Shown: one piece after another, positions 1-64,000 of the stretch
How the letters are laid out: each line of letters opens with the position of its first letter
Numbering within the stretch: the first letter of the stretch is position 1
NCBI GenBank assembly: GCA_951406725.2
Contig: OX597823.1
Coordinates: 114,824,001 to 114,888,000 of the forward strand
Length of the DNA: 64,000 bases
Direction of reading: 5' to 3'
DNA from: Octopus vulgaris
Lineage: Eukaryota
Position numbers and translations under genes: made by a program
The notes under the pieces: generated by a model
What the model was told of the DNA's origin: nothing
Database searches by the model: none
What the model saw: only the letters and a program-made list of their open reading frames with translations

Positions 1-846
1 CGAATGGGGCTTGGCATTTTATCTGTCTATTATAACAATCCTTTACACACACGCATATAAACATACACCGTCAGCCACTAGACCATAAGTGCTATTCACT
101 GCACTATACAACACCTACAGTGCTAAGCACGCTCTATATACTACCCTAAATAGTATACACTTAATTGAACATATTCTATACACTGTACAACAAACCACAG
201 CAAACAAACGGGTCAGATTTACATCTCATAATTCCGTATTAAGCAGATCAACCGCTGTTCATTGTAAAGTGAAAACCGGACCTCTGCATCCTTTATACCA
301 CAATCACGAAACAAACCATTCTTCCATCCCAGCATTCTTTTTGTTTACTTAACACTCCACGCAACCCTCCCTCACACAAAACCGCAACACAATGTAACGA
401 GATATTCGAAACTGTAGCTAATAAAATCGTAGTTTCCTGAACACCTAACAACATCACCGACGTGTTTCATTGTTTAAGAGCAGCGATATCTAAGGAAATA
501 TTTTGGTAAAAGTTATGAATTTCTACTAGAAGTTTCTCAAACTAAGAAGTAACATTGTTGATTTGGTTATGTTCTACAACAATCTATGATTTGGTTGTTC
601 TATAACTTATTCATATTCTTCTCACAGTTTTCAGACTGGAATCATTGACATAACTTAATAATGAAGGTTTGCTTCGATCGACGTATTCCATTTTAAGAAA
701 CTGTAAATCATTTAATACCTATGCGTGTGTGTGTGTGTGTGTGTGTGTATCTGTGCGCGCGGGTGTGTGAGTGTGAGGTGGGGAGAGTGTTACATCAGCA
801 TACTTGTATATTCATGCAAATATCTAGAATACGCATGCATATATGC

Positions 847-911
<65 letters not shown>

Positions 912-1276
912 CACACATATATATATACATATATATGTATATGTTTATAAATATATATATGTGTGTATATGTTTGTATATATATATATATATATATACGT
1001 ATATATATACATGTATGTATACATATGTATATGTCAATATATATATATGTTTATATATATATATCAAATCAAGCATATATATAAAAGCGCTGAATTATGT
1101 ATGTACATATAAAAGTCGCAGTACGTGTTTACGTCTCAGCTTACACGTAATGTTAAGACTTTCTCTTTGATTATCAATATTTATGCGTGTATGAATGTAA
1201 CTACATATATTCTTGCTTGTATGAATGAACAAATAACGTACGATGCCTCTGTTTGTGTGTGTGTGTATGTGCGTGT

Positions 1277-1320
<44 letters not shown>

Positions 1321-1859
1321 CTGTCTTTATAATTTAACTAGTAATGGACTTCTACTTTGTATTTACTCAACACTTTCTCTGTTCGTACTTTCAATAGTTT
1401 ACCACCGATAGGCAAACACTTCTTCTAAACCGGGCCGCCCGCAGGTTATATTCTCATACAATGGCACTGGCCAATATAATGTGTGAAGGACAATGGTCTA
1501 GGCAATGCTTCTTTTCTATTTGTGAAACCATTCTCTAGTGGATACGAACTAGTTCCAATAGAGGATCAATACATAAAAGGCGTGTAAGTCGGTTCTTTCC
1601 ACTTAAATGGTTGGCTTTTGTGAACAGAGAGCTGCTTCACTAACTTCTCTGCCATTCTTCCTTGTCTTCTAACAATCTGAACTATTTCTCCTTATTATTC
1701 CATGTAAAGAATAGAAAACGATTCGAAATCGATCCCCCGCAGTTATCTTTTTGTTTACAAATGAAGATATGTCTTCTTGCCTTCGTAGGAAGACAGATAA
1801 CTATGTCTTCTCGTACGTATGTACGCATATAGACGCATACGCAAAAACACATATAGACA

Positions 1860-2990
<1,131 letters not shown>

Positions 2991-4027
2991 CATATGAATA
3001 AATACTCTGAATTGATATCTAAAATATATCTTTTTGTAGAATGTATGATTAGCGGAGACTTAAAATAAATATGATAAAAATATATACATCAGAGTTAGTA
3101 TAATGATGTATTGATTTTTAAGTACTGTTACAAATTGAAATACATGCATATTTCATCTGAAGACTTCTTCGGGCACAATCGTGTTTCTAGCAGTCGGGCG
3201 TTTATGAAAAGAGATGAATAAGTAATGTTATCAACAACAGACTGCAAATAGAATTGTATCAGAATTGCTTCACTGTTCATATATATGATATATGCTTAGT
3301 ACGCTTCTGTATGACTGTAAAAGAGTTAATTTGTCCTATTGGGGTCGATAAATAAAGTACTTGTCCAGTGAAAGCGCATGGATTTTAGTGGTTACTATAT
3401 TTCTCTATTCTAGGCATAAGGCCCGAAATTTTTTGGATGGGGAGTTGGCCATTAGATCAACCCCAGTACGCAACTGGTACTTAATTTATCCACCCCGGAA
3501 AGATGAAAGGCAAAGTCGACTTCGGAGGAATTTGAACTCAGAAGGTAAAGACAGACGAAATACCGCTAAGCATTTCGCCCGACGTGCTAACGTGTCTTAT
3601 TTCTTTATTGCCTACAAGGGGCTACACACAGAGGGGACAAACAAGGACAGACAAAGGGATTAAGTCGATTACATCGACCCCAGTGCGTAACTGGTACTTA
3701 TTTAATCGACCACGAAAGGATGAAAGGCAAAGTCGACCTTGGTAGACGGAAACTAAAAGAAACCCGTCGTATATATCTATATGTGTCTTTGTGTCCGTGT
3801 TTATAGTGCACCACCGCTTGACAACCGGTCGTGGTGTGTTTATGTCTCCGTAACTTTGCAGTTCAGCAAGACAGACCGATAGAATAAGTACCAGGCTCAA
3901 CATAGTAAGTGCTAGAACCGATTCATTCGACTAAAAGATACTCCAATACGTGCCCCAGTATGGCCGCTGTGTGGTGACTGAAACAAGTAAAATATAAAAG
4001 ATACATACACACACACACACACACACG

Positions 4028-4061
<34 letters not shown>

Positions 4062-4148
4062 AGTATGTATATATATATACATATATATATAGAGAGAGAG
4101 AGAGTGAGAGATATGTGTATATATATATATGTGTGTGCGTATATATAT

Positions 4149-4239
<91 letters not shown>

Positions 4240-4962
4240 CCGAGAGGGAGAGAAAGAGGGAGGGAGAGAGACACAGATATGGACAAAGAAAGAGGAACGG
4301 ACGTAGAGGAGTAAGAAAAATAAATGAATGCCGTTTCTTTCTTTGTTGCTGTTTTTTGTTTTCTTTTTTGACAGATGTAAATTATTTTATGTATTAATAG
4401 AAATTAGAGGGAATATTGAATTAATTTGATGGATGGAATTATCATGATGGTGGCAACTAGCACGGTGATAATTAAATCCCTAGCTCTGTATGTAGAATTT
4501 ACCAGTTCTTTAAGAATTCATAATAGCAGAAATATGTATTCCTCTAATTGAAAGAGGTGCCAAACTTATGATATTTTAACACTGCAAATTTTATTGTTGT
4601 TGCTGTTGTTGTTGTTGTTGATGAAAATAATAATACTTTCTAATAAAGGTACAAGCCTTGACATCTGCGGACAGGGGACTAGTCGATTACATCGGTCCCC
4701 AGTGTTTCACTGGTACTTAATATATCAAACCCCCGAAAAGATGAAAGGGCAAAGTCGACCTCAGCGAAATTTGAACTCAGAACGTAAAGACGGACGAAAT
4801 GCCGCTATGCATTTTGTCTGGCGTGCTAACTATTCTGCCAGCTCGCCGCCTCATTAATAATAATAATAATAATAATAATAACAACAACAATAATTGACAC
4901 CGCCCAGATGCTGATTCACACCACCATCGGTTGTCAAGCGATGTTGGGGGGGACAAACACAA

Positions 4963-5014
<52 letters not shown>

Positions 5015-5016
<2 letters not shown>

Positions 5017-5215
5017 GTGACCGCGTGTGTACCGTTGGCGATTTTTTTTCCTCCGTCTTCCCTTCATTTGGATCTTTCCTTTTCCTATGTTTCTGACGAG
5101 GAGCTCCGCTCGAAACGTTAAACCCTCCTTCTTTTCTTAGCGTCTAATAATACTATACTTGTTCCACGTCCTCGCATTGTTGTGTTTTCTCTTTGTGTTT
5201 TCATGTTTGAATTAA
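5015..5215 (+). mobile_element. Solo family B pLTR-like element; other copies at about 20490-20690(-), 31305-31495(+), 58630-58840(-) and 62900-63080(+)
   Basis: Colinear GTTGGCGA...CTTCCCTT...HHR...CTGAGCG.C.AATAA.AC...TTGTTCCACGT; next to (TA)n tracts. Confidence 0.72.
5089..5123 (+). ncRNA. Minimal hammerhead motif (family B, PLE pLTR-like)
   Basis: GTTT-CTGACGA-G-GAGC-TCC-GCTC-GAAA-CGTT^-AAAC; stem III is reduced to the ACGT palindrome. Confidence 0.7.
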
Positions 5216-5695
5216 CTTTATATATATATACATACGACGGGCTTCTTTCAGTTTCCGTCTACCAAATCATCTCGCAAGGCTTTGGTCGGCTCGAGTCTAT
5301 AGTAGAAGACACTTGCCCAAGGGGCCCACTTAGAGGGACTGAACCCGGAACCATGTGGTTGGTAAGCAAGCTAGTTACCACACAGCCACTCGATATATGT
5401 ATTTTCATGCGTGCGTGTTTTCGGATAGTTAACCGCGGCCTAGCTAACAGCACTGAGTAATTAAGAATTCTATTTCGCTTTTATGAGGCCTTGGTTCAAT
5501 TCTACTGCGTGATTTATTACGCAGTTGTCTTTTGAATACTCAATAGCTTTCTTATAATTCAATCAGTCGGTTGTTCGGTTCCACGGACGATTCGAACTAA
5601 CATCGTTGAATGTGACAGAGATCCATTTACTTTCCTTTCATATTCATGTATGCATAGATACACGTGTGCGCACGCGTGTCTATGTAAATGTACTT

Positions 5696-5734
<39 letters not shown>

Positions 5735-5820
5735 AATATAAATAGATAGATTGATAGATGCCCGATATTTTTGAAAAGAACCATGTGTGTGTATATCTGC
5801 CTGTATGCATATATTTATGA

Positions 5821-5864
<44 letters not shown>

Positions 5865-6099
5865 TCATACATACCTACATATATATATATGTGTGTGTGT
5901 GTGTATGTATGTATTTATACAGCTTTATTTTTAAATATGCATCATCGAAGGATAACTAACCATGCTTTTCTTTTTCTTTTTTGTCTATTTTTGCTAAGGA
6001 TGTTTCATATTTCCCCATTAGTTGTTTATGTTTTTGTCTCTTGCGCACGGAACAATAAATTTCTGAGATCCATCGATGTTTAATAACCAAGGGAGCTTA

Positions 6100-6720
6100 G
6101 ATAAAAATTTCAGGTGATTCAAAAACGGCATTTTTAGATGTAAACGTAATAAGGAGGAACAGCTAGATATACGTTAGCAGCGCTCATAAAAACTTTTACA
6201 AGCATGCAGATATTTAATGTCCACACCGATGTAAAACGTCAGTTATAAATTATCTGCTGAGAAGAGTTTTTCGATTCTACTCCACAAAAGAAGTACAACA
6301 GAGGAAAATTTACAGAAAAACTACAAAAGCTATTTAATAACGCATATTCAAATAAATTATGAGACCAAGTTATGAAGAATACAGAAACAATACTGGCACA
6401 ATAAACACAATAAAGCAAGCATATATAAAGTGTGTTGTTATATAAACGAAGTGTACATTGGTTGCAGAATAGATGAGCAGCTTAACAAAGCGCCATCAAA
6501 CTAAACGTAGCAATCATTATGCCCAAATATAACGTGGCTTTAATATTTTGTTATAAAAATTTTTTAATGAATTAAACATTTCCTCATCGACAACAAAATA
6601 TATAGCTGCAGAACAAACAAAAATAGAGTTAAATTAATCTAACGTGCCTCTCGATGCATGACAAGAAAATTCAAATCTAAATTCACAGCTGAATTACCCA
6701 CCCCAATAAAAGTAAAGGAC
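6100..6720 (+). pseudogene. Decayed Penelope-like RT thumb plus GIY-YIG endonuclease
   Basis: AFLDVNVIRR (6128), KTSVINYLLRRVFRFYS, LFNNAYS, then SIYKVCCYINEVYIG (6418-6462, GIY-x9-YIG). Stops and frameshifts present. Confidence 0.65.
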
Positions 6721-8987
6721 ATCAGTAATATTGATTCTGAAACTGTGTGCCACGGCACGCTGCTCTACTGCAAAGGGGTGCTCACGTGTGCCACTGATTT
6801 TTAGAAGTATAATTTATGGTTTTATAAAAAATCTTTACAAATATCTTAACGTTCTAAGAAACCTATTTTTAATTCTATTCTTCACGAAAATATATTCTCC
6901 GATATTTTTCCTTAATTTTTTGCTCTTTATTACATGTTTGTTTTAAAAACTAACCACGTGAAACGTGCCAATATTTTATTTTATTTTATTATTTTTTAAA
7001 ATTTTTAGTCTCTGGTGTGCCAAGAAGAGGAAAAAAAACATTAAGTACCACTTTTGTGAAGTCTCAACGGAAATACAATTCAGCGCCAGGAAATTTAAGA
7101 AAATTTATATACAAAAAAGAAAATATATAGAATACACCGGTCAGCTGTACTTTTATCACATTAGGCCAATTGAGAATTCGTACATTGCAGCTCAACTTGT
7201 AAGAAATAGCAACTAAATTACCTGAAAATCTATGCTCTTTAAAACGAAAGAACACATAAATAAGGTAGTCCTATATGGAGGGTTTGGCCAGGTTGTAATG
7301 TCCCTGATCATTTTGCTCGATCAGAGTTTTATGGGTTAAACAACAATACATGAAGACACTGAAAAATAATACTTTATTTAATAAGAAAATACTAAAAATA
7401 ACTACAAATTGTGTCAATAACGGCCACTCGATGTTACATGTTTCATATTTCTACTTTAACGTAGTGTATTTGAACACAGTAATTAAACTGCTTTTCCACT
7501 TGTTAAGTATTTTCGCAACGTCAGCTTCGAAAGAGCAAAGTGACCAGATGAGGCAGGAATGCAAAAGAGATGCTGAACGGTGATAAACTTGACTCTTTGC
7601 GACAATCAGTAAAAATGATAAATAAACCTCTGAGTCAAACAAATTTACAAACGTCTAAAAAAGTTTTGGGACCGGTAAATAATGATTCCGGGATCTAATG
7701 AAATCTCTCTCACTTCAGGAGCTTCATACACACTCGTAACTCTTCGTTATTCGAGAAAGAAAAAACGTCTCAGAAGAATATATAACTTAACATACAAGAC
7801 GTGCACACATACACACACAGACAGACATTCTACTCTCCTACTCACAGCACAAATTAGAACAACTACACTCGGTGACTAGACATAGTCTTCATCTACCAAG
7901 GTTGCTCATACACCTGTACTTGTATGCACAGGCCGGTAATATTTTTGAGAAGAACTGATAGCTACCTTTGTATGCAAGTCTCATTTTTCTAACTATATAT
8001 AGAGGAAAGGTCAACGACTTACGCTTATAAAGTTTGAGTGCTGGTCATTTGGCAGGCGTTGCTGTTAGAATACAATCATTTAGAACAAATATCGCAAGGC
8101 GTCTTGCCCTCTAAATATTCCCCAATTCATCATCCTCCATTGGTGCATTTTATCGGTACCCAAAAGGATGAAATAAATGCTAGGTTGTCCTCGATGAGAT
8201 TTGAACCCAGGTGCAGAAAGTCAAAACAAATACAATAAAACGATGTATTCAATATTCTAACGATCCGGATAGTTCACCACTTCGCCACTAAATAATCGTA
8301 CAAGAAGAAAAGATTGCCGCTTCAACAACAATAACAACAGCAACAACAACTACATGGAAAACCCTGAATGTACCATTCTAACAGAAAACTACAGAGGTAA
8401 AGCTTTCCATATCATTCCACTTTGTTGAATAACCCCTTAAAGGAAAACGATAAAAGGCTGACTGGGGAAATATCTCTTACGTACATACACACACACACAC
8501 ACACACACAAGCGCACGTACATTCTAGCGTCATATATAGACATACATGTAAACACATACATGACTCAAACTGCAAGCATACGTTAGCAGACACATACACA
8601 CACATGTACAACAAACATACAAATACAACAAACGAATAGAAAACATAGCCTGAGAGGAGCAACACGCACACGCACCCATAAGCACACACACACCTACATA
8701 ATAAATGCTTAGTGATACATACACAATTTACAATATATATATATGATTCATAGCAAAAGAATGAAGCATCACTACACAGCGTAAGAACTCTCTTAGAGCA
8801 TTTAAGAATGGTTCTCTAAGAGAGACCAATTTTTTGGCCATCAAAACATCATACAGTCTTCGTTTTGGCGCGCCAAATCGAAGACTTTTGAAAGATAACC
8901 CCAAATGTATTTGGTAGAACTATATACATGTTCAATCTCATGCGGACGTTTCGTATATAGTTCTGCAAATTATATTATGCTATGACG

Positions 8988-9058
8988 ATCACACTGATGA
9001 GTTACGGACATCTACGTAAGTGATTACGTAAGTGGTAACAAAAAAACGGGTCTGTGAT
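8988..9058 (+). ncRNA. Degenerate type I hammerhead motif
   Basis: ATCACA-CTGATGA-GTTAC...GTAAC-AAAAAAA-CGGG-TC-TGTGAT; 6-bp stem I and 5-bp stem II, but GAAA is replaced by an A-run. Confidence 0.6.
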
Positions 9059-9222
9059 TAATCTGTATATTTTGTATCTTTTCATTTGTCTTGCTCGCTC
9101 ACGTTCAGGAGTTTGCTAAATTTTCTTGAGAACATTCCTTTTTTAGTGGTAAGACCATAGGGGGTATACATCTAGCATATGGATGTCCACTTAGTGGTCA
9201 TCCCTCTTATATATATATACAT

Positions 9223-9263
<41 letters not shown>

Positions 9264-9307
9264 TCTCTCTATATATATATGTGTGTGTGCGTGTGTGTGT
9301 GTGTATA

Positions 9308-9620
9308 CTGTTGTGTCTAGGGAGAGTCATTCTCTTTTAGTGCTTTATATTTTACACGCTCACGGTAAAATTTCCACTCCTTTATCTATTTTTCTAAAAT
9401 TTTTGTTGCGTCTTGCAACGTTCTCAACAACTATTGAAAAGGTGGCAAGACACAACGAAACTTTTAGAAAAATAAATAAGTAAATGAATGGAAATTTTAC
9501 CGGTGAGTGTGTCAAATTATCAAGCACTAAAAGAGAATGACTCTCCCCAGACACAACAGAATATGCTTCAACACACAAACTCACACAAAGAATCCTGAAG
9601 ACCAAATCCAAAAACGAAAT
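9308..9620. mobile_element. Fold-back repeat (about 120-bp arms, 9308-9559); relatives at 34085-34290 and 38560-38805
   Basis: CTGTTGTGTCTAGGGAGAGTCATTCTC ... GAGAATGACTCTCCCCAGACACAACAG, with an unpaired extension on one side. Confidence 0.75.
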
Positions 9621-9756
9621 ATATATATGTGTGAGTGGGGAGTATATCTGCCTCTGTGAGCATGCGCCCGCATTTTTATATATATCTATCCATCCATCTA
9701 TCTATCTGTCTGTTTGTCTGTCTATATATCTATTTATCCATGTATCTGTGTATCGA

Positions 9757-9793
<37 letters not shown>

Positions 9794-9817
9794 CTCTCTT
9801 TATATATATATATAAAA

Positions 9818-10035
9818 AATGGGACAAGAACGCAAAACATCTAGACAGATGATTAAAAATAAGGACAACAAAACATCCAGATAGACGATGCAAGGAAAAC
9901 AAGGACAGGTCATTCGGAGTTTTCTTTCCTTAGTCGAGTTCCAGATTATCTTTGCAATTTCGGCTGGTTATACTCGAGATTGCTCCAATCTGGCCAGCCT
10001 CAACGAAAAACAAGGACGGAAAAAAAATCGGAGAA
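9818..10035. mobile_element. Unclassified dispersed repeat (homolog in opposite orientation at 58885-59125)
   Basis: TTTCGGCTG...GAGATTGCTCC.ATCTGGCCAGCC shared by both copies; both abut (TA)n. Confidence 0.65.
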
Positions 10036-10101
10036 TGTTACACAAATACACAGATAGAAAGATACATAGGTTGACAGACTGATATATATATATATATCAG
10101 T

Positions 10102-10193
<92 letters not shown>

Positions 10194-10224
10194 TGGTAGC
10201 CTGGCTCAAGCTTTCGAACATTGC

Positions 10225-10316
<92 letters not shown>

Positions 10317-12629
10317 TTATGTATATATATATACGTGTGTATGTATGTATGTATGTGTATGTATGTATGTATGTATGTATGTATGTATACTCGAATGTAT
10401 ATCTATACCCACGGCCTGCACGGAGAGAAACATTTTACACCACAAAGAACCCTTTGCTGTTTAAAATAATTAATTCTATAAATACACGGAACATGTGTTA
10501 CACAGCGCCCCCTTTGAGCTAACTCATGTTTATGCATGCTTACACACACAACACTCGTAACCAACATACGCACGTATACACTACTTCCACAATTATACAG
10601 CCACATATAAACATAAAAGGCTTTCACGCCTAATTAAACATGTAATTAGACACAAATTATGTATGCGTGTATAGGCGTATATGTGTGTGTATGTGTGAGT
10701 GTGTGTGTGTCTGTGTGTGCGCGCGTGTACACGTGCACACATTTATCAACGGCCTCAAAAATATATGCCGACATATCTCATACTTATCATTTCAAGTAGA
10801 TCTGTCTATCTTCACACGTAGGTACGAGTTTATGTGTGGATGTGTATTGGTGTGTGTGTGTGTGTGTGCTCATAAACATATATATATATCTGCCGTGCAG
10901 TGATCCATGCACACGTACTAATACATACATACATATATGTATATGTACATACACTCTTACATTCATTCATACATACATGCATACATACATTCATACATAC
11001 CTAAATACATACGTTCATATATATATACATACTTACACACATACATTCATACATACGCACATACTTGCATACATACCTAGATACATACATGCACACACAT
11101 ACATACACACATACACACATACATACATACATACATACATACATACATACATACATACACACATACACACATACACACATACATACATACATACATACAT
11201 ATATACATACATACATACATACATACATACATACAAAAACATCGTGTTGATGTTGAAATTCTAATGAAGGAGCCTTGGATCTAGGAATCTTGAAATCTGG
11301 TTTGAATATTTGTAAGAGAGTTTTACTAAAAAGTATCAGAAGACTTCGTTTTTATATAACTGTTGTTGTCTTTTGACCCCAAGTTAGCCCTGATCAAGCA
11401 GAAATATAATCAAAAACATTCCATTAGTGACCATCACCTTCCTCTATATGCATGGCACCTTGGCATCGTCTTATATAACCTGTCGTTTTCTTAGTGTGCA
11501 GATTAGCGAGATAAGCGAGATTTGGCTACTATTTCTAGAATGTCGTGTACCGACGTAGAAACTCACTTTTTGGCCCGTGGTGGTAGTGATATTTGTGGTG
11601 GGTTGGTAACAGCGGCGTATTCAGTAGCGATACAGAAAAATTGTTACGGTAATAAGCACCAATAGTGGTTCTAAGTCATGAGAATTTTCAGTAATGCTGC
11701 TATGCTGCAATCCTATGGCGCTTATAGAAATGAAAGACAAAACTACCACTGAAAAAGAGATCAATACTGTAACATTCACAAGCGTTCTGCTAAATATTCT
11801 CAAGGACTTGATGAATCTTAAGCAATGTCCAATTCTGTCATCTACTGATAATTTTTTCTTGATTCTACTTTCATCTATTGGCACTAGGTCTGAAATATTG
11901 GGACTGAGCCTTCTCAATGATATCGACCTCTTGTCTTCCGCTGTCATTTATTCCATCGATCCCGAAAAGGATTAAAAGGCAAAGTCGTCCTTGGAGGAAT
12001 AAGAAAGAAACCGGAGGAAATGCCTTTGAGCATTTTGTCCAACGATTCTGTCAGTTGCCCGCCTTCTGTCATCTACTCATAATCTTTCCTTATTTTGACA
12101 CAAAACCAGCAATTTTTGAGGAGCTGGAGAAGTAGATTTCATCGACCCCAGAGCTCAACTGGTACTTCCTTTATCGACTTCCATATGATGAAAGGCAAAG
12201 ACGCGCGAAATGACGCTAAGCATTTTAACCGGAAGTACTAACGATTCTGCCAGCACGCAGCCTTTCAACAGTTAAATATAGAAATTTTTCTCAACATTCT
12301 TTAGTAGACTTTCTATATTTAATGGAGCTTTATACCCTCATGGTGGAGATATACAATGACTAACTTCTCTATACTTTCGCTCTGGAAAGTGTTAACCTTC
12401 GCCAGAATCACTTGTTTCAGTAGAATGGATACAGTTAGACAAAAAGCACTGGACTATTGCAGATAAGAGATAAGGTCTCCTGTTTACCGTGAACTGACGT
12501 ATAGTGACCTAAGCAGAATGAAGGGAGTTGCTAAGCAACAATTTCGAACTAACAATGGTGGAATATGATCTCATAACTAGTTTAAATATACGCTAGAAAC
12601 CTGATGTATAATATTGCATGACGCGCACA

Positions 12630-13422
12630 CTCATGTATATATGCGTGTATGTATGCATGCATGTATGTTTGTATGTATGTATGTATGTATGTATGCGTGT
12701 ATGTATGCATACATCTGTTTGTATGTTTGTATGTAAGTATGTATGTATGTATTTATGTATGTATGTATGTACGTATGTTTGCATGTATGTATGTATGTTA
12801 TATTATGTATGTATGTGTGTATGTATGCATGTATGTATGTTATGTATGTATGTATGTATGTTTGTATGTATGTATGTGTGTATGTATGTGTGTATATATG
12901 TATGAACGTATGTTATGTATGTATGTATGTATGTATGTTTGTATATTTGTGTGTTTGTATGTATGTTATGTATGTATGTATGTACGTATTTATGTATGTA
13001 TGTATGTATATATGTATGTATGTGTATGTATGTATGCATGTATGTATGTATGTATGTATGTATGTGTATGTATGTGTGTATGTATGTATGTGTGTATGTA
13101 TGTATGTATGTATGTATATGTGTGTGTATGTATGCATGTATGTATGTTTGTATATTTGTGTGTTTGTATGTATGTTATGTATGTATGTATGTACGTATTT
13201 ATGTATGTATGTATATATGTATGTATGTGTGTGTATGTATGTGTGTGTATGTATGTATGTATGCATGTATGTATGCATGTATGTATGTATGTATGTATGT
13301 ATGTATGTATGTATGTATGTGTATGTATGTGTGTATGTATGTATGTATGTGTGTATGTATGTATGTGTGTATGTATGCGTGTATGTATGTATGTGTGTAT
13401 GTATGTATGTATGTATGTATGT
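12630..13422. repeat. (TATG)n tetranucleotide array
   Basis: Direct inspection. Confidence 0.95.
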
Positions 13423-14039
13423 ATAACTTAAGGAGATATCAGTAGCGTTAAGCAGCTAGGGGAGATAAGTGTGCTACGACAGCTCTTAAACTGGTTATAT
13501 AATGATTACTTAAATGTCGATCTATTATATCTGCTAACGCTTAGCGATTCAATGGACCAGTACACTTCACATCAAACATGGTGACATTTGCAGTCTGTGT
13601 CTTAACAGACAGCACTTCCATGTTGTATCTAGTCAATATTTACACATTTTCTTGTCCTATTTAACACACACTCCTGCATTTATCTATTTTGCATCTTCAA
13701 CTAATGTTTCACTCCACACATCTACGCAATCTGTTTATCTATATTATATCTACGAGTTGTTGACCTTCGACAATACATAAAGCCGTGTCTTCTGTGTAGA
13801 TGTTACATCGTGAATCTATTTCACTGATCTCTCCAAAGCCATTCAATAAACGGATCTATTTAGCTGATCTATCGAAACTGTGTCTCTTTCATATCTACAT
13901 CATCAACGTCGTTTGTTGACTCATCTCGTTCACATCTTCACATGTTCTCTGTATATTTAGCCTGTGTCGAATTTGGCGACTTTCCATAGAATCATTCTGA
14001 TGATGAAGAGAAAAAGAGTGAAGGATTATTATTATTATT

Positions 14040-14095
<56 letters not shown>

Positions 14096-14275
14096 TATCA
14101 TCATCATCATCATTAGGCGTAGGAGAGGCTGCGTGGTAAGAAGTTTGCTTCCCAGCCACGTAGTTCTGTGTTCAGTCCCACTGCGTGGCACCTTGAGCAA
14201 GTGTCTTCTACTGTAGCCTCGGGCCGACCAAGCCTTCTGAGTGGATTTAGCAGAAACTGAACGAAACTCGTCTTA

Positions 14276-14343
<68 letters not shown>

Positions 14344-14345
<2 letters not shown>

Positions 14346-14493
14346 GGAGTAAACACATAAATGTGAAACAAGGTGGAAAAAAGAGTACTCAAATACCAGT
14401 GGTAGAGTAATATGCTTTATTTAAAGCAGCAGAAAATTCAACAAAACCTGTTACTCTGAGTTTCCCGTTGCTGTTCATCGGACAGTTTTTGCT
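14344..14493 (-). mobile_element. Family C HHR element inserted in the (TA)n of a SINE; relatives at about 59360-59545 and 63600-63680, and end fragments at 49208-49216 and 50114-50130
   Basis: Shared CCGGAGTAA(A/G)CACATAA end and AAAGCAGCAGAAA...CTGTTACTC block. Confidence 0.6.
14448..14485 (-). ncRNA. Hammerhead-like motif, U4C variant (family C)
   Basis: Minus strand: CTGT-CCGATGA-ACAGCAACGG-GAAA-CTCAGAG-TA^-ACAG. The homolog at 63635-63672 shows stem II as ACG-GGAA-CGT. Confidence 0.65.
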
Positions 14494-14764
14494 ATATATA
14501 TATATATATATATGCATGTATGTATGTATATCTATGTGTGCGTGTCTGTGTTTGTTTTCCCATCATCACTTGACAACCGGTGTTGGTGTGTTTACCTAAC
14601 GGTTCGCCAAAGGAGACCGATAGAATTAAATACCTGGCTTAAAAAATAAGTACTGGGGTCGATTCTTTCGACTAAAAATTCAAGGTGGTGCCCCAGCATG
14701 GCCGCAGTCTAATGACTGAAACAATTAAAACATAAAAGGTGAAAGATTATTATTATTATTATTA

Positions 14765-14804
<40 letters not shown>

Positions 14805-15283
14805 TATTATTGTTATTGTTGTTGTTATCATCATTATTATTATTATTATAGATTATTGTTGTTGTTATTATTATTATTACTACCATCATCATTATTATTA
14901 TTATTGTTATTATTGTTGTTGTTGTGGTTGATGTTGTTGTTATTATTATCATTATTATTATTATTATTACTATCATTATTATTATTATTATTATTATAGA
15001 TTATTATTATTATTGTTGTTGTTTTTGATTTTATGGCCGCGCCGGACGAAGTGCTTTGCGGCATTTCTTTCTGGCTTCACGTTCTGAGTTCAAATGTCGG
15101 TGCAGTCAACTTTGCCTTTCATCGTTTCGAAGTCGATAAAACAAGTACTCTTTGAGGAATGGGGCCGAGGTAATCGACCCCGCCTCCACAAAAAAAAAAA
15201 AAAATTCAGGCCTTATTCCAACCGTAGAAAGAATTATCATGATTAATGCTGTTATCATCATCATCATCAACATCATCATCAAT

Positions 15284-15327
<44 letters not shown>

Positions 15328-15372
15328 CCTCATCATCATCATCAACAACATCATCATCATCACCATCATCAC

Positions 15373-15416
<44 letters not shown>

Positions 15417-15529
15417 ACATCATCATCAACATCATCATTATCATTATTATTGTTTTCTTTTTTTTTTTGGTCTAACAATGTTGTTTAACCAGTTTGGGGT
15501 TACAAGATAGCAAGTATAATCGTGTCAGT

Positions 15530-17020
15530 TTTTGCGCCTGGCATTTTTCTTGTAGTCTTTGCTGCGCCGAACAAACAGGCTTTCAGTGCAATCAGGAAAC
15601 TCATCTCTTTAACCAGCTATTCAAACACGCTGCATCTGTTCCTACGACTCCTTATTACAATTGGGATAATGATAACTTCATGGCAATTCTAGATTCTTTG
15701 ATGTTCCTATATTTACGTTCTAGTATTTTTTTTTTAATGTTCTCACGTTCTTTTTCTACCATTCTTGCATTAAACGGACAAGTAACAGCGATTAAGCAAC
15801 ACGCGGCGCTTTATTGTGAACGACAATATCTGGGCGTGGATGTTATATTAGCCTCTCTGTTTGAAGTTTCACATTCCATAGCACCTTTGCATGCATTTTT
15901 TTTTAAAGATGCGTCCTATTTTATGGTCATACCATTTGTACACAGGTTCAAGCCAATAATTTTTACAGATTTGTCAACGTATGATTGTAGCAACATAGTC
16001 ATATCTCCCGTTCCTATCGATTGTCTGAGCCAGTATTTTACATCCACAGACATACGCACACACTTCGCCGCCTCTCTTTCACCACATATTTCACATTCAA
16101 CCGAAATAGCTTCCTTATCTATATTGTTCTTGATGTATCTTGTTCTGGTTGTTAATCCTGCGCGACTAGAATCGAGCCCTTTGTATTTTATAAAACTCTT
16201 TTCTATCGAAATGACGCTGGATCTCGATATATTTCTTTACTACCCACAAGGGGCTAAACACAGAGGGGACAAACAAGGACAGACACAACGCATCGCCCGG
16301 TCCAGGAATCGAAACCACAATCTTACGACCATGAGTTCAACACCCTAACCACTAAGCCACGCGCCTCTGCCCGTTCTTGTATATTCATGTTGATATCGTT
16401 CATTTCTAGCTCCAAGTATTTCAACTTTTCCCTTTCCTTCAGCTAATATATCATCTTTTCTTACTGCACCTTTTAGCTTCTTGCTTTTTACTTTTTCAAC
16501 TTCTCTGTTACTACTTCAGCATAATTTTCTACATCAATTAATCATCTACTTCCATCCTTTCCGTTGGAGAAAAATCTATCAACATCTACGCGTAGATGAA
16601 AGCTCTGTAGAGTCTCAGCGTTTTCATTGTTTTTCAATCTGCGTTCCCAAGATCTTTGTCCATTTGATTATTCTGACTCTGTACCTGATGACGAGGATAC
16701 GACTTTTAGTTTATGCTAGTGAGAGTATTTCCGCATTGATTTTCTTAAGTTAGTATTCTCCATAACCTCTTCAAATATTCTCTCCTGATTTTTGTCGTTT
16801 ATAATTTGACCCTTTACAATATCAGTTTCCCAAACTCCCATACCTTATATCCATATCCGTATCTTCTACTCATTTGGCAGATTCAATGTCACATTCATGA
16901 TATTTTCCATTTTTCAGCACAGGAATTTTTCACTTGAAATTACCAAATTCCATTCTGATGTCATTATCAAATACTCTCATAGTATTGATAAGAGTCTCCA
17001 AATCCCACCCAGTCTTGCCT
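15530..17020 (-). pseudogene. Old decayed R4/Dong-type LINE (late RT domains through RLE)
   Basis: Minus strand: GKT..LETLINTMRVFDNDIRMEFG..K; KTMKTLRLYRAFHLRVDVDR; KWYDHK; VLWNVKLQTE..HPRPDIVVHNK; KACLFGAAKTTRK. Many stops and frameshifts; SINE pieces at 16230-16365. Confidence 0.8.
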
Positions 17021-17360
17021 TGTGGCTTTCTCTCTTCCAGAGAAAGTAGGGTAGAGCCCTGACTGACGGTAGAGGTGTTATGTTATCAACTTGGAAATTA
17101 CCGTGATATGTTTTATCTTTTGTTACCAGAGAGCGTGATATATATCGACTTTATTGTAGTGCCCGAATATTGATGACCTTCGTCGAGCAATTGTGATACA
17201 TGAAGGGCGGTTCCAAACTGGAATATATAGTCAATAAGGAAATCCTAGATGTTCTATATCATGCATGGGCAACCTGCGGCCCGCGGGATGCATTCGGTCC
17301 ATGACATGTTGTTGTGAGTTTCTAGGTTACTAATTTTTACAAGCGAAGAATCTTTCTCAA

Positions 17361-18141
17361 CAATAATAAATCTCTAAACGAGATATAGACAGTAACTGCT
17401 CCATCATATAAGGGACATTATCCATTTGAATGTGGCTAGGGACAGGGCAGGGCGGTGGGGGTGTTACTGATGCATTTAGCCCCAGGCGATCATCAACGTC
17501 ACCAGATAGGCTGACACCATCACGGTGTCCTCTATCCTGCAAAGGGAGATCATTCCCCGAAGAAGCGGATGCCACATACGGACCCAGGTTTCAAGGTATT
17601 TGCCTATCGTCAACGTATGGCAGGCACCGCTCTTCGACGAACAACTTCCTGTGCAGGATATTTATATATAGATTTTCACGTAAATACATTTACTGATTTC
17701 GAAAATCTGTTCGACAGCAATAATAATTCTCTAAACGAGATATAGACAGTAACTGCTCCATCACATAAGGGACATTAGCCATTTGAATGTGGCTAGGGAC
17801 AGGGCAGGGCGGTAGGGGTGTTACTGATGCATTTAGCCCCAGGCGATCATCAACGTCACCAGATAGGCTGACACCATCACGGTGTCCTCTATCCTGCAAA
17901 GGGAGATCATTCCCCGAAGAAGCGGATGCCACTATATTTATATATAGATTTTCACGTTGATGATCGCCTGGGGCTAAATGCATCAGTAACACCCCTACCG
18001 CCCTGCCCTGTCCCTAGCCACATTCAAATGGCTAATGTCCCTTATGTGATGGAGCAGTTGCCTGGGGCTAAATGCATCAGTAACACCCTCACCGCCCTGC
18101 CCTGTCCCTAGCCACATTCAAATGGCTAATGTCCCTTATGT
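17361..18141 (-). mobile_element. HHR-bearing non-coding retroposon (family A): 357-bp unit, partial second unit and inverted segments, with 12-bp TSD
   Basis: Period of 357 bp (17371 versus 17728). 17954-18059 is the reverse complement of about 17751-17856, and is partly repeated at 18060-18141. AATCTTTCTCAA occurs at 17349-17360 and 18142-18153. Confidence 0.8.
17575..17619 (-). ncRNA. Type I hammerhead ribozyme, C3U variant (family A)
   Basis: Minus strand: CATACG-TTGACGA-TAGG-CAAATA-CCTT-GAAA-CCTGGG-TC^-CGTATG; perfect 6-bp stem I. Confidence 0.78.
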
Positions 18142-19664
18142 AATCTTTCTCAAATTTTCCAATTATTAACCTTATCATCTCTCACCTAATTTTGTATTTA
18201 ATTTCATCATCCCTCCCTCCTTCAGAGTAGAGTGGGCAAGTAATATTTCATGCATATGTGTTTTATCATGCAGACCTCTCCCACTTGGCAATGGTACGAT
18301 GCGACCCCCAGTTGACAAAAAGTTGCCCATCTCTATTCTATATATAAAAAAAAGATTCTTTGGTGATGAGTGAAACGTATTATTTGTTTATTGACCAGTT
18401 GCATGGAGATTGAGGTGTGGGTAAGCAACAACAACGAAAGTATCAATAATATCGATTGCAGTTTTCTTATCTCTGAGCACGTAATTATTGAAAAGAGAAT
18501 ATATATTTTAGGTATTGAAACTTCAAAGAATAAATGGTTGTCATATCGTGTTACCGCTTGTACGAAATTCGATATGGATGTTGGTTCTATAGTTCTGCAA
18601 TTTGTTGCTGTCATCATAACCCAGACAAAGCTGGAACATCACCATCAAGCATGATCTACTGAAATATTAAAAAGATGACCTTTTCCAAACATTTACCTCT
18701 CAATGAATATTGATTAGATTTCGATCATTGAATCTTGGTTCATTTTGTTTTTGATCTCGTCTCAGTATTTTACATGAAGGTCAAGGTTACCCTTATGTTG
18801 TTTGTTCCGAGAATCTGGTGGAATTTGTAACCTTGATCAGTTACAGCAAGTTTATTGTTTGTATGACCCTTAATTACTGATCAATTGAGATGATAACGCC
18901 TCTAACTTGTTTTCATAATCAGGATCTTAAATCAACTAGTTTTTACACAACTTCAGTCCACTTCTGCAGCTCCGCCCACGCAAATATGCTTCTATGGAAC
19001 CACAGATTCTCAGAGCTGAGCGCCAGCCTCATCCATTTTGCTAGACGAGAATTATCTACAAATGGCTTGGACACTATATTTCTTTCTTCATTAATAACTA
19101 TAGTCACATGAAAGTCTTGAAGAGGAATCAACTTATATCTTTACCAACGAATGAGATTACTTAATGGATTTGAAGACTAATGACTGCTTACGGGATGCTG
19201 ATAACAACAAATGTTCTAGTATTCTGATGTATTATTGTAACTGTACAAGAACAGAACCGGCTGCATCTGCGTTATGCCAGCGAAGCAAACTCAGGAAAAT
19301 GTATTTAGTCGATGACCGAATTAATTTTCCTTAGCGAGTCATCGATTAATATGCTTCTATAATAATAGCATTCTTGATCATTTATAACTGATACTATGGC
19401 CATTAAAACAGCCTACACAACACTACACAACACTAACAGTCAATGAAGGCGACGGTGATATACATTGCATTTCCATAATGGAAACGCAGTACTAGAGCAG
19501 CCGACACGGCATATCGGTGATACAGACAGCTCATACAGTTGAAGTTGAAGCATCATAGTGTGAATGTTTCAGCAACATGCAACGAGAAGCTTTTAGAGCA
19601 AGTAGCTCTGACAGCTTTACAGCCTTTTGGCCATAAGTTGCTGCAATACAACATGATTCTTTTG

Positions 19665-19940
19665 GCAGGTCCACAGCTCTTCAATATCCTCCCGAAGGAC
19701 CTGCGAGACCTGCATGGGGTGGATGTAGGTGTCTTCAAAATAAAGCTGGACCTCTTCCTGTCAAGTGTCCCAGATGAATCAACTTCGTGGCAGGAGGTGT
19801 AGATGAGAGCAGTTGCATCAAACTCTCTCATGCACCAAACGTCAATTGCTAAAAACTATTCGTGAACTAAAATCATGTAGCAACACCAAATGGCGGTGCC
19901 CCAGCATGGCCACAGCTCGTGAGCTGAAACTAGATGGAAA
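19665..19940 (+). mobile_element. 3' end of a CR1/L2-like LINE with a SINE-shared tail
   Basis: GPQLFNILPKDLRDL...FKIKLDLFLSSVPDE...SNSL, then GGCGGTGCCCCAGCATGGCCACAG-hairpin-GAAAC. Confidence 0.72.
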
Positions 19941-20445
19941 AAAAGATCATTCTGCGTAGATTGTCGTCCAGATAATAGACTACACTACACCGAGAATATA
20001 ATATCATCACTTTCCAGCTTGTTGTTATTGAATACTTGCATTAACTAGATCGTTATGTGATGTAACAGCACTCTTTAAACGCCCACATTGACTGCAGACT
20101 CACTTGTATATCCGCAAGTTTATCGTAATCACAGATACATCGATTCTTTCTCATGCGCCCATGCAGACTCGGATGTATGCATTACACGCGCGCACACACA
20201 CACATACGCACACACACACACACGCACACACGAAAAAAAAATATATATATATATATATTGTTTCACAACCTACACGGACCACTTTCTGATATCTTCTCTC
20301 CTATGAAGTGCTAATGTCCGAAACATTTAGATTCTTTCACTACTCACAGCCAATCAATTTATGGATAAATTCCTGACAAAAAACTAAGTACAGTTTTCTC
20401 AGATTTCAAATTTTACACACTCGCACATACACATACACACATAAA

Positions 20446-20487
<42 letters not shown>

Positions 20488-20581
20488 ATCTAAACATGAA
20501 CAAAGAGAAAACACAACAACGCAAGGACGTGGAACAAGTATAGTGTTATTGGACGCTCAGGAAGGGAAAGGAAGAAGGAGG

Positions 20582-20616
20582 ACTTAACGTTTCGAGCGGA
20601 GCACTTCATCAGAAAC
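20582..20616 (-). ncRNA. Minimal hammerhead motif (family B)
   Basis: Minus strand: GTTT-CTGATGA-A-GTGC-TCC-GCTC-GAAA-CGTT-AAGT. Confidence 0.62.
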
Positions 20617-21274
20617 ATAGAAAAGGTCCAAGGAAGGGAAGACGGAGAAAGAAAATCGCCAACATTACATACGCGGTCACACATGCATAAGTACTTCCAC
20701 AGAAATGCATATATAACGATTCTACACTTCTTGAAGAAATGCTGTGTTCGCTTCTGCTCCACAACATTTCACTGTGTTCCAAATAACATACCTTGACAAC
20801 GACACTGAAACCGTTTCATATTGACAATAGCTTTATTTTACCTATCGAATCTCTTACAATCAATCTAAACCGCTGTTAGCAAGAATGCACAAACACGTGT
20901 ATGTTTGTGTGTGAGTGTGCATGTTTGTGTATGTGTATGTGTGTATATACATGTATATGTATATATATGTGTATATGCATGAATGAAAGTATGCATGTAT
21001 GTATGTATGTATGTATGTATGTATGAATAGATATATATTTCTAGTTTGCGTTTCTTATATACTAATATATTCTGTATTTCGCCTTTGGTAGAATACAAAC
21101 AGATTATGCGTGTATATACATCTAATCAAACGGCTGCTCTGCTAAATAACCACCTACAAGCTATAATATTTAACCAGATGGCTATCTATCACTTCTTCCG
21201 GATTCAATATAAAAAACGGCAATTTTCAATCTGAAAGCTGAGTATATATAGATATATACACGTATATATACATG

Positions 21275-21346
<72 letters not shown>

Positions 21347-22041
21347 TACACACACACACACAGATCCATACATACACACATTTTGTTAGTGTTCTCTCAA
21401 GATATTCAAAGAATTTTTAATAGAGTAAATAACGTCGATGGAATATACGCCGTCATATTTCCTAGCTTTCTTGATTTAAGAGTCTTTTATACAATCCTAA
21501 CATCAGTTTTCATTTGACAAAGTATGTATTATTTGAGAGTATGAACTCTCTTGTATATCTAACTATTCACTAACGAAACCAAAGACAAAGATTTAAACAA
21601 AAAAAAATAAGTAAACGAAAGGGAGGTGAGCGATATTTTTTGATAGTGAAGTATTTCACAAGGAGATGGTTTACAGTCAACCTGGCGCGAACACAAATAA
21701 ACAAAGAGTTCTATTTAATACATTCTAGACTTGTTGGTATCACAGATTCGTGATTCAGATTTTTTGCCCTCAATTTGTTTATCCAGCTTTGCACGTCACA
21801 TTTTACTTGTTTTTTTTTTGTTTTTTTTTGTTTTGTTTTTGTTGTTGTTGCTTTTTTTGTGTGTGTTTTGTTTTATTCTTTTAATGATATGTTTTGTTCT
21901 ATATTTCCAAACAACATGTTTCCGATAAGAATCGGTAGAAATAATATCACAGAAATTTTTACGTCATGTGTTAAGTTGACAGGGAGAGAATGAAAGAATG
22001 AGAGATTGTGAAAGAGAGGGAATAGAGAGTACAGAGGTCGT

Positions 22042-22092
<51 letters not shown>

Positions 22093-22456
22093 AGAAAGAA
22101 AACTTTCTAAGATATAAATGTTCGATGTTGCTGCTATTGTTGTTGCTGATGGTGGCGGCGTTGATGATAGGTAACGGTGGGTTTTGATTACAGTGACGTA
22201 GGTTGCGGTGACAGTGTCGGTGTTGTTGGTGTAGCAGCTGATAATAGTAAGGAGGGAGGTAGTTCTGGTGCAGTCGGTTGTTGTGTTGTTGCTGCTGTTA
22301 CATGCAGGTTACTCCTTCTCCTACTTTCGCGCCATCTTTTCCTTTTGCTTTGCTCCAGGTACTAGAACTTTCTACCTTCTTTCTTTAATCCTTCGCTTCC
22401 TTCCGTTTCGTTCAGCCCGCACCCTAGACTTTTGAGCATCTCACACTGCATCTCAT

Positions 22457-22523
<67 letters not shown>

Positions 22524-22613
22524 AATCCAAACGGGAAAACAAAAAAAAAACAACACGTGGAACAATTACAGTATTATTATTAATAGGCGCTCAGGAAATA
22601 TGGAAGCAGGAAG

Positions 22614-22648
22614 ATATGACGTTTCGAGCGGAGCTCTTCGTCGGAAAC
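22614..22648 (-). ncRNA. Minimal hammerhead motif, U4C variant (family B, left arm of inverted repeat)
   Basis: Minus strand: GTTT-CCGACGA-A-GAGC-TCC-GCTC-GAAA-CGTC-ATAT. Confidence 0.58.
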
Positions 22649-24344
22649 ATAAAGAAGGAAGAGAGAGGAAAGAAAGATCCGAAAGTGAGCAACAAGAGAT
22701 GGAGAAAAAAAACGAAGTGTTTACGAAGTACACATGGTGAAAGGCGGAAGTTTACGATAACAAGAGCAAAGTAGGTTTTTAAAGCCAAAAGAGTGGAGAC
22801 AGGGTTGGTAACGCAACAGATGTGTGTGTATGTGTGAGTGTGTGCGTGTGCGTGTGTGTATGTGTGTGTGAGGCGAGATAAAAAAACAAAAAATATATGT
22901 ATATGTTAGTGTGTGCGTCTGTGTGTAGGCGTGTGAGGTAGGGCGAACAGTAGTAGGCAGCAGACAGTGGTCAGTAGTAAGAAAATGAAGGAAGGAGGAA
23001 GGGAGGGAGGGGAAGGGGTGGGGGTGTATGTAACGTGCCAGCGTGTGTTGAGTAGTAGTGTGTGTGTGTGTCCAGTGTCGTGGTTGTATTAATGGCGAGT
23101 AGATTTGAAGTGTGTGTAAGAGTAATGTATATATTTAAGCAATGTGTGTGTGTGAGTGGGTGTATGTATGTGTGCGCGTGTGTGTAACAAAAAAGGGGGG
23201 TTATAAGGAAAAAGGACTCCAGCTGAGGGGAAAGATGGAAGAGTGGTCCCGCGGAGACGGGCGTGGGAGAACCCAAGGACAGGCGACGGCCCCAGGAACG
23301 AGCGGGAGGTCTCGTCGGGTCCAAGAGCGAGGTGCATGCATGCGCGTATGCGTGCGCGAACCGGCGCAAGCGCGTGTGTGCGCGCGCCTGCGAGTGTGCG
23401 CGTAAGTATGTATGTGTGTGGATGTGTGAGTGTGTCTGTGTGTATGTCTGGGTGTCAGTGTGTCCGATGAATGTATGTGAGTATGTGTGTATATATGTGT
23501 GTGCATAGATGTATGTCCGTGTGTGTGTGTGTGTATGTGTATGAGTGTGTATGTATGTACGTGTGGGTGTGTGTGTGTATGTGCATGTGTGTGCGCGTAC
23601 ATACAGGTGTGTGAGTGAGTGTGTGTGTGTATGTATGTGTGAGTGTGTATGTATGTGTGTGTAGGATGCATGTATGTGTATGGGTGTATATATGTGTGGG
23701 GGCCGTCGCCTGTCCTTGGGTTCTCCCACGCCCGTCTCCGCGGGACCACTCTTCCATCTTCCCCTCAGCTGGAGTCCTTTTTCCTTATAACCCCCCCCTT
23801 TTTTGTTACACACGCGCGCACACATACATACACCCACTCACACACACACATTGCTTAAATATATACATTACTCTTACACACACTTCAAATCTACTCGCCA
23901 TTAATACAACCACGACACTGGACACACACACACACTACTACTCAACACACGCTGGCACGTTACATACACCCCCACCCCTTCCCCTCCCTCCCTTCCTCCT
24001 TCCTTCATTTTCTTACTACTGACCACTGTCTGCTGCCTACTACTGTTCGCCCTACCTCACACGCCTTCACACAACGCACACACTAACATATACATATATT
24101 TTTTGTTTTTTTATCTCGCCTCACACACACATACACACACGCACACGCACACACTCACACATACACACACATCTGTTGCGTTACCAACCCTGTCTCCACT
24201 CTTTTGGCTTTAAAAACCTACTTTGCTCTTGTTATCGTAAACTTCCGCCTTTCACCATGTGTACTTCGGAAACACCAGTCGTTTTTTTCTCCATCTCTTG
24301 TTGCCCACTTTGGGATCTTTCTTTCCTCTCTCTTCCTTCTTTAT

Positions 24345-24379
24345 GTTTCCGACGAAGAGCTCCGCTCGAAACGTCATAC
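24345..24379 (+). ncRNA. Minimal hammerhead motif, U4C variant (family B, right arm of inverted repeat)
   Basis: GTTT-CCGACGA-A-GAGC-TCC-GCTC-GAAA-CGTC-ATAC. Confidence 0.6.
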
Positions 24380-24795
24380 CTTCCTGCTTCCATATTTCCT
24401 GAGCGCCTATTAATAATAATACTGTAATTGTTCCACGTGTTGTTGTTTTTTTGTTTTCCCGTTTGGATTAAAATTATACCACTGCGCGCCTACACGGACC
24501 CCTTGTACCTTGGATACCAATTCCCGGATTTTTGCACCTACGGATTATTGTTACCATTCTTCCGGACCCACGGATCACCTGCAACCTTCTTCCGGAGTAC
24601 CGCCATTATCGTGATTGAAAATCATTACCTAATCTGTCCGTTGACTCTCAAATCTCTTTCCTGACTTTTTTCAACTATTTTCTATTGTTTTCAAACTGTC
24701 TTCACCCTTTTTCTTCTTTTGTTGTTTTCCTTTTGTCTCTCCTTTTTCCTGTTTCGCCACCACCCACCTTTACCTGTTTGCCACCACTTCTCATC

Positions 24796-25057
24796 ATGCC
24801 TGACTTGCACTCGTTCGTCCAACACCTTCAATCCCTCCTTAGCCGCTACCTCGCGTTCTTCCCCCCACAATGTTCCGCACCTGCTATAAAACTTTCCCGC
24901 TTGCTTTTTAAGAAAACTCGCCATTCAAGCCATCTTTCCTTTCTTAGCCGTTCCCTCCGCCATCATGTCACACCCCGCGGTTTCCTCTTGAAGTTCCACG
25001 CTACCCCCTATTCCTCCCCCTTCATCGAACCCACCCTCGCTCGTACCTCCCGCTCCA
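24796..25057 (+). pseudogene. Truncated N-terminus of a PLE ORF (Neptune-like)
   Basis: MPDLHSF...SHLSFLSRSLRHHVTPRGFLLKF resembles the H..FL..C....V.P.GF.L N-terminal motif I recall from PLE ORFs. It is cut off by (TA)n and a SINE. Confidence 0.6.
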
Positions 25058-25346
25058 TATATATATATATTTCTTTACTGCCCACTAGGGGCTAATCATA
25101 GAGTGGACAAACAAGGACAGACAAAGGCATTAAGTCGATTACATCGACCCCAGTGCGAAAATGCTACTTTATTTATCGACCCCGAAAGGATGAAAGCCAA
25201 AGTCGACCTGGGCGGAATTTGAACTCGGAACGTAACGACAGGCGAAATACAGCTACGCACTTCGCCCGGCATGCTAATGTTTCTGCCAGCTCGCCGCCTT
25301 GTTATATATATATATATATCTTTCTCTCTCTCTCTCTGTCTCTCTG

Positions 25347-25377
<31 letters not shown>

Positions 25378-25400
25378 CTGTCTCTCTCTCTATCTATCTA

Positions 25401-25446
<46 letters not shown>

Positions 25447-26637
25447 ACACACCTCCCTTTTTAATTCTCTGATTACGCCTCTACTTGAATTTTTTCCTAA
25501 TTTACTTGTCCACAACCCCCTCTCTGTCTTGCATTCCACACGATAATTCAACATATAAATCATTCTATGCACTCTCCACTTGTATATGGTACCAGTCTTT
25601 GGAATCGAACCTGGAACCACGTGGCACTAAACCAAATTTCTTAACCATACTGCCATACTGCCATACTGCACCACTTGTAGTATTTCCGTTTATATTTCTG
25701 TCGATATTTTAAGTAGAAATATTTCCGACCACCACTTCATGGAATCAATAGACCAAGTAAGTAGTGAGGTCAATTAAAGCAGCTATACGGCTTACCTAAA
25801 ATTTATAACCATATATGAATGTCTTGAAATCAATAATCGATAAAAGAATAAAGTGAATTGCCAAGGGTTGACGGAGTTGATAGAACACTGAACTTTAAAA
25901 TATCTAAACCACGAATATATTTCGAACACAACAGTTCACAGTAAAATGTCATTGACCCAGAATAAATGTTCTTACCAAACTAGATGGTTGACGATAATAA
26001 AATAAAATATTCACATAAAATATTCCCAAAATACATAATTCTTGCCAGAAACAACACAGTACACAGCTTGTGCAAACACGATCAAAACTGTTATTATTGT
26101 AGCCCTTACGATACGCAGCTATATTTGATATATAAACAAGCAAAATAAGAGAGCCTTTTCTATATTATCACATCTCTCAATATCATAAACCAGAAATAAT
26201 AAGCGAAACAATACTTCTTATGGTTTTTCTTTATCCGTTTACAAATTTCAAAATGGTGGAACAGTTGTAAGGTTTCTCTCTTATCAATGGAGGTTGGGGT
26301 TATCATTTAGCACCAAGTGACTTGTGATCGAGAAGGCATTCCAGCTGTTACTATCTTGTCTTGACGTGTAGTCTTTCTAGAACTACATAAGCCAATGTTC
26401 TTATTTCCTAAATCATGTTGATTTTTGAGGGAGATTTGTGAATTATTTCTATTTCTAGCAGGCCGAGAGATCACATATAGGCTTTCATGTCGGCCCGAAT
26501 CTATCAGGCAGAGATATGTGTGTGTGTGTGAGTATACATGTATTATATATATATACATACATATATATACATATATATATACATGTGTTCGTGCGTGTAA
26601 TATATATATATATATGTTTGTAGTATATATATATACG

Positions 26638-26759
<122 letters not shown>

Positions 26760-27131
26760 TACACACATATATATATGTATATATATATATATGTATGTAT
26801 ATATATATGCCAAACCGCTTGTTGTTGTTGTACCCCGCCTATCTCTTGTGGTGTGTTACATCACATTAAAGACTAATTAGGTTACTGCTGTTGCTGCTGC
26901 TGCTGCTGCTGCTGTTACTGTTGCTGGTGTGGTTGTTGTTGCTACTGCTGCTGCAGTGCGTATATTTGTCTGGTCTGAGTGAAAGTGGGAGATTGACAGT
27001 AAAGCAACGATGTTTTACTACTATTCTGGACTGTTAAACATATGTTTAGATGTTTAGGGGAGATAAAAAGCACAATGACGGGGCCTGTGGCTCTTGCTTT
27101 TTGATTCTCTCTTTCATTCTCTCTCTCTCTT

Positions 27132-27177
<46 letters not shown>

Positions 27178-27459
27178 ACACATATATCAAGACGGTCTTT
27201 CATTTAGGATAGTTATGTTTCATTGTAGGTTGTTGTTTAACCCCAAGCCATAGCTGATTGAATGAACCTATAACGAAAGACATTCCAGATATGACATCCC
27301 TCCATTTTCCTGTGTACGCCGAGCCCAGTTCTACATTATCCAACGCATCTATATATATTTTTTTTCATGGCGGTTGGAATGATTTGAACGATATTTGACA
27401 ACTCTTTCTAATAAGTCCAGCGACTATGCAGCGTCTCCCTCGCTGACTACTTTTTCTAC

Positions 27460-27805
27460 CGTCATAGCATCCTGTGGGTGTAGTCTATAAGACAGAGTAC
27501 CCTTTGACGGTACCCTGTCTTAGCACCATGTCATAGAATCCTGTGACAGCAGGATTCTATGTGATAATACCAAATTGTAATTCTCTGAGGAAATACACAG
27601 TCATAGTACCCTGTCATAGTACCCTTTATAGCACATTGCTATAGTACCCTGTCATAGCACCCTTGATAGCACATTGCTATAGTACCCTTATGGTAATACG
27701 AAACGATAATAGTCTGTGGTAGTATCCCATGTTAGTACCGTGTCTTAGCACCCTGGGGTAACACACTGTGAAACTATTCTGTGGTAATATCCTATGTTAT
27801 ACTGA
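27460..27805. repeat. Degenerate ~13-bp minisatellite (ATAGTACCCTGTC-like)
   Basis: Recurrent ATAG(T/C)ACCCT(G/T) units. Confidence 0.7.
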
Positions 27806-27809
27806 CGGG

Positions 27810-28100
27810 AAGACGCATGGCTCAGTGGTTAGAGCGTCGAGCTTACGATCGTGAGGTTGTGAGTTCGAATCGCAGACCGAGCTGTGGGTTGTGTTCTTGA
27901 GCAAGACACTTTATTTCGTGATGCTGCAGTTCACTCAGCTGTAGATATGAGTTGCGACGTCACAGGTGCCAAGCTGTATCGGCCCCTTTGCCTTTCCCTT
28001 GGATAACACTGGTGGCGTGGAGAGGAGAGGCCGGTATGCAGGGGCGACTGCTGGTCTTCCATAAACAACCTTGCCCGGACTTGTGTCTGGGAGGGTAACT
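27810..28100 (+). mobile_element. tRNA-derived SINE (family S3); fragments at 16290-16365(-) and 35075-35280(-)
   Basis: A box TGGCTCAGTGG, B box GTTCGAATC, followed by GTGTTCTTGAGCAAGACACTT (SINE central domain). Confidence 0.8.
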
Positions 28101-28869
28101 CACACTTGCTTTTATTTGATAGAGAAGTCAGGAATAGATGTCTTTCGTGTTGAGAGAAATTACCTTTAACAGAAAAGCGACTAGACCTTGGGGAATATTA
28201 GCTTCACATCGAACAAACTGAAATAAAATAATGTTTATCATAAATCTGGTGTGTTTGAAGAGAAGGATTAAATTTACTGATACTTCCCGCATTATGACGA
28301 CGTAACTTCGTCGTCTGCGTGACTAGCCCGAACAGCGAACCTCGCTGACTATGTTTCTTTATTTGGCACATAGACCATGATACAGAGGACAGACAGAAGA
28401 CCACTTGATACAAGAACTGACAGAAGACCACAGTGGAGACAAAGAACATAAAACGAATGACTGAGAGACGAATGATAATTAATGAGGATGTAATGGCTGC
28501 TTGAACCCCACTCTCAAGCAGCACCATTTAAGTGTTTCAATAGCAAGTTTTTGATATCAATTTTTTCTATTTTTTCTCTATGTTTTTCTTTTAGTATCGT
28601 ATGTGTAGTCTATTTTAATAGAATGTTAAAAGCTTACTCACGCTTTACAAGTTCAAATCTACATAATCTACAACAGGCGGTAGGTCGTCGAACTCTGCCT
28701 CCACTCCCACAGGGTCTATGTTGGTTCCAAACCATTCTTTTAATTTTCCATACCTCTCTTGGTCTATTACTATGCCTTTTGTATTTTCTGTGTAAAGCTC
28801 CGCTAGTGCTTTTGATCTAATTACCGATTTGAATTTGGTAATTTTCCTTCCTATCGCCGTACTTTTTGT

Positions 28870-29900
28870 ATATGTTACCTTATACCATTTATTTTTCCTG
28901 GGCTTTTTAACTGTTTGTTTCTGCCATGAACTTGGGTTGTCTGAGTAGGTTTCCTTTTGTTGGTGATGCTGGTGGAGACGTTCATTTCACTCTTTTTCTT
29001 TTTTGGACTCTTCGGAGATGAGTTCACAAATTCTTTTCTTTTTCTTCTGTTCACTCCCATAAATGTTTCCTTCTTGCATTTCTCACTTTCCAGAGCCGCC
29101 AATTCGGCACCCTGCTCCTTTTGGCCTTCTTCACCTCTACTATCTCTCAGGGGAAACCTCATTCTCATGTGTCCCCTCTCTCCACATTGATAACAAGTTT
29201 GTGATCTCCCCTACACAACCACTCTCAAACCCCACGTCTTCCGGCAGAATCATCCCTTCAACGATTTCGTTCAAATCTTTTTGTCCAACCCGAATGACCA
29301 CTTCTAAGTCACATCCCCACCAATCTACCTTCCTTGTCCTTGTCACCCTTAAAATTTTGGTGTCCTCCTTGGTTTTGTGCATTACGGCTGCCACCAGACA
29401 CGCTTCTTTGATTTCCGGTGGTACCCTGCCTATTCTAGCTCTGGCGAACCCTTTGCCACAGCAGGTTGGCAAAAATACCCATTCTTTCGTCCTGAGCGTC
29501 ACAGCGGGGTGATTTATTGCCTCCCGTTCGTTGGCAAACCTCACCTCCACTGTGCCGTATTTTCTGGCTCTTATGTAGAATGTTGTTAGGTTCTTTATCT
29601 CCTCAAGACATTCTTCTATCGCTTCTACCGTGGCTATTTCTATGTTCTTGGTTATTGTAGACAGTGTTCTGTAAACCACTATTTCATTGTACTGATTGTC
29701 ACTTCTAACGGGGTCAGCCTTAAACTGGTTCCCTTCTTCTGAATCAACCTGCTATACTCTTTCAGTTTCTTCTGCTCAATTTTGATGTCACTACTTCTAG
29801 CGTATCTGTAGTTGTACCTGCCGCTGAAGCATAATCCCCGGCATCTGCTGGAACTGGTTTGCAACCCATTTTCTCTTTTTTTTTCCTTTCGCCCCAAATA
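28870..29900 (-). pseudogene. Tx1/L1-like LINE ORF1 (gag-like) remnant
   Basis: RRM-like ORF 29140-29679. A frameshifted zinc knuckle GRSQTCYQCGERGHMRMRFP (29151-29210, last Cys changed to Phe) is followed by a Lys-rich tail. Confidence 0.65.
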
Positions 29901-30341
29901 GGGAAGAAGATAAACACAAAAATCACAAGCCCGCAGGCAAAAACAATAACGGTATTTTACAAATTCAACAATTTAAATCATAGGTTCATCCTCGCGGGAG
30001 ATCCTTCAGTAAGTATATAACAAAGCACAATACGACTTACGTCAACTGGAATCAAAAATGATTTAACTCTAACAGAATAATCTCGCTGACTGACACCGTT
30101 TGCTGTGTTTGTCCTCTATTTACCAGTAGTAAAACAGCCCACTTCTCACTTGGGGATGTCCACCACAACTCCTCCTCCCTTTGAGATGTTTTCCTCTCAT
30201 CACTATTTTCTTTTTGTTTTCATTTCTTTTTCTTCCACAGAGAATTATTTCTCTCTTCAGTATGCCGCAGGTAGTACCAGTCTACATTGTTTTCCGATTG
30301 TGTTACTATATAACGACCTGAATTAAATCCTTCACACGGAC

Positions 30342-30387
<46 letters not shown>

Positions 30388-30499
30388 ATTTTTTCTTCTA
30401 TACAAAATTATTTTTCTCTTCAGAATGCCGCAGGTTGTACCAGTTTACCGGTAGCGCTACTAACACGTAGCTACCTGACAGAAATCCTACAAACGGATT

Positions 30500-30830
30500 T
30501 ACATTATTTTTCACTTTGTGTAATTCACTTCTGTGTTAGAGTTCCAGTTTTAAAAGACAATTTTTGTTCAGAATCTTTCTTCAATAGAATTTATATATTT
30601 TTCATTGTGTGTAATTCAGTTCTGTGTTAGTTCAAATCCTACTTCGGGATTTAGAAGACATTTTTTCTTCGGAATCTTTTTTCAATAGAATTTATATATT
30701 TTTCTGTGTAAGTTATTTCTCAATGTATGTAGTTCAGTTCTGAGTTAGAGTTCCAGTTTTATCAGACATTTGTCTTCAGAATCTTGTTTCAATAGAATTT
30801 ATATATTTTTCACTGGGTGTATAATATTTT
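30500..30830. repeat. About 3 diverged ~105-bp tandem units
   Basis: TTCRGAATCTT.TTCAATAGAATTTATATATTTTTC occurs at about 30567, 30668 and 30775. Confidence 0.7.
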
Positions 30831-30874
30831 CCACCGTGTGTGGAAAGAAAGAAAGAAAGAAAGGAAGCAAGAAA

Positions 30875-30912
<38 letters not shown>

Positions 30913-31360
30913 GGAAAATGACGTTCCAGGAAAAGTAAAGGGTTAATATGATGATCTTTAGCTGAATGTTAAAATGATGCGAGAAACAAATTGGTAAGAA
31001 GGGTCGCAGGATCAATACACACTCGCACCCCCCCCACACACACACACACAAACACACGCACGCACATACATACATACATATTTACATGAACGGGAAATTG
31101 GCGGGAAGGCGGTTTCTGATAATACCGAAAGAGGGGCTTGGATAACAGAGAGAGAGGGGCTTTGATAGTAGATGAGGGAAGAGTGCAGGAATGAGAGAGA
31201 GAGAGAGACAGAGAGAGACAGAATTCTAGTTCGATCTCCAATGCATGTATGTATGTAAGTAGATATATATGAATGTATGCATGTATACATATACGTGCAT
31301 CCATGTTGGATCGTTAGCCCCTACACGCATTTTTTTCTCTCCTTGTTTCTTTTCTGTGTA

Positions 31361-31398
31361 TCTTTCTGTCGAAGAGCGTAGGCTCGAAACGTAAAAGA
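31361..31398 (+). ncRNA. Minimal hammerhead motif, A6U variant (family B relative)
   Basis: TCTTT-CTGTCGA-A-GAGC-GTAG-GCTC-GAAA-CGTA-AAAGA; perfect 5-bp stem I with a different sequence from the other copies. Confidence 0.62.
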
Positions 31399-31529
31399 CT
31401 TGTTTTATTTCTATTCCTGAGCGCCATACTAATACATTGTTTGTTTGTACTCCACCTGCCTTCGTCTTTTGTTTATTTTCGTAAACCTTCCCGTTATATA
31501 TATGTATATATATAAATAATATATATATA

Positions 31530-32034
31530 TCTATATATATAAAACTCTAGTTGTGTGAGTGTCTGTCCCCTTCGATTTAAATTCCTAACTCCTCCCACAT
31601 TTTGCGGTGCAGTTTAACCAAATTCGGGTATCTTATAGTCGTGATTCATATCGAGCCCGTCTGACTATTAGCGCGCGTCAACGATGAGTCTACGATTTTA
31701 AAAATAATTTAACATCATTTTTTATTCCATTTTAATGCATAAAATGCATCGTATGTCGATGGCGGCGGAGTTGGCGTCCACGCTCACAGCTGCACCTGTT
31801 TGCTTCTCCCCCTTCCCTCCCTCGTGAAGCTGTGGGGAAGGGAGTTTAAAGAAATCAACGTCGTAATGCGTTGTGAAGGAAACCAGCGTTCTTTTAGAAC
31901 AACGACTTCATGGCTTGAAGACACCAAAACAAAAATGGCTAAGAAAGCCCGAATTTATAAGGGAAGTAACTCTCTAAAAATGCTTATATAGTTATTTCCC
32001 TTACAAACCCGAGCAACGCCGGGCGATACTGCTA

Positions 32035-32035
<1 letters not shown>
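31530..32035 (+). mobile_element. Non-autonomous Helitron
   Basis: 5' TCTATATATATAAAA, subterminal hairpin CCCG-AGCAACGC-CGGG, 3' CTAG, inserted between A and T. Confidence 0.72.
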
Positions 32036-32090
<55 letters not shown>

Positions 32091-32115
32091 ATATACATAT
32101 TATATATATAGATAG

Positions 32116-32168
<53 letters not shown>

Positions 32169-32341
32169 GTGTCTGTACACACATACCGAAATCACGTGTG
32201 TGTGGAGTGCGTTTTACAGCTAAGTCATTATGAGTTGTGAGTGCGCCTGTGTATACCTATTTGCGTCTGTGTTTCTGGATGTGGGATAAATGTAGTATGA
32301 TAGAGTGTGAGTGGTAGTATAGAAGAGAATGACAAAACGAC

Positions 32342-32355
32342 AGCGATGATGATGC

Positions 32356-32428
<73 letters not shown>

Positions 32429-32578
32429 GAGGAGGAGGAGGAGGAGGAGGAGGAGGAGGAGGAAGAGGAAGAGGAGGAGGAAGAGGAGGAAGAGGAGGAG
32501 GAAGAGGAGGAAGAGGAGGAGGAGGAGGAGGAGGAGGAGGAAGAGGAGGAGGAAGAGGAGGAAGAGGAGGAGGAAGAG
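32342..32578. repeat. (GTA)n-(GGA)n/(GAA) compound trinucleotide tract
   Basis: Direct inspection. Confidence 0.95.
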
Positions 32579-33034
32579 AATGGATGGGGCAGGTATCATA
32601 TTGTAATAGCGTGGGATGCTGCAGGACCTAGAGAAGAGGGTTCGACTGGCTTCAACATCACAAGATATTGACGGAAAATTCTTAACAAAGACATTAAAAC
32701 GGAAAACAAGAATTGGTTCAGCTCTGCTACTTTGAGAAGCACCGCCAGCCAAGATTCTCTGGAGACGCGTCTTGTGGTTGCTGAAACGATTATTGTTGGC
32801 TTCGTAACACTTTGCTGACACCACGTGACAACGCGCCGTCAGCAATGAGCCAATAGCCTGAAGTCACATGGTTGATGAATTGACGTACAACTATGGGTTG
32901 GCCCTGCCTGGCGTGGAGAACAAAGAGTAGATTCTTAACAGGTTAACATGGAACCGTGGATGTCAGCGGAAATGTCTTTTGTTCCGATGTGCGTGCCTGC
33001 CTATATGCATGATTGTGTTTGTCTACACACACAC

Positions 33035-33107
<73 letters not shown>

Positions 33108-33149
33108 CACACATATATACATACATACATGCATACATACATATACACA

Positions 33150-33309
33150 TATATACATACATACATACACACATATATACATACATACATGCATACATAC
33201 ATACATACATACACACATATATACATACATACATGCATACATACATACATACACACATACATACATACATACATACATACATACATACATACATACATAC
33301 ATACATACA

Positions 33310-33340
<31 letters not shown>

Positions 33341-33499
33341 GTGAAGACAGAGGAAACGGCGTGTGTGTGTGTGTAGAAGAATGACCGTACATACATACAC
33401 ACATACATACATACATACATACATACACACACACATACATACATACATACATACATACATACATACATACATACATACATACATACATACATACATACA

Positions 33500-33530
<31 letters not shown>

Positions 33531-33580
33531 GTGAAGACAGAGGAAACGGCGTGTGTGTGTGTGTAGAAGAATGACCGTAC
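33150..33580. repeat. ~190-bp tandem duplication within a (TACA)n tract
   Basis: ATGTGAAGACAGAGGAAACGGC(GT)nAGAAGAATGACCGTAC at 33339 and 33529. Confidence 0.8.
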
Positions 33581-33796
33581 GAGTGGGTACTGAAAAGTTC
33601 CTGGCTTTGGGTCAATGAAAATGCTGGACGATCAGTTAATTATGCTTTTATTCAACATATTCACCTCTCAGATTCCCCCACTTATTGCAGCGGTCCTTCA
33701 GTTTTTCTAAGCCCCGTAAAAGAACTAGGACGGCTGGGTCTCTAACTGGGCCTTTGGCGATGCCTTAAAAGTCAAGAACTTTTCATCACTCCCTTG
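33580..33796. mobile_element. Mariner-type MITE with TA TSD
   Basis: TA-CGAGTGGGTACTGAAAAGTTCCTGGCTTT ... AAAGTCAAGAACTTTTCATCACTCCCTTG-TA. Confidence 0.75.
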
Positions 33797-33929
33797 TATA
33801 TGCTGTGTACAAGTATGCATGTTCTGTGCTTTCGTATATGCGTTTTTGTGTATGTGTATACGTGTATGTATGTACGTATGTATGAGTGTATGTGTGGAGG
33901 CGCATGTGTGTCTGTGTGTATGCATATGT

Positions 33930-33970
<41 letters not shown>

Positions 33971-34289
33971 ACTTATATCACCTTGAATAATTTTATCTTA
34001 AAAGTATTTTAATATGCTGCCACTTTTCTGATGAAAGTTTTTTCTGTAAAAAACCTTCATCCTATATTATTAGTATATATATCTTGTTGTGTCTGGGGAG
34101 AGTCAATTTCTTATAATTTAACACACTCACCGGTAACATTTCAACCTATTCCTTATTTTTGTTTTCCTAAAATTTCGTTGCGTCTTGCAACCTTATCAAT
34201 TTGTGTGTAAAATTATAAGGCACAAAAAGAAAATGGCTCTGCCCAGACACAACAGAATATGCTTCAACACACGAACTCGTATAAAGAAT

Positions 34290-34324
<35 letters not shown>

Positions 34325-34327
<3 letters not shown>

Positions 34328-34673
34328 CAACAATTGAGGTAAAATTAATTATATTATAATTTCACATATTCAGTATTAGGGACCATTTAGGCGAATTCAA
34401 AATATTACATTATATATAGGGCTTAGTAAAATAAATTACTTGCAAACCAAATCCAAAAAGTCAATTCGACATTTCTTTCGTCAGCTCAGAATTCCTTGAA
34501 TCGGATTTGGACACTGAAAGTCGGCATATTCGGCTTTCATCACCTCTAAATTCTGCTCGAACTAAAAGTGCTATCTCGAATAAGAAGATCTACTCTCCTT
34601 TCCGCGTGGGTTAAAATTGACAAACACCATGTATTAACGTAAAACCCAGCATTTAAGAGAGATGAATATATAG

Positions 34674-34728
<55 letters not shown>

Positions 34729-34775
34729 CTAATAGTTCATATTGCAAGTAATTTATTTTAAGCCCTATATATATA
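34325..34775 (-). mobile_element. Diverged family D element with a short inverted arm
   Basis: Shares GGTAAAATTAATT, GGACCATTT, TCRTCAGC..GAATTC, TTCATCACCT and CGTGGGTT with the 44 kb copy; 34410-34445 is inverted at about 34743-34775. Confidence 0.55.
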
Positions 34776-34789
34776 TATATATATATATT

Positions 34790-35070
34790 AAATTTCTGAT
34801 CGAGAGGTAATCGGTAACTGTACGGAATCGTAAAATATATTTGCCAACCAAATGTGTTAGTCCCATAGAGGACGATATTTCTGTTGTTTTTAGCCCCACG
34901 AAGACATCTCTTCCAGTTGGTTAACGTCACACTGTCTGTTCCGATTCGTATTTGCGAGGGGAAGTCATCGCCCCCATCTCTAGCCTTACAAGACACACGC
35001 AGACCCAGATTTCTGGGTAGTTACCCGTCTTCAGTGTGTGATAATCACCCGCTAGTGATGAAAACTTATT
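34790..35070 (-). mobile_element. Diverged family A HHR element
   Basis: Colinear motifs with 17370-17640 (GTAACTG..., TTAGCCCCA..., GCNAGGGGAAGTCAT, then the HHR). Confidence 0.6.
34996..35040 (-). ncRNA. Type I hammerhead ribozyme (family A)
   Basis: Minus strand: CACACA-CTGAAGA-CGGGT-AACT-ACCCA-GAAA-TCTGGG-TC^-TGCGTG. Confidence 0.8.
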
Positions 35071-36100
35071 CAGCCACATTTAGTCGGCAAGGAGATTCAA
35101 CGTGACACAGAGCGTGACAAGGTTGGCCCTTTGAAATACAGGTACTCCTCATTTTTGCCAGCTGAGTGGACTGGAGCAACGTGAAAATAAAATGTCATAC
35201 ACAACGCGTCACCGAGAAATGAACTCACGAAATTGTTATGACGAGCCGAATACCCTAACCACTAAGCCATGCACCTTCACATATATAGGCATATGCACGT
35301 GCTTAAACACACAAACGTAAACTAGCGACTATTTAGATCCTTGTGTCCACCTCACAACCTAAGGTTGGCTTCGACAAACCTAGCACCAAAGCGGAACTAT
35401 CTGTAATTATCCCGTGTTTCCTATTCAATCACCATCCATCTAGTTCTAAATTATTCAGTGTAATCTTAGATGCCATATTTTAACCATTGTAGAATGAGAT
35501 TTATAGATAACATGACCGCTATTTCTAACGTGAGGCATGACCACGTAAAGACTTCCCATTGGTCTGATTTCCGGGTGAATCATTTCACTTTACTTGCTTC
35601 CGTACACATGATTTCCGTTTGCATTGACCACGCTTGAGTATAATGATTTCTACGACGTGACATTGTATGGCCGACAGATCACCGGAAGACCTGACATTCG
35701 CTTATGATTTAGTATGTCACCGAAATTTGTACATTTTCACTTAAACATAGAATCGTATGATAGGGCCTCCAGTTATTTCAAAGTATGAGTGCTCAGTCGT
35801 TCCAACAAGGGAACCATCATTTATTGAATTAGTGTGAAAATTGTCTGAGTATTCGGCAGATACCTGTGCTCTTAACATATTTCTCAGACTGAATTAGCGT
35901 GACACAGTGAAAGAAGACTGGGTGTTTGAATGAAACGTACATAATACCCGGCGATCTTCTAGTTTCCAGTTTCCGTCTATTCATAGCTTTGTGGCTTGAA
36001 GCAAGAAATTTAACTTAAAAAAATTACGCCGTGCGATCAGACGTTCACTGTGAAAAAATTAGAGCGCTCAGAGCGAGCCTCGCCGGCTTGCATTCCAAAA

Positions 36101-36160
<60 letters not shown>

Positions 36161-36238
36161 AATAACAATAATAATAATAATAATAATAATGATGATAATA
36201 ATAATAATAATATTAATAATAATAATAATAACAATAAC

Positions 36239-36294
<56 letters not shown>

Positions 36295-36379
36295 TAATAA
36301 TGATAATAATAATAACAATAATAATAATAACAATAACAATAACAATAATAATAACAATAATAATAATAAGGAAGGGATA

Positions 36380-36423
36380 TGCGCTCGGTAGTGAAGTGAA
36401 AGCACGCTATAAAAATAAAACTA

Positions 36424-36426
<3 letters not shown>
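36380..36426 (+). mobile_element. Extreme 3' tip of the same R4/Dong LINE
   Basis: TGCGCTCGGTAGTGAAGTGAAAGCACGCTATAAAAATAAAACTACTG matches 38202-38254; embedded in (TAA)n. Confidence 0.85.
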
Positions 36427-36510
<84 letters not shown>

Positions 36511-36511
<1 letters not shown>

Positions 36512-37064
36512 CCCTGATGCAGTACCAGGCAGTGGCTCTCATGGCTTCTCATCTTAACTGATTGGAAGTGTTATCACGTACATTGTTTTGTCTTGGTATA
36601 AAAGATGGGCTACAGCAAATATTCTGCTCAATACCACAGATTTGCTCGTCAGTTGCTTGAACTTAACCAGTTGAGCATGTCCCTTGGTGGCTGACGATAT
36701 GTACATCTCTGATCACGAACAGAAGTAGTGGGGGAGCATCATAGCCTTGTGTTGAGAGGGATTCTTTGGGATTTGGATAATTCACCTCTGGAAACATGGG
36801 TGGTTCTTTCAACATCCTTCAACAACTCTTATTCAGGGACCTTTTGAGCGGGATGGGCTACTCAACCAGAAGAAAATTCTAACTGGGCCCCACCTGCAAG
36901 GTCATGTGCTGTTTATCTTGATATGAAATCACCATGTCGCGCACATATGGTTGTGATGCATGTGCCTGGTGTACCCTTATCAGACGGGTAGTCATGATGG
37001 GTATATTGGGCTTCGTATATCTTACCCCAGTGTCACTTTGATGGCATGAACTGCTCTCTCACTC
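36511..37064 (+). mobile_element. Non-coding (TAA)n-associated retroposon
   Basis: Bounded by (TAA)n; its 3' ~315 bp match the reverse complement of 54448-54761. Confidence 0.75.
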
Positions 37065-37123
<59 letters not shown>

Positions 37124-37125
37124 TG

Positions 37126-37159
<34 letters not shown>

Positions 37160-37167
37160 CAATAATG

Positions 37168-37220
<53 letters not shown>

Positions 37221-37227
<7 letters not shown>

Positions 37228-38254
37228 CTGTTCTCAGTATTTAAGGAAGCTGACAAATACAAACAAGAAATCATACCACCTAATAAACATGAAGAAGAAG
37301 AAGAAGATGAAGAAACAACAAAAGCTATAAAACAAATGAAATCCAAACTAAAAACAGAACAGCAACGAACCATGATAAAACGATGGCAAGAAAAGCCCCT
37401 TCATGGTAAATACTGCACTAAACTAAACGCAAAAGAAATAGACAAAGAAAAATCCCAGCAATGGTTGAGAAGCTCAGGACTCAAAGCAGAAACAGAGGGA
37501 TTTTTAATTGCAGCACAAGACCAAAGCCTCCCCACCAGAAATTACCAAAAACATGTAATGAAAAGAAATATTACAAGTAACTGCAGAATATGTGGAGATG
37601 GACAAGAAACAATAAATCATATTATCTCTAGCTGCCCAGTCCTGGCTAAGAAGGAATATATTCACAGACATGACAGAGTTGGAACCTACATACATTGGAA
37701 GCTATGCCAACATTATGGAATAACAACAGAAAAAAGATGGTATAGGCACACACCAGAAAAGGTCACAGAAAACGAGAAAGCAACCATACTCTGGGATATG
37801 CCGATACACACAGATAGAGAAATTAAGGCCAACAGACCAGATATAGTTGTCAGAGATCATGAAGAAAAAAAATGCTTTTTAATTGATGTATCAATACCGG
37901 CAGATGACAACGTGTCTCTAAAAGAAATGGAGAAACTCTCAAAATACAAAGACCTGGAAATAGAGGTAACTAGAATGTGGAATCTGAAAACAGAAACAAT
38001 TCCTATCATAGTAGGTGCATTAGGCATGATAAAAAAATATTCAGACAAATACATAACAAAAACACCAGGACTTACAAACACATATAACATACAGAAAATT
38101 GCACTACTAGGCACTGCCCACATCCTACGCAGAACACTTTCCATACAATAACCATCAGAGCATCACAACAAATCACAGCACCTACCCAAGGCACACAGAG
38201 CTGCGCTCGGTAGTGAAGTGAAAGCACGCTATAAAAATAAAAATAAAACTACTG
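37221..38254 (+). mobile_element. 5'-truncated R4/Dong-type non-LTR retrotransposon in a (TAA)n array
   Basis: RLE ORF tail plus a ~100-bp 3' UTR ending AAACTACTG(AAT)n; (TAA)n on both sides. Confidence 0.9.
37222..38151 (+). CDS. C-terminal part of a LINE ORF: CCHC zinc knuckle plus PD-(D/E)xK restriction-like endonuclease (no start codon, 5'-truncated)
   Basis: CRICG..ETINHIISSC, RHD, LWD, RPDIVV, IDVS, EKLSKY, PIIVGALG, QKIALLGT; about 310 uninterrupted codons. The poly-Ile prefix in the ORF track is microsatellite. Confidence 0.88.
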
Positions 38255-38512
38255 AATAATAATAATAATAATGAAGGTTTCAAATTTTGACACAAGCTGC
38301 AAATTGAGCTTCTTAAACACTTAGCCATGCCCGTATCCATATGGAAACCTATGCATTCACCAGAGCTTCTCTGGACGATGCCCCGCCCCAGACAGGCGTC
38401 TAAACAAAACATTATGCATGTACAACTGATAATGTTTACATTGATAGAGCTGCATTGAATTCATAATACATACACACATACACACACACACACACACACA
38501 TACACACACACA

Positions 38513-38555
<43 letters not shown>

Positions 38556-38886
38556 TTCATTTTTTTGTATTTCGTTTGCAAGATTCTTTATGTGAATTCG
38601 TGTGTTGAAGCATATTTTACTGTGTCTGGGGTGGGGGAGTCATTCTGTTTCATGACTTATTAATTAACACACTCACCGTTTTATGACTTATTAATTAACA
38701 CACTCAATTTTTAGAAAAAATGAATGAGTAAATTAGTGGAAATCGAACCGGTGAGTGTGTTAATTAATAAGGCATTAAAATAGAACGACTCTCCCGAGAC
38801 ACAATGTAATATATATAGAGAGAGACACACGACAGGTGTCTCTCAGTTTCCGTGAAACAAATCTATTCACGATACATACATGCATA

Positions 38887-38944
<58 letters not shown>

Positions 38945-38947
38945 TGT

Positions 38948-38991
<44 letters not shown>

Positions 38992-39271
38992 AGTGTTAGA
39001 TGTGGTGTACAGAAATTGAATATTGAGAAAAAAGTCAGAATTTTGGGGAAAAAAATCTTTATATTTCTTCATTATAATCAGCGCTTTCGTTGGTTTCTGG
39101 AACAAGTCAAATAAAATTTTGTGAATGTATGAACAGCTTGTTCAGTAATATGAAGCAGATGTTTTGGGGAGATTTTGTTTAGAAGGGAACATTGTTTGTT
39201 CTTTTTTTATGTGACGGTGTGAGGTTCCATGACAATGGAGATAGATAGAAATATAGGTAGGTAGATAGGCT

Positions 39272-39346
<75 letters not shown>

Positions 39347-42300
39347 TGATAGATAGATAGGGAGGGAGAGACAGAAGGAGGATCCCTCTTCTATTTCACC
39401 ATTCATTTATTTATTTTGTCATTTACCATTGTATTGGAATGGATTTATGGATGGTGACCTCTTCAAAAAAAAAAAACTAAAAAGAAAGAAAACAGAAAAA
39501 ACAGGTGTGGTGTAGTCATCACTGAAAGTCTTTTGCTTTCTTTCTCTTTTCCCCTTCTTCCTTTCTTTTTACTTTTTTTCTCTTTTCCCCTTTCTCTTTC
39601 TTTTCTCCTCTTCTTTTTTCAACTCTCTTTCTCCTCTTTGTGTTATATTTAGAATACAAAATGTAGTGTCTCCCTTTTTCTTTCAAACATTTTTGGGTGA
39701 AATGTAGTTCCGCATGAAAAGACATTAATACAATATTTTCAAATTAAAAATTGAGAAGATAAATAACTAAAATACTTTAAAATATATAGACATATACGCA
39801 AGGCTAGAACATCTTAACGCTACACATATATATACCTGAACATTTGTAGAGATGAGCCACATTTGGAATAAAAAATGCAAATTCTCAGCTTTACCTTCAG
39901 ACATTCAATTTTGGAGAAACTTTTTTGATGAAGTGTAGTTCCATTGCTTTTTGGTATTGCGGATCGTCCCGTGCACATTTGTAAATATATATGTGCGTGT
40001 ATGGATGTTAATATACATATACACATACATACATGTGTGTGTATGTCTGTATGTATCTTTAGATGAACGGATGGATGGATGCATAGGTGTGTGTGTATGT
40101 ATGTATGTAAGTATGTATGTATTGTGACAGAATCAATAATGTAGATATTTGAGACTCAGTTAATGGAAGAGTGTGACTATATCGACAGCTTCCAATTAGG
40201 TTCTTTCATTTACTATGTTGTGAAGCATGGTAGAGTATATTAAACGTTATGTGAGTCAGCCGAGGTGGACTTGTCTTCAATGTGGACAAGTTATCAGTCG
40301 TTGTCAGTATTGTTTGTTAGTTAAAGGCGGGCAACTGGTAGAATCATTATCACGCTAGACAAAACACTTAGCGGCACTTCGTCCGTCCTTACGTTCTGAG
40401 TTCAAATTCCGCCGAGGTCGACTTTGCCTTTCATCCTTTTGGAGTCGATAAAATAATACCAGTTGAACATTGAGATCGATGTAATAGACTTAGGCTCACG
40501 TCCCCAAAATTGCTGGCTTTGTATCAAAATTTTGAATCAATATCATTTGTAAGTTAATCACAGGACCACACTTTGACGGGGCTGGGATGGTTTAGTCGAT
40601 TACAACGTCCCTCATACTTAATTTTAATATGATTTAACGATTCGGGAAGTGAAAGTTCACCCCTGCAGGATTCGAACTTAAACTGAGAAGTGCCGGAAGA
40701 AACAGCGCAAGGCATATCCTGACACTGTTCGATATATCACAGATCGATATATCACAGGTCAACACTTAATCAATTCAGACACGTACAGAGCAGAGAACAG
40801 TTCAGATTTTGTCAGTTTTATTGAAGAAGGGGGTGGGTACACTGGAGAATGTTAACTCAGTATAAGACGGGTGTTTTGGTTTATCGTCCCGGGGACGTAG
40901 AGCAATGCCAGTACAGTACGCTTGGGATTTGAACTCGGGATGTTGGCAGATGGAACTAAATATCGGAAGACATTTAATCATTCTCTTACTCTGTCACGTA
41001 GTAAATAATGTATTCTAAGATGGAAATTAATTCTCTATGATGAAATTTCCATAACAACAGGTTTTAATGAGGGATGACTCTCTTATATGGGCGATTTAGT
41101 GGAGAAATTAGAATTTGAATTAGCTATGTGTAAACATCACACGCAGACACACACAAACGCACACACAGAAGCACGTACACACACGCACACGAACAGTTAC
41201 TGGAGCAGCAGTGACTATGATAACGTATCCTCATGATAATGAATTCCCTACTTAATGATTATTTAATTGTGGTGCTGCTGTATCTTCACTACTGTAACAC
41301 TAGAGGAAATATATCTCTGAGCTGCATGCATATGTGTGTACGCGTGCATATGTGTGTTTGTGTGCGTGTGTTTGTGTGTCTATGTGCTTGTGTGTGTGTA
41401 CTCTACGTGTATGCATGTATATTTACGAGCGTCTGTGTGTATTCATAAAAATTCATTTAGTAAATCAGAGATGCTAAGCCTGAACGTCTAAACTCTGAGC
41501 ACGATTAGCCATTAGTATGGCCTGAAGTGTAATTATCCAAACCATCCGCCATTGAATACAACTGACAGCTTCTATATCACCATCAGCTGTCATAAAGTGG
41601 GTTCTAACGTCTGTATTTCCATATGAATCCTGACCGACCCCTACAATATATGGTAGCAAATGATGTTGTGTGATGTTTATGAATTTCTTGAAGATATTAG
41701 CGCCTGTTACATTTGGCCAAGTTGACCGAAAGATATAATAATGTGTGAGAGACTTAGCCAGCTATAGTTCATCCCACCTGGAAGTAAATGTTTACCATTT
41801 ACATTCGAACGATGAAAATTCTACACAATGACTAGACTTGCTAGAAATAGCAACCAAATCATCAGCAAATGAAACGTCTTCAAGAAAAATTCTAACGCTC
41901 AGTTAGAAGCCTTTGATCAGTGGTCCGTTTGGTAAGAGCAGATGTGGGGCTTACAGCACAGCAACACATAACTGAAAGCAACAGGATATATATGCACATA
42001 CATTGGGCCGCAGTCAAAGGACAAACAAATAAAAGAAAGCGTGTGTGTCTATGTAGGTATGTATGTTTGTGTGTATGTATGAATACACACACACACTTAT
42101 ACATAGATATCTGGGTGTGTGTATACGTGAGTATAGATATATTTGGGATAAGGATTTAAAGTTGTCCTTATGTTATTGATCAAGTATTTAACATCTATTT
42201 CCTTTCTTAAGAGGATACATTTCCAACCTATCCTTCCAGGGGAGATGTGATGTATCCAGCATAGATCCAACAGAAGAAATTACTTCAATCAATATAATTG

Positions 42301-42427
42301 GTATTCTCTACCCTGTGTGATATGTGTCCATCCACTAACTCCACGCTGATATGAGGGGTGTTTCTCCCCCCAAAGTTTACCTAACTAGGTAAGTCCTGTC
42401 GCCCTTGGTTCACATGGAACATCTATA

Positions 42428-42722
42428 CATCATCATCATCATCATTGTTCGACCGTGGTCGAGACAATGGAGTTTATTATGTTACGCCAGACTTCACGGT
42501 CCATCATAGCATTACAAAGGTCCTGTTGCTGGATGCCTGTATCCCTGGAGATTACATCAGGGTAGGAGAGTGTGCGCCCTCTGGTATCGCGAGCAGATGG
42601 CTTCCAGAGGAGAAGAGTAGAAATTACCTCGTTTTCTGTTCTACAACAATATCCAGCAAACTGGACTCTTCTACCTTTCACAAGAGATGACACAGGTGGT
42701 AGTTTCCCATATATTTGTACAG
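42428..42722 (-). mobile_element. 3' end of an RTE-clade LINE
   Basis: IYGKLPPVS...RRVQFAGYC.R...LLLWKP...RGR...M.DREVWR, stop, then a (TGA)n tail. Confidence 0.8.
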
Positions 42723-43361
42723 CTATACAGTCAGCATAACTATTTGGTTCGGGTTTCTTCACTTAATTTCACGATGTTATTACTTCTGTATTTGAACCTA
42801 CATGTGGTGTACAAATTTCCTCACTATGCTTCAGTAGATGTTGTCTAAGTCAGGGCTTCTCAAAGTGGTGGTCCGCGGACCGGCGCCAGTCCGTGAGCCA
42901 TCAGCTGTCGGTACGCGGCGAGTTTCCAGAAAAGAAAGAAACATAAAATGCTTATGAAATGCTTATGTGATATTCCATTACTTGTTTGCAAAATAAATAT
43001 ACTCTTTTACTCTTTACCCTTTTATTTGTTTCAGTCATTTTGAGTGCGGCCATGCTGGAGCGCCGCCTTTAGTCGCGCAAATCGACCCCAAGACTTATGC
43101 TTTGTAAGCCTAGTACTTATTTTATCATATACACACACGTACATATACATATATATATACATATATACGACGGCCTTCTTTCAGTTTCCATCTACCAAAT
43201 CCACTCAGAAGGCTTTGGTCGACCCGAAGCTATAGAATAACACACTTACCCAAGATGCCACGCAGTGGGACCGAACCCGGAACCATGTGATTCGTAAGCC
43301 AGCTACTTACCACACAGCCACTCCCACACCTATGATAAAAGAAATTGTCAGTGTTTATTAT

Positions 43362-43560
43362 ATTCTTCATCGAAAACCGGTGAGTGCCGTACGCTGAAGA
43401 CAGGCAAATACCTAGAAACTGCAGTCCGTGCGTATCACTTAGGTCGACGAGAGAGGGATGACCTCCCTTTGCAAATACCATAAGGGCACAGATAGTGTGC
43501 CTAAAGCCAGCTGGAGACGATGATCTCCCGAGGCTAAAAGCTACAGTAACACCCACCCTT
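43362..43560 (+). mobile_element. Diverged family A HHR element nested in a hAT MITE
   Basis: Reverse-complement similarity to 17460-17640 (HHR, CTCCCTTTGCA, GATGATC, GGCTAAA, CAGTAACACCC). Confidence 0.65.
43389..43431 (+). ncRNA. Type I hammerhead ribozyme (family A)
   Basis: GTACG-CTGAAGA-CAGG-CAAATA-CCTA-GAAA-CTGCAG-TC^-CGTGC; 5-bp stem I with one G-U. Confidence 0.85.
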
Positions 43561-44024
43561 AGTGGTTAGCCATATTGATTTGGCTAGTATACTTTACATT
43601 ATATATATTGTTTCCAGTATAAATTAATATTACTAAGAAATATTACCGGTCCCAGACACATTAGAAAAAAAACGGCCAGTACGCCACATTAGATAGTTTG
43701 AGAAGCACCGGTCTAAGTGACACGATGCAATATCGAAAGGTCATCTCCTCTGACTTTACACTTCTCTAACCATCCTTTCTCTTCGCATAGAAGTTACCAA
43801 TAGTTGATTGTTAGCATCTTACAAGTCATGATAATCAAATTACGCTTGACAACCGATGCTGGTGTGTTTACGTCAAAAGAGACCAATAGAATAAGTACTA
43901 GGCTTACAAAGAATAAGTCCTGGCCTCCATTTGCTCGACTAAAGGCGGTGTTCCAACATGGCCACAGTCAACTGACTGAAACAAGTAAAAGAGTAAAAGA
44001 ATATATATATATCAATAATAATAA

Positions 44025-44707
44025 AGGGTAAAATTAATTAATTAACGAGTAATCAATAATTTTACCAAGTAGAATTCGGCATGAAAAAGGACCATTTTTC
44101 GGTAAACTTAAACAATATTTTATAATTACAAGTATAATTATAATTAGGGTTCAGCAAAGATTTGCTTTACCGCATATCGAAGTTTAGAAATAGCAGCCAA
44201 AGAACCTCAGCTATTTCTTCTACTGTAAGACGAGGCTCCCGGACAAACAAAATATTTCGAAATAACTCACGCCGACGGAGAGGAAAAATAACGAAATTCA
44301 CTCGGTATTTGATTACCTATGGACGCGTTTCGGAATTAGATCGGTATAAAGAATGTAAAGATCATACTTTACCCAAACATTTTCCTCATCAGCATGAGAA
44401 TTCGCGATATTAAATCCGAAAGCACTGGAAAAATTGAACATACCTCTCCAATTCACAACGGTATCAGACAGATCATATTGAACGTTTAGTACCGGCGAAT
44501 TCAAAATATACGAATGAGGTTCATCACCTTCCCCTCCCCATCCACGTGGGTTGTTTAAGTATTTTGTTTTTTTTCAAGAACATCTTCTTATAGTAGAAGA
44601 AATAGCGAAGGTTCTTTGGCTGCTATTTCTAAACATCGGTATATGGTAGAGCAAATCTTTGCTGAACCCTAATTATAATTATACTCGTAATTATAAAATA
44701 TTGTTTA
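44025..44707 (-). mobile_element. Fold-back HHR-containing element (PLE pLTR-like, family D)
   Basis: Inverted arms 44109-44230 and 44586-44707 enclose the HHR at 44317-44398; diverged homolog at 34325-34775. Confidence 0.68.
44317..44398 (-). ncRNA. Type I hammerhead ribozyme, canonical core, PLE-type palindromic stem III
   Basis: Minus strand: CTCATG-CTGATGA-GGAA...(insert with GTAAAG/CTTTAC hairpin)...TTCC-GAAA-CGCG-TC^-CATAG. Confidence 0.82.
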
Positions 44708-44717
44708 TATATATATA

Positions 44718-45116
44718 GGCGCAGGAGTGGCTGTGTGGTAAGTAGCTTGCTAACCAACCACATGGTTCCGGGTTCAGTCCTACTGCGTGACATCTTGGGC
44801 AAGTGTCTTCTGCTATAGCCCCGGGCCGACCAATGTCTTGTGAGTGGATTTGGTAGACGGAAACTGAAAGTAGCCTGTCGTATATATGTATATATATATA
44901 TATAAGTATGTTTGTTTGTGTGTCTATGTTTGTCCCCCTAGCATTGCTTGACAACCGATGCTGGTGTGTTTACGTCCCCGTCACTTAGCGGTTCGGCAAA
45001 AGAGACCGATAGAATAAGTACTGAGCTTACAAAGAATAAGTCCCGGGGTCGATTTCCTCGACTATAGGCGGTGCTCCAGCATGGCCGCAGTCAAATGACT
45101 GAAACAAGTAAAAGAG

Positions 45117-45118
<2 letters not shown>
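44718..45118 (+). mobile_element. Full-length tRNA-derived SINE (family S2, CORE-like domain); other copies at 14116-14730(+), 43003-43330(-), 5235-5390(-), 3740-3995, 43845-44000 and 60131-60262
   Basis: A box TGGCTGTGTGG, B box GGTTCAGTCC, CTTGGGCAAGT block, internal microsatellite, LINE-like tail. Confidence 0.85.
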
Positions 45119-45191
<73 letters not shown>

Positions 45192-46095
45192 TTATGTTTA
45201 TATATATATATATATATGAATGCATCAGTTTTGCATCTCTCAGATATCTCATAAATGTGTTTGTGTCTGTTTTGCTTAGTTTTCTGCCGCGTGGCAAATG
45301 CTGTATATGCAAGCAAGTGCGTCTCTCTGTGTAAGCACACACTCGCATGAGTTAGTGCGTATGAGACAGAGTATATAAACCATGTGTGTATGCGCTCTCC
45401 TCTATTCGCCTATGCGGCTTTAACAGCATATTTGTTCTGTTATCTCTTTAATTCATTGTTATTTCTTCTTTGTGCTTGGGGTGAAGGCGGGGTGGGGGCT
45501 TCCCCCCCCCTTATTTTATTTTACTTGGTTTTTGTTTCTCTGATAAAAGTCCATCCCCCCCACCCCGATTTCGATCAGAACCACGCAAACACTCACAAAC
45601 TCTATCTTTAAATACCCTTGAGGTATCGTCAAACCTTCTTGACAACATGTCAGAAATTTTTAAATCTCGCCAAAAAGCCGCGAGGACGACAAATTGAAAT
45701 TAAAAAGAAAAACGAAGACTAGCAATCGAAGAAAAAAAATGGCAAAAACATATGAAGCATCCACACGGTTGCAATTGCAGAGATACTTACATGATTCACG
45801 CATGCGTGCGCGCGCTCACACTTGAACACACACACACACATACACATACACGCAGGTAGATATGTACATATTCATACCTGTACTTATAAACACATGCATA
45901 GACTTATATACATATATAAACACGCACACACATACACACACACACACATATATGTACATATGCATGTGTATATATGAATATATGCATATATATACATATG
46001 TACACACACATATTAATCTCGTGTGCGTGTGTATACTCACGTATTTACAGAGAAATATATGTCTGCTTGTATACATAATACAGATTGGGCAACAA

Positions 46096-46130
<35 letters not shown>

Positions 46131-47669
46131 TAAATGTAAATACATGTACGTATATTATGCATTTGTGTGTGTGTGTGTGATAAGTACATACATATATAGA
46201 CGGACACAGACAGAAAATAACACGCTCATACATAACGTAGATATGTGTATATATATGTATATACATATGTGTTTGTGTGCACATTGATAGATACATATAT
46301 AGATGGATTAAGACACTCACAGTAACACATACATACATACATGCATATATATATATATATATGTGTGTGTGTATGTGTGTGTGTATACATCCACACTTCC
46401 ATTTACAATTCCATGTGAGAAAGAATGGTGGATTGTTAGTCAAACCACTACATATTTAGTTACCTTTGCGTTGTGATTTCGAATCCCGCCGAGCTTAATT
46501 TTACGTCATCTGCGGCCGATTAATAAAGCAACAGTTACAAACTGCTGCTACCATCAGAGTATAATGGACTAGCCTTCGCCGAATAAGTGTGTATAACCCA
46601 TATGACAATCAATAATTCTTTCTTTCTAATTGTGGCACAAAACCAGCAAATTTCAGGGGAGAAGGCAAGCCGATTAAATCAACCTTATTGCTCAGCTGGT
46701 ATTTATTTTGTCGACCACAAAAGGATGAAAGGCAAAGTTGAACTCGGTGGCATTTAAACCCAGAACGTAAAGAGCCGGAAGAAATGCCTCAAGCACTTTG
46801 TCCGACGCTCCTAACGATTTTGCCAGCAAACCGCCTTAATTTTTTATAATCAATAATAATGAGTTGTGCGTACACATGCATTTGGATGTTTGATTTTAAT
46901 GGGTGGAAGAGCGCAAAATTAATGCGTGGCATCATGCATGTGTGGCTATTTACTCGTGAAAGCGTATTTCTGTATCTGTTTGTGCATGTCTACGTTCGTG
47001 GTTGTCTTATATGAATATGAAAGAGCAAAAGCCAACTTTGATAATAGTTGTATCACTGTGTCTCTGTACGTGCGTGTATACGTCACTTTAAATAAGATCT
47101 TTTAATTGTAGCTTAAGTGTTTCGATATCGAGGTCCAAAATGACTGCAGTATATTCAGAGACGTCAACCTACAACTAAAACTAACACTCTTCAGCCACCG
47201 CAGCTTCCAATCTACTTATTTAATTATCGTAAATGCTCGTGCATAATACGCGGATTTAATACAAAACAGTAGAGCCAAACTGGTAAAGCAGTCCTATTAT
47301 TCCTTGGTGTGAAAATTAAATAAAAGAAGTAGATATACTTGATTAATATTTAGCTCCAAAAAGTGAGGGTCGCATTATATTTGAGAATGCATTGTAGTTG
47401 AGCAAATATGGAAATTTCAATTAATTAAAATTTGGTGACTGCCATTTCCTTATCTATTTGACCAGAATTAGTCATTTAGAAACTGATTAATCTCATTATT
47501 AAGAGTGTGCATTTAATTAATTAAAATGCATTGCCTTATTGCATCGAATATGATAGCTTTAGCTTTAATATTGTGAATAAGCGCTTGATTGTATGGGAAA
47601 TGAGTTGCTTTATATGATATTTAAACACACACGCACGCACAGACACGCATATATATATGTGTGTGTGTG

Positions 47670-47805
<136 letters not shown>

Positions 47806-49190
47806 TATGGTGTTCTCCAAAATTGTGCACATACTTTAAAAGCTGATAACTCACGTAATTTTCATTAAATTTTTAATTTAACCCATTAGGTATAATGAAG
47901 GGAGCCAGACTAAGCTTTGAAAAAAGGAAATTTTTCCTAAAGTGCTTCTAGAAGTTAGAAAATGCAGTCGAAGCGCAAAGATAGTTTAGGCAGTAGTTTC
48001 AAACGCATCCACCTACGCGATTTATCATGAATCGAATTAGAGAGAAGTTTGCAGCTGATGGGTTTGTTGAAAACGTCCACAAGAAGCGTTGCAGAAGACG
48101 GCAGACAAAGCAGAAATGGGGATTAGAAATGTGTAGCTTGATTTCAGGAAAATCTGTGCAGCAAGCAAGTCCTGACATGGTAATTACAAAGTCAAGTGTC
48201 CATCGTATTTTGAAGTGCTGTCATTGAAAATGTTAGGTTCCAAGGATAGGCCATGCTCTCACTGGAGGTAATCCGGACCGAAGAGTAGACATTTGCGAGT
48301 GGTATTTGGCAAGAAAGGCGGCGAGGAGCTAGCAGAAACGTTAGCACGCCGGGCGAAATGCTTTGATATATTTCGTCCGCCGCTACGTTCTGAGTTCAAA
48401 TTCCGCCGAGGTCGACTTTGCCTTTCACCCTTTCGGGGTCGATAAATTAAGTACCAGTTACGTACTGGGGTCGATGTAATCGACTTAATCCGTTTGTCTA
48501 TCCTTGTTTGTCCCCTCTGTGTCTATCCCCTTGTGGGTAGTAAAGAAATAGGCATTTGGCAAGAATTAAAATGATGCACTCCTTCCACTAACATATTTTT
48601 TTTCCAGTGATCAGGCTACATATAAAATAAGTAGATCAATTAACCGCCGCAACTGCACTTATTGGCGGCCTGCGAATCCGCATTCTACGGTGAAACATCA
48701 TGTTAATTTTTCAAGAGTTACAGTATGGTGCACCTTATCGTCAAAAAGGATTGACTGAACCATCCTCTTTTGAGAGTACTGTGACTGAATCTATTCATTC
48801 GCTGTGACAATCTGTCTTGCCTAGCATTCAAGGGAACTTTGAGATGTGGAGTTTATTTCCAGCAAATAGGGCACCTCTACAGCACCATAGTAGTCTAAGG
48901 GTCTACCTGATGAAACTCTGCCAAACTGGTGAATTGGTTAAAGAGTTTCAATAGAATACTCACCGCAGTCACAAAACTTCGTACCACTACACTTTTTCCC
49001 TTCTCTTTCTGAGGAAATAAAAAACATAAAATTTACTATAAAAAAAAGAACCGGCAACAGACAACGAACTGAAAGCTGCCATTGGACGACAATACGTACA
49101 AATACCCGAGAGAAATGTTTGCACACATTAGGAATTTCAATGCTTCGCTTTGTCAGTGGTGCCTTGACTAGAATGGGCATTAGTTTGAGG
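47806..49190 (+). pseudogene. Decayed Tc1/mariner-superfamily transposase (DUF4817-like HTH plus DD-D/E domain), interrupted by a SINE
   Basis: VEAQR.FR..F..HPPTR..NRIREKF; SSVHRILK; [10 protein letters not shown]; FSDQA; INRRNCTYW..NPH; VTVWC; YLDETLP..IG; YSPQS. Confidence 0.75.
48316..48553 (+). mobile_element. Full-length tRNA-derived SINE (family S1) with TSD; other copies at about 3410-3740, 4655-4852, 11870-12265, 15035-15235, 25070-25300, 40325-40540, 46630-46840, 53085-53310 and 60290-60680
   Basis: GGCGGCGAG...GAGTTCAAATTCC B box; ATTTGGCAAGAA duplicated at 48304-48315 and 48554-48565. Confidence 0.85.
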
Positions 49191-49449
49191 TATATATATA
49201 TATACTGACTCCGGTATATATATATATATATATATATGTCTTAGTAATACCAGCGATAATAATTATTTTTATTTTATCGCAATTTGATTTGTTTACATAT
49301 TTCTCGATAAATTACGAGCGCCAGGCGATATACCAGAATTCCTAGTTTTGTCGGGACGTTCGGAGTCTGCGCAGTGATATGATTAGTTAGGGAGAGTAAA
49401 TCATTAGAAGCACATGCTTCTAGTGAGTTAGGATCCCAGAAAGACAGGG

Positions 49450-49521
49450 TCTCACTGAAGAATTCTCCCTGAGCAAATAAATTATCTTTATTGCTGAAAA
49501 GAAAGAAACTGCAGTCTGAGA
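49450..49521 (+). ncRNA. Type I hammerhead ribozyme, canonical core (tandem unit 1)
   Basis: TCTCA-CTGAAGA-[stem II TTCT/AGAA plus AGCAAATAAA/TTTATTGCT hairpin]-GAAA-CTGCAG-TC^-TGAGA. Stem I is TCTCA/TGAGA; stem III is the palindrome ACTGCAGT; GUC site ends at 49516. Confidence 0.85.
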
Positions 49522-49846
49522 ATTACCGGTTTAGTAAATGTTTTTTATCTTCATTTCACTTAATTTATCAAGCTTCTGTATTCCTAGCACATATTTCGCC
49601 TTAATGTACTGATATATGAAAAATATATGGCTTGTGTTAGTAATACCAGCGATAATAATTATTTTTATTTTATCGCAATTTGATTTGTTTACATATTTCT
49701 CGATAAATTACGAGCGCCAGGCGATATACCAGAATTCCCTAGTTTTGTCGGGACGTTCGGAGTCTGCGCAGTGATATGATTAGTTAGGGAGAGTAAATCA
49801 TTAGAAGCACATGCTTCTAGTGAGTTAGGATCCCAGAAAGACAGGG

Positions 49847-49918
49847 TCTTACTGAAGAATTCTCCCTGAGCAAATAAATTATCTTTATTGCTGAAAAGAA
49901 AGAAACTGCAGTCTGAGA
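49847..49918 (+). ncRNA. Type I hammerhead ribozyme, canonical core (tandem unit 2)
   Basis: Same as unit 1 except stem I TCTTA/TGAGA (C-G becomes a U-G wobble, so pairing is kept). GUC site ends at 49913. Confidence 0.85.
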
Positions 49919-50082
49919 ATTACCGGTTTAGTAAATGTTTTTATCTTCATTTCACTTAATTTATCAAGCTTCTGTATTCCTAGCACATATTTCGCCTTAA
50001 TGTACTGATATATGAAAAATATATGGCTTGTGTTAGTAATACCAGCGATAATAATTATTTTTATTTTATCGTAATTTGATTT

Positions 50083-50113
<31 letters not shown>

Positions 50114-50418
50114 CCGGAGTAAGCACATAATGAGATGTTATCTGTAGATTTAAATAAATAAATAGTCTTTTCATCTCTGTTTAGAAACGAAATATACTAA
50201 TTTATTGCTGAAATTATTAGATATTTTCAAAACTCATCGTGTTTCTAAACCAGCCAAGTCTTGATTCATACCAAGTGGCAAACCCTCTGTGGCTTCGTCT
50301 TTGAAAAGCAAGAAGTTTGTTTATTCTAGGTCCATAAAGCTTTTCGCACATCAGAAAATGCACCATTTCTTCTTCCAATAGACAGCGACCAGTGGCTATG
50401 AATAATGACTTGGCATAC

Positions 50419-50461
50419 GTAGTTGATGAAGCGTAACAATGCTGAAACGCATGCGTCCTAC
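50419..50461 (+). ncRNA. Type I hammerhead ribozyme, C3U variant (solitary)
   Basis: GTAG-TTGATGA-AGCGT-AACA-ATGCT-GAAA-CGCATGCG-TC^-CTAC; stem III is the 10-nt palindrome ACGCATGCGT. Confidence 0.78.
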
Positions 50462-50843
50462 TGTCCGGCAATGTCCTTCATGGCCTACTGGTGTATTTAC
50501 ATTGATACTGTCTTTAGAAGTTCCTCTTTCGAAACAATTTGTGCAACGTTCTGTCTTTCCACTTCTGAATATACACGAACATATAAATGTACACAACTAT
50601 CTTTCAATAATCTGGTCGATAGCAGGATATATATATTTATATATGTGTTTATATATATATATATCGCCGTCACCGTAATCGACCAGGCTATCAGATGTTG
50701 CTACACATCGCTGGTCACAATGCACTTTGCATTGTTTTAGCCTCTAAATGACGCCACCCCTCTGGCTAAGGAAGCAAGCCAACAGAAGAAAGAGTGAGGG
50801 AAAGTTGTGGAAATGTTTTGAGTATGGTAAAATCTTTCTATGT

Positions 50844-50903
<60 letters not shown>

Positions 50904-51284
50904 CAGATAGATAGATGAAGGAACACAGAATGCGTAACCAGTGTTTTATCCATTATATAATGTACGCGTGTTTAAGTAAGCTGAACGCTGTTATTACGTA
51001 AAGCGGTATGCCTTATTACGCAACACAATACAGTTGGCACGCTTCGTTAGGTAATAGTGAAGTGAGGCGACTGTATTGTTTTTGTGATAGGCCTACGTGC
51101 ACATCATATACAACAGGAACTTGTGCATTATATATAGCATAAGATGTTTGTTATATTTTCTTTGCTCCTTTCTCTAATGGTAGCTCATATTCCGCACAAT
51201 AGCAGCATTACTTTGGTTATTGTCCAACCACGTCGAACAGAGAAAGTTTCTACCATACTCAAAACATTTTGTAATCAGTTACAC

Positions 51285-51627
51285 CAGTGGTTCTCAGCCG
51301 GGGTCCATATGACCCCAGAGGGTTCACATAAGATTTTGGAGAGTTCATATGACAATATAGTAAATTAGGGATCCACAATACGATTTTAAGGAGCCCTGAA
51401 AAGATTTTGTTTAGTTGTATATATTGGTATTTTTGGCAAGAAACACCTCGGTTTCTTTCTCTAACATTTTACATAGTTCAACGTACACAAGTTAATGTGT
51501 GAAAAACAAAATAGGTATTTGGAAAGAACTTTCTATAAAACCAGTTTCTAAACATCGAATGGTTATGGCGTCCACCGGAATAAAATATCAAATGGGTCCA
51601 TGGAAAGAAAATAGTTGAGAACCCTTT
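51285..51627. mobile_element. hAT MITE with 8-bp TSD
   Basis: TIRs CAGTGGTTCTCAGC and GTTGAGAACCCTTT; TSD AGTTACAC at 51277-51284 and 51628-51635. Confidence 0.8.
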
Positions 51628-51647
51628 AGTTACACATTTCCGGTGCA

Positions 51648-52033
<386 letters not shown>

Positions 52034-54068
52034 ATATATACACGTTTATATAATTTTGTGTGTTAAAATGTTTCTATTTTTGTATATATACATGTGTATG
52101 CATAGATATATGTGCAGGTATCTGCATATATATATATATATATATATGCACATATGTACATGATATATATGAGCATATATGTGTGCGCGGGTGTGTGTAT
52201 ACACATATGTGTGTGTACGTGTTTGTGTGTGTGCCTGTGTGTGTGTGCGCGGAAATTCCTAAATGGAACCACACGCAAACAAATGTGTGTGTCTATGTGT
52301 TTCCGTATTCCTGTGTGGCTCTAGGTCTTTGCTCCCGTGTGCTAATGTGTAAGAAGCGTGTGGTATATAGACATATGTGTCTGTCTATGTGTATATCATT
52401 GTATGTGCGTTTGTATTTCTGTGTATCTGTGTCTATGTAGCTGTGTGTATGATAACATACAGTCATATGTATATGTCATTATATATTAAGTCTTAATAAA
52501 TATTACGGAAATTCTTGATGACGTGTCAGATAGTTTATTTAAACAACTGCTGTGAATGTTTCCAGAATCCGTTTTCCTCGTCGAAACTCATGCAACCAAA
52601 CATTAGTCTAAGCTGTGATTCTAACGATTTATTTTCACAAAATATTGCAGCGGTTACTGATTCTATGCACGAAAATAAACAGTGTTTTATCTGTTGTTAT
52701 TGCTGTTGTTGTTGTTTATATTGAGTTTTTATTGTTAAATAAATTAATTATTAATTATGTAAAATATTTTATACTCTTGTTTTTATAATATAATTTAATT
52801 CCGTTAAATATTTTTTATACTTTATTGCCAAAATATATTTACTTTGAATTATATTTTTTCACAATGTAAGATGCCAGGTGCAATCTGTTTACTATTCGAC
52901 GACATATCTATTCTTAGAATATTCTGGCTACCTGCAAATGACAGGTATCTCAAACCAATAAATATTAAGCAGTAATCCACACGTAAAGACGGCAGTCTAC
53001 TCCTAACGTCAGAGAAATTATTACAAGTGTTCAAGAACCTTTAGTACATCGCCGTGGGTCATCACAGCAAATTTGTATTATTCTTATTTCTTTATTGCCC
53101 ACAAGAGGCAAAACTTAGAGGGGACAAAAGGGACAGACATAGGTATTAAGTCGATTATATCGAACCAGTGCGTAACTGGTACTGATTTAATCGACCCCCA
53201 AAGGATGAAAGGCAAAGTCGACCTCGGCGGAATTTGAACTCAGAACGGCAGACGAAATAGTGCTAAGAATTTCGCCCGGCGTGCTAACGGTTCTGCCAGC
53301 TCGCCACCTTGTATTATTTGTATTATTCTGTATTATTCTGGTGAATTTGAATTATTCTGGTGGATTTTGTACCCCACCTGCGTCGCCTCAACACAGGGAC
53401 AGACATTTAACAGAATTCTGGATAGCAAACCTTCGTTCTTTTCTTTTTTTTATTTGTTTCAGTGATTCGACTATGGCCATGCTGGAGCAGCGCTTTGAGG
53501 GGGTTTTCGTCAAACAAATCGGCTCCAAGACTTTTTTTTAAAGCCTTGTACTTATTCTATCATTCTCTTGTTTAAGTAAGAATTTTCAAAAGAATTCTTT
53601 GAAACTTTTGGCTTGTGTTTAATATGCTACGTAGTGTTTCCAAATGTGCTGATTTATACCAAGGACTTTCCACGCGTCCTTCTAGTTTATATTGCTCTGG
53701 TGAAATCTATTCCACCCTCAGCAGTTCTTTTGTTTGACTGCACACTTTTAGTCAGCGAAGGGACAATTATCAGATACGAATAATAAAGTGAAGTAGTATA
53801 ACTTGTTCCTCCATGGGTGCCGAAATTGGCAAAATTTTATTTTCATTTCAAGTTTATGAAAACTATTTCTCTTTTCATTTTTTTTTTTTTAACATCACCT
53901 GGATGATGGGGATCGAATTTCAACTTCAGCCTAGAAGACGCTGGACAATCCAGTAGAGGAGCATGTGTGACTTAGCGAGTTTATAAATCAATGTGTGCGA
54001 GGAAACTAGCAATATTCAAACGGCTCTAGAATTTGAGTTGATGGTTTGATTTGAACATATTTAGTGGC

Positions 54069-55590
<1,522 letters not shown>

Positions 55591-55952
55591 TTCTTATTAT
55601 TATGCTAAGATCTGTCATCGTATTTACAATTGTTTATTTCCCAGTGATTACGATACAAGCGTAAATTGTTTAATATCATGTTATTTTAGGAGTAACTGAG
55701 AAATCGTTGGGAATAGCAAACATCAAATATACACACAAACACACACACACATACATACCTACATACACACATTCATGCACACATACACACATACACACAC
55801 ACATACATGTATACATACATACATACACACACACATACATGCATACATACACACATACACGCACACATACATGCATACATACACACATACATACATACAC
55901 ACATACATACATACATACATACATACATACATACATACATACATACATACAA

Positions 55953-55984
<32 letters not shown>

Positions 55985-57484
55985 AAATATATATATATAT
56001 ATATATATACATACATACATACATACATACATACATCGAATGAAAGTTGATATTACAGGTATCACAGAAGTGCCTCCCGTTTTAGAGTACTGTAGTTTGT
56101 TTTCTCTTAATTCATGGAGATGGTGATATTGTACATGATGTGAAAGGAAGTTCGTTTCAATCTTGTCTTCGATCTCATTTGCTGACTTGTTCGATGACAT
56201 TCTAATTTTAGGTAAAGGCCTTGTGGAAAATAATACAATCCTGCAAATGTGGAGAAGAGTCTAATGTAGCCCCAGCCAGTATTTTAGATCCTGAAAGACA
56301 GGAACAATTTGATCGTTTTCAGGAAAAAGTGTTCCATTCACAAGTATTTACACAATTTATACAAACTATTCGCCGATTAAGAAGGCGTGTATTCTACTAG
56401 TCTAGGGTGCTACACTCTTGATCGCAAGAACATGCCCGGCCGGAGCCTTGTGTTGTTGACCAAAATACTTTATCTCAAGTAGTTTCAGGCCACACAGCTG
56501 TAAAAGTTTAACCCTGAGACAGACTGGCGTCCGGTTCAAGGGAAATGTTGTGATCTCGGTAACTTAGAAAGTCGGGTAACCGATCCCGTGAGTCCTAGGA
56601 TGCGAAACAGTAATGTCCAGGACTTACTACTGTTTGCCGGATCAGTCAACCATAGATCGAAGATTGAACATATGTCCCCAATAATCTAACCAATAATCTA
56701 CAATATTCTCATAATAAGTAATAACCTTTCTTCTAGTCAAATCAGCTATTCTTGAGTCTTGAATTACATTTTACTTTACTTTACACATATTCACTTCTGT
56801 ACAAAAATGTTCTTTCAACACAGAGAATTCATTTTCTTCACACACCACCCAATCTGACGGCCGTTTTGAATTCCAGATTTTCTCTACCAATTCACTCATT
56901 ACTTCAATCTGAAACTGTCAAATCTGCGAGCTGTATTTCATGTATGAATGAGCTCCGTATTTCCAGCAATGTGACACATACAGGTTTCGAAGAAAACGAA
57001 TTTCATAAAATTCGAAGGTTCCCTATGTATTTATGCCATCAACATGTATTACAAATCTGTTACAAATCTGTAATTGCATTTCCCGAAAACATCCAACAGC
57101 ACTGATGATAGATCCAACAGAAACACTCTCAACTCAATGTTTAAACATACTTCATATTTACATGCATTTCTTTATGTAATCCTTATCGAAACTTGACATT
57201 AATTACATTCACTACTTGTACAATACCTTTCAGAGTGATTTAGTCTATATACGAGGCATTAACATTACAGATATATAGACCAGTGAAAGGATGATAAAAC
57301 GCTGTTGAGATATGGCTTCAAATAAATTTTGGTGACTCTCAGCGTTTTATGACATTTCATTCAATTTAACGTATAGGATAATAATACGTTTCTAAACAAC
57401 AATCACACATCGAAGCACAAATGTAAAATAACAAAGACTGTAAGATGGATCGCATCTAAGAATTTCAAAAAGGAAAGTTGAGTA

Positions 57485-57526
57485 AACTTTGTGTGTTTCA
57501 GGCACAAAGGACCGTCATCAGAAGTT
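57485..57526 (-). ncRNA. Degenerate type I hammerhead motif
   Basis: Minus strand: AACTT-CTGATGA-CGG-TCCTTTGTG-CCT-GAAA-CACA-CA-AAGTT; perfect stem I, cleavage triplet decayed. Confidence 0.55.
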
Positions 57527-58582
57527 AACGATTAAAATATTATACAAGTTTTCGTAGATCCTGCCATGTTATTTTCCATACGGGTTTTGTTCGCCCAATG
57601 GTGGTTGTCGCATTCAAATGTTACTAAACTTCGCTTTTCGCATAATTAGAAGCTCTCTGCCTTCATTATTTGTTATTTCCCTACACATCAAGGAAACTAC
57701 AAAGTTCTTCTGATAGTACATCTAAATGTTATTTATGTCCCCAGTCGAATCAAACCTACGCATAATCGGTCATGCTCAAACACCATCTTATACTTCACAT
57801 GGGTTTGGTGTTTTTATCATTCTGATGTTTGTATGCTAGTAGTATTTATGTTGTTGAGGATTTTTGGCGACAGGTCAACCATCATCGAAAAGAACTATGA
57901 TCAAAGATGTTCCAGCAATGAACATCGCATCATTTTAGAGGGGTGTCAGGCTACATTATTTGATATTCCTTTCTTATTGAAAACGATAATGGGTAACTAT
58001 TTGGCTGCTATTTCTTTCACGATCATCGTCTAACTAGAGGTATCTTGTACTGCCCAATGCTTGTTTCACATGCCTTACATTAGCGTATCTTTTTATCTAA
58101 TAATGGATCTGACCTTCAGTTCAATAAAGTGTTAGATTGAACTGATGATCACCTGCCAATCGATTATCAACACAATACATTGTTGAACCACCAGCAAATG
58201 CACAGCAATATATATATATATAAGTTCAGCAAAATATAGATTCGAATGAATATCGTACTTAAGTTAAACGCACCACAATTTTGTATGGTATTATCCATAT
58301 AAATCAAATGGGGTGATTATAATCAAAATAAGCAACATGGATATCCAAGGTACAGTAGTACAGTTGTTTCATGCTACTTCATTTTATTAAACCCTGTAAG
58401 TATTACATCAGTTTTAAAATGTCGAGCAATCTTCAACCACATATAGAATTTTCCAATTAAACGGACAATGCACATTCTTATCCCTATTTCATTTGCCAAC
58501 ATTACAAAGAGGGTAGATATATAGACAGAGAGGTTAATTTCATTCTTAAGAACATGATGGTAGTATGTTCATTCTCCGTCTA

Positions 58583-58645
<63 letters not shown>

Positions 58646-58747
58646 TATATAGTGAATCCAAACAAAGAACAAACAAGAGAAAGCAACAATACGAGGACGT
58701 GGTACAAGTGCTGTATTATCAGACGGTCAGGAAAGGAAAGAAAGAGG

Positions 58748-58782
58748 ATTTTAAGATTCGAGCAAAGCTCTTCTTCAGAAAT
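58748..58782 (-). ncRNA. Degenerate minimal hammerhead motif (family B)
   Basis: Minus strand: ATTT-CTGAAGA-A-GAGC-TTT-GCTC-GAAT-CTTA-AAAT. Confidence 0.52.
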
Positions 58783-58841
58783 AGAGGTAAGTCCAAAAGA
58801 AGGGAAGGCGGAGGAAGAAAGTCGCCAACGACACACATGTG

Positions 58842-58880
<39 letters not shown>

Positions 58881-59123
58881 CATGTATAACATCGTCCGTT
58901 TTTCCATCCTTGTTTTGTTTACATTCGAGGCTTTCTTGCAAGGAATCTAATGCACTTGCCTTTGATTTTCTTTGGGGCTGGCCAGATCGGAGCAATCTCA
59001 AGATTAATCAGCCGAAATTGCGAGGATGATCCGGTTCTTGACTGAAGATTGAAGGCTTCGAATGTCCCGTCCATGTTTTTTGTATCGTCTTCTAAATGTT
59101 TTGCGTCCCAGTTTGTAATTTTT

Positions 59124-59189
<66 letters not shown>

Positions 59190-59190
59190 C

Positions 59191-59283
<93 letters not shown>

Positions 59284-59320
59284 TAGATATATGCATATCT
59301 ATATATATATATATATATAA

Positions 59321-59351
<31 letters not shown>

Positions 59352-59787
59352 TAGATAGTGTTTTAGTAAAATCAGTTTCTTGCTGGTCTGTAATTCACAT
59401 CAGGTGCAAAATACCTTCAGGCAAGTCATGAGGAAACTACATCTACAGGGGAAACTCAGAATTGCAAGAAAGTGACTTGACTAAAATAAAGTATACAAAT
59501 AATCTCTAGTGTGGTATTGAGCACTCTTTTGCCGACACTTATCACTAAGCAGTTGTGTGCGTGCGTATGTATGTGTGTTTTTGTTTGCATATGCTTGTAG
59601 TTTATGTATATACACATATGTATACATGCATATATATACTACTAATATAGGATGAAATTGTTTTCAGAACAAAATTTCATCAAAAAGTGGCAGCATATTA
59701 AAATACCTTTAAAGGTTAAAATTATAAACAACTTAAAAACAAGGGCAGAAATCTTTTTTCTTTTGCTCTTATTTATAAACATGCATG

Positions 59788-59857
<70 letters not shown>

Positions 59858-60078
59858 CATACATCACACACACACACACACTTGTTATATATGTGTATGT
59901 GTGTAATGAATGATTGACTACTGGTAAAACTTCGTTTGATGACGTAATGTAATATGTATATACAATAAATGGTTAGATCTGTTTACCACTAAAACTCCAA
60001 TTTGAACTGTGACTAAAATAAAATTGCTACTGTAGCAGCCTACCAACGAACGGCTATAAGTGGTTCATCATTAAGCGG

Positions 60079-60130
<52 letters not shown>

Positions 60131-61574
60131 TTAGCGGCTCGGCCTAAGAGACCGATAGAATAAGTACTAGGCTTACAAAGAATGAGTCCCGGGGTCAAAT
60201 TGCTCGACTAAAGACGGTGCTCCAGCATGACCACAGTCAAATGACTGAAACAGGTAAAAGAAAATACATTGCAATCTTATGTATCTAATATTGTTTGCAA
60301 TTTTGGCACAAAGCCAACGACTTTATGTGAGGTGGTTAGCTAATTACATTGATTTCAGTGTTCAAATGATACTTTGTTTATCGACCCGACCTCGGCAGAA
60401 TTTGAACCCAGAATTAACGATTAACAGAAGCTGTAAAGAACTAGAAGAAATACCTATTTCTTTACTACCCACAAGGGGCTAAACATAGAGAAGACAAACA
60501 AGGACACACACACGGATTAAGTCGATTATATCGACCCCAGTGCGTAACTGGTACTTGTTTAATCGACTCCGAAAGGATGAAAGCCAAAGTCGACCTCGGC
60601 GGAATTTGAACTCAGAATTAACGATTAACAGAAGCTGTAAATAGCTAGAAGAAATATCACCAAGTATTTTGTCCAACTCGCTAAAATTCTATAAATTCCC
60701 TGCAATTAGCTTAATAAACCTCCGTTGTCTATGCAATTAATGGACAAAATCTCTCTAAGAGGGTTTAAAATCTTAAAAAAAAAGAACAAGCTATGGAGTT
60801 GAAGGTAATGCTATGGATTAAGTGAATTCTTGCGGAAAATGAAGACGAGGAAAAAAGGGATCGATTTTGTCTTTAAAGTTTAAACACGCCATGTGGTTCT
60901 TTTTTTGGCAACTAATAGTTAATTGAAAATTAACTCATAAGCTTACATATGTAAGATCCTACCGTATATGTGTATCTAGTATTAGCAGTATCTTCATTGA
61001 CGTTCATATCTCTAGGCCTTATTCTTGATATTAAAGCAAAATAATCAAGCTGGTATGTAAGAAGTATTCAACGAAAAAATAATTTATCCCTTTAAACAAA
61101 AGAAAAAAAACTGACATACGAAAATCCACTGCTTAGTTCTACATAATTTCTGATTTGTAGCACATCATTCCAAGACTTACTTTAGACAAATTACATCTTT
61201 CATGCTTATATTCACACCGTATACACATTTATATAACTATTTCTAATCTTTCACCTTTCAAATTATAACGAATAACGAGAGGATTACAGACAATTTGCAG
61301 ATGTTTTAACAGATGTTATATATAATTACAAATGACTGCAACCAAAATTGTCTAATACCCTCAAGAATCTCTCCTGATTAACATTTTCCGTTTTCCTTCG
61401 TTGTCTATTTATTTATTTTATTATGTTGGAGCTACCCGTCTTTCTATTACACATCACTACATCATGTCTTTTATAGACATAGGTGTATGGGTGTTGCAGT
61501 TATCATTTCTTAAAGAATTAACGATCCACAGAAGATGTAAACCGAAATACTTACTTGTACTTGAACTTGTGAAT

Positions 61575-61980
61575 GCGTTCACCTAGGGAGGGTTGAGCCG
61601 TCTTCTTCTCTGGTCCTGACGGCATCACGCTCGACGGTCTTGTGCGAGGTCACTGGAGATAGCGAGCCATTCGCGGTTCCATCTGCGCAGATCGACCACC
61701 TGCGGACCTGAGAGTTCGGAGAGGTCCTCTTTAATCGTCGTTGCCCAGGTCTTCAGCTGCCCGCCCATGCGTTTGCGCCCGTTGGGAAGTGGAGGTGGGA
61801 GGAGGACATCACGAATCAGCTCACCTTTGGACGCCTGAACCACCTTAAGCGCCGTTGTAGAAGCACCGGAGGGAAGGGCCGGAGATTCAGGCGATGACGA
61901 AGACCGGCTGTAGGAACCCGATCAATGCGTCGGCAGCGAAGAATGCGGCGGAGACATTGTCGAAATAGAGAGTCCATGGC
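61575..61980 (-). mobile_element. 3' fragment of another RTE-clade LINE
   Basis: CLRRILRC..RRLRWF (frameshift) RKRMGGQLKTWATTIKEDL...LAQDRRA; GC-rich island. Confidence 0.8.
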
Positions 61981-62690
61981 ACATAATGGAACTGTTATCA
62001 TTGAGTTTAATGGAAGCCAATAGAAATACTGAGATGCAAAAGCAATAGAAACCAAAGTTGGCTTCCTTATCTTCCATATAATAAAACACAATGTGTTCTA
62101 CGTTTCGGTCAAAGCTGGTTGAGAGTGAAGCTAAAACAATGGAATAGGAGAGAGTAACAGAGAAGATAAATACAGGTGAACTATGAAATAACTGGTATTT
62201 TAATCAAAATGAAACTGAAAATTTTCTCTCATTGTTTTGAGGCGCCATTTTCTAGTATCAATAAAATCAACGGCATTTTTTTACGACTCCAGCGGGTTAG
62301 TGAGCACCATTATGTGAGCACCTCTACCGCACGTCCTGACAATACAGTCTTCACAATCAACATTTTAGTATGTTACACATTTTGTCCAATTCTGCTTTAT
62401 CACTGAAATTCAATGAGAGTAAATTTCTAGAATATCTTACCTTCTTGTGAAGGTTGATCTTGTATATGACAATAAAATACAAGCTATATGTTTGTGCGTA
62501 TGTATGTGTATTGCACATGCATATGTACGTGTGCGTATGCGTTTATGGACGTAAGAAAGTATGCATATCGTTCGTTCGCTGAGAGCACAAGGCCTGGAAG
62601 TCAACTTGCATTGCTTCCTGTCGTTGTGCGGCCACTCAGAGTTATCAGCTGAAATTCTTAAGATATATGCTTTTGTATACATATACACAT

Positions 62691-62728
<38 letters not shown>

Positions 62729-62964
62729 CACCCTTTCTCTTCTTGCCAGAGCGTCTTTTGATACATTGCGTTCTTGTCTTTTCTTTTTTTTTGGGGGGGG
62801 GGATTAGATATTTTCCGCACTCTCACACAGACCCCCGTCCATCCGACTGGCTTTGGAGTACCTAATTCGCGGAATTCTTTCTACCATCAAATTACATTAC
62901 TTTTTTCATTCGGAGTTCATTTCTGCACCTTGATTCCTTTGGTCTTGGACTTTCCTCTGTCTCC

Positions 62965-63001
62965 TGTTTCTGAAGAAGAAATTTGCCCGAAACGTAAAAC
63001 A
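62965..63001 (+). ncRNA. Degenerate minimal hammerhead motif (family B)
   Basis: TGTTT-CTGAAGA-A-GAAATTTGCCC-GAAA-CGTA-AAACA; core and stem I intact, stem II decayed. Confidence 0.55.
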
Positions 63002-63200
63002 CTCCTGTTTTCCTTTTAATACTTTGCATGTACCACGTACTCGCGTTGTTCCCCACCTCTTCGTTTTGGGTGGGATTAACTATATATATATAATTATTAT
63101 TTGAGGAGATATTAATCCTAACTTACAGGGAAAAAATTCAATTTAGAAATACTAAATCAAATTTCACACAATATAATATATATATATATATATATATATC

Positions 63201-63564
63201 AAATTAGAAAGAACCACCTTCTATCAATTCAAAACGAACAATTAAATTACACCATCTAGAAAATTACGTGTAATAGAAATATTAAATTAAAATAACAATA
63301 AAATACCAATAATTAAATAAATTGCAAAAAAATAATAAAAACGTATATAATTGGTAGATTATAATAATAAATAATAAAATAATAATAGATAATAAAAACG
63401 TATATAATATACCAATAATATACGTTTTTATTATTTTTTGCAATTTACTTAAACATTGGTATTTTATTGTTATTTTAATTTAATATTTCTATTATATGTA
63501 ATTTTCTAGATGGTGTAATTTAATGGTTTATTTTGAATTGATAAAATGTGGTTCTTTCTAATTT
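63201..63564. repeat. AT-rich inverted repeat (about 146-bp arms) between (TA)n tracts
   Basis: 63201-63347 versus the reverse complement of 63419-63564. Confidence 0.8.
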
Positions 63565-63568
63565 ATGC

Positions 63569-63602
<34 letters not shown>

Positions 63603-63634
63603 TTTACTTAAAAGCAGCAGAAATATAACAAAAG

Positions 63635-63672
63635 CTGTTACTCAGAGTCTCACGTTCCCGTTCGTGGAATAG
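63635..63672 (-). ncRNA. Degenerate hammerhead motif (family C)
   Basis: Minus strand: CTATTCCACGA-ACG-GGAA-CGT-GAGA-CTCTGAG-TA-ACAG; flanks are homologous to 14410-14490. Confidence 0.5.
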
Positions 63673-64000
63673 TTTTGTTAGAATAGAACATAAATAACGA
63701 TATGATCAAAACTAGTTAGAGGATACACTTTTAAAAATAGATTTGTTTCATTGGTCCTTTCAATTAACGATCTTAAGCATGCAATGAACAAAACAAACAA
63801 AATAAATGAATTCAATATAAATTCATCCTATTATAAAAATCGAGGAAAACCTTAAATCGAAGAGTGGATTCAAAATACATATTGCAAATAACCATATTCG
63901 AAATATAATTCAATTAATACATTAAAATTAAATTAAAATTGTCACGCTGCATTACATAAATATTTTACAACAGTATATACGCATACTAGACCATATGTAA

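Follow-up and report, generated by a model that had tools for sequence, protein, structure and literature searches.

The window, by which we mean the whole 64-kb stretch of DNA analysed here, contains a MITE at 17260-18335 that is interrupted by a 793-bp insertion with its own 12-bp target duplication. We number the repeat unit of the insertion u1 to u357, with u1 at 17361 and the RNA sense on the minus strand. In these coordinates, the insertion reads, in order, u1-357, u1-215, an extra T, u298-321, inverted u139 to u34, and inverted u127 to u46. The features are as follows.

17252..17259, no strand: left 8-bp target duplication of the host MITE, repeated at 18336-18343
17260..18335, plus strand: host MITE, interrupted by the insertion (short terminal inverted repeats and 8-bp duplication; 42 genome matches)
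17349..17360, no strand: left 12-bp target duplication of the insertion (repeat comparison; empty joint in run X4)
17361..17717, minus strand: complete 357-bp unit, where arm A begins at fixed site A (u1)
17361..17405, minus strand: "tail" of about 45 bp between start sites A (u1) and B (u46), from the A+B ends of the family
17533..17660, minus strand: predicted rod-like hairpin, u173-300, capped by the hammerhead (folding, pairing)
17575..17619, minus strand: predicted type I hammerhead motif, u215-259 (motif scan, pairing; no Rfam match)
17718..17932, minus strand: second, partial unit, u1-215, carrying the rare variant u97A (alignment)
17933..17933, no strand: extra T at the jump, absent from the unit on either side (alignment)
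17934..17957, minus strand: u298-321, resumed past the 82-bp jump over the hammerhead (alignment)
17954..18059, plus strand: inverted piece, u139 to u34, joined via a 4-bp palindromic ACGT (alignment)
18060..18141, plus strand: likely arm B, inverted u127 to u46, ending at fixed site B and joined bluntly to the preceding piece
18142..18153, no strand: right 12-bp target duplication (contigs 18115-18175 in runs X1 and X2)
18336..18343, no strand: right 8-bp target duplication of the host MITE

All coordinates given in the first-pass annotation were reproduced. Specifically, alignment and motif scan recovered its 357-bp unit with a minus-strand hammerhead at 17575-17619, alignment confirmed the flip at ACGT into the inverted copy at 17954-18059, and the duplicated 12-bp word that it had placed on both flanks, AATCTTTCTCAA, lies at 17349-17360 and 18142-18153. 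The loss that it described, of about 80 bp including the whole hammerhead, holds in length but not in extent: the jump removes u216-297 (82 bp), which includes all of the hammerhead but its last base. Unit 2 is 97.7% identical to unit 1 over a 218-nt register (three upstream bases included), and the inverted piece is 100% identical to unit 2, u97A included. No terminal direct repeats besides the 12-bp duplication were found at the insertion (no LTR), no ORF of at least 120 aa overlaps the 357-bp unit, and the unit holds no RT/GIY-YIG frame.

The insertion is real and young. The host MITE, presumably of the hAT type, has 42 matches in its own genome when queried with its right part, and is bounded by an 8-bp duplication both here and in the paralogs L033, L034, and L048. 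Its internal region is present in three of the 20 loci read (L045, L036, and L032), each of which crosses the insertion site once, uninterrupted and free of the inserted segment, as had been proposed for empty copies. Further, in run X4, which carries another organism label, a contig joins 17348 directly to 18142, skipping 793 bases, with 12 letters fitting both sides, a shorter side of 34 letters, and a depth of 47.6 versus 50.5 in the flank. This joint is most simply the empty orthologous site, a close paralog of the MITE site being the alternative. Hence, the earlier placement of the insertion within a hAT-type MITE is backed both by paralogs without the insertion and by the X4 joint. A second joint, 17351 to 18146 in X2 (side 24, depth 8.7), may be a paralog and was excluded from the evidence. 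The outer junctions were also reached by contigs of two other studies, which extend 30 letters into the element on the left (X2) and 27 on the right (X1 and X2), just under our bar of 31 letters for a crossing contig. Both have zero depth at 17935-17944 and leave the internal junctions uncovered; such contigs drop rare paths.

The repeat family and its fixed ends

The 357-bp family gave 126 matches from 40 scored of 1848 first-look candidates, and its full units are 93-100% identical. We read 113 loci, of which 88 were selected through matches to the full unit or the tail and 25 through a pattern that avoids the tail; 50 of the loci were fetched mostly by tail pattern, a selection that favours A+A. 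These 113 loci contain 121 insertions. Of these, 63 are head-to-head A+B, one is A+A, and one is B+B; another 14 are head-to-head but end elsewhere on one side, and the remaining 42 have a single arm. Where both ends of a head-to-head insertion lie at fixed sites, they are therefore A+B in 63 of 65, with site A at u1 and site B at u41-53, mostly u46. The A+A case (L093) is doubtful, as its left end continues to u339, and the 25 loci picked outside the tail yielded 11 A+B and neither A+A nor B+B. The inversions reported earlier at our locus are thus present, but they represent the normal layout of the family. Many loci carry tandems of one to about three units per arm, and the internal head-to-head junction can fall anywhere in the unit. 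The arms overlap at that junction by at least 2 nt in 27 of 64 cases (random expectation, 16%) and by at least 4 nt in 11 of 64 (random, 1.5%), these being BLAST overlaps and approximate.

Targets are mostly TA runs or have TA-rich flanks, and the locus under study is among the few outside a TA run, which is why its duplication and empty site can be read. When 57 head-to-head sites were tested for duplications, with hand-set boundaries, 42 were TA runs, three gave no match, and 12 non-TA A+B sites were informative: 10 of these have 12 bp, and the others have 11 and 13 bp. The first-pass annotation had spoken of variable-length duplications, a view that does not survive this fixed length. It had also suggested collecting further members to define the monomer and the duplications, which gives 357 bp for the former and the sizes above for the latter.

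The arms of a locus resemble one another more than they resemble other loci. Opposite arms within a locus differ at 250 of 17350 columns, versus 126090 of 2854365 between loci; segment divergence is about 1.5% within loci and 4.4% between them (nine complex loci left out). We infer from this difference that both arms derive from one source. At L016, a rare variant is common to three segments, and at L018 variants are common to mirror segments only, a pattern that bears on whether the template was a circle or a linear multimer and would accommodate either.

Several observations lie to the side of this pattern. L084 (4841-5885) is the sole head-to-head insertion in which both ends clearly lie at site B. 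At L008 (1303-1996), two arms have their A ends facing across a TA run, tail-to-tail, and are perhaps two separate insertions in one microsatellite. Elsewhere in the window, another small inverted-repeat element contains, at 43363-43554, a sequence distantly related to the unit (68% over 197 nt). The hammerhead of this relative has the canonical C3-G8 pair, shares the CAAAUA loop II, and is mismatched at 10.1/11.1. Further diverged hammerhead-repeat relatives lie in TA runs (L219, 6076-6313; L213, 738-962), which points to several old branches in the wider family.

The predicted hammerhead and the Penelope-like elements

The motif at 17575-17619, the sole match of our motif scan within the 64-kb window, has a 6-bp stem I, a CAAAUA loop II, a minimal stem III, and a predicted cut between 17581 and 17580. 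Rfam gave no match on the window at the gathering threshold, and hammerhead families were absent even when E values up to 10 were allowed; the ribozyme is predicted from the motif, its pairing, and its conservation in the family. The rod hairpin has a z score of -6.1 (none of 200 shuffles as stable), and the circular fold of the unit, at -108.8 kcal/mol, has a z score of -3.1 (none of 60).

The core of this copy is non-canonical, with U3.G8 in place of C3-G8 and U.U at 10.1/11.1. Across 114 family segments, the motif is conserved and varies at positions 8, 10.1, and 11.1: 51 segments share the core type of the copy at 17575-17619 (U3.G8 with U.U), 27 have U3-A8 with U.U, 21 have U3.G8 with G-C, 14 have U3.G8 with G.U, and one has U3-A8 with G.U. 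Position 3 is U in 116 of the 117 bases at that column and C in none, and a Watson-Crick 3-8 pair together with G10.1-C11.1, as in the canonical core, occurs in none of the 114. In the accessible text of PMC4209133, U3-A8 is a known covariation of Penelope-like elements (PLEs) and G10.1-C11.1 is described as highly conserved; a literature search on the U3/G8 variant returned nothing useful. With such a core, activity of the predicted ribozyme is doubtful, which weakens the claim of an active ribozyme and not that of the family's origin. We also considered run-off from cleaved RNA as the source of arm ends and rejected it, as arm ends are not concentrated at the predicted cut: their distribution over u21-300 is even, with 6 of 150 in u213-222 (about 5 expected) and two exactly at u220, six complex loci being left out of the count. 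Separately, arm ends are scarce in the AU-rich, unpaired u301-340, where jumps land (4 of 150 in 40 nt), which is partly an exposure effect. Among the runs that hold the family sequence, none is on record as RNA; family pieces occur as contigs in X8 and X15, which are guessed to be RNA, and constitute no evidence of expression.

A candidate source of enzyme is present elsewhere in the genome, where many intact 781-aa frames match RVT_1 and GIY-YIG. Loci L203-L218 (e.g., G000:C16:20834500-20843500) represent a young autonomous Penelope-like family rich in such frames. Its tail is about 30-35 bp long, its targets are TA, and its terminal repeat has a hammerhead-like motif with U3-A8. A second family (L219, 2321-5483, and L221) includes a head-to-head copy in which a 766-bp inverted repeat is 100% identical and one arm has a 30-bp tail, and the 3' region of the family has an 11-base word of u311-321, possibly by chance. 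Head-to-head copies with a tail on one arm only are seen at L208, L210, and L219, and the tails of the two families read are about 30-35 bp versus 45 bp in the retrozyme. No autonomous partner or pseudo-LTR with homology to the unit was found among 40 GIY-YIG loci (from 150 scored of 6136 candidates); the one significant match of the unit to these loci, at L219, represents a related repeat that was inserted separately and is flanked by TA. The window itself has no PLE ORF among 14 frames scanned. It does have a 369-aa open frame at 37042-38148 with a sub-cutoff zf-RVT match, probably a LINE remnant, and a very AT-rich stretch at 54001-56000 (GC 0.18), probably a simple-repeat array, in which stop-free frames occur on either strand.

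Routes to the insertion

What we observed directly is the family itself, the two sites at which its ends are fixed, the duplication of 12 bp, the TA-rich nature of its targets, the empty site, and intact RT+GIY-YIG elements of this genome whose head-to-head copies likewise have one tail. The insertion was probably written by a Penelope-type two-arm route. The earlier proposal that a non-coding hammerhead RNA was inserted by a target-primed Penelope-type process thereby gains the backing of the empty sites and of the family ends. Under this route, a Penelope-like RT/GIY-YIG enzyme supplied in trans would copy the RNA into a 12-nt staggered cut, with priming at unit base 1 on one DNA strand and at base 46 on the other. 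Arm A would copy u1-357 and then u1-215, add one T, and resume at u298 past the hairpin; 24 nt on, it would turn round at ACGT and use its own cDNA as template, adding a copy of a further 102 bases of unit 2. Its product would then be joined bluntly to arm B (u46-127) from the other strand.

Published descriptions of PLEs, so far as their accessible text extends, supply several parts of this route. Specifically, PLE insertions have an inverted 5'-truncated copy, partial tandems, a 30-40-bp tail at one end, and a (TA)n bias (PMC8557442), and rotifer examples have duplications of 8-10 bp (PMC3846280). The purified PLE protein cuts and extends both strands, has two internal start sites that bound the tail, and inserts independently of hammerhead cleavage (PMC11167929). 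In the in vitro data of Frangieh et al., start sites showed no difference between the strands (PMC11167929, accessible text), from which strict A+B ends are not predicted. We tentatively suggest, with more doubt than confidence, that a PLE dimer makes a fixed 12-nt staggered cut and gives each strand one start site of a single bound retrozyme RNA; that it copies round the RNA past an uncleaved ribozyme; and that stalling within the 128-nt hairpin makes it leap to the AU-rich foot, with snap-back onto its cDNA as a further possibility. That copying would have no need of cleavage is suggested by the non-canonical core and by arm ends that do not cluster at the cut site. If this dimer reading is true, the locus is a record of RNA- and DNA-templated steps by the same enzyme, and the one-end tail of PLEs is explained as a coupling of strand to site.

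The last segment bears most directly on the two arms. It ends at the family's fixed site B (u46), for which reason we read 18060-18141 as an independent second arm, likely primed from the other DNA strand; the first-pass annotation had the enzyme re-prime here, an account that gives way to arm B. The preceding inverted piece is a different case, for it stops at u34, which is not a start site. Variant u97A occurs in three of 198 segments, two of which are unit 2 and this inverted piece, and is absent from unit 1 and arm B. Given the common u97A and the stop at u34, the balance tips slightly toward 17954-18059 being arm A folded back on its own cDNA at ACGT. The sharing of u97A could instead reflect conversion between adjacent inverted arms; the mirror-image segments of L018 have variants in common as unit 2 and the inverted piece do.

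Jumps that remove the hammerhead were found at three of 88 loci, namely L001, which is the locus under study (u215 to u298), L016 (u204 to u304), and L028 (u156 to u294), and all three land at u294-305, the foot of the hairpin. At L016 and L028, the jump lies inside one arm, which continues in phase across the unit border. Genome-wide, two hammerhead-deletion junctions (L001 and L016) compare with none for one control geometry, a difference that is not significant, from a pattern that is blind to L028; the u215-u298 junction sequence is unique between the two matches. Forward jumps that spare the hammerhead also occur (L093, u103 to u152; L167, u58 to u214). Two simple accounts were rejected: a hairpin skip between paired bases, as u215 pairs with u259 and u298 with u175, and a deleted subfamily, as the three hammerhead-removing junctions differ from one another. 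The first-pass reading, in which a template switch bypassed the structured ribozyme, is plausible, and the hairpin may have caused the 82-bp jump during reverse transcription, although we consider this slightly less likely than not. A later deletion or a repair-polymerase patch may alternatively account for the missing hammerhead.

Polymerase theta-type repair makes templated insertions, and 106 nt is long for a patch of this kind. A host repair polymerase could therefore have written the centre (the T, the 24-nt patch, and the 106-nt snap-back) while closing the gap between the cDNAs, the outer arms arising as proposed and the hammerhead loss marking where arm A stopped. A perfectly matching DNA template lies within 400 bp of each central piece, the joins have 0-4 nt of microhomology, and arm A ends at u215, 5 nt before the predicted cut site. 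The length of the snap-back argues against such repair, however, as do the jumps to u294-305 at L016 and L028, which sit inside one arm, away from any arm junction, and we consider it unlikely.

Changes after insertion, in which a hairpin-associated deletion removed the 82 bp and gene conversion in an unstable inverted repeat made unit 2 and the inverted piece identical, are quite improbable. The difference of about 1.5% among units of a locus leaves time enough, and variants are shared at mirror positions in L018, L085, L095, and L130 too. Nevertheless, the two breakpoints do not form a pair in the fold, and the join has an additional base.

It is very improbable that a single RT made the whole insertion as one continuous cDNA by serial RNA template switches (a ribozyme skip, a flip, and a re-priming), an idea related to the self-priming on an antisense template found in the accessible text of PMC3846280. 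The palindromic ACGT at the flip and the extra T at the jump fit such switching, and palindromes are abundant at PLE inverted junctions in the published text accessible to us; but it offers no reason why u46 should be an end in 63 of 65 cases when the position of the internal junction varies over the whole unit, and the last segment lacks u97A. Finally, an assembly error in a short repeat can scarcely explain the internal rearrangement: the path-dropping X1 and X2 contigs do lack the internal junctions, but they read the left end forward and the right end inverted, which needs a strand switch inside, the contig is chromosome-scale, and dozens of loci show this layout with breakpoints that differ from locus to locus.

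Comparison with known systems

The element is a non-LTR retrozyme, a known class, and its head-to-head layout is known for PLEs. L1 twin priming is one familiar process in which both target strands prime, an inversion is joined by microhomology, and a duplication flanks the product. Its arms are not known to overlap and its second primer site varies, whereas in the present family the two start sites are constant and the arms overlap, an overlap that frequently exceeds one unit.

Among metazoan non-LTR retrozymes, those of mussels are 350-390-bp type I hammerhead repeats with circular RNA (Cervera and de la Pena 2020, PMC7229834), and the class has been proposed to be a non-autonomous derivative of PLEs (Li, Clavereau and Pollet 2026, bioRxiv 10.64898/2026.07.22.740005), in the portions of both sources that were accessible. 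On the same accessible descriptions, the family resembles them in its non-coding 357-bp unit (class, about 170-400 nt), its monomers to short tandems, its one type I hammerhead motif per unit with a minimal stem III, its predicted strongly self-paired RNA, its duplications longer than 4 bp, its lack of an LTR, and the co-occurrence of PLEs. It differs in its core (U3.G8 with U.U at 10.1/11.1) and, in contrast to mussel retrozymes with circular RNA, is described here from DNA sequence. Li et al. count copies with two intact hammerheads as active, as worded in the part accessible, and the present locus has one and falls outside that class. The fixed two-site ends, head-to-head arms, and fixed 12-bp duplication seen here are not described for retrozymes in the accessible text of PMC7229834 or the bioRxiv study; likewise, in the literature searched, mostly without subscription papers and bioRxiv supplements, we found no paper that ascribes to retrozymes strictly A+B ends or a 12-bp duplication of constant length.

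The likeness to EN+ PLE insertions extends to the partial tandem, the inverted 5'-truncated copy, the one-end tail, the (TA)n or AT-rich targets, and the type I hammerhead, along with a PLE protein that has two start sites and extends both strands in vitro, again from accessible text (PMC8557442; PMC3846280; PMC11167929). Set against these sources, our element has no ORF, a tail of about 45 bp versus 30-40 bp, and a duplication of 12 bp versus 8-10 bp in the rotifer examples (PMC3846280). It shares with plant LTR retrozymes (PMC4918200) the character of a non-autonomous hammerhead retroelement; the type III hammerhead, LTRs, PBS/PPT, and 4-bp duplications that the bioRxiv study ascribes to those are absent here. 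According to the portions of the sources at hand, the mechanism of tandem and inverted PLE insertions has been called undefined (PMC8557442), and the return route of retrozymes to the genome is proposed, not demonstrated (bioRxiv 10.64898/2026.07.22.740005). What is gained here is mechanistic detail and not a new kind of system, as the element class and the layout were already known. Specifically, the family offers figures that the existing in vitro system could test, namely a 45-nt spacing between the two start sites, the use of one site on each target strand, and a 12-nt stagger.

What the first reader, a model, noticed from the sequence alone, without database searches (positions are those of the whole stretch)
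34790..35070. Covariation across three diverged family A hammerheads
Seen in the copies at 17575, 34996 and 43389: stem I CATACG/CGTATG, CACACA/TGCGTG, GTACG/CGTGC; stem II AGG/CCT, GGGT/ACCC, AGG/CCT; stem III CCTGGG, TCTGGG, CTGCAG. Core bases are kept while flanks have diverged strongly, and the first stem II position is mismatched in all three (U.U, C.A, C.A). Inference: selection for ribozyme structure across subfamilies, so self-cleavage is probably needed for propagation.
Basis: partly seen in the sequence, partly recalled or inferred. Interest (0 to 1): 0.72.

Follow-up and report, generated by a model that had tools for sequence, protein, structure and literature searches.

The report
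Three copies of a hammerhead retrozyme
Three related copies of an abundant small repeat carry a hammerhead-ribozyme fold whose paired bases change together; this likely reflects selection on the RNA of the parent jumping elements, an ordinary pattern already described in other animals, and it does not show that self-cutting is required for spreading.

Summary
Three type I hammerhead motifs sit at 17575-17619 (-), 34996-35040 (-) and 43388-43432 (+). They belong to one repeat family, about 68% identical over 160-200 nt. Pairing is kept in 48 of 51 cells, and 6 of 17 pairs change on both sides, above shuffle and neutral controls. Corrections: the 17575 copy has U3.G8, not C3-G8; the 34996 copy has an A.C break in stem I; only the core, not the stems, is more conserved than the flanks. 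Contigs from four public runs show a very abundant family. They list variants at N7, loop 2 and U4 (U4C), and G/C at the 'always mismatched' stem II base. Anatomy (357-nt tandem without ORF, 12-bp target duplication, inverted 5' pieces, palindromic helix III) fits a non-LTR retrozyme likely mobilised by Penelope-like elements; truncated Penelope ends are the rival. Covariation, the stem II mismatch and dimer-type helix III are all in print for this class. 'Self-cleavage needed' is not shown: every copy spans an uncut cleavage site, and hammerhead-free Naiad elements thrive. New member of a known kind.

The parts
34787..35069 (-). Family copy 'c35': 5'-truncated, ends in a (TA)n tract
   Evidence: nhmmer match 34794-35069 (the profile includes this copy); alignment; sequence
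34996..35040 (-). Type I hammerhead of c35: core starts 35034, predicted cleavage 3' of 35002; C.A at 10.1/11.1, A.C mismatch in stem I, self-complementary helix III (self-duplex -4.6 kcal/mol)
35071..35090 (+). Short inverted fragment resembling the element's 3' part, at the 5' end of c35 (inferred Penelope-type inverted 5' piece)
   Evidence: pairs 16 bp with 34836-34855 in the fold; sequences side by side
35093..35285 (-). tRNA-like SINE head and body, cut off where c35 begins (separate element; SINE label recalled)
17361..18141 (-). Family insertion 'c17': two inverted 3' fragments (17954-18059, 18060-18141), a 24-nt linker fragment (17934-17957), then about 1.6 head-to-tail units of 357 nt; no ORF with a Pfam match
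17575..17619 (-). Type I hammerhead of c17: core starts 17613, U3.G8, U.U at 10.1/11.1, loop 2 CAAAUA, self-complementary helix III (-9.8 kcal/mol); predicted cleavage 3' of 17581
17349..17360 (.). 12-bp target-site duplication, left copy
18142..18153 (.). 12-bp target-site duplication, right copy
43365..43597 (+). Family copy 'c43': 5'-truncated, lacks the last ~40 nt seen in c17 and c35, inserted in another repeat
   Evidence: depth edges, and empty-site joints 43361>43600 and 43363>43606, one contig each; alignment
43388..43432 (+). Type I hammerhead of c43: full canonical core from 43394, C.A at 10.1/11.1, loop 2 CAAAUA, perfect 8-nt palindromic helix III (-11.1 kcal/mol); predicted cleavage 3' of 43426

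Best explanation
The three stretches are copies of one abundant repeat family with a covarying type I hammerhead fold, most likely a non-autonomous non-LTR retrozyme (unit about 357 nt) that Penelope-like elements would copy into the genome. Shown: homology, covariation, a 357-nt tandem without ORF, a 12-bp target duplication, inverted 5' pieces, and thousands of related contigs. Inferred: tandem source arrays are transcribed; neighbouring hammerheads pair through their palindromic helix III into a double hammerhead and cut slowly; monomers are ligated into circles, or stay uncut. A Penelope-type reverse transcriptase and endonuclease start at a fixed 3' end and copy through the cleavage site, leaving 5'-truncated, partly inverted copies. 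Selection on the source RNAs explains the compensatory changes between subfamilies. The solo copies here have no partner hammerhead and are probably inert.
For: Covariation. Canonical geometry: helix I 6 bp plus internal loop, helix II four positions plus 6-nt loop, short helix III with a palindromic loop. This matches the 'canonical' metazoan type I motif that works as a dimer (PMC4209133) and occurs in 150-450-bp tandem retrozymes with long TSDs (PMC7229834; mussel units 350-390 bp). c17: 357-nt period, 12-bp TSD, inverted 5' pieces, as described for Penelope-type insertions. Helix III self-duplexes are -4.6 to -11.1 kcal/mol while its hairpin has probability 0.00 in all three monomers; 3938, 2476, 1506 and 194 contigs laid from 4 of 4 runs (three organism codes). 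Listed variants inside the ribozyme fall on 6 of 9 free positions and 1 of 34 core or paired positions (p 9e-5; 30 of 70 rows were hidden). No RT or GIY-YIG match beside any copy. Retrozymes derive from Penelope pLTRs in Xenopus (bioRxiv 2026.07.22.740005).
Against: No cleavage, RNA circle or partner RT was shown. No unit-length 'goes back' joint appeared, though the stretch laid lacks the linker and could not show one. Only one locus shows the 357-nt tandem, and its upstream unit lacks the hammerhead. In predicted folds the active monomer is not the most stable state, and c35 has zero ensemble probability for stems I-III. The constrained double hammerhead is 9-21 kcal/mol above the cofold minimum (no tertiary terms). 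The HHR strand folds no better than its antisense strand. Rfam gave no hammerhead match. In Xenopus only 1 of 9 predicted retrozyme dimers cleaved in vitro.
Confidence: 0.6

Rival explanations
1. The copies are truncated 3' ends (pLTRs) of autonomous Penelope-like elements whose hammerhead lies behind the ORF. c17's 357-nt tandem is a one-off gutted or template-jumped insertion, not a self-propagating retrozyme.
For: Depth rises about 5-10-fold from the ribozyme (139-164k in X1) to the 3' part (0.7-1.7M), as 5' truncation predicts (the tool warns that depth is no copy number). Inverted 5' pieces and a ~40-nt tail present in two of three copies are standard for Penelope-like elements. Octopus vulgaris has 31 recently active Penelope-like families (PMC13282606). 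Earlier agents reached this reading in other genomes (unchecked).
Against: The geometry is the canonical type, not the long-helix-II minimal type typical of Penelope pLTRs. No coding remnant lies next to any copy among 146 of 331 ORFs scanned. The 75-nt linker in c17 leads straight from one 3' end to the next hammerhead. A similar junction start occurs in 16 contigs of run X4, which also fits a Penelope body start.
Confidence: 0.3
2. The fold is selected, but as a weak or non-cutting RNA structure (for example a signal for the reverse transcriptase or for RNA stability). Cleavage is dispensable for copying.
For: U4C is 63, 37, 55 and 21% of depth in the four runs; c17 has U3.G8; stem II starts with a mismatch. 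All copies span an intact cleavage site. An inverted-tail junction at 43536, which excludes the ribozyme, recurs in 36, 36, 9 and 5 contigs. Naiads lack hammerheads and outnumber hammerhead-bearing families.
Against: Catalytic positions G5, A6, G8, A9, G12-A15.1, U16.1 and C17 are invariant in all three copies and have no listed variant. A U3-A8 form is implied by loose ends (8 and 5 contigs); this is a known active compensatory pair. U4C and U10.1.U11.1 are known to keep some activity (PMC3088659).
Confidence: 0.15
3. The covariation is chance, or an artefact of aligning three unrelated or neutrally decayed sequences on a motif.
For: Only three rows; the structure was drawn from them; non-core positions are no more conserved than flanks.
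Against: Homology extends 160-200 nt. Neutral simulation P <= 0.002; shuffles 0/500 and 5/500. All three family loci found in the window carry a hammerhead.
Confidence: 0.02

Closest known systems
Metazoan non-LTR retrozymes with canonical type I hammerheads (coral, mussel, axolotl; Cervera and de la Pena 2020, PMC7229834)
   Same: Type I motif with short palindromic helix III; tandem unit of 357 nt (mussel 350-390, axolotl 330/350); no ORF; GC below 50%; TSD longer than 4 bp; mismatch at the base of helix II (U.U in axolotl HHR_Amex2); thousands of copies.
   Different: Expression as circles and cleavage are untested here. Only one 1.6-unit tandem was seen, with one hammerhead. A C.A mismatch at 10.1/11.1 was not found in the texts I read. 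No cephalopod family is described in the papers returned.
Hammerheads in pLTRs of Penelope-like elements (Cervera and De la Pena 2014, PMC4209133; Lunse et al. 2017, not held, known from citing passages)
   Same: Families full of compensatory changes within one genome, palindromic 15.2-16.2 and loop 3, a U3-A8 core variant, predicted dimer action, solo dispersed copies, tandem and inverted insertions.
   Different: No RT/GIY-YIG ORF seen. Helix II is canonical-sized with a 6-nt loop rather than 7-8 bp. There is a two-sided mismatch rather than one extra nucleotide between 9 and 10.1.
Dolichopoda pDo500 satellite hammerhead (Martinsen et al. 2010, PMC2837043; abstract read)
   Same: The same argument: hammerhead more conserved than the rest of the repeat, compensatory stem changes, selection inferred, function unclear.
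   Different: That study used 198 sequences of a satellite and found stems more conserved than loops; here three dispersed copies, with extra conservation only in the core.

Membership tests
Type I hammerhead ribozyme | Core C3 U4 G5 A6 N7 G8 A9 / G12 A13 A14 / A15.1-U16.1 / H17 with three helices, helix I open | tested here: met
   12 of 12 core letters in c35 and c43; 11 of 12 in c17 (U3.G8)
Type I hammerhead ribozyme | Helices supported by covariation | tested here: met
   48 of 51 cells paired, 6 of 17 pairs two-sided; three rows only
Type I hammerhead ribozyme | Paired 10.1-11.1 (usually G-C) | tested here: not met
   U.U, C.A, C.A in the three copies; G at 10.1 (2-26% of depth) and C at 11.1 (11-25%) occur in the family, unphased; U.U is a published tolerated variant
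Type I hammerhead ribozyme | Match to an Rfam hammerhead model | tested here: not met
   no match at gathering score in the window, nor at E <= 10 around each of the three copies
Type I hammerhead ribozyme | Site-specific self-cleavage | not testable with these tools
   needs in vitro transcription
Non-LTR retrozyme | Head-to-tail units of 150-450 bp without ORF | tested here: met
   357-nt period at c17, 97.7% identity over 218 nt, no Pfam match; one locus of three
Non-LTR retrozyme | At least two consecutive units each with a complete hammerhead ('active' by Li et al. 2026) | tested here: not met
   c17's upstream unit lacks the ribozyme; c35 and c43 are solo; other loci of the genome could not be examined
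Non-LTR retrozyme | TSD longer than 4 bp, no LTR/PBS/PPT | tested here: inconclusive
   12-bp TSD at c17; none resolved at c35 or c43; PBS/PPT not searched for
Non-LTR retrozyme | Expressed as linear and circular monomer RNA | not testable with these tools
   only contigs could be laid; RNA status of X13 is a guess
Penelope-like element (autonomous) | RT plus GIY-YIG ORF between pLTRs | tested here: not met
   no such Pfam match in 146 of 331 non-repetitive ORFs of 45 aa or more, chosen as the longest and those near the copies; parent elements elsewhere could not be searched
Penelope-like element (autonomous) | Insertion anatomy: 5' truncation, partial tandem, inverted 5' piece, 30-40-nt tail | tested here: met
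   against the description

The most novel reading that the evidence does not exclude
The family is a natural allelic series of hammerhead strength. Subfamilies with weakened cores (U4C, U3.G8, C.A or U.U at the stem II base) amplified beside canonical ones (G10.1-C11.1, U3-A8), and a short hammerhead-free derivative amplified too. Selection would then be for slow, dimer-gated cleavage that spares the reverse-transcription template. A pyrimidine at 10.1 lets G8-A9-Y10.1 pair with the cleavage triplet as an off state (probability 0.33 in c43, about 0 in c17 and c35). Relating cleavage rate to subfamily copy number would test what hammerheads do in Penelope and retrozyme life cycles.
Probability: 0.2. 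Interest if true: 0.5.

Novelty: new member of a known kind. Interest (0 to 1): 0.2.

Why it matters
As observed it adds one more animal lineage (probably an octopus; inferred from recalled SINE and microsatellite features) to a known class, and the covariation argument is already published for that class. Its modest value is that the role of hammerheads in Penelope-like elements and retrozymes is still open. This family has thousands of copies and natural core variants, so it suits a test of cleavage rate against amplification.

Tried and rejected
Own-genome search: no genome held, so no genome-wide alignment and no R-scape; the parent element stays unknown. Pattern scan for the core plus stem II: 0 hits in viral contigs and 14 loci in metagenome contigs. 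None looks like a family member: 3 are hammerhead-like with a G-C stem II base and different flanks, 11 share an unrelated sequence without the GUC triplet in register. Rfam: no hammerhead match. First pair count had my structure string off by one column; corrected. Whole-unit folding: z -1.2 to -3.6 on the ribozyme strand and similar on the antisense strand, so no evidence for a strand-specific circular fold. A 16-bp helix closing c35 was first read as conserved RNA structure; rejected, since it is absent from c17 and c43 and fits an inverted insertion piece. SINE-hammerhead chimera at c35: not supported, since the other two copies have different upstream neighbours and the window's related SINE (27800-28100) carries no hammerhead. 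No RNA holder listed among runs on record as RNA; this is no evidence on expression. A covariance model from the three copies found no fourth family member; the hit at 60060 is a (TA)n artefact. Earlier findings by place and by sequence: none. Lunse et al. 2017 not held. The supplement of PMC7229834 could not be read and file 1 of PMC4209133 was not searched; either may list cephalopod motifs or C.A variants.

Full report
Setting. The window is AT-rich, microsatellite-laden animal DNA full of SINEs and other repeats. It looks like an octopus genome; this label is recalled, and no call names the organism. No whole genome was held.

1. The observation. A descriptor scan found type I hammerhead motifs with cores at 17613 (-), 35034 (-) and 43394 (+), plus an unrelated one at 50423 (+). 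The three regions are homologous outside the ribozyme: 68% over 197 nt and 69% over 163 nt to the 43.4-kb copy, alignable over about 280 columns. [quoted passage not shown] A neutral star-tree simulation at the observed 64% identity of paired columns expects 36-40 paired cells, with P <= 0.002 for both measures at all four transition biases tried. With three rows and a structure drawn from them this is good but not R-scape-grade support.

Corrections. The core is 11 of 12 invariant: c17 has U3 facing G8. c35 has an A.C break in helix I. The ribozyme is 25 of 45 invariant against 69 of 180 for the 3' flank (p 0.043), but without the core it is 14 of 33 (p 0.70). So stems have diverged as much as flanks; what is kept is pairing plus core. 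One 3' block is 21 of 37 invariant.

2. Anatomy. c17 (17361-18141) is bounded by a 12-bp target duplication. On the ribozyme strand it reads: two inverted 3' fragments, a 24-nt linker fragment, a partial unit, then a full 357-nt unit. The partial unit lacks the hammerhead and resumes 5 nt after the predicted cleavage site, a single suggestive event. c35 (34787-35069, the finding's coordinates) is 5'-truncated, has a 20-nt inverted piece at its 5' end, follows a truncated SINE and ends in (TA)n. c43 (43365-43597) sits inside another repeat: one contig each in two runs joins across it. c17 and c35 end at the same aligned place, and c43 stops about 40 nt earlier. No RT or GIY-YIG match lies beside any copy (146 of 331 ORFs scanned). 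Helix III is self-complementary in all three (self-duplex -9.8, -4.6, -11.1 kcal/mol) and its hairpin has zero predicted probability, the signature of hammerheads that act as dimers.

3. The family elsewhere. Laying contigs of four public runs on c43 at 80% likeness gave 3938, 2476, 1506 and 194 contigs, under three organism codes. Of 70 variant rows 40 were shown. Inside the ribozyme they fall on N7, 10.1, 11.1, three loop 2 positions and U4: 6 of 9 free positions against 1 of 34 core or paired ones (p 9e-5; hidden rows could change this). U4C makes up 63, 37, 55 and 21% of depth. G at 10.1 (2, 9, 10, 26%) and C at 11.1 (13, 21, 11, 25%) imply, unphased, a subfamily with the canonical G-C pair, so the mismatch is not a fixed trait. 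Loose ends before 43402 (8 and 5 contigs) read as a U3-A8 core with G10.1. Depth rises about 5-10-fold towards the 3' part; the tool warns this is no copy number, and diverged subfamilies drop out of the 5' part. A junction at 43536 to an inverted 3' tail recurs in 36, 36, 9 and 5 contigs, hinting at a hammerhead-free derivative.

4. Mechanism. Most likely (0.6) this is a non-autonomous retrozyme. Tandem source arrays would be transcribed and cut slowly by double hammerheads, the RNA circularised or left uncut, and a Penelope-type enzyme would copy it from a fixed 3' end through the cleavage site. Selection on source RNAs would give the compensatory changes; the solo copies are probably inert. 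Shown: homology, covariation, anatomy, abundance. Inferred: transcription, cleavage, circles, partner enzyme. Against: the active fold is not the predicted minimum in monomer or dimer, and the ribozyme strand folds no better than antisense. Rivals: truncated pLTRs of an autonomous Penelope-like element (0.3); a fold kept for a non-cutting role (0.15; this can hold together with either origin); chance (0.02).

5. What is known. [quoted passage not shown] Cervera and de la Pena 2020 (PMC7229834; abstract, parts 2-3 of 6 and discussion) define non-LTR retrozymes, show circles in coral, mussel and axolotl, and report a U.U mismatch at the base of helix II. Perreault et al. 2011 (PMC3088659; passages and section 8) report U10.1-U11.1, U3-A8 and U4C variants. 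Martinsen et al. 2010 (PMC2837043; abstract) made the same selection argument for a cricket satellite. Li et al. 2026 (bioRxiv 10.64898/2026.07.22.740005; parts 1-3 of 5) derive retrozymes from pLTRs and found cleavage in 1 of 9 dimers tested. Craig et al. 2021 (bioRxiv 10.1101/2021.04.23.441226; passages) show that hammerhead-free Naiads proliferate. Searches for an octopus hammerhead family returned no paper describing one; an O. vulgaris repeat annotation has no mention of hammerhead or ribozyme (PMC13282606; passages), while the giant squid genome paper lists 235 Rfam hammerhead_1 loci (PMC6962438; passage). Unread supplements may list such motifs.

6. Verdict. The inference of structural selection is supported and is textbook for this class. 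The claim that cleavage is needed is untested and partly contradicted. It works like a dimer-type type I hammerhead in a retrozyme or pLTR. Strict 'active retrozyme' membership is not met at these loci, since none has two hammerhead-bearing units. New member of a known kind; interest 0.2.

Noticed in passing
window 49237-50092 (+): A 396-bp tandem (2.2 units, 99% identical) in a (TA)n tract, flanked by short inverted CCGG-TATA ends. Each full unit holds a type I hammerhead (near 49450-49521 and 49847-49918) with a long helix II, an A.A mismatch at its base and the same palindromic helix III as c43. Unrelated to family A by blastn. With two consecutive intact hammerheads it is the better 'active retrozyme' candidate in this window.
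   Followed up: partly
window 50419-50461 (+): A solo type I hammerhead of a third family, with U3.G8, a paired 5-bp helix II and a 10-nt palindromic helix III. It is the second U3.G8 core in the window.
   Followed up: partly
window 43505-43560 (+) and the matching parts of c17 and c35: A 3' block (about 40 nt) as conserved as the ribozyme (21 of 37 invariant), with a covarying hairpin, inside the region of highest contig depth: a candidate promoter or reverse-transcriptase recognition signal.
   Followed up: no
window 17530-17660 (-): A long helix encloses the c17 hammerhead. Letters upstream of 43366 in one X4 contig are complementary to 43469-43477, suggesting the same long-range helix with compensatory changes in the c43 subfamily (table 5c).
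   Followed up: partly
window 43536 onward (loose ends): Recurrent junction of an inverted 3' tail to 43536 in all four runs: possibly a ~100-bp hammerhead-free mini-element with inverted ends.
   Followed up: no
window 17265-18335: c17 lies inside an element with short terminal inverted repeats, hAT-like by recall.
   Followed up: no
window 37042-38151 (+): C-terminal part of a non-LTR retrotransposon ORF (zf-RVT, E 1e-5) next to (TAA)n; resembles Dong/R4-type elements with a restriction-like endonuclease (recalled). An inverted related stretch lies at 54287-54761.
   Followed up: no
window 22920-24430: Nested near-identical inverted repeats (281-nt arms, 99%) around a (CA)n tract: possibly a truncated-inverted retroelement insertion or an assembly duplication.
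   Followed up: no
L004, L010, L013: Metagenome contigs with a hammerhead-like core, G-C at the stem II base and a similar 6-nt loop 2, but flanks unrelated to this family.
   Followed up: no

Follow-up and report, generated by a model that had tools for sequence, protein, structure and literature searches.

In plant LTR retrozymes the hammerheads are reported to be blocked (PMC4918200). For most metazoan retrozyme circles, by contrast, predictions show an unobstructed hammerhead, with exceptions among the mussels, and how metazoan circles escape re-cleavage is described as an open question (PMC7229834). A preliminary description of the octopus DNA analysed here took as its premise that viroid and retrozyme circular RNAs block their hammerhead, which according to these reports holds for plant LTR retrozymes but not for most metazoan circles, and it proposed that a three-way junction upstream of a retrozyme hammerhead is a built-in off state that protects the circle. 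In this work we have followed up that proposal in a window of 64,000 nucleotides of Octopus vulgaris contig OX597823.1, in its relatives across the genome and by predicted folding. Our results suggest, with somewhat better than even confidence, that the junction is a predicted alternative fold found only in the youngest subfamily of the element, A1, that it probably arose as a side-effect while a conserved upstream hairpin underwent compensatory changes, and that the RNA is two-state and not kept shut.

The element is a retrozyme insertion of subfamily A1 that occupies 49237..50092 on the forward strand and consists of 2.2 copies of a non-coding unit of 396/397 nt, flanked by two (TA)n tracts (TRF period 396, matches 98%; one ORF of at least 40 aa, with 52 aa, lies within the repeat). 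Copies of this unit at 98–100% identity are present on many chromosomes of the 2.8-Gb genome, with 135 exact matches for an A1 motif and 470 for a motif common to all subfamilies, and pattern searches brought up the sister subfamilies A2, B4, B and C at 70–95% identity. In all subfamilies the insertions lie in (TA)n and have variable 5΄ ends and one common 3΄ end. This near-constant 3΄ end, located in the window at 50040..50092 (+), about 170–175 nt past the last cut site and adjoining a stem-loop, is likely the start of reverse transcription; together, the (TA)n targets and the fixed internal 3΄ end are consistent with Penelope-like mobilisation. Private variants are common to all units of one insertion, as would be the case if a single unit-length RNA had been copied repeatedly or if the source array was homogeneous, and internal junctions are free of indels. 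As in non-LTR retrozymes, the non-coding tandem unit falls within 150–450 nt, each unit has a hammerhead and the copies are dispersed; by analogy, the family is in keeping with a metazoan non-LTR retrozyme mobilised, through internal initiation, by a Penelope-type enzyme. A literature search in which subscription journals were thinly covered returned no paper on this family, nor any in which the ends of retrozyme insertions coincide with the cut site.

Two further observations concern the insertion and its surroundings. It sits in ACTCCGG(TA)nCCGGAGT (49207-49236 and 50086-50135), and 13 uninterrupted sites of this kind, made by the ends of another repeat family, occur elsewhere. Within the unit, the palindromic CTGCGCAG (49364-49375) and TCTCGATAAA (49301-49311) are kept in all subfamilies and may be promoter elements, possibly NRF-1/DRE-like ones.

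The type I hammerhead of unit 1 lies at 49450..49521 (+), with its predicted cut after 49516. It comprises stem I (49450-54/49517-21), the core CUGAAGA (49455-61), stem II (49463-66/49500-03) with a long distal arm in a 43-nt stem II region and an A-A mismatch (49462/49504), GAAA (49505-08), and a 2-bp stem III with a UGCA loop followed by GUC (49514-16). A second copy of junction and hammerhead, at an offset of +397, lies at 49784..49918 (+); its predicted cut is after 49913, and it has a C>T strengthening the pairing P3 described below. We aligned 38 sequences, namely both window units and 36 of 38 sequences chosen from 97 contexts, a duplicate of unit 1 and a shortened row having been dropped. 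Among these relatives the core varies only at N7 (A/T/C/G) and H17, with CUGANGA, GAAA and UH retained; stem I is 100% paired with one two-sided change, stem II also has two-sided changes, and position 10.1/11.1 is an A-A mismatch in A and G-C in most B and C. Assembled contigs from 4 of 24 sequencing runs (X1, X10, X16 and X18) cover the unit, with a 396-nt return joint in X1, and contain variants at N7, H17 and stem I; contigs carry no information on ends, strand or circles. Rfam returned no hammerhead match, either for the whole window at the gathering threshold or for 49200-50150 at E<=10, probably because of the 43-nt stem II, and the hammerhead call therefore rests on core sequence, covariation and genomic insertion ends. 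The weak miRNA matches that Rfam gave in the window are TA repeats and were rejected. Transcripts would self-cleave after 49516, perhaps at a lower rate in A1 and perhaps with help from tertiary contacts or protein.

At the cut site, subfamilies C and B4 have GUA in place of GUC. C copies (L139, L156 and others) are nevertheless young, being about 99% identical, and occur in arrays of 4–5 units. We also came across an unrelated hammerhead repeat family (430 matches; L078-L107) with the same GAAACTGCAGTC stem III, a short stem II with C-A at its base and inverted arms, whose similarity to the present unit is confined to the stem III motif. It ends about 175 nt, often about 230 nt, past the cut site, and the distance from cut to start is thus equal in two unrelated families. 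The idea that its members are Penelope pLTRs was rejected after no convincing ORF was found at 30 loci, and it was treated as another non-coding family.

How does the proposed junction compare with this hammerhead? All the strings reported for it are in place, and they recur 397 nt downstream. The pairing P1 is real and longer than had been claimed, with 11 bp (49387-49397/49462-49472) including two G-U; the GGGA (49390-49393) of its 5΄ strand TTAGGGAGAGT (49387..49397, +) doubles as the base of a conserved long hairpin, and its 3΄ strand ATTCTCCCTGA (49462..49472, +) doubles as the stem II 5΄ strand. The P1 duplex, at -16.3 kcal/mol, is equalled by 1 of 500 dinucleotide shuffles, and the fold of 49385-49475 has z = -5.1. 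The hairpin P2 (49401-49412/49415-49426) forms with a probability of 0.98, not with the 12 bp first ascribed to it, which would leave a 2-nt loop, but with 11 bp and a 4-nt loop. P3, formed by TAGGATCC/GGGTCTCA (49429-49436/49447-49454, within 49429..49454, +) and overlapping the stem I 5΄ strand, is predicted in unit 2 (0.70) and marginal in unit 1 (0.06–0.28 with P1 present, and absent from the centroid); unit 1 has an A-C mismatch there, which is the common allele, and the gain in unit 2 comes from a C>T found in no other A1 copy. The hammerhead-compatible alternative is the conserved long hairpin at 49390..49437 (+), built of the GGGA/TCCC base, TAA/TTA and P2 (49401-49426) on top. The junction had been likened to a type II hammerhead lacking the proper bases, and this is accurate: it reuses the hammerhead's own CUGAAGA and, where a type II motif needs GAAA to follow stem II and UH to precede stem I, it has U-AAA-U and GU, lacking both G12 and UH. 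A decayed or cryptic second hammerhead, of type II, on the same CUGAAGA core would account for the order of the helices, which matches type II; we consider it very improbable and rejected it, with G12 and the UH site missing, GAAA after the P1 strand in 0/38 aligned relatives and P1 unable to form outside A.

In predicted circular A1 monomers (n=8), P1 has a probability of 0.95–0.97 and stem I of at most 0.003, so that, in line with the proposal, stems I and II of these circles have their 5΄ strands taken up by the junction. P1 exceeds 0.5 in 26 of the 30 valid reconstructed A1 circles, a set from which one faulty 319-nt reconstruction was excluded and in which six A1 loci without an anchor were skipped, and it is also predicted to dominate the cleaved linear A1 monomer (0.93–0.97). 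The penalty for the hammerhead fold is 7.8–14.4 kcal/mol in 32 A monomers versus 6.4–8.3 in 17 of 19 B/C monomers, with sister-subfamily circles not fully 'on' either (stem I 0.006–0.53). A monomer fold that prevents the hammerhead is thus predicted for A1 only, and the notion of a hammerhead switched off by a rival fold is supported as a folding prediction for this subfamily but not as a conserved built-in state. The local fold of unit 1 is two-state, with P1 at 0.67 and the hairpin base at 0.27, and P1 ranges from 0.00 to 0.91 across A1 variants; the gap between the two folds is below 1 kcal/mol locally and several kcal/mol in whole circles. Consistent with a contribution of the upstream strand, its removal (RNA begun at 49437 and ended at 49535) is predicted to raise stem I of unit 1 from 0.00–0.22 to 0.76; for RNA begun at 49437 and ended 19 nt past the cut, stem I of unit 2 reaches only 0.08, and stem II is weak in such RNAs (0.13–0.17). 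The P1 3΄ strand is transcribed 40–55 nt ahead of the 3΄ strands of stem II and stem I, so co-transcriptional folding would favour P1. In A1, a smaller share of the hammerheads is probably active on account of the junction.

The junction possibly lowers this share also by taking CCCUG from a pseudoknot. CAGGG (49445..49449, +) can pair with CCCTG (49467-49471), which P1 contests, and the two are a tentative candidate for a stem I–stem II pseudoknot, suggested by a CAGG(G)/(C)CCTG complementarity present in all subfamilies. CAGG/CCTG is paired in 36–38 of the 38 sequences and nearly invariant, and the fifth pair is G-C in 14 and unpaired in 23. These strands also enter a reading that we regard as quite unlikely, in which the junction never matters in the cell and the long hairpin, together with the CAGGG/CCCUG pseudoknot or a bound protein, keeps the hammerhead dominant. 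The purine-rich internal loop of the long hairpin is perhaps underrated by the energy model, the ViennaRNA folds do not score pseudoknots, and the local folds lie less than 1 kcal/mol apart (0.67 versus 0.27); moreover, stem I–stem II pseudoknots are reported to raise hammerhead rates (PMC3088659) and the hammerhead of the Penelope-like element PAc to need its protein for cleavage (PMC11167929). On the other hand, the margin reaches several kcal/mol in whole circles, and a nearly invariant pseudoknot is a candidate only.

Contrary to what a built-in state would lead one to expect, P1 and P3 are not conserved in the sister subfamilies, an outcome that the preliminary description had itself named as counting against its proposal. 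The stem II 5΄ strand is paired upstream with a probability above 0.5 in 24/30 distinct contexts of A1, 0/10 of A2, 1/36 of B and 0/23 of C, so that P1 dominates in 24/30 A1 contexts versus 1/69 from sister subfamilies. A deep X18 contig has two P1 bases changed; its partner strand is on a different contig, so it was left out of the P1 analysis. Across the 38 sequences P1 is 69.5% paired, with two-sided change in 0/11 pairs (P3, 0/8), and the junction covariation score is equalled by 87 of 500 shuffles, whereas the hammerhead-compatible fold has 91% of cells paired and two-sided change in 8/35 pairs, with 0/500 shuffles as good; relatedness inflates these counts, but for both structures alike. 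Over the same sequences the long hairpin (49390-49437) has two-sided change in 7/18 pairs, three in P2, which is common to both folds, and four in the lower part, which excludes P1. The RNAalifold consensus lacks P1 and has two further covarying stem II pairs.

In a 28-row tree, A1 forms one side of a 100/100 branch and is nested among A2 and B4 rows; the tree was midpoint-rooted, and polarity is therefore inferred. The hairpin base reads GAAA/TTTC in B4, GAGA/TCTC in A2 and GGGA/TCCC in A1, and stem II reads GCCT/AGGC in B, GTCT/AGAC in B4 and ATTCT/AGAAA in A. Through these changes the upstream strand came to match TCTCCC of stem II, and P1 was gained stepwise along the B4-A2-A1 line. The last step, an A>G that takes the P1 duplex from -9.4 to -16.3 kcal/mol and completes it in A1, makes up one side of a compensatory hairpin pair. 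P1 may conceivably be under lineage-specific selection in A1; a young selected trait could not yet show covariation.

What do the insertions themselves tell about the template? Among 44 A1 insertions, sampled with a 3΄ A1 motif from the first 100 of 135 matches, 15 have 5΄ ends 0–30 nt past a predicted cut site and none at 31–61, against 5/45 for B/C (p=0.012). With all loci pooled, A1 stops within 30 nt at 6/53 first arrivals, a denominator that includes loci found via upstream motifs, and at 12/27 second arrivals, where the background rate would give 1.8 (p=7e-8); in the next 31 nt the figure is 1/15. In windows chosen post hoc, the 0–15 nt peak comprises 9/24 for A1 versus 2/26 for B/C (p=0.016), and no sharp peak is seen in B/C; over 0–62 nt the figures are 12/27 versus 13/37 (p=0.60), with a weak broad excess in B/C (7.9 expected, p=0.037). 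For these counts 13 rearranged or ambiguous rows were dropped, including L235, a B copy 18 nt from the cut site whose omission flatters the contrast, as were rows below 86% identity or without the usual 3΄ end, and nine ends were hand-corrected from the flanks. The pile-up of A1 ends at the cut site indicates that templates are often open there, and the simplest inference is that many A1 templates are open at the cut site, that the hammerhead still cleaves, and that A1 is no better protected than its junction-free sisters. The sharp A1-only peak ties something A1-specific to template form, though not over 0–62 nt.

Other origins of these ends were weighed. Inheritance from one master copy was rejected, the A1 stops lying at many positions on at least four haplotypes, as was TA microhomology alone, B/C being similarly TA-rich there without a sharp peak. 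A stall of the reverse transcriptase at structure may conceivably explain ends at 15–26 nt, but leaves the boundary at 0 unexplained, with 1/15 ends in the 31 nt beyond it. Examples of the A1 pile-up are L185, L225, L015, L010, L054 and L055, and the 550–575-nt class consists of a unit with a terminal repeat of 175 nt. Another cluster of 5΄ ends lies about 60 nt before the fixed 3΄ end (window 49237; unit phase 109–119) in 10/84 A insertions and 0/90 B/C; the insertion in the window belongs to it, and the cluster may mark either a transcription start or the boundary of a Penelope-type 'tail'.

Within A1, two alleles at 49409, in the P2 apex, differ: A stops at 11/17 second arrivals and C at 0/9 (p=0.002, post hoc). 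Predicted P1 is near 0.95 with either allele in most copies, and 0.66 in one sub-lineage with C, so that predicted P1 does not account for the difference, and something other than the junction decides template form. The A>C change is the state of subfamilies B and C and marks the A1 sub-lineage holding all long arrays (allele loci L022, L027, L242, L255 and L058 versus L010, L185 and L055). At G000:C5:112643500-112654600 (L056-L076), more than 20 A1 units that have private variants in common form an array, a possible source locus.

The insertion ends bear on two readings in which the junction has a function. In the first, which is that of the preliminary description and which we hold to be unlikely, a selected off state keeps the ligated circle from being cut again, as happens in viroids and in the LTR retrozymes of plants. 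It would agree with the dominance of the junction in circular A1 folds (P1 about 0.95), with the 7.8–14.4 kcal/mol that the hammerhead fold costs in A, with the long A1 arrays (6, 7, 10 and more than 20 units), which pass many junctions, and with the precedent in PMC4918200. However, P1 and P3 are not kept in the sisters and show no two-sided change, the covarying fold is the hammerhead-compatible one, and arrays of 4–5 units also come from junction-free C copies. Furthermore, stops at the cut site are no rarer in A1 than in the junction-free sisters, and they are sharper, and the two A1 sub-lineages with the same predicted P1 differ in stopping. We therefore do not favour the junction as a circle-protecting lock. 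In the second reading, improbable to a similar degree, the junction does the opposite job, leaving some hammerheads uncut or keeping cut ends apart and unrejoined, which would give linear templates and the common 550–575-nt insertion. The scarcity of A1 stops at first arrival (6/53 within 30 nt) and their frequency at second (12/27), the clean internal junctions, the predominance of P1 in the cleaved linear monomer (0.93–0.97) and the lack of a sharp peak in A2/B/C, which have no P1, speak for it. Against it, the A1 sub-lineage with A>C in P2 has the same predicted P1 and never stops (0/9), the window widths were picked after the data were seen, and B/C have a weak broader excess (13/37 versus 7.9, p=0.037).

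We favour the by-product reading of the junction, and propose the following course of events for the element. The retrozyme transcript would self-cleave after 49516, and a Penelope-type reverse transcriptase would nick (TA)n, start about 175 nt downstream of the cut site, copy round the unit-length RNA and run off where the RNA is open at the cut site. As to the template, the data are compatible with a closed circle, with a nicked monomer that the enzyme crosses in one jump and with a multimer cut in part. A bolder version, which we think doubtful, is that one retrozyme lineage recently gained a bistable RNA switch and that its template shifted from a closed circle to self-cleaved open RNA, the enzyme crossing the hammerhead junction cleanly once and running off at the second arrival; if so, the genome would record a template shift at single-base resolution, as one unit plus a 175-nt terminal repeat.

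Seen as a lock, the junction follows a familiar theme and lacks conservation; the value of the finding lies in a natural series from free to blocked and in a cut-site footprint. In the series B4, A2, A1, differences of a few bases lead from a predicted free to a predicted blocked hammerhead, so that natural sequences suffice to test the re-cleavage question. Insertion ends piled up at the predicted cut site are evidence, from the genome, for cleaved RNA as a template, and the second-arrival excess constrains how tandem copies are made, the options being the three template forms named above.

Like Penelope-like elements, and PAc of Anolis in particular (PMC11167929; bioRxiv 10.1101/2021.04.23.441226; bioRxiv 10.64898/2026.07.22.740005), the present element has AT-rich/(TA)n targets, partial-tandem insertions and variable 5΄ ends, and its probable fixed internal start of reverse transcription downstream of the hammerhead also matches PAc (PMC11167929). 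Unlike PAc, it has no ORF, and its genomic 5΄ ends cluster at the predicted cut site, whereas no reads with such ends were found for PAc, in which cleavage was not required in vitro (PMC11167929). As in hammerheads with stem I–stem II pseudoknots (Perreault et al. 2011, PMC3088659), a 4–5-bp complementarity, CAGG(G)/(C)CCTG, is found where the stems would meet; in contrast to these, the candidate pairing is nearly invariant and would use the internal loop of stem II.

With plant LTR retrozymes and hammerhead viroids (PMC4918200), the element shares a complementary strand predicted to prevent the hammerhead in the monomer, a likeness in prediction only. The plant block is a long hairpin over most of the type III motif, reported from several species (PMC4918200), whereas the present one is an 11-bp helix that takes one strand in one subfamily and is not conserved beyond it, in an element without LTR, PBS or PPT. 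The element resembles metazoan non-LTR retrozymes (Cervera and de la Pena 2020, PMC7229834), especially the mussel 350–390-nt repeats and the axolotl HHR_Amex2, in its non-coding tandem units of less than 400 nt, its GC content below 50%, its dispersed multimers, and its one type I hammerhead per unit with a 2-bp stem III and a tetraloop; like HHR_Amex2, it has a mismatch at the base of stem II (PMC7229834). It differs from them in the 43-nt arm with an internal loop in stem II and in the predicted self-pairing block, a feature said to be absent from most metazoan circles, though not from some of mussels (PMC7229834). The folds described for mussel circles (PMC7229834) may bear on how unusual the A1 block is.
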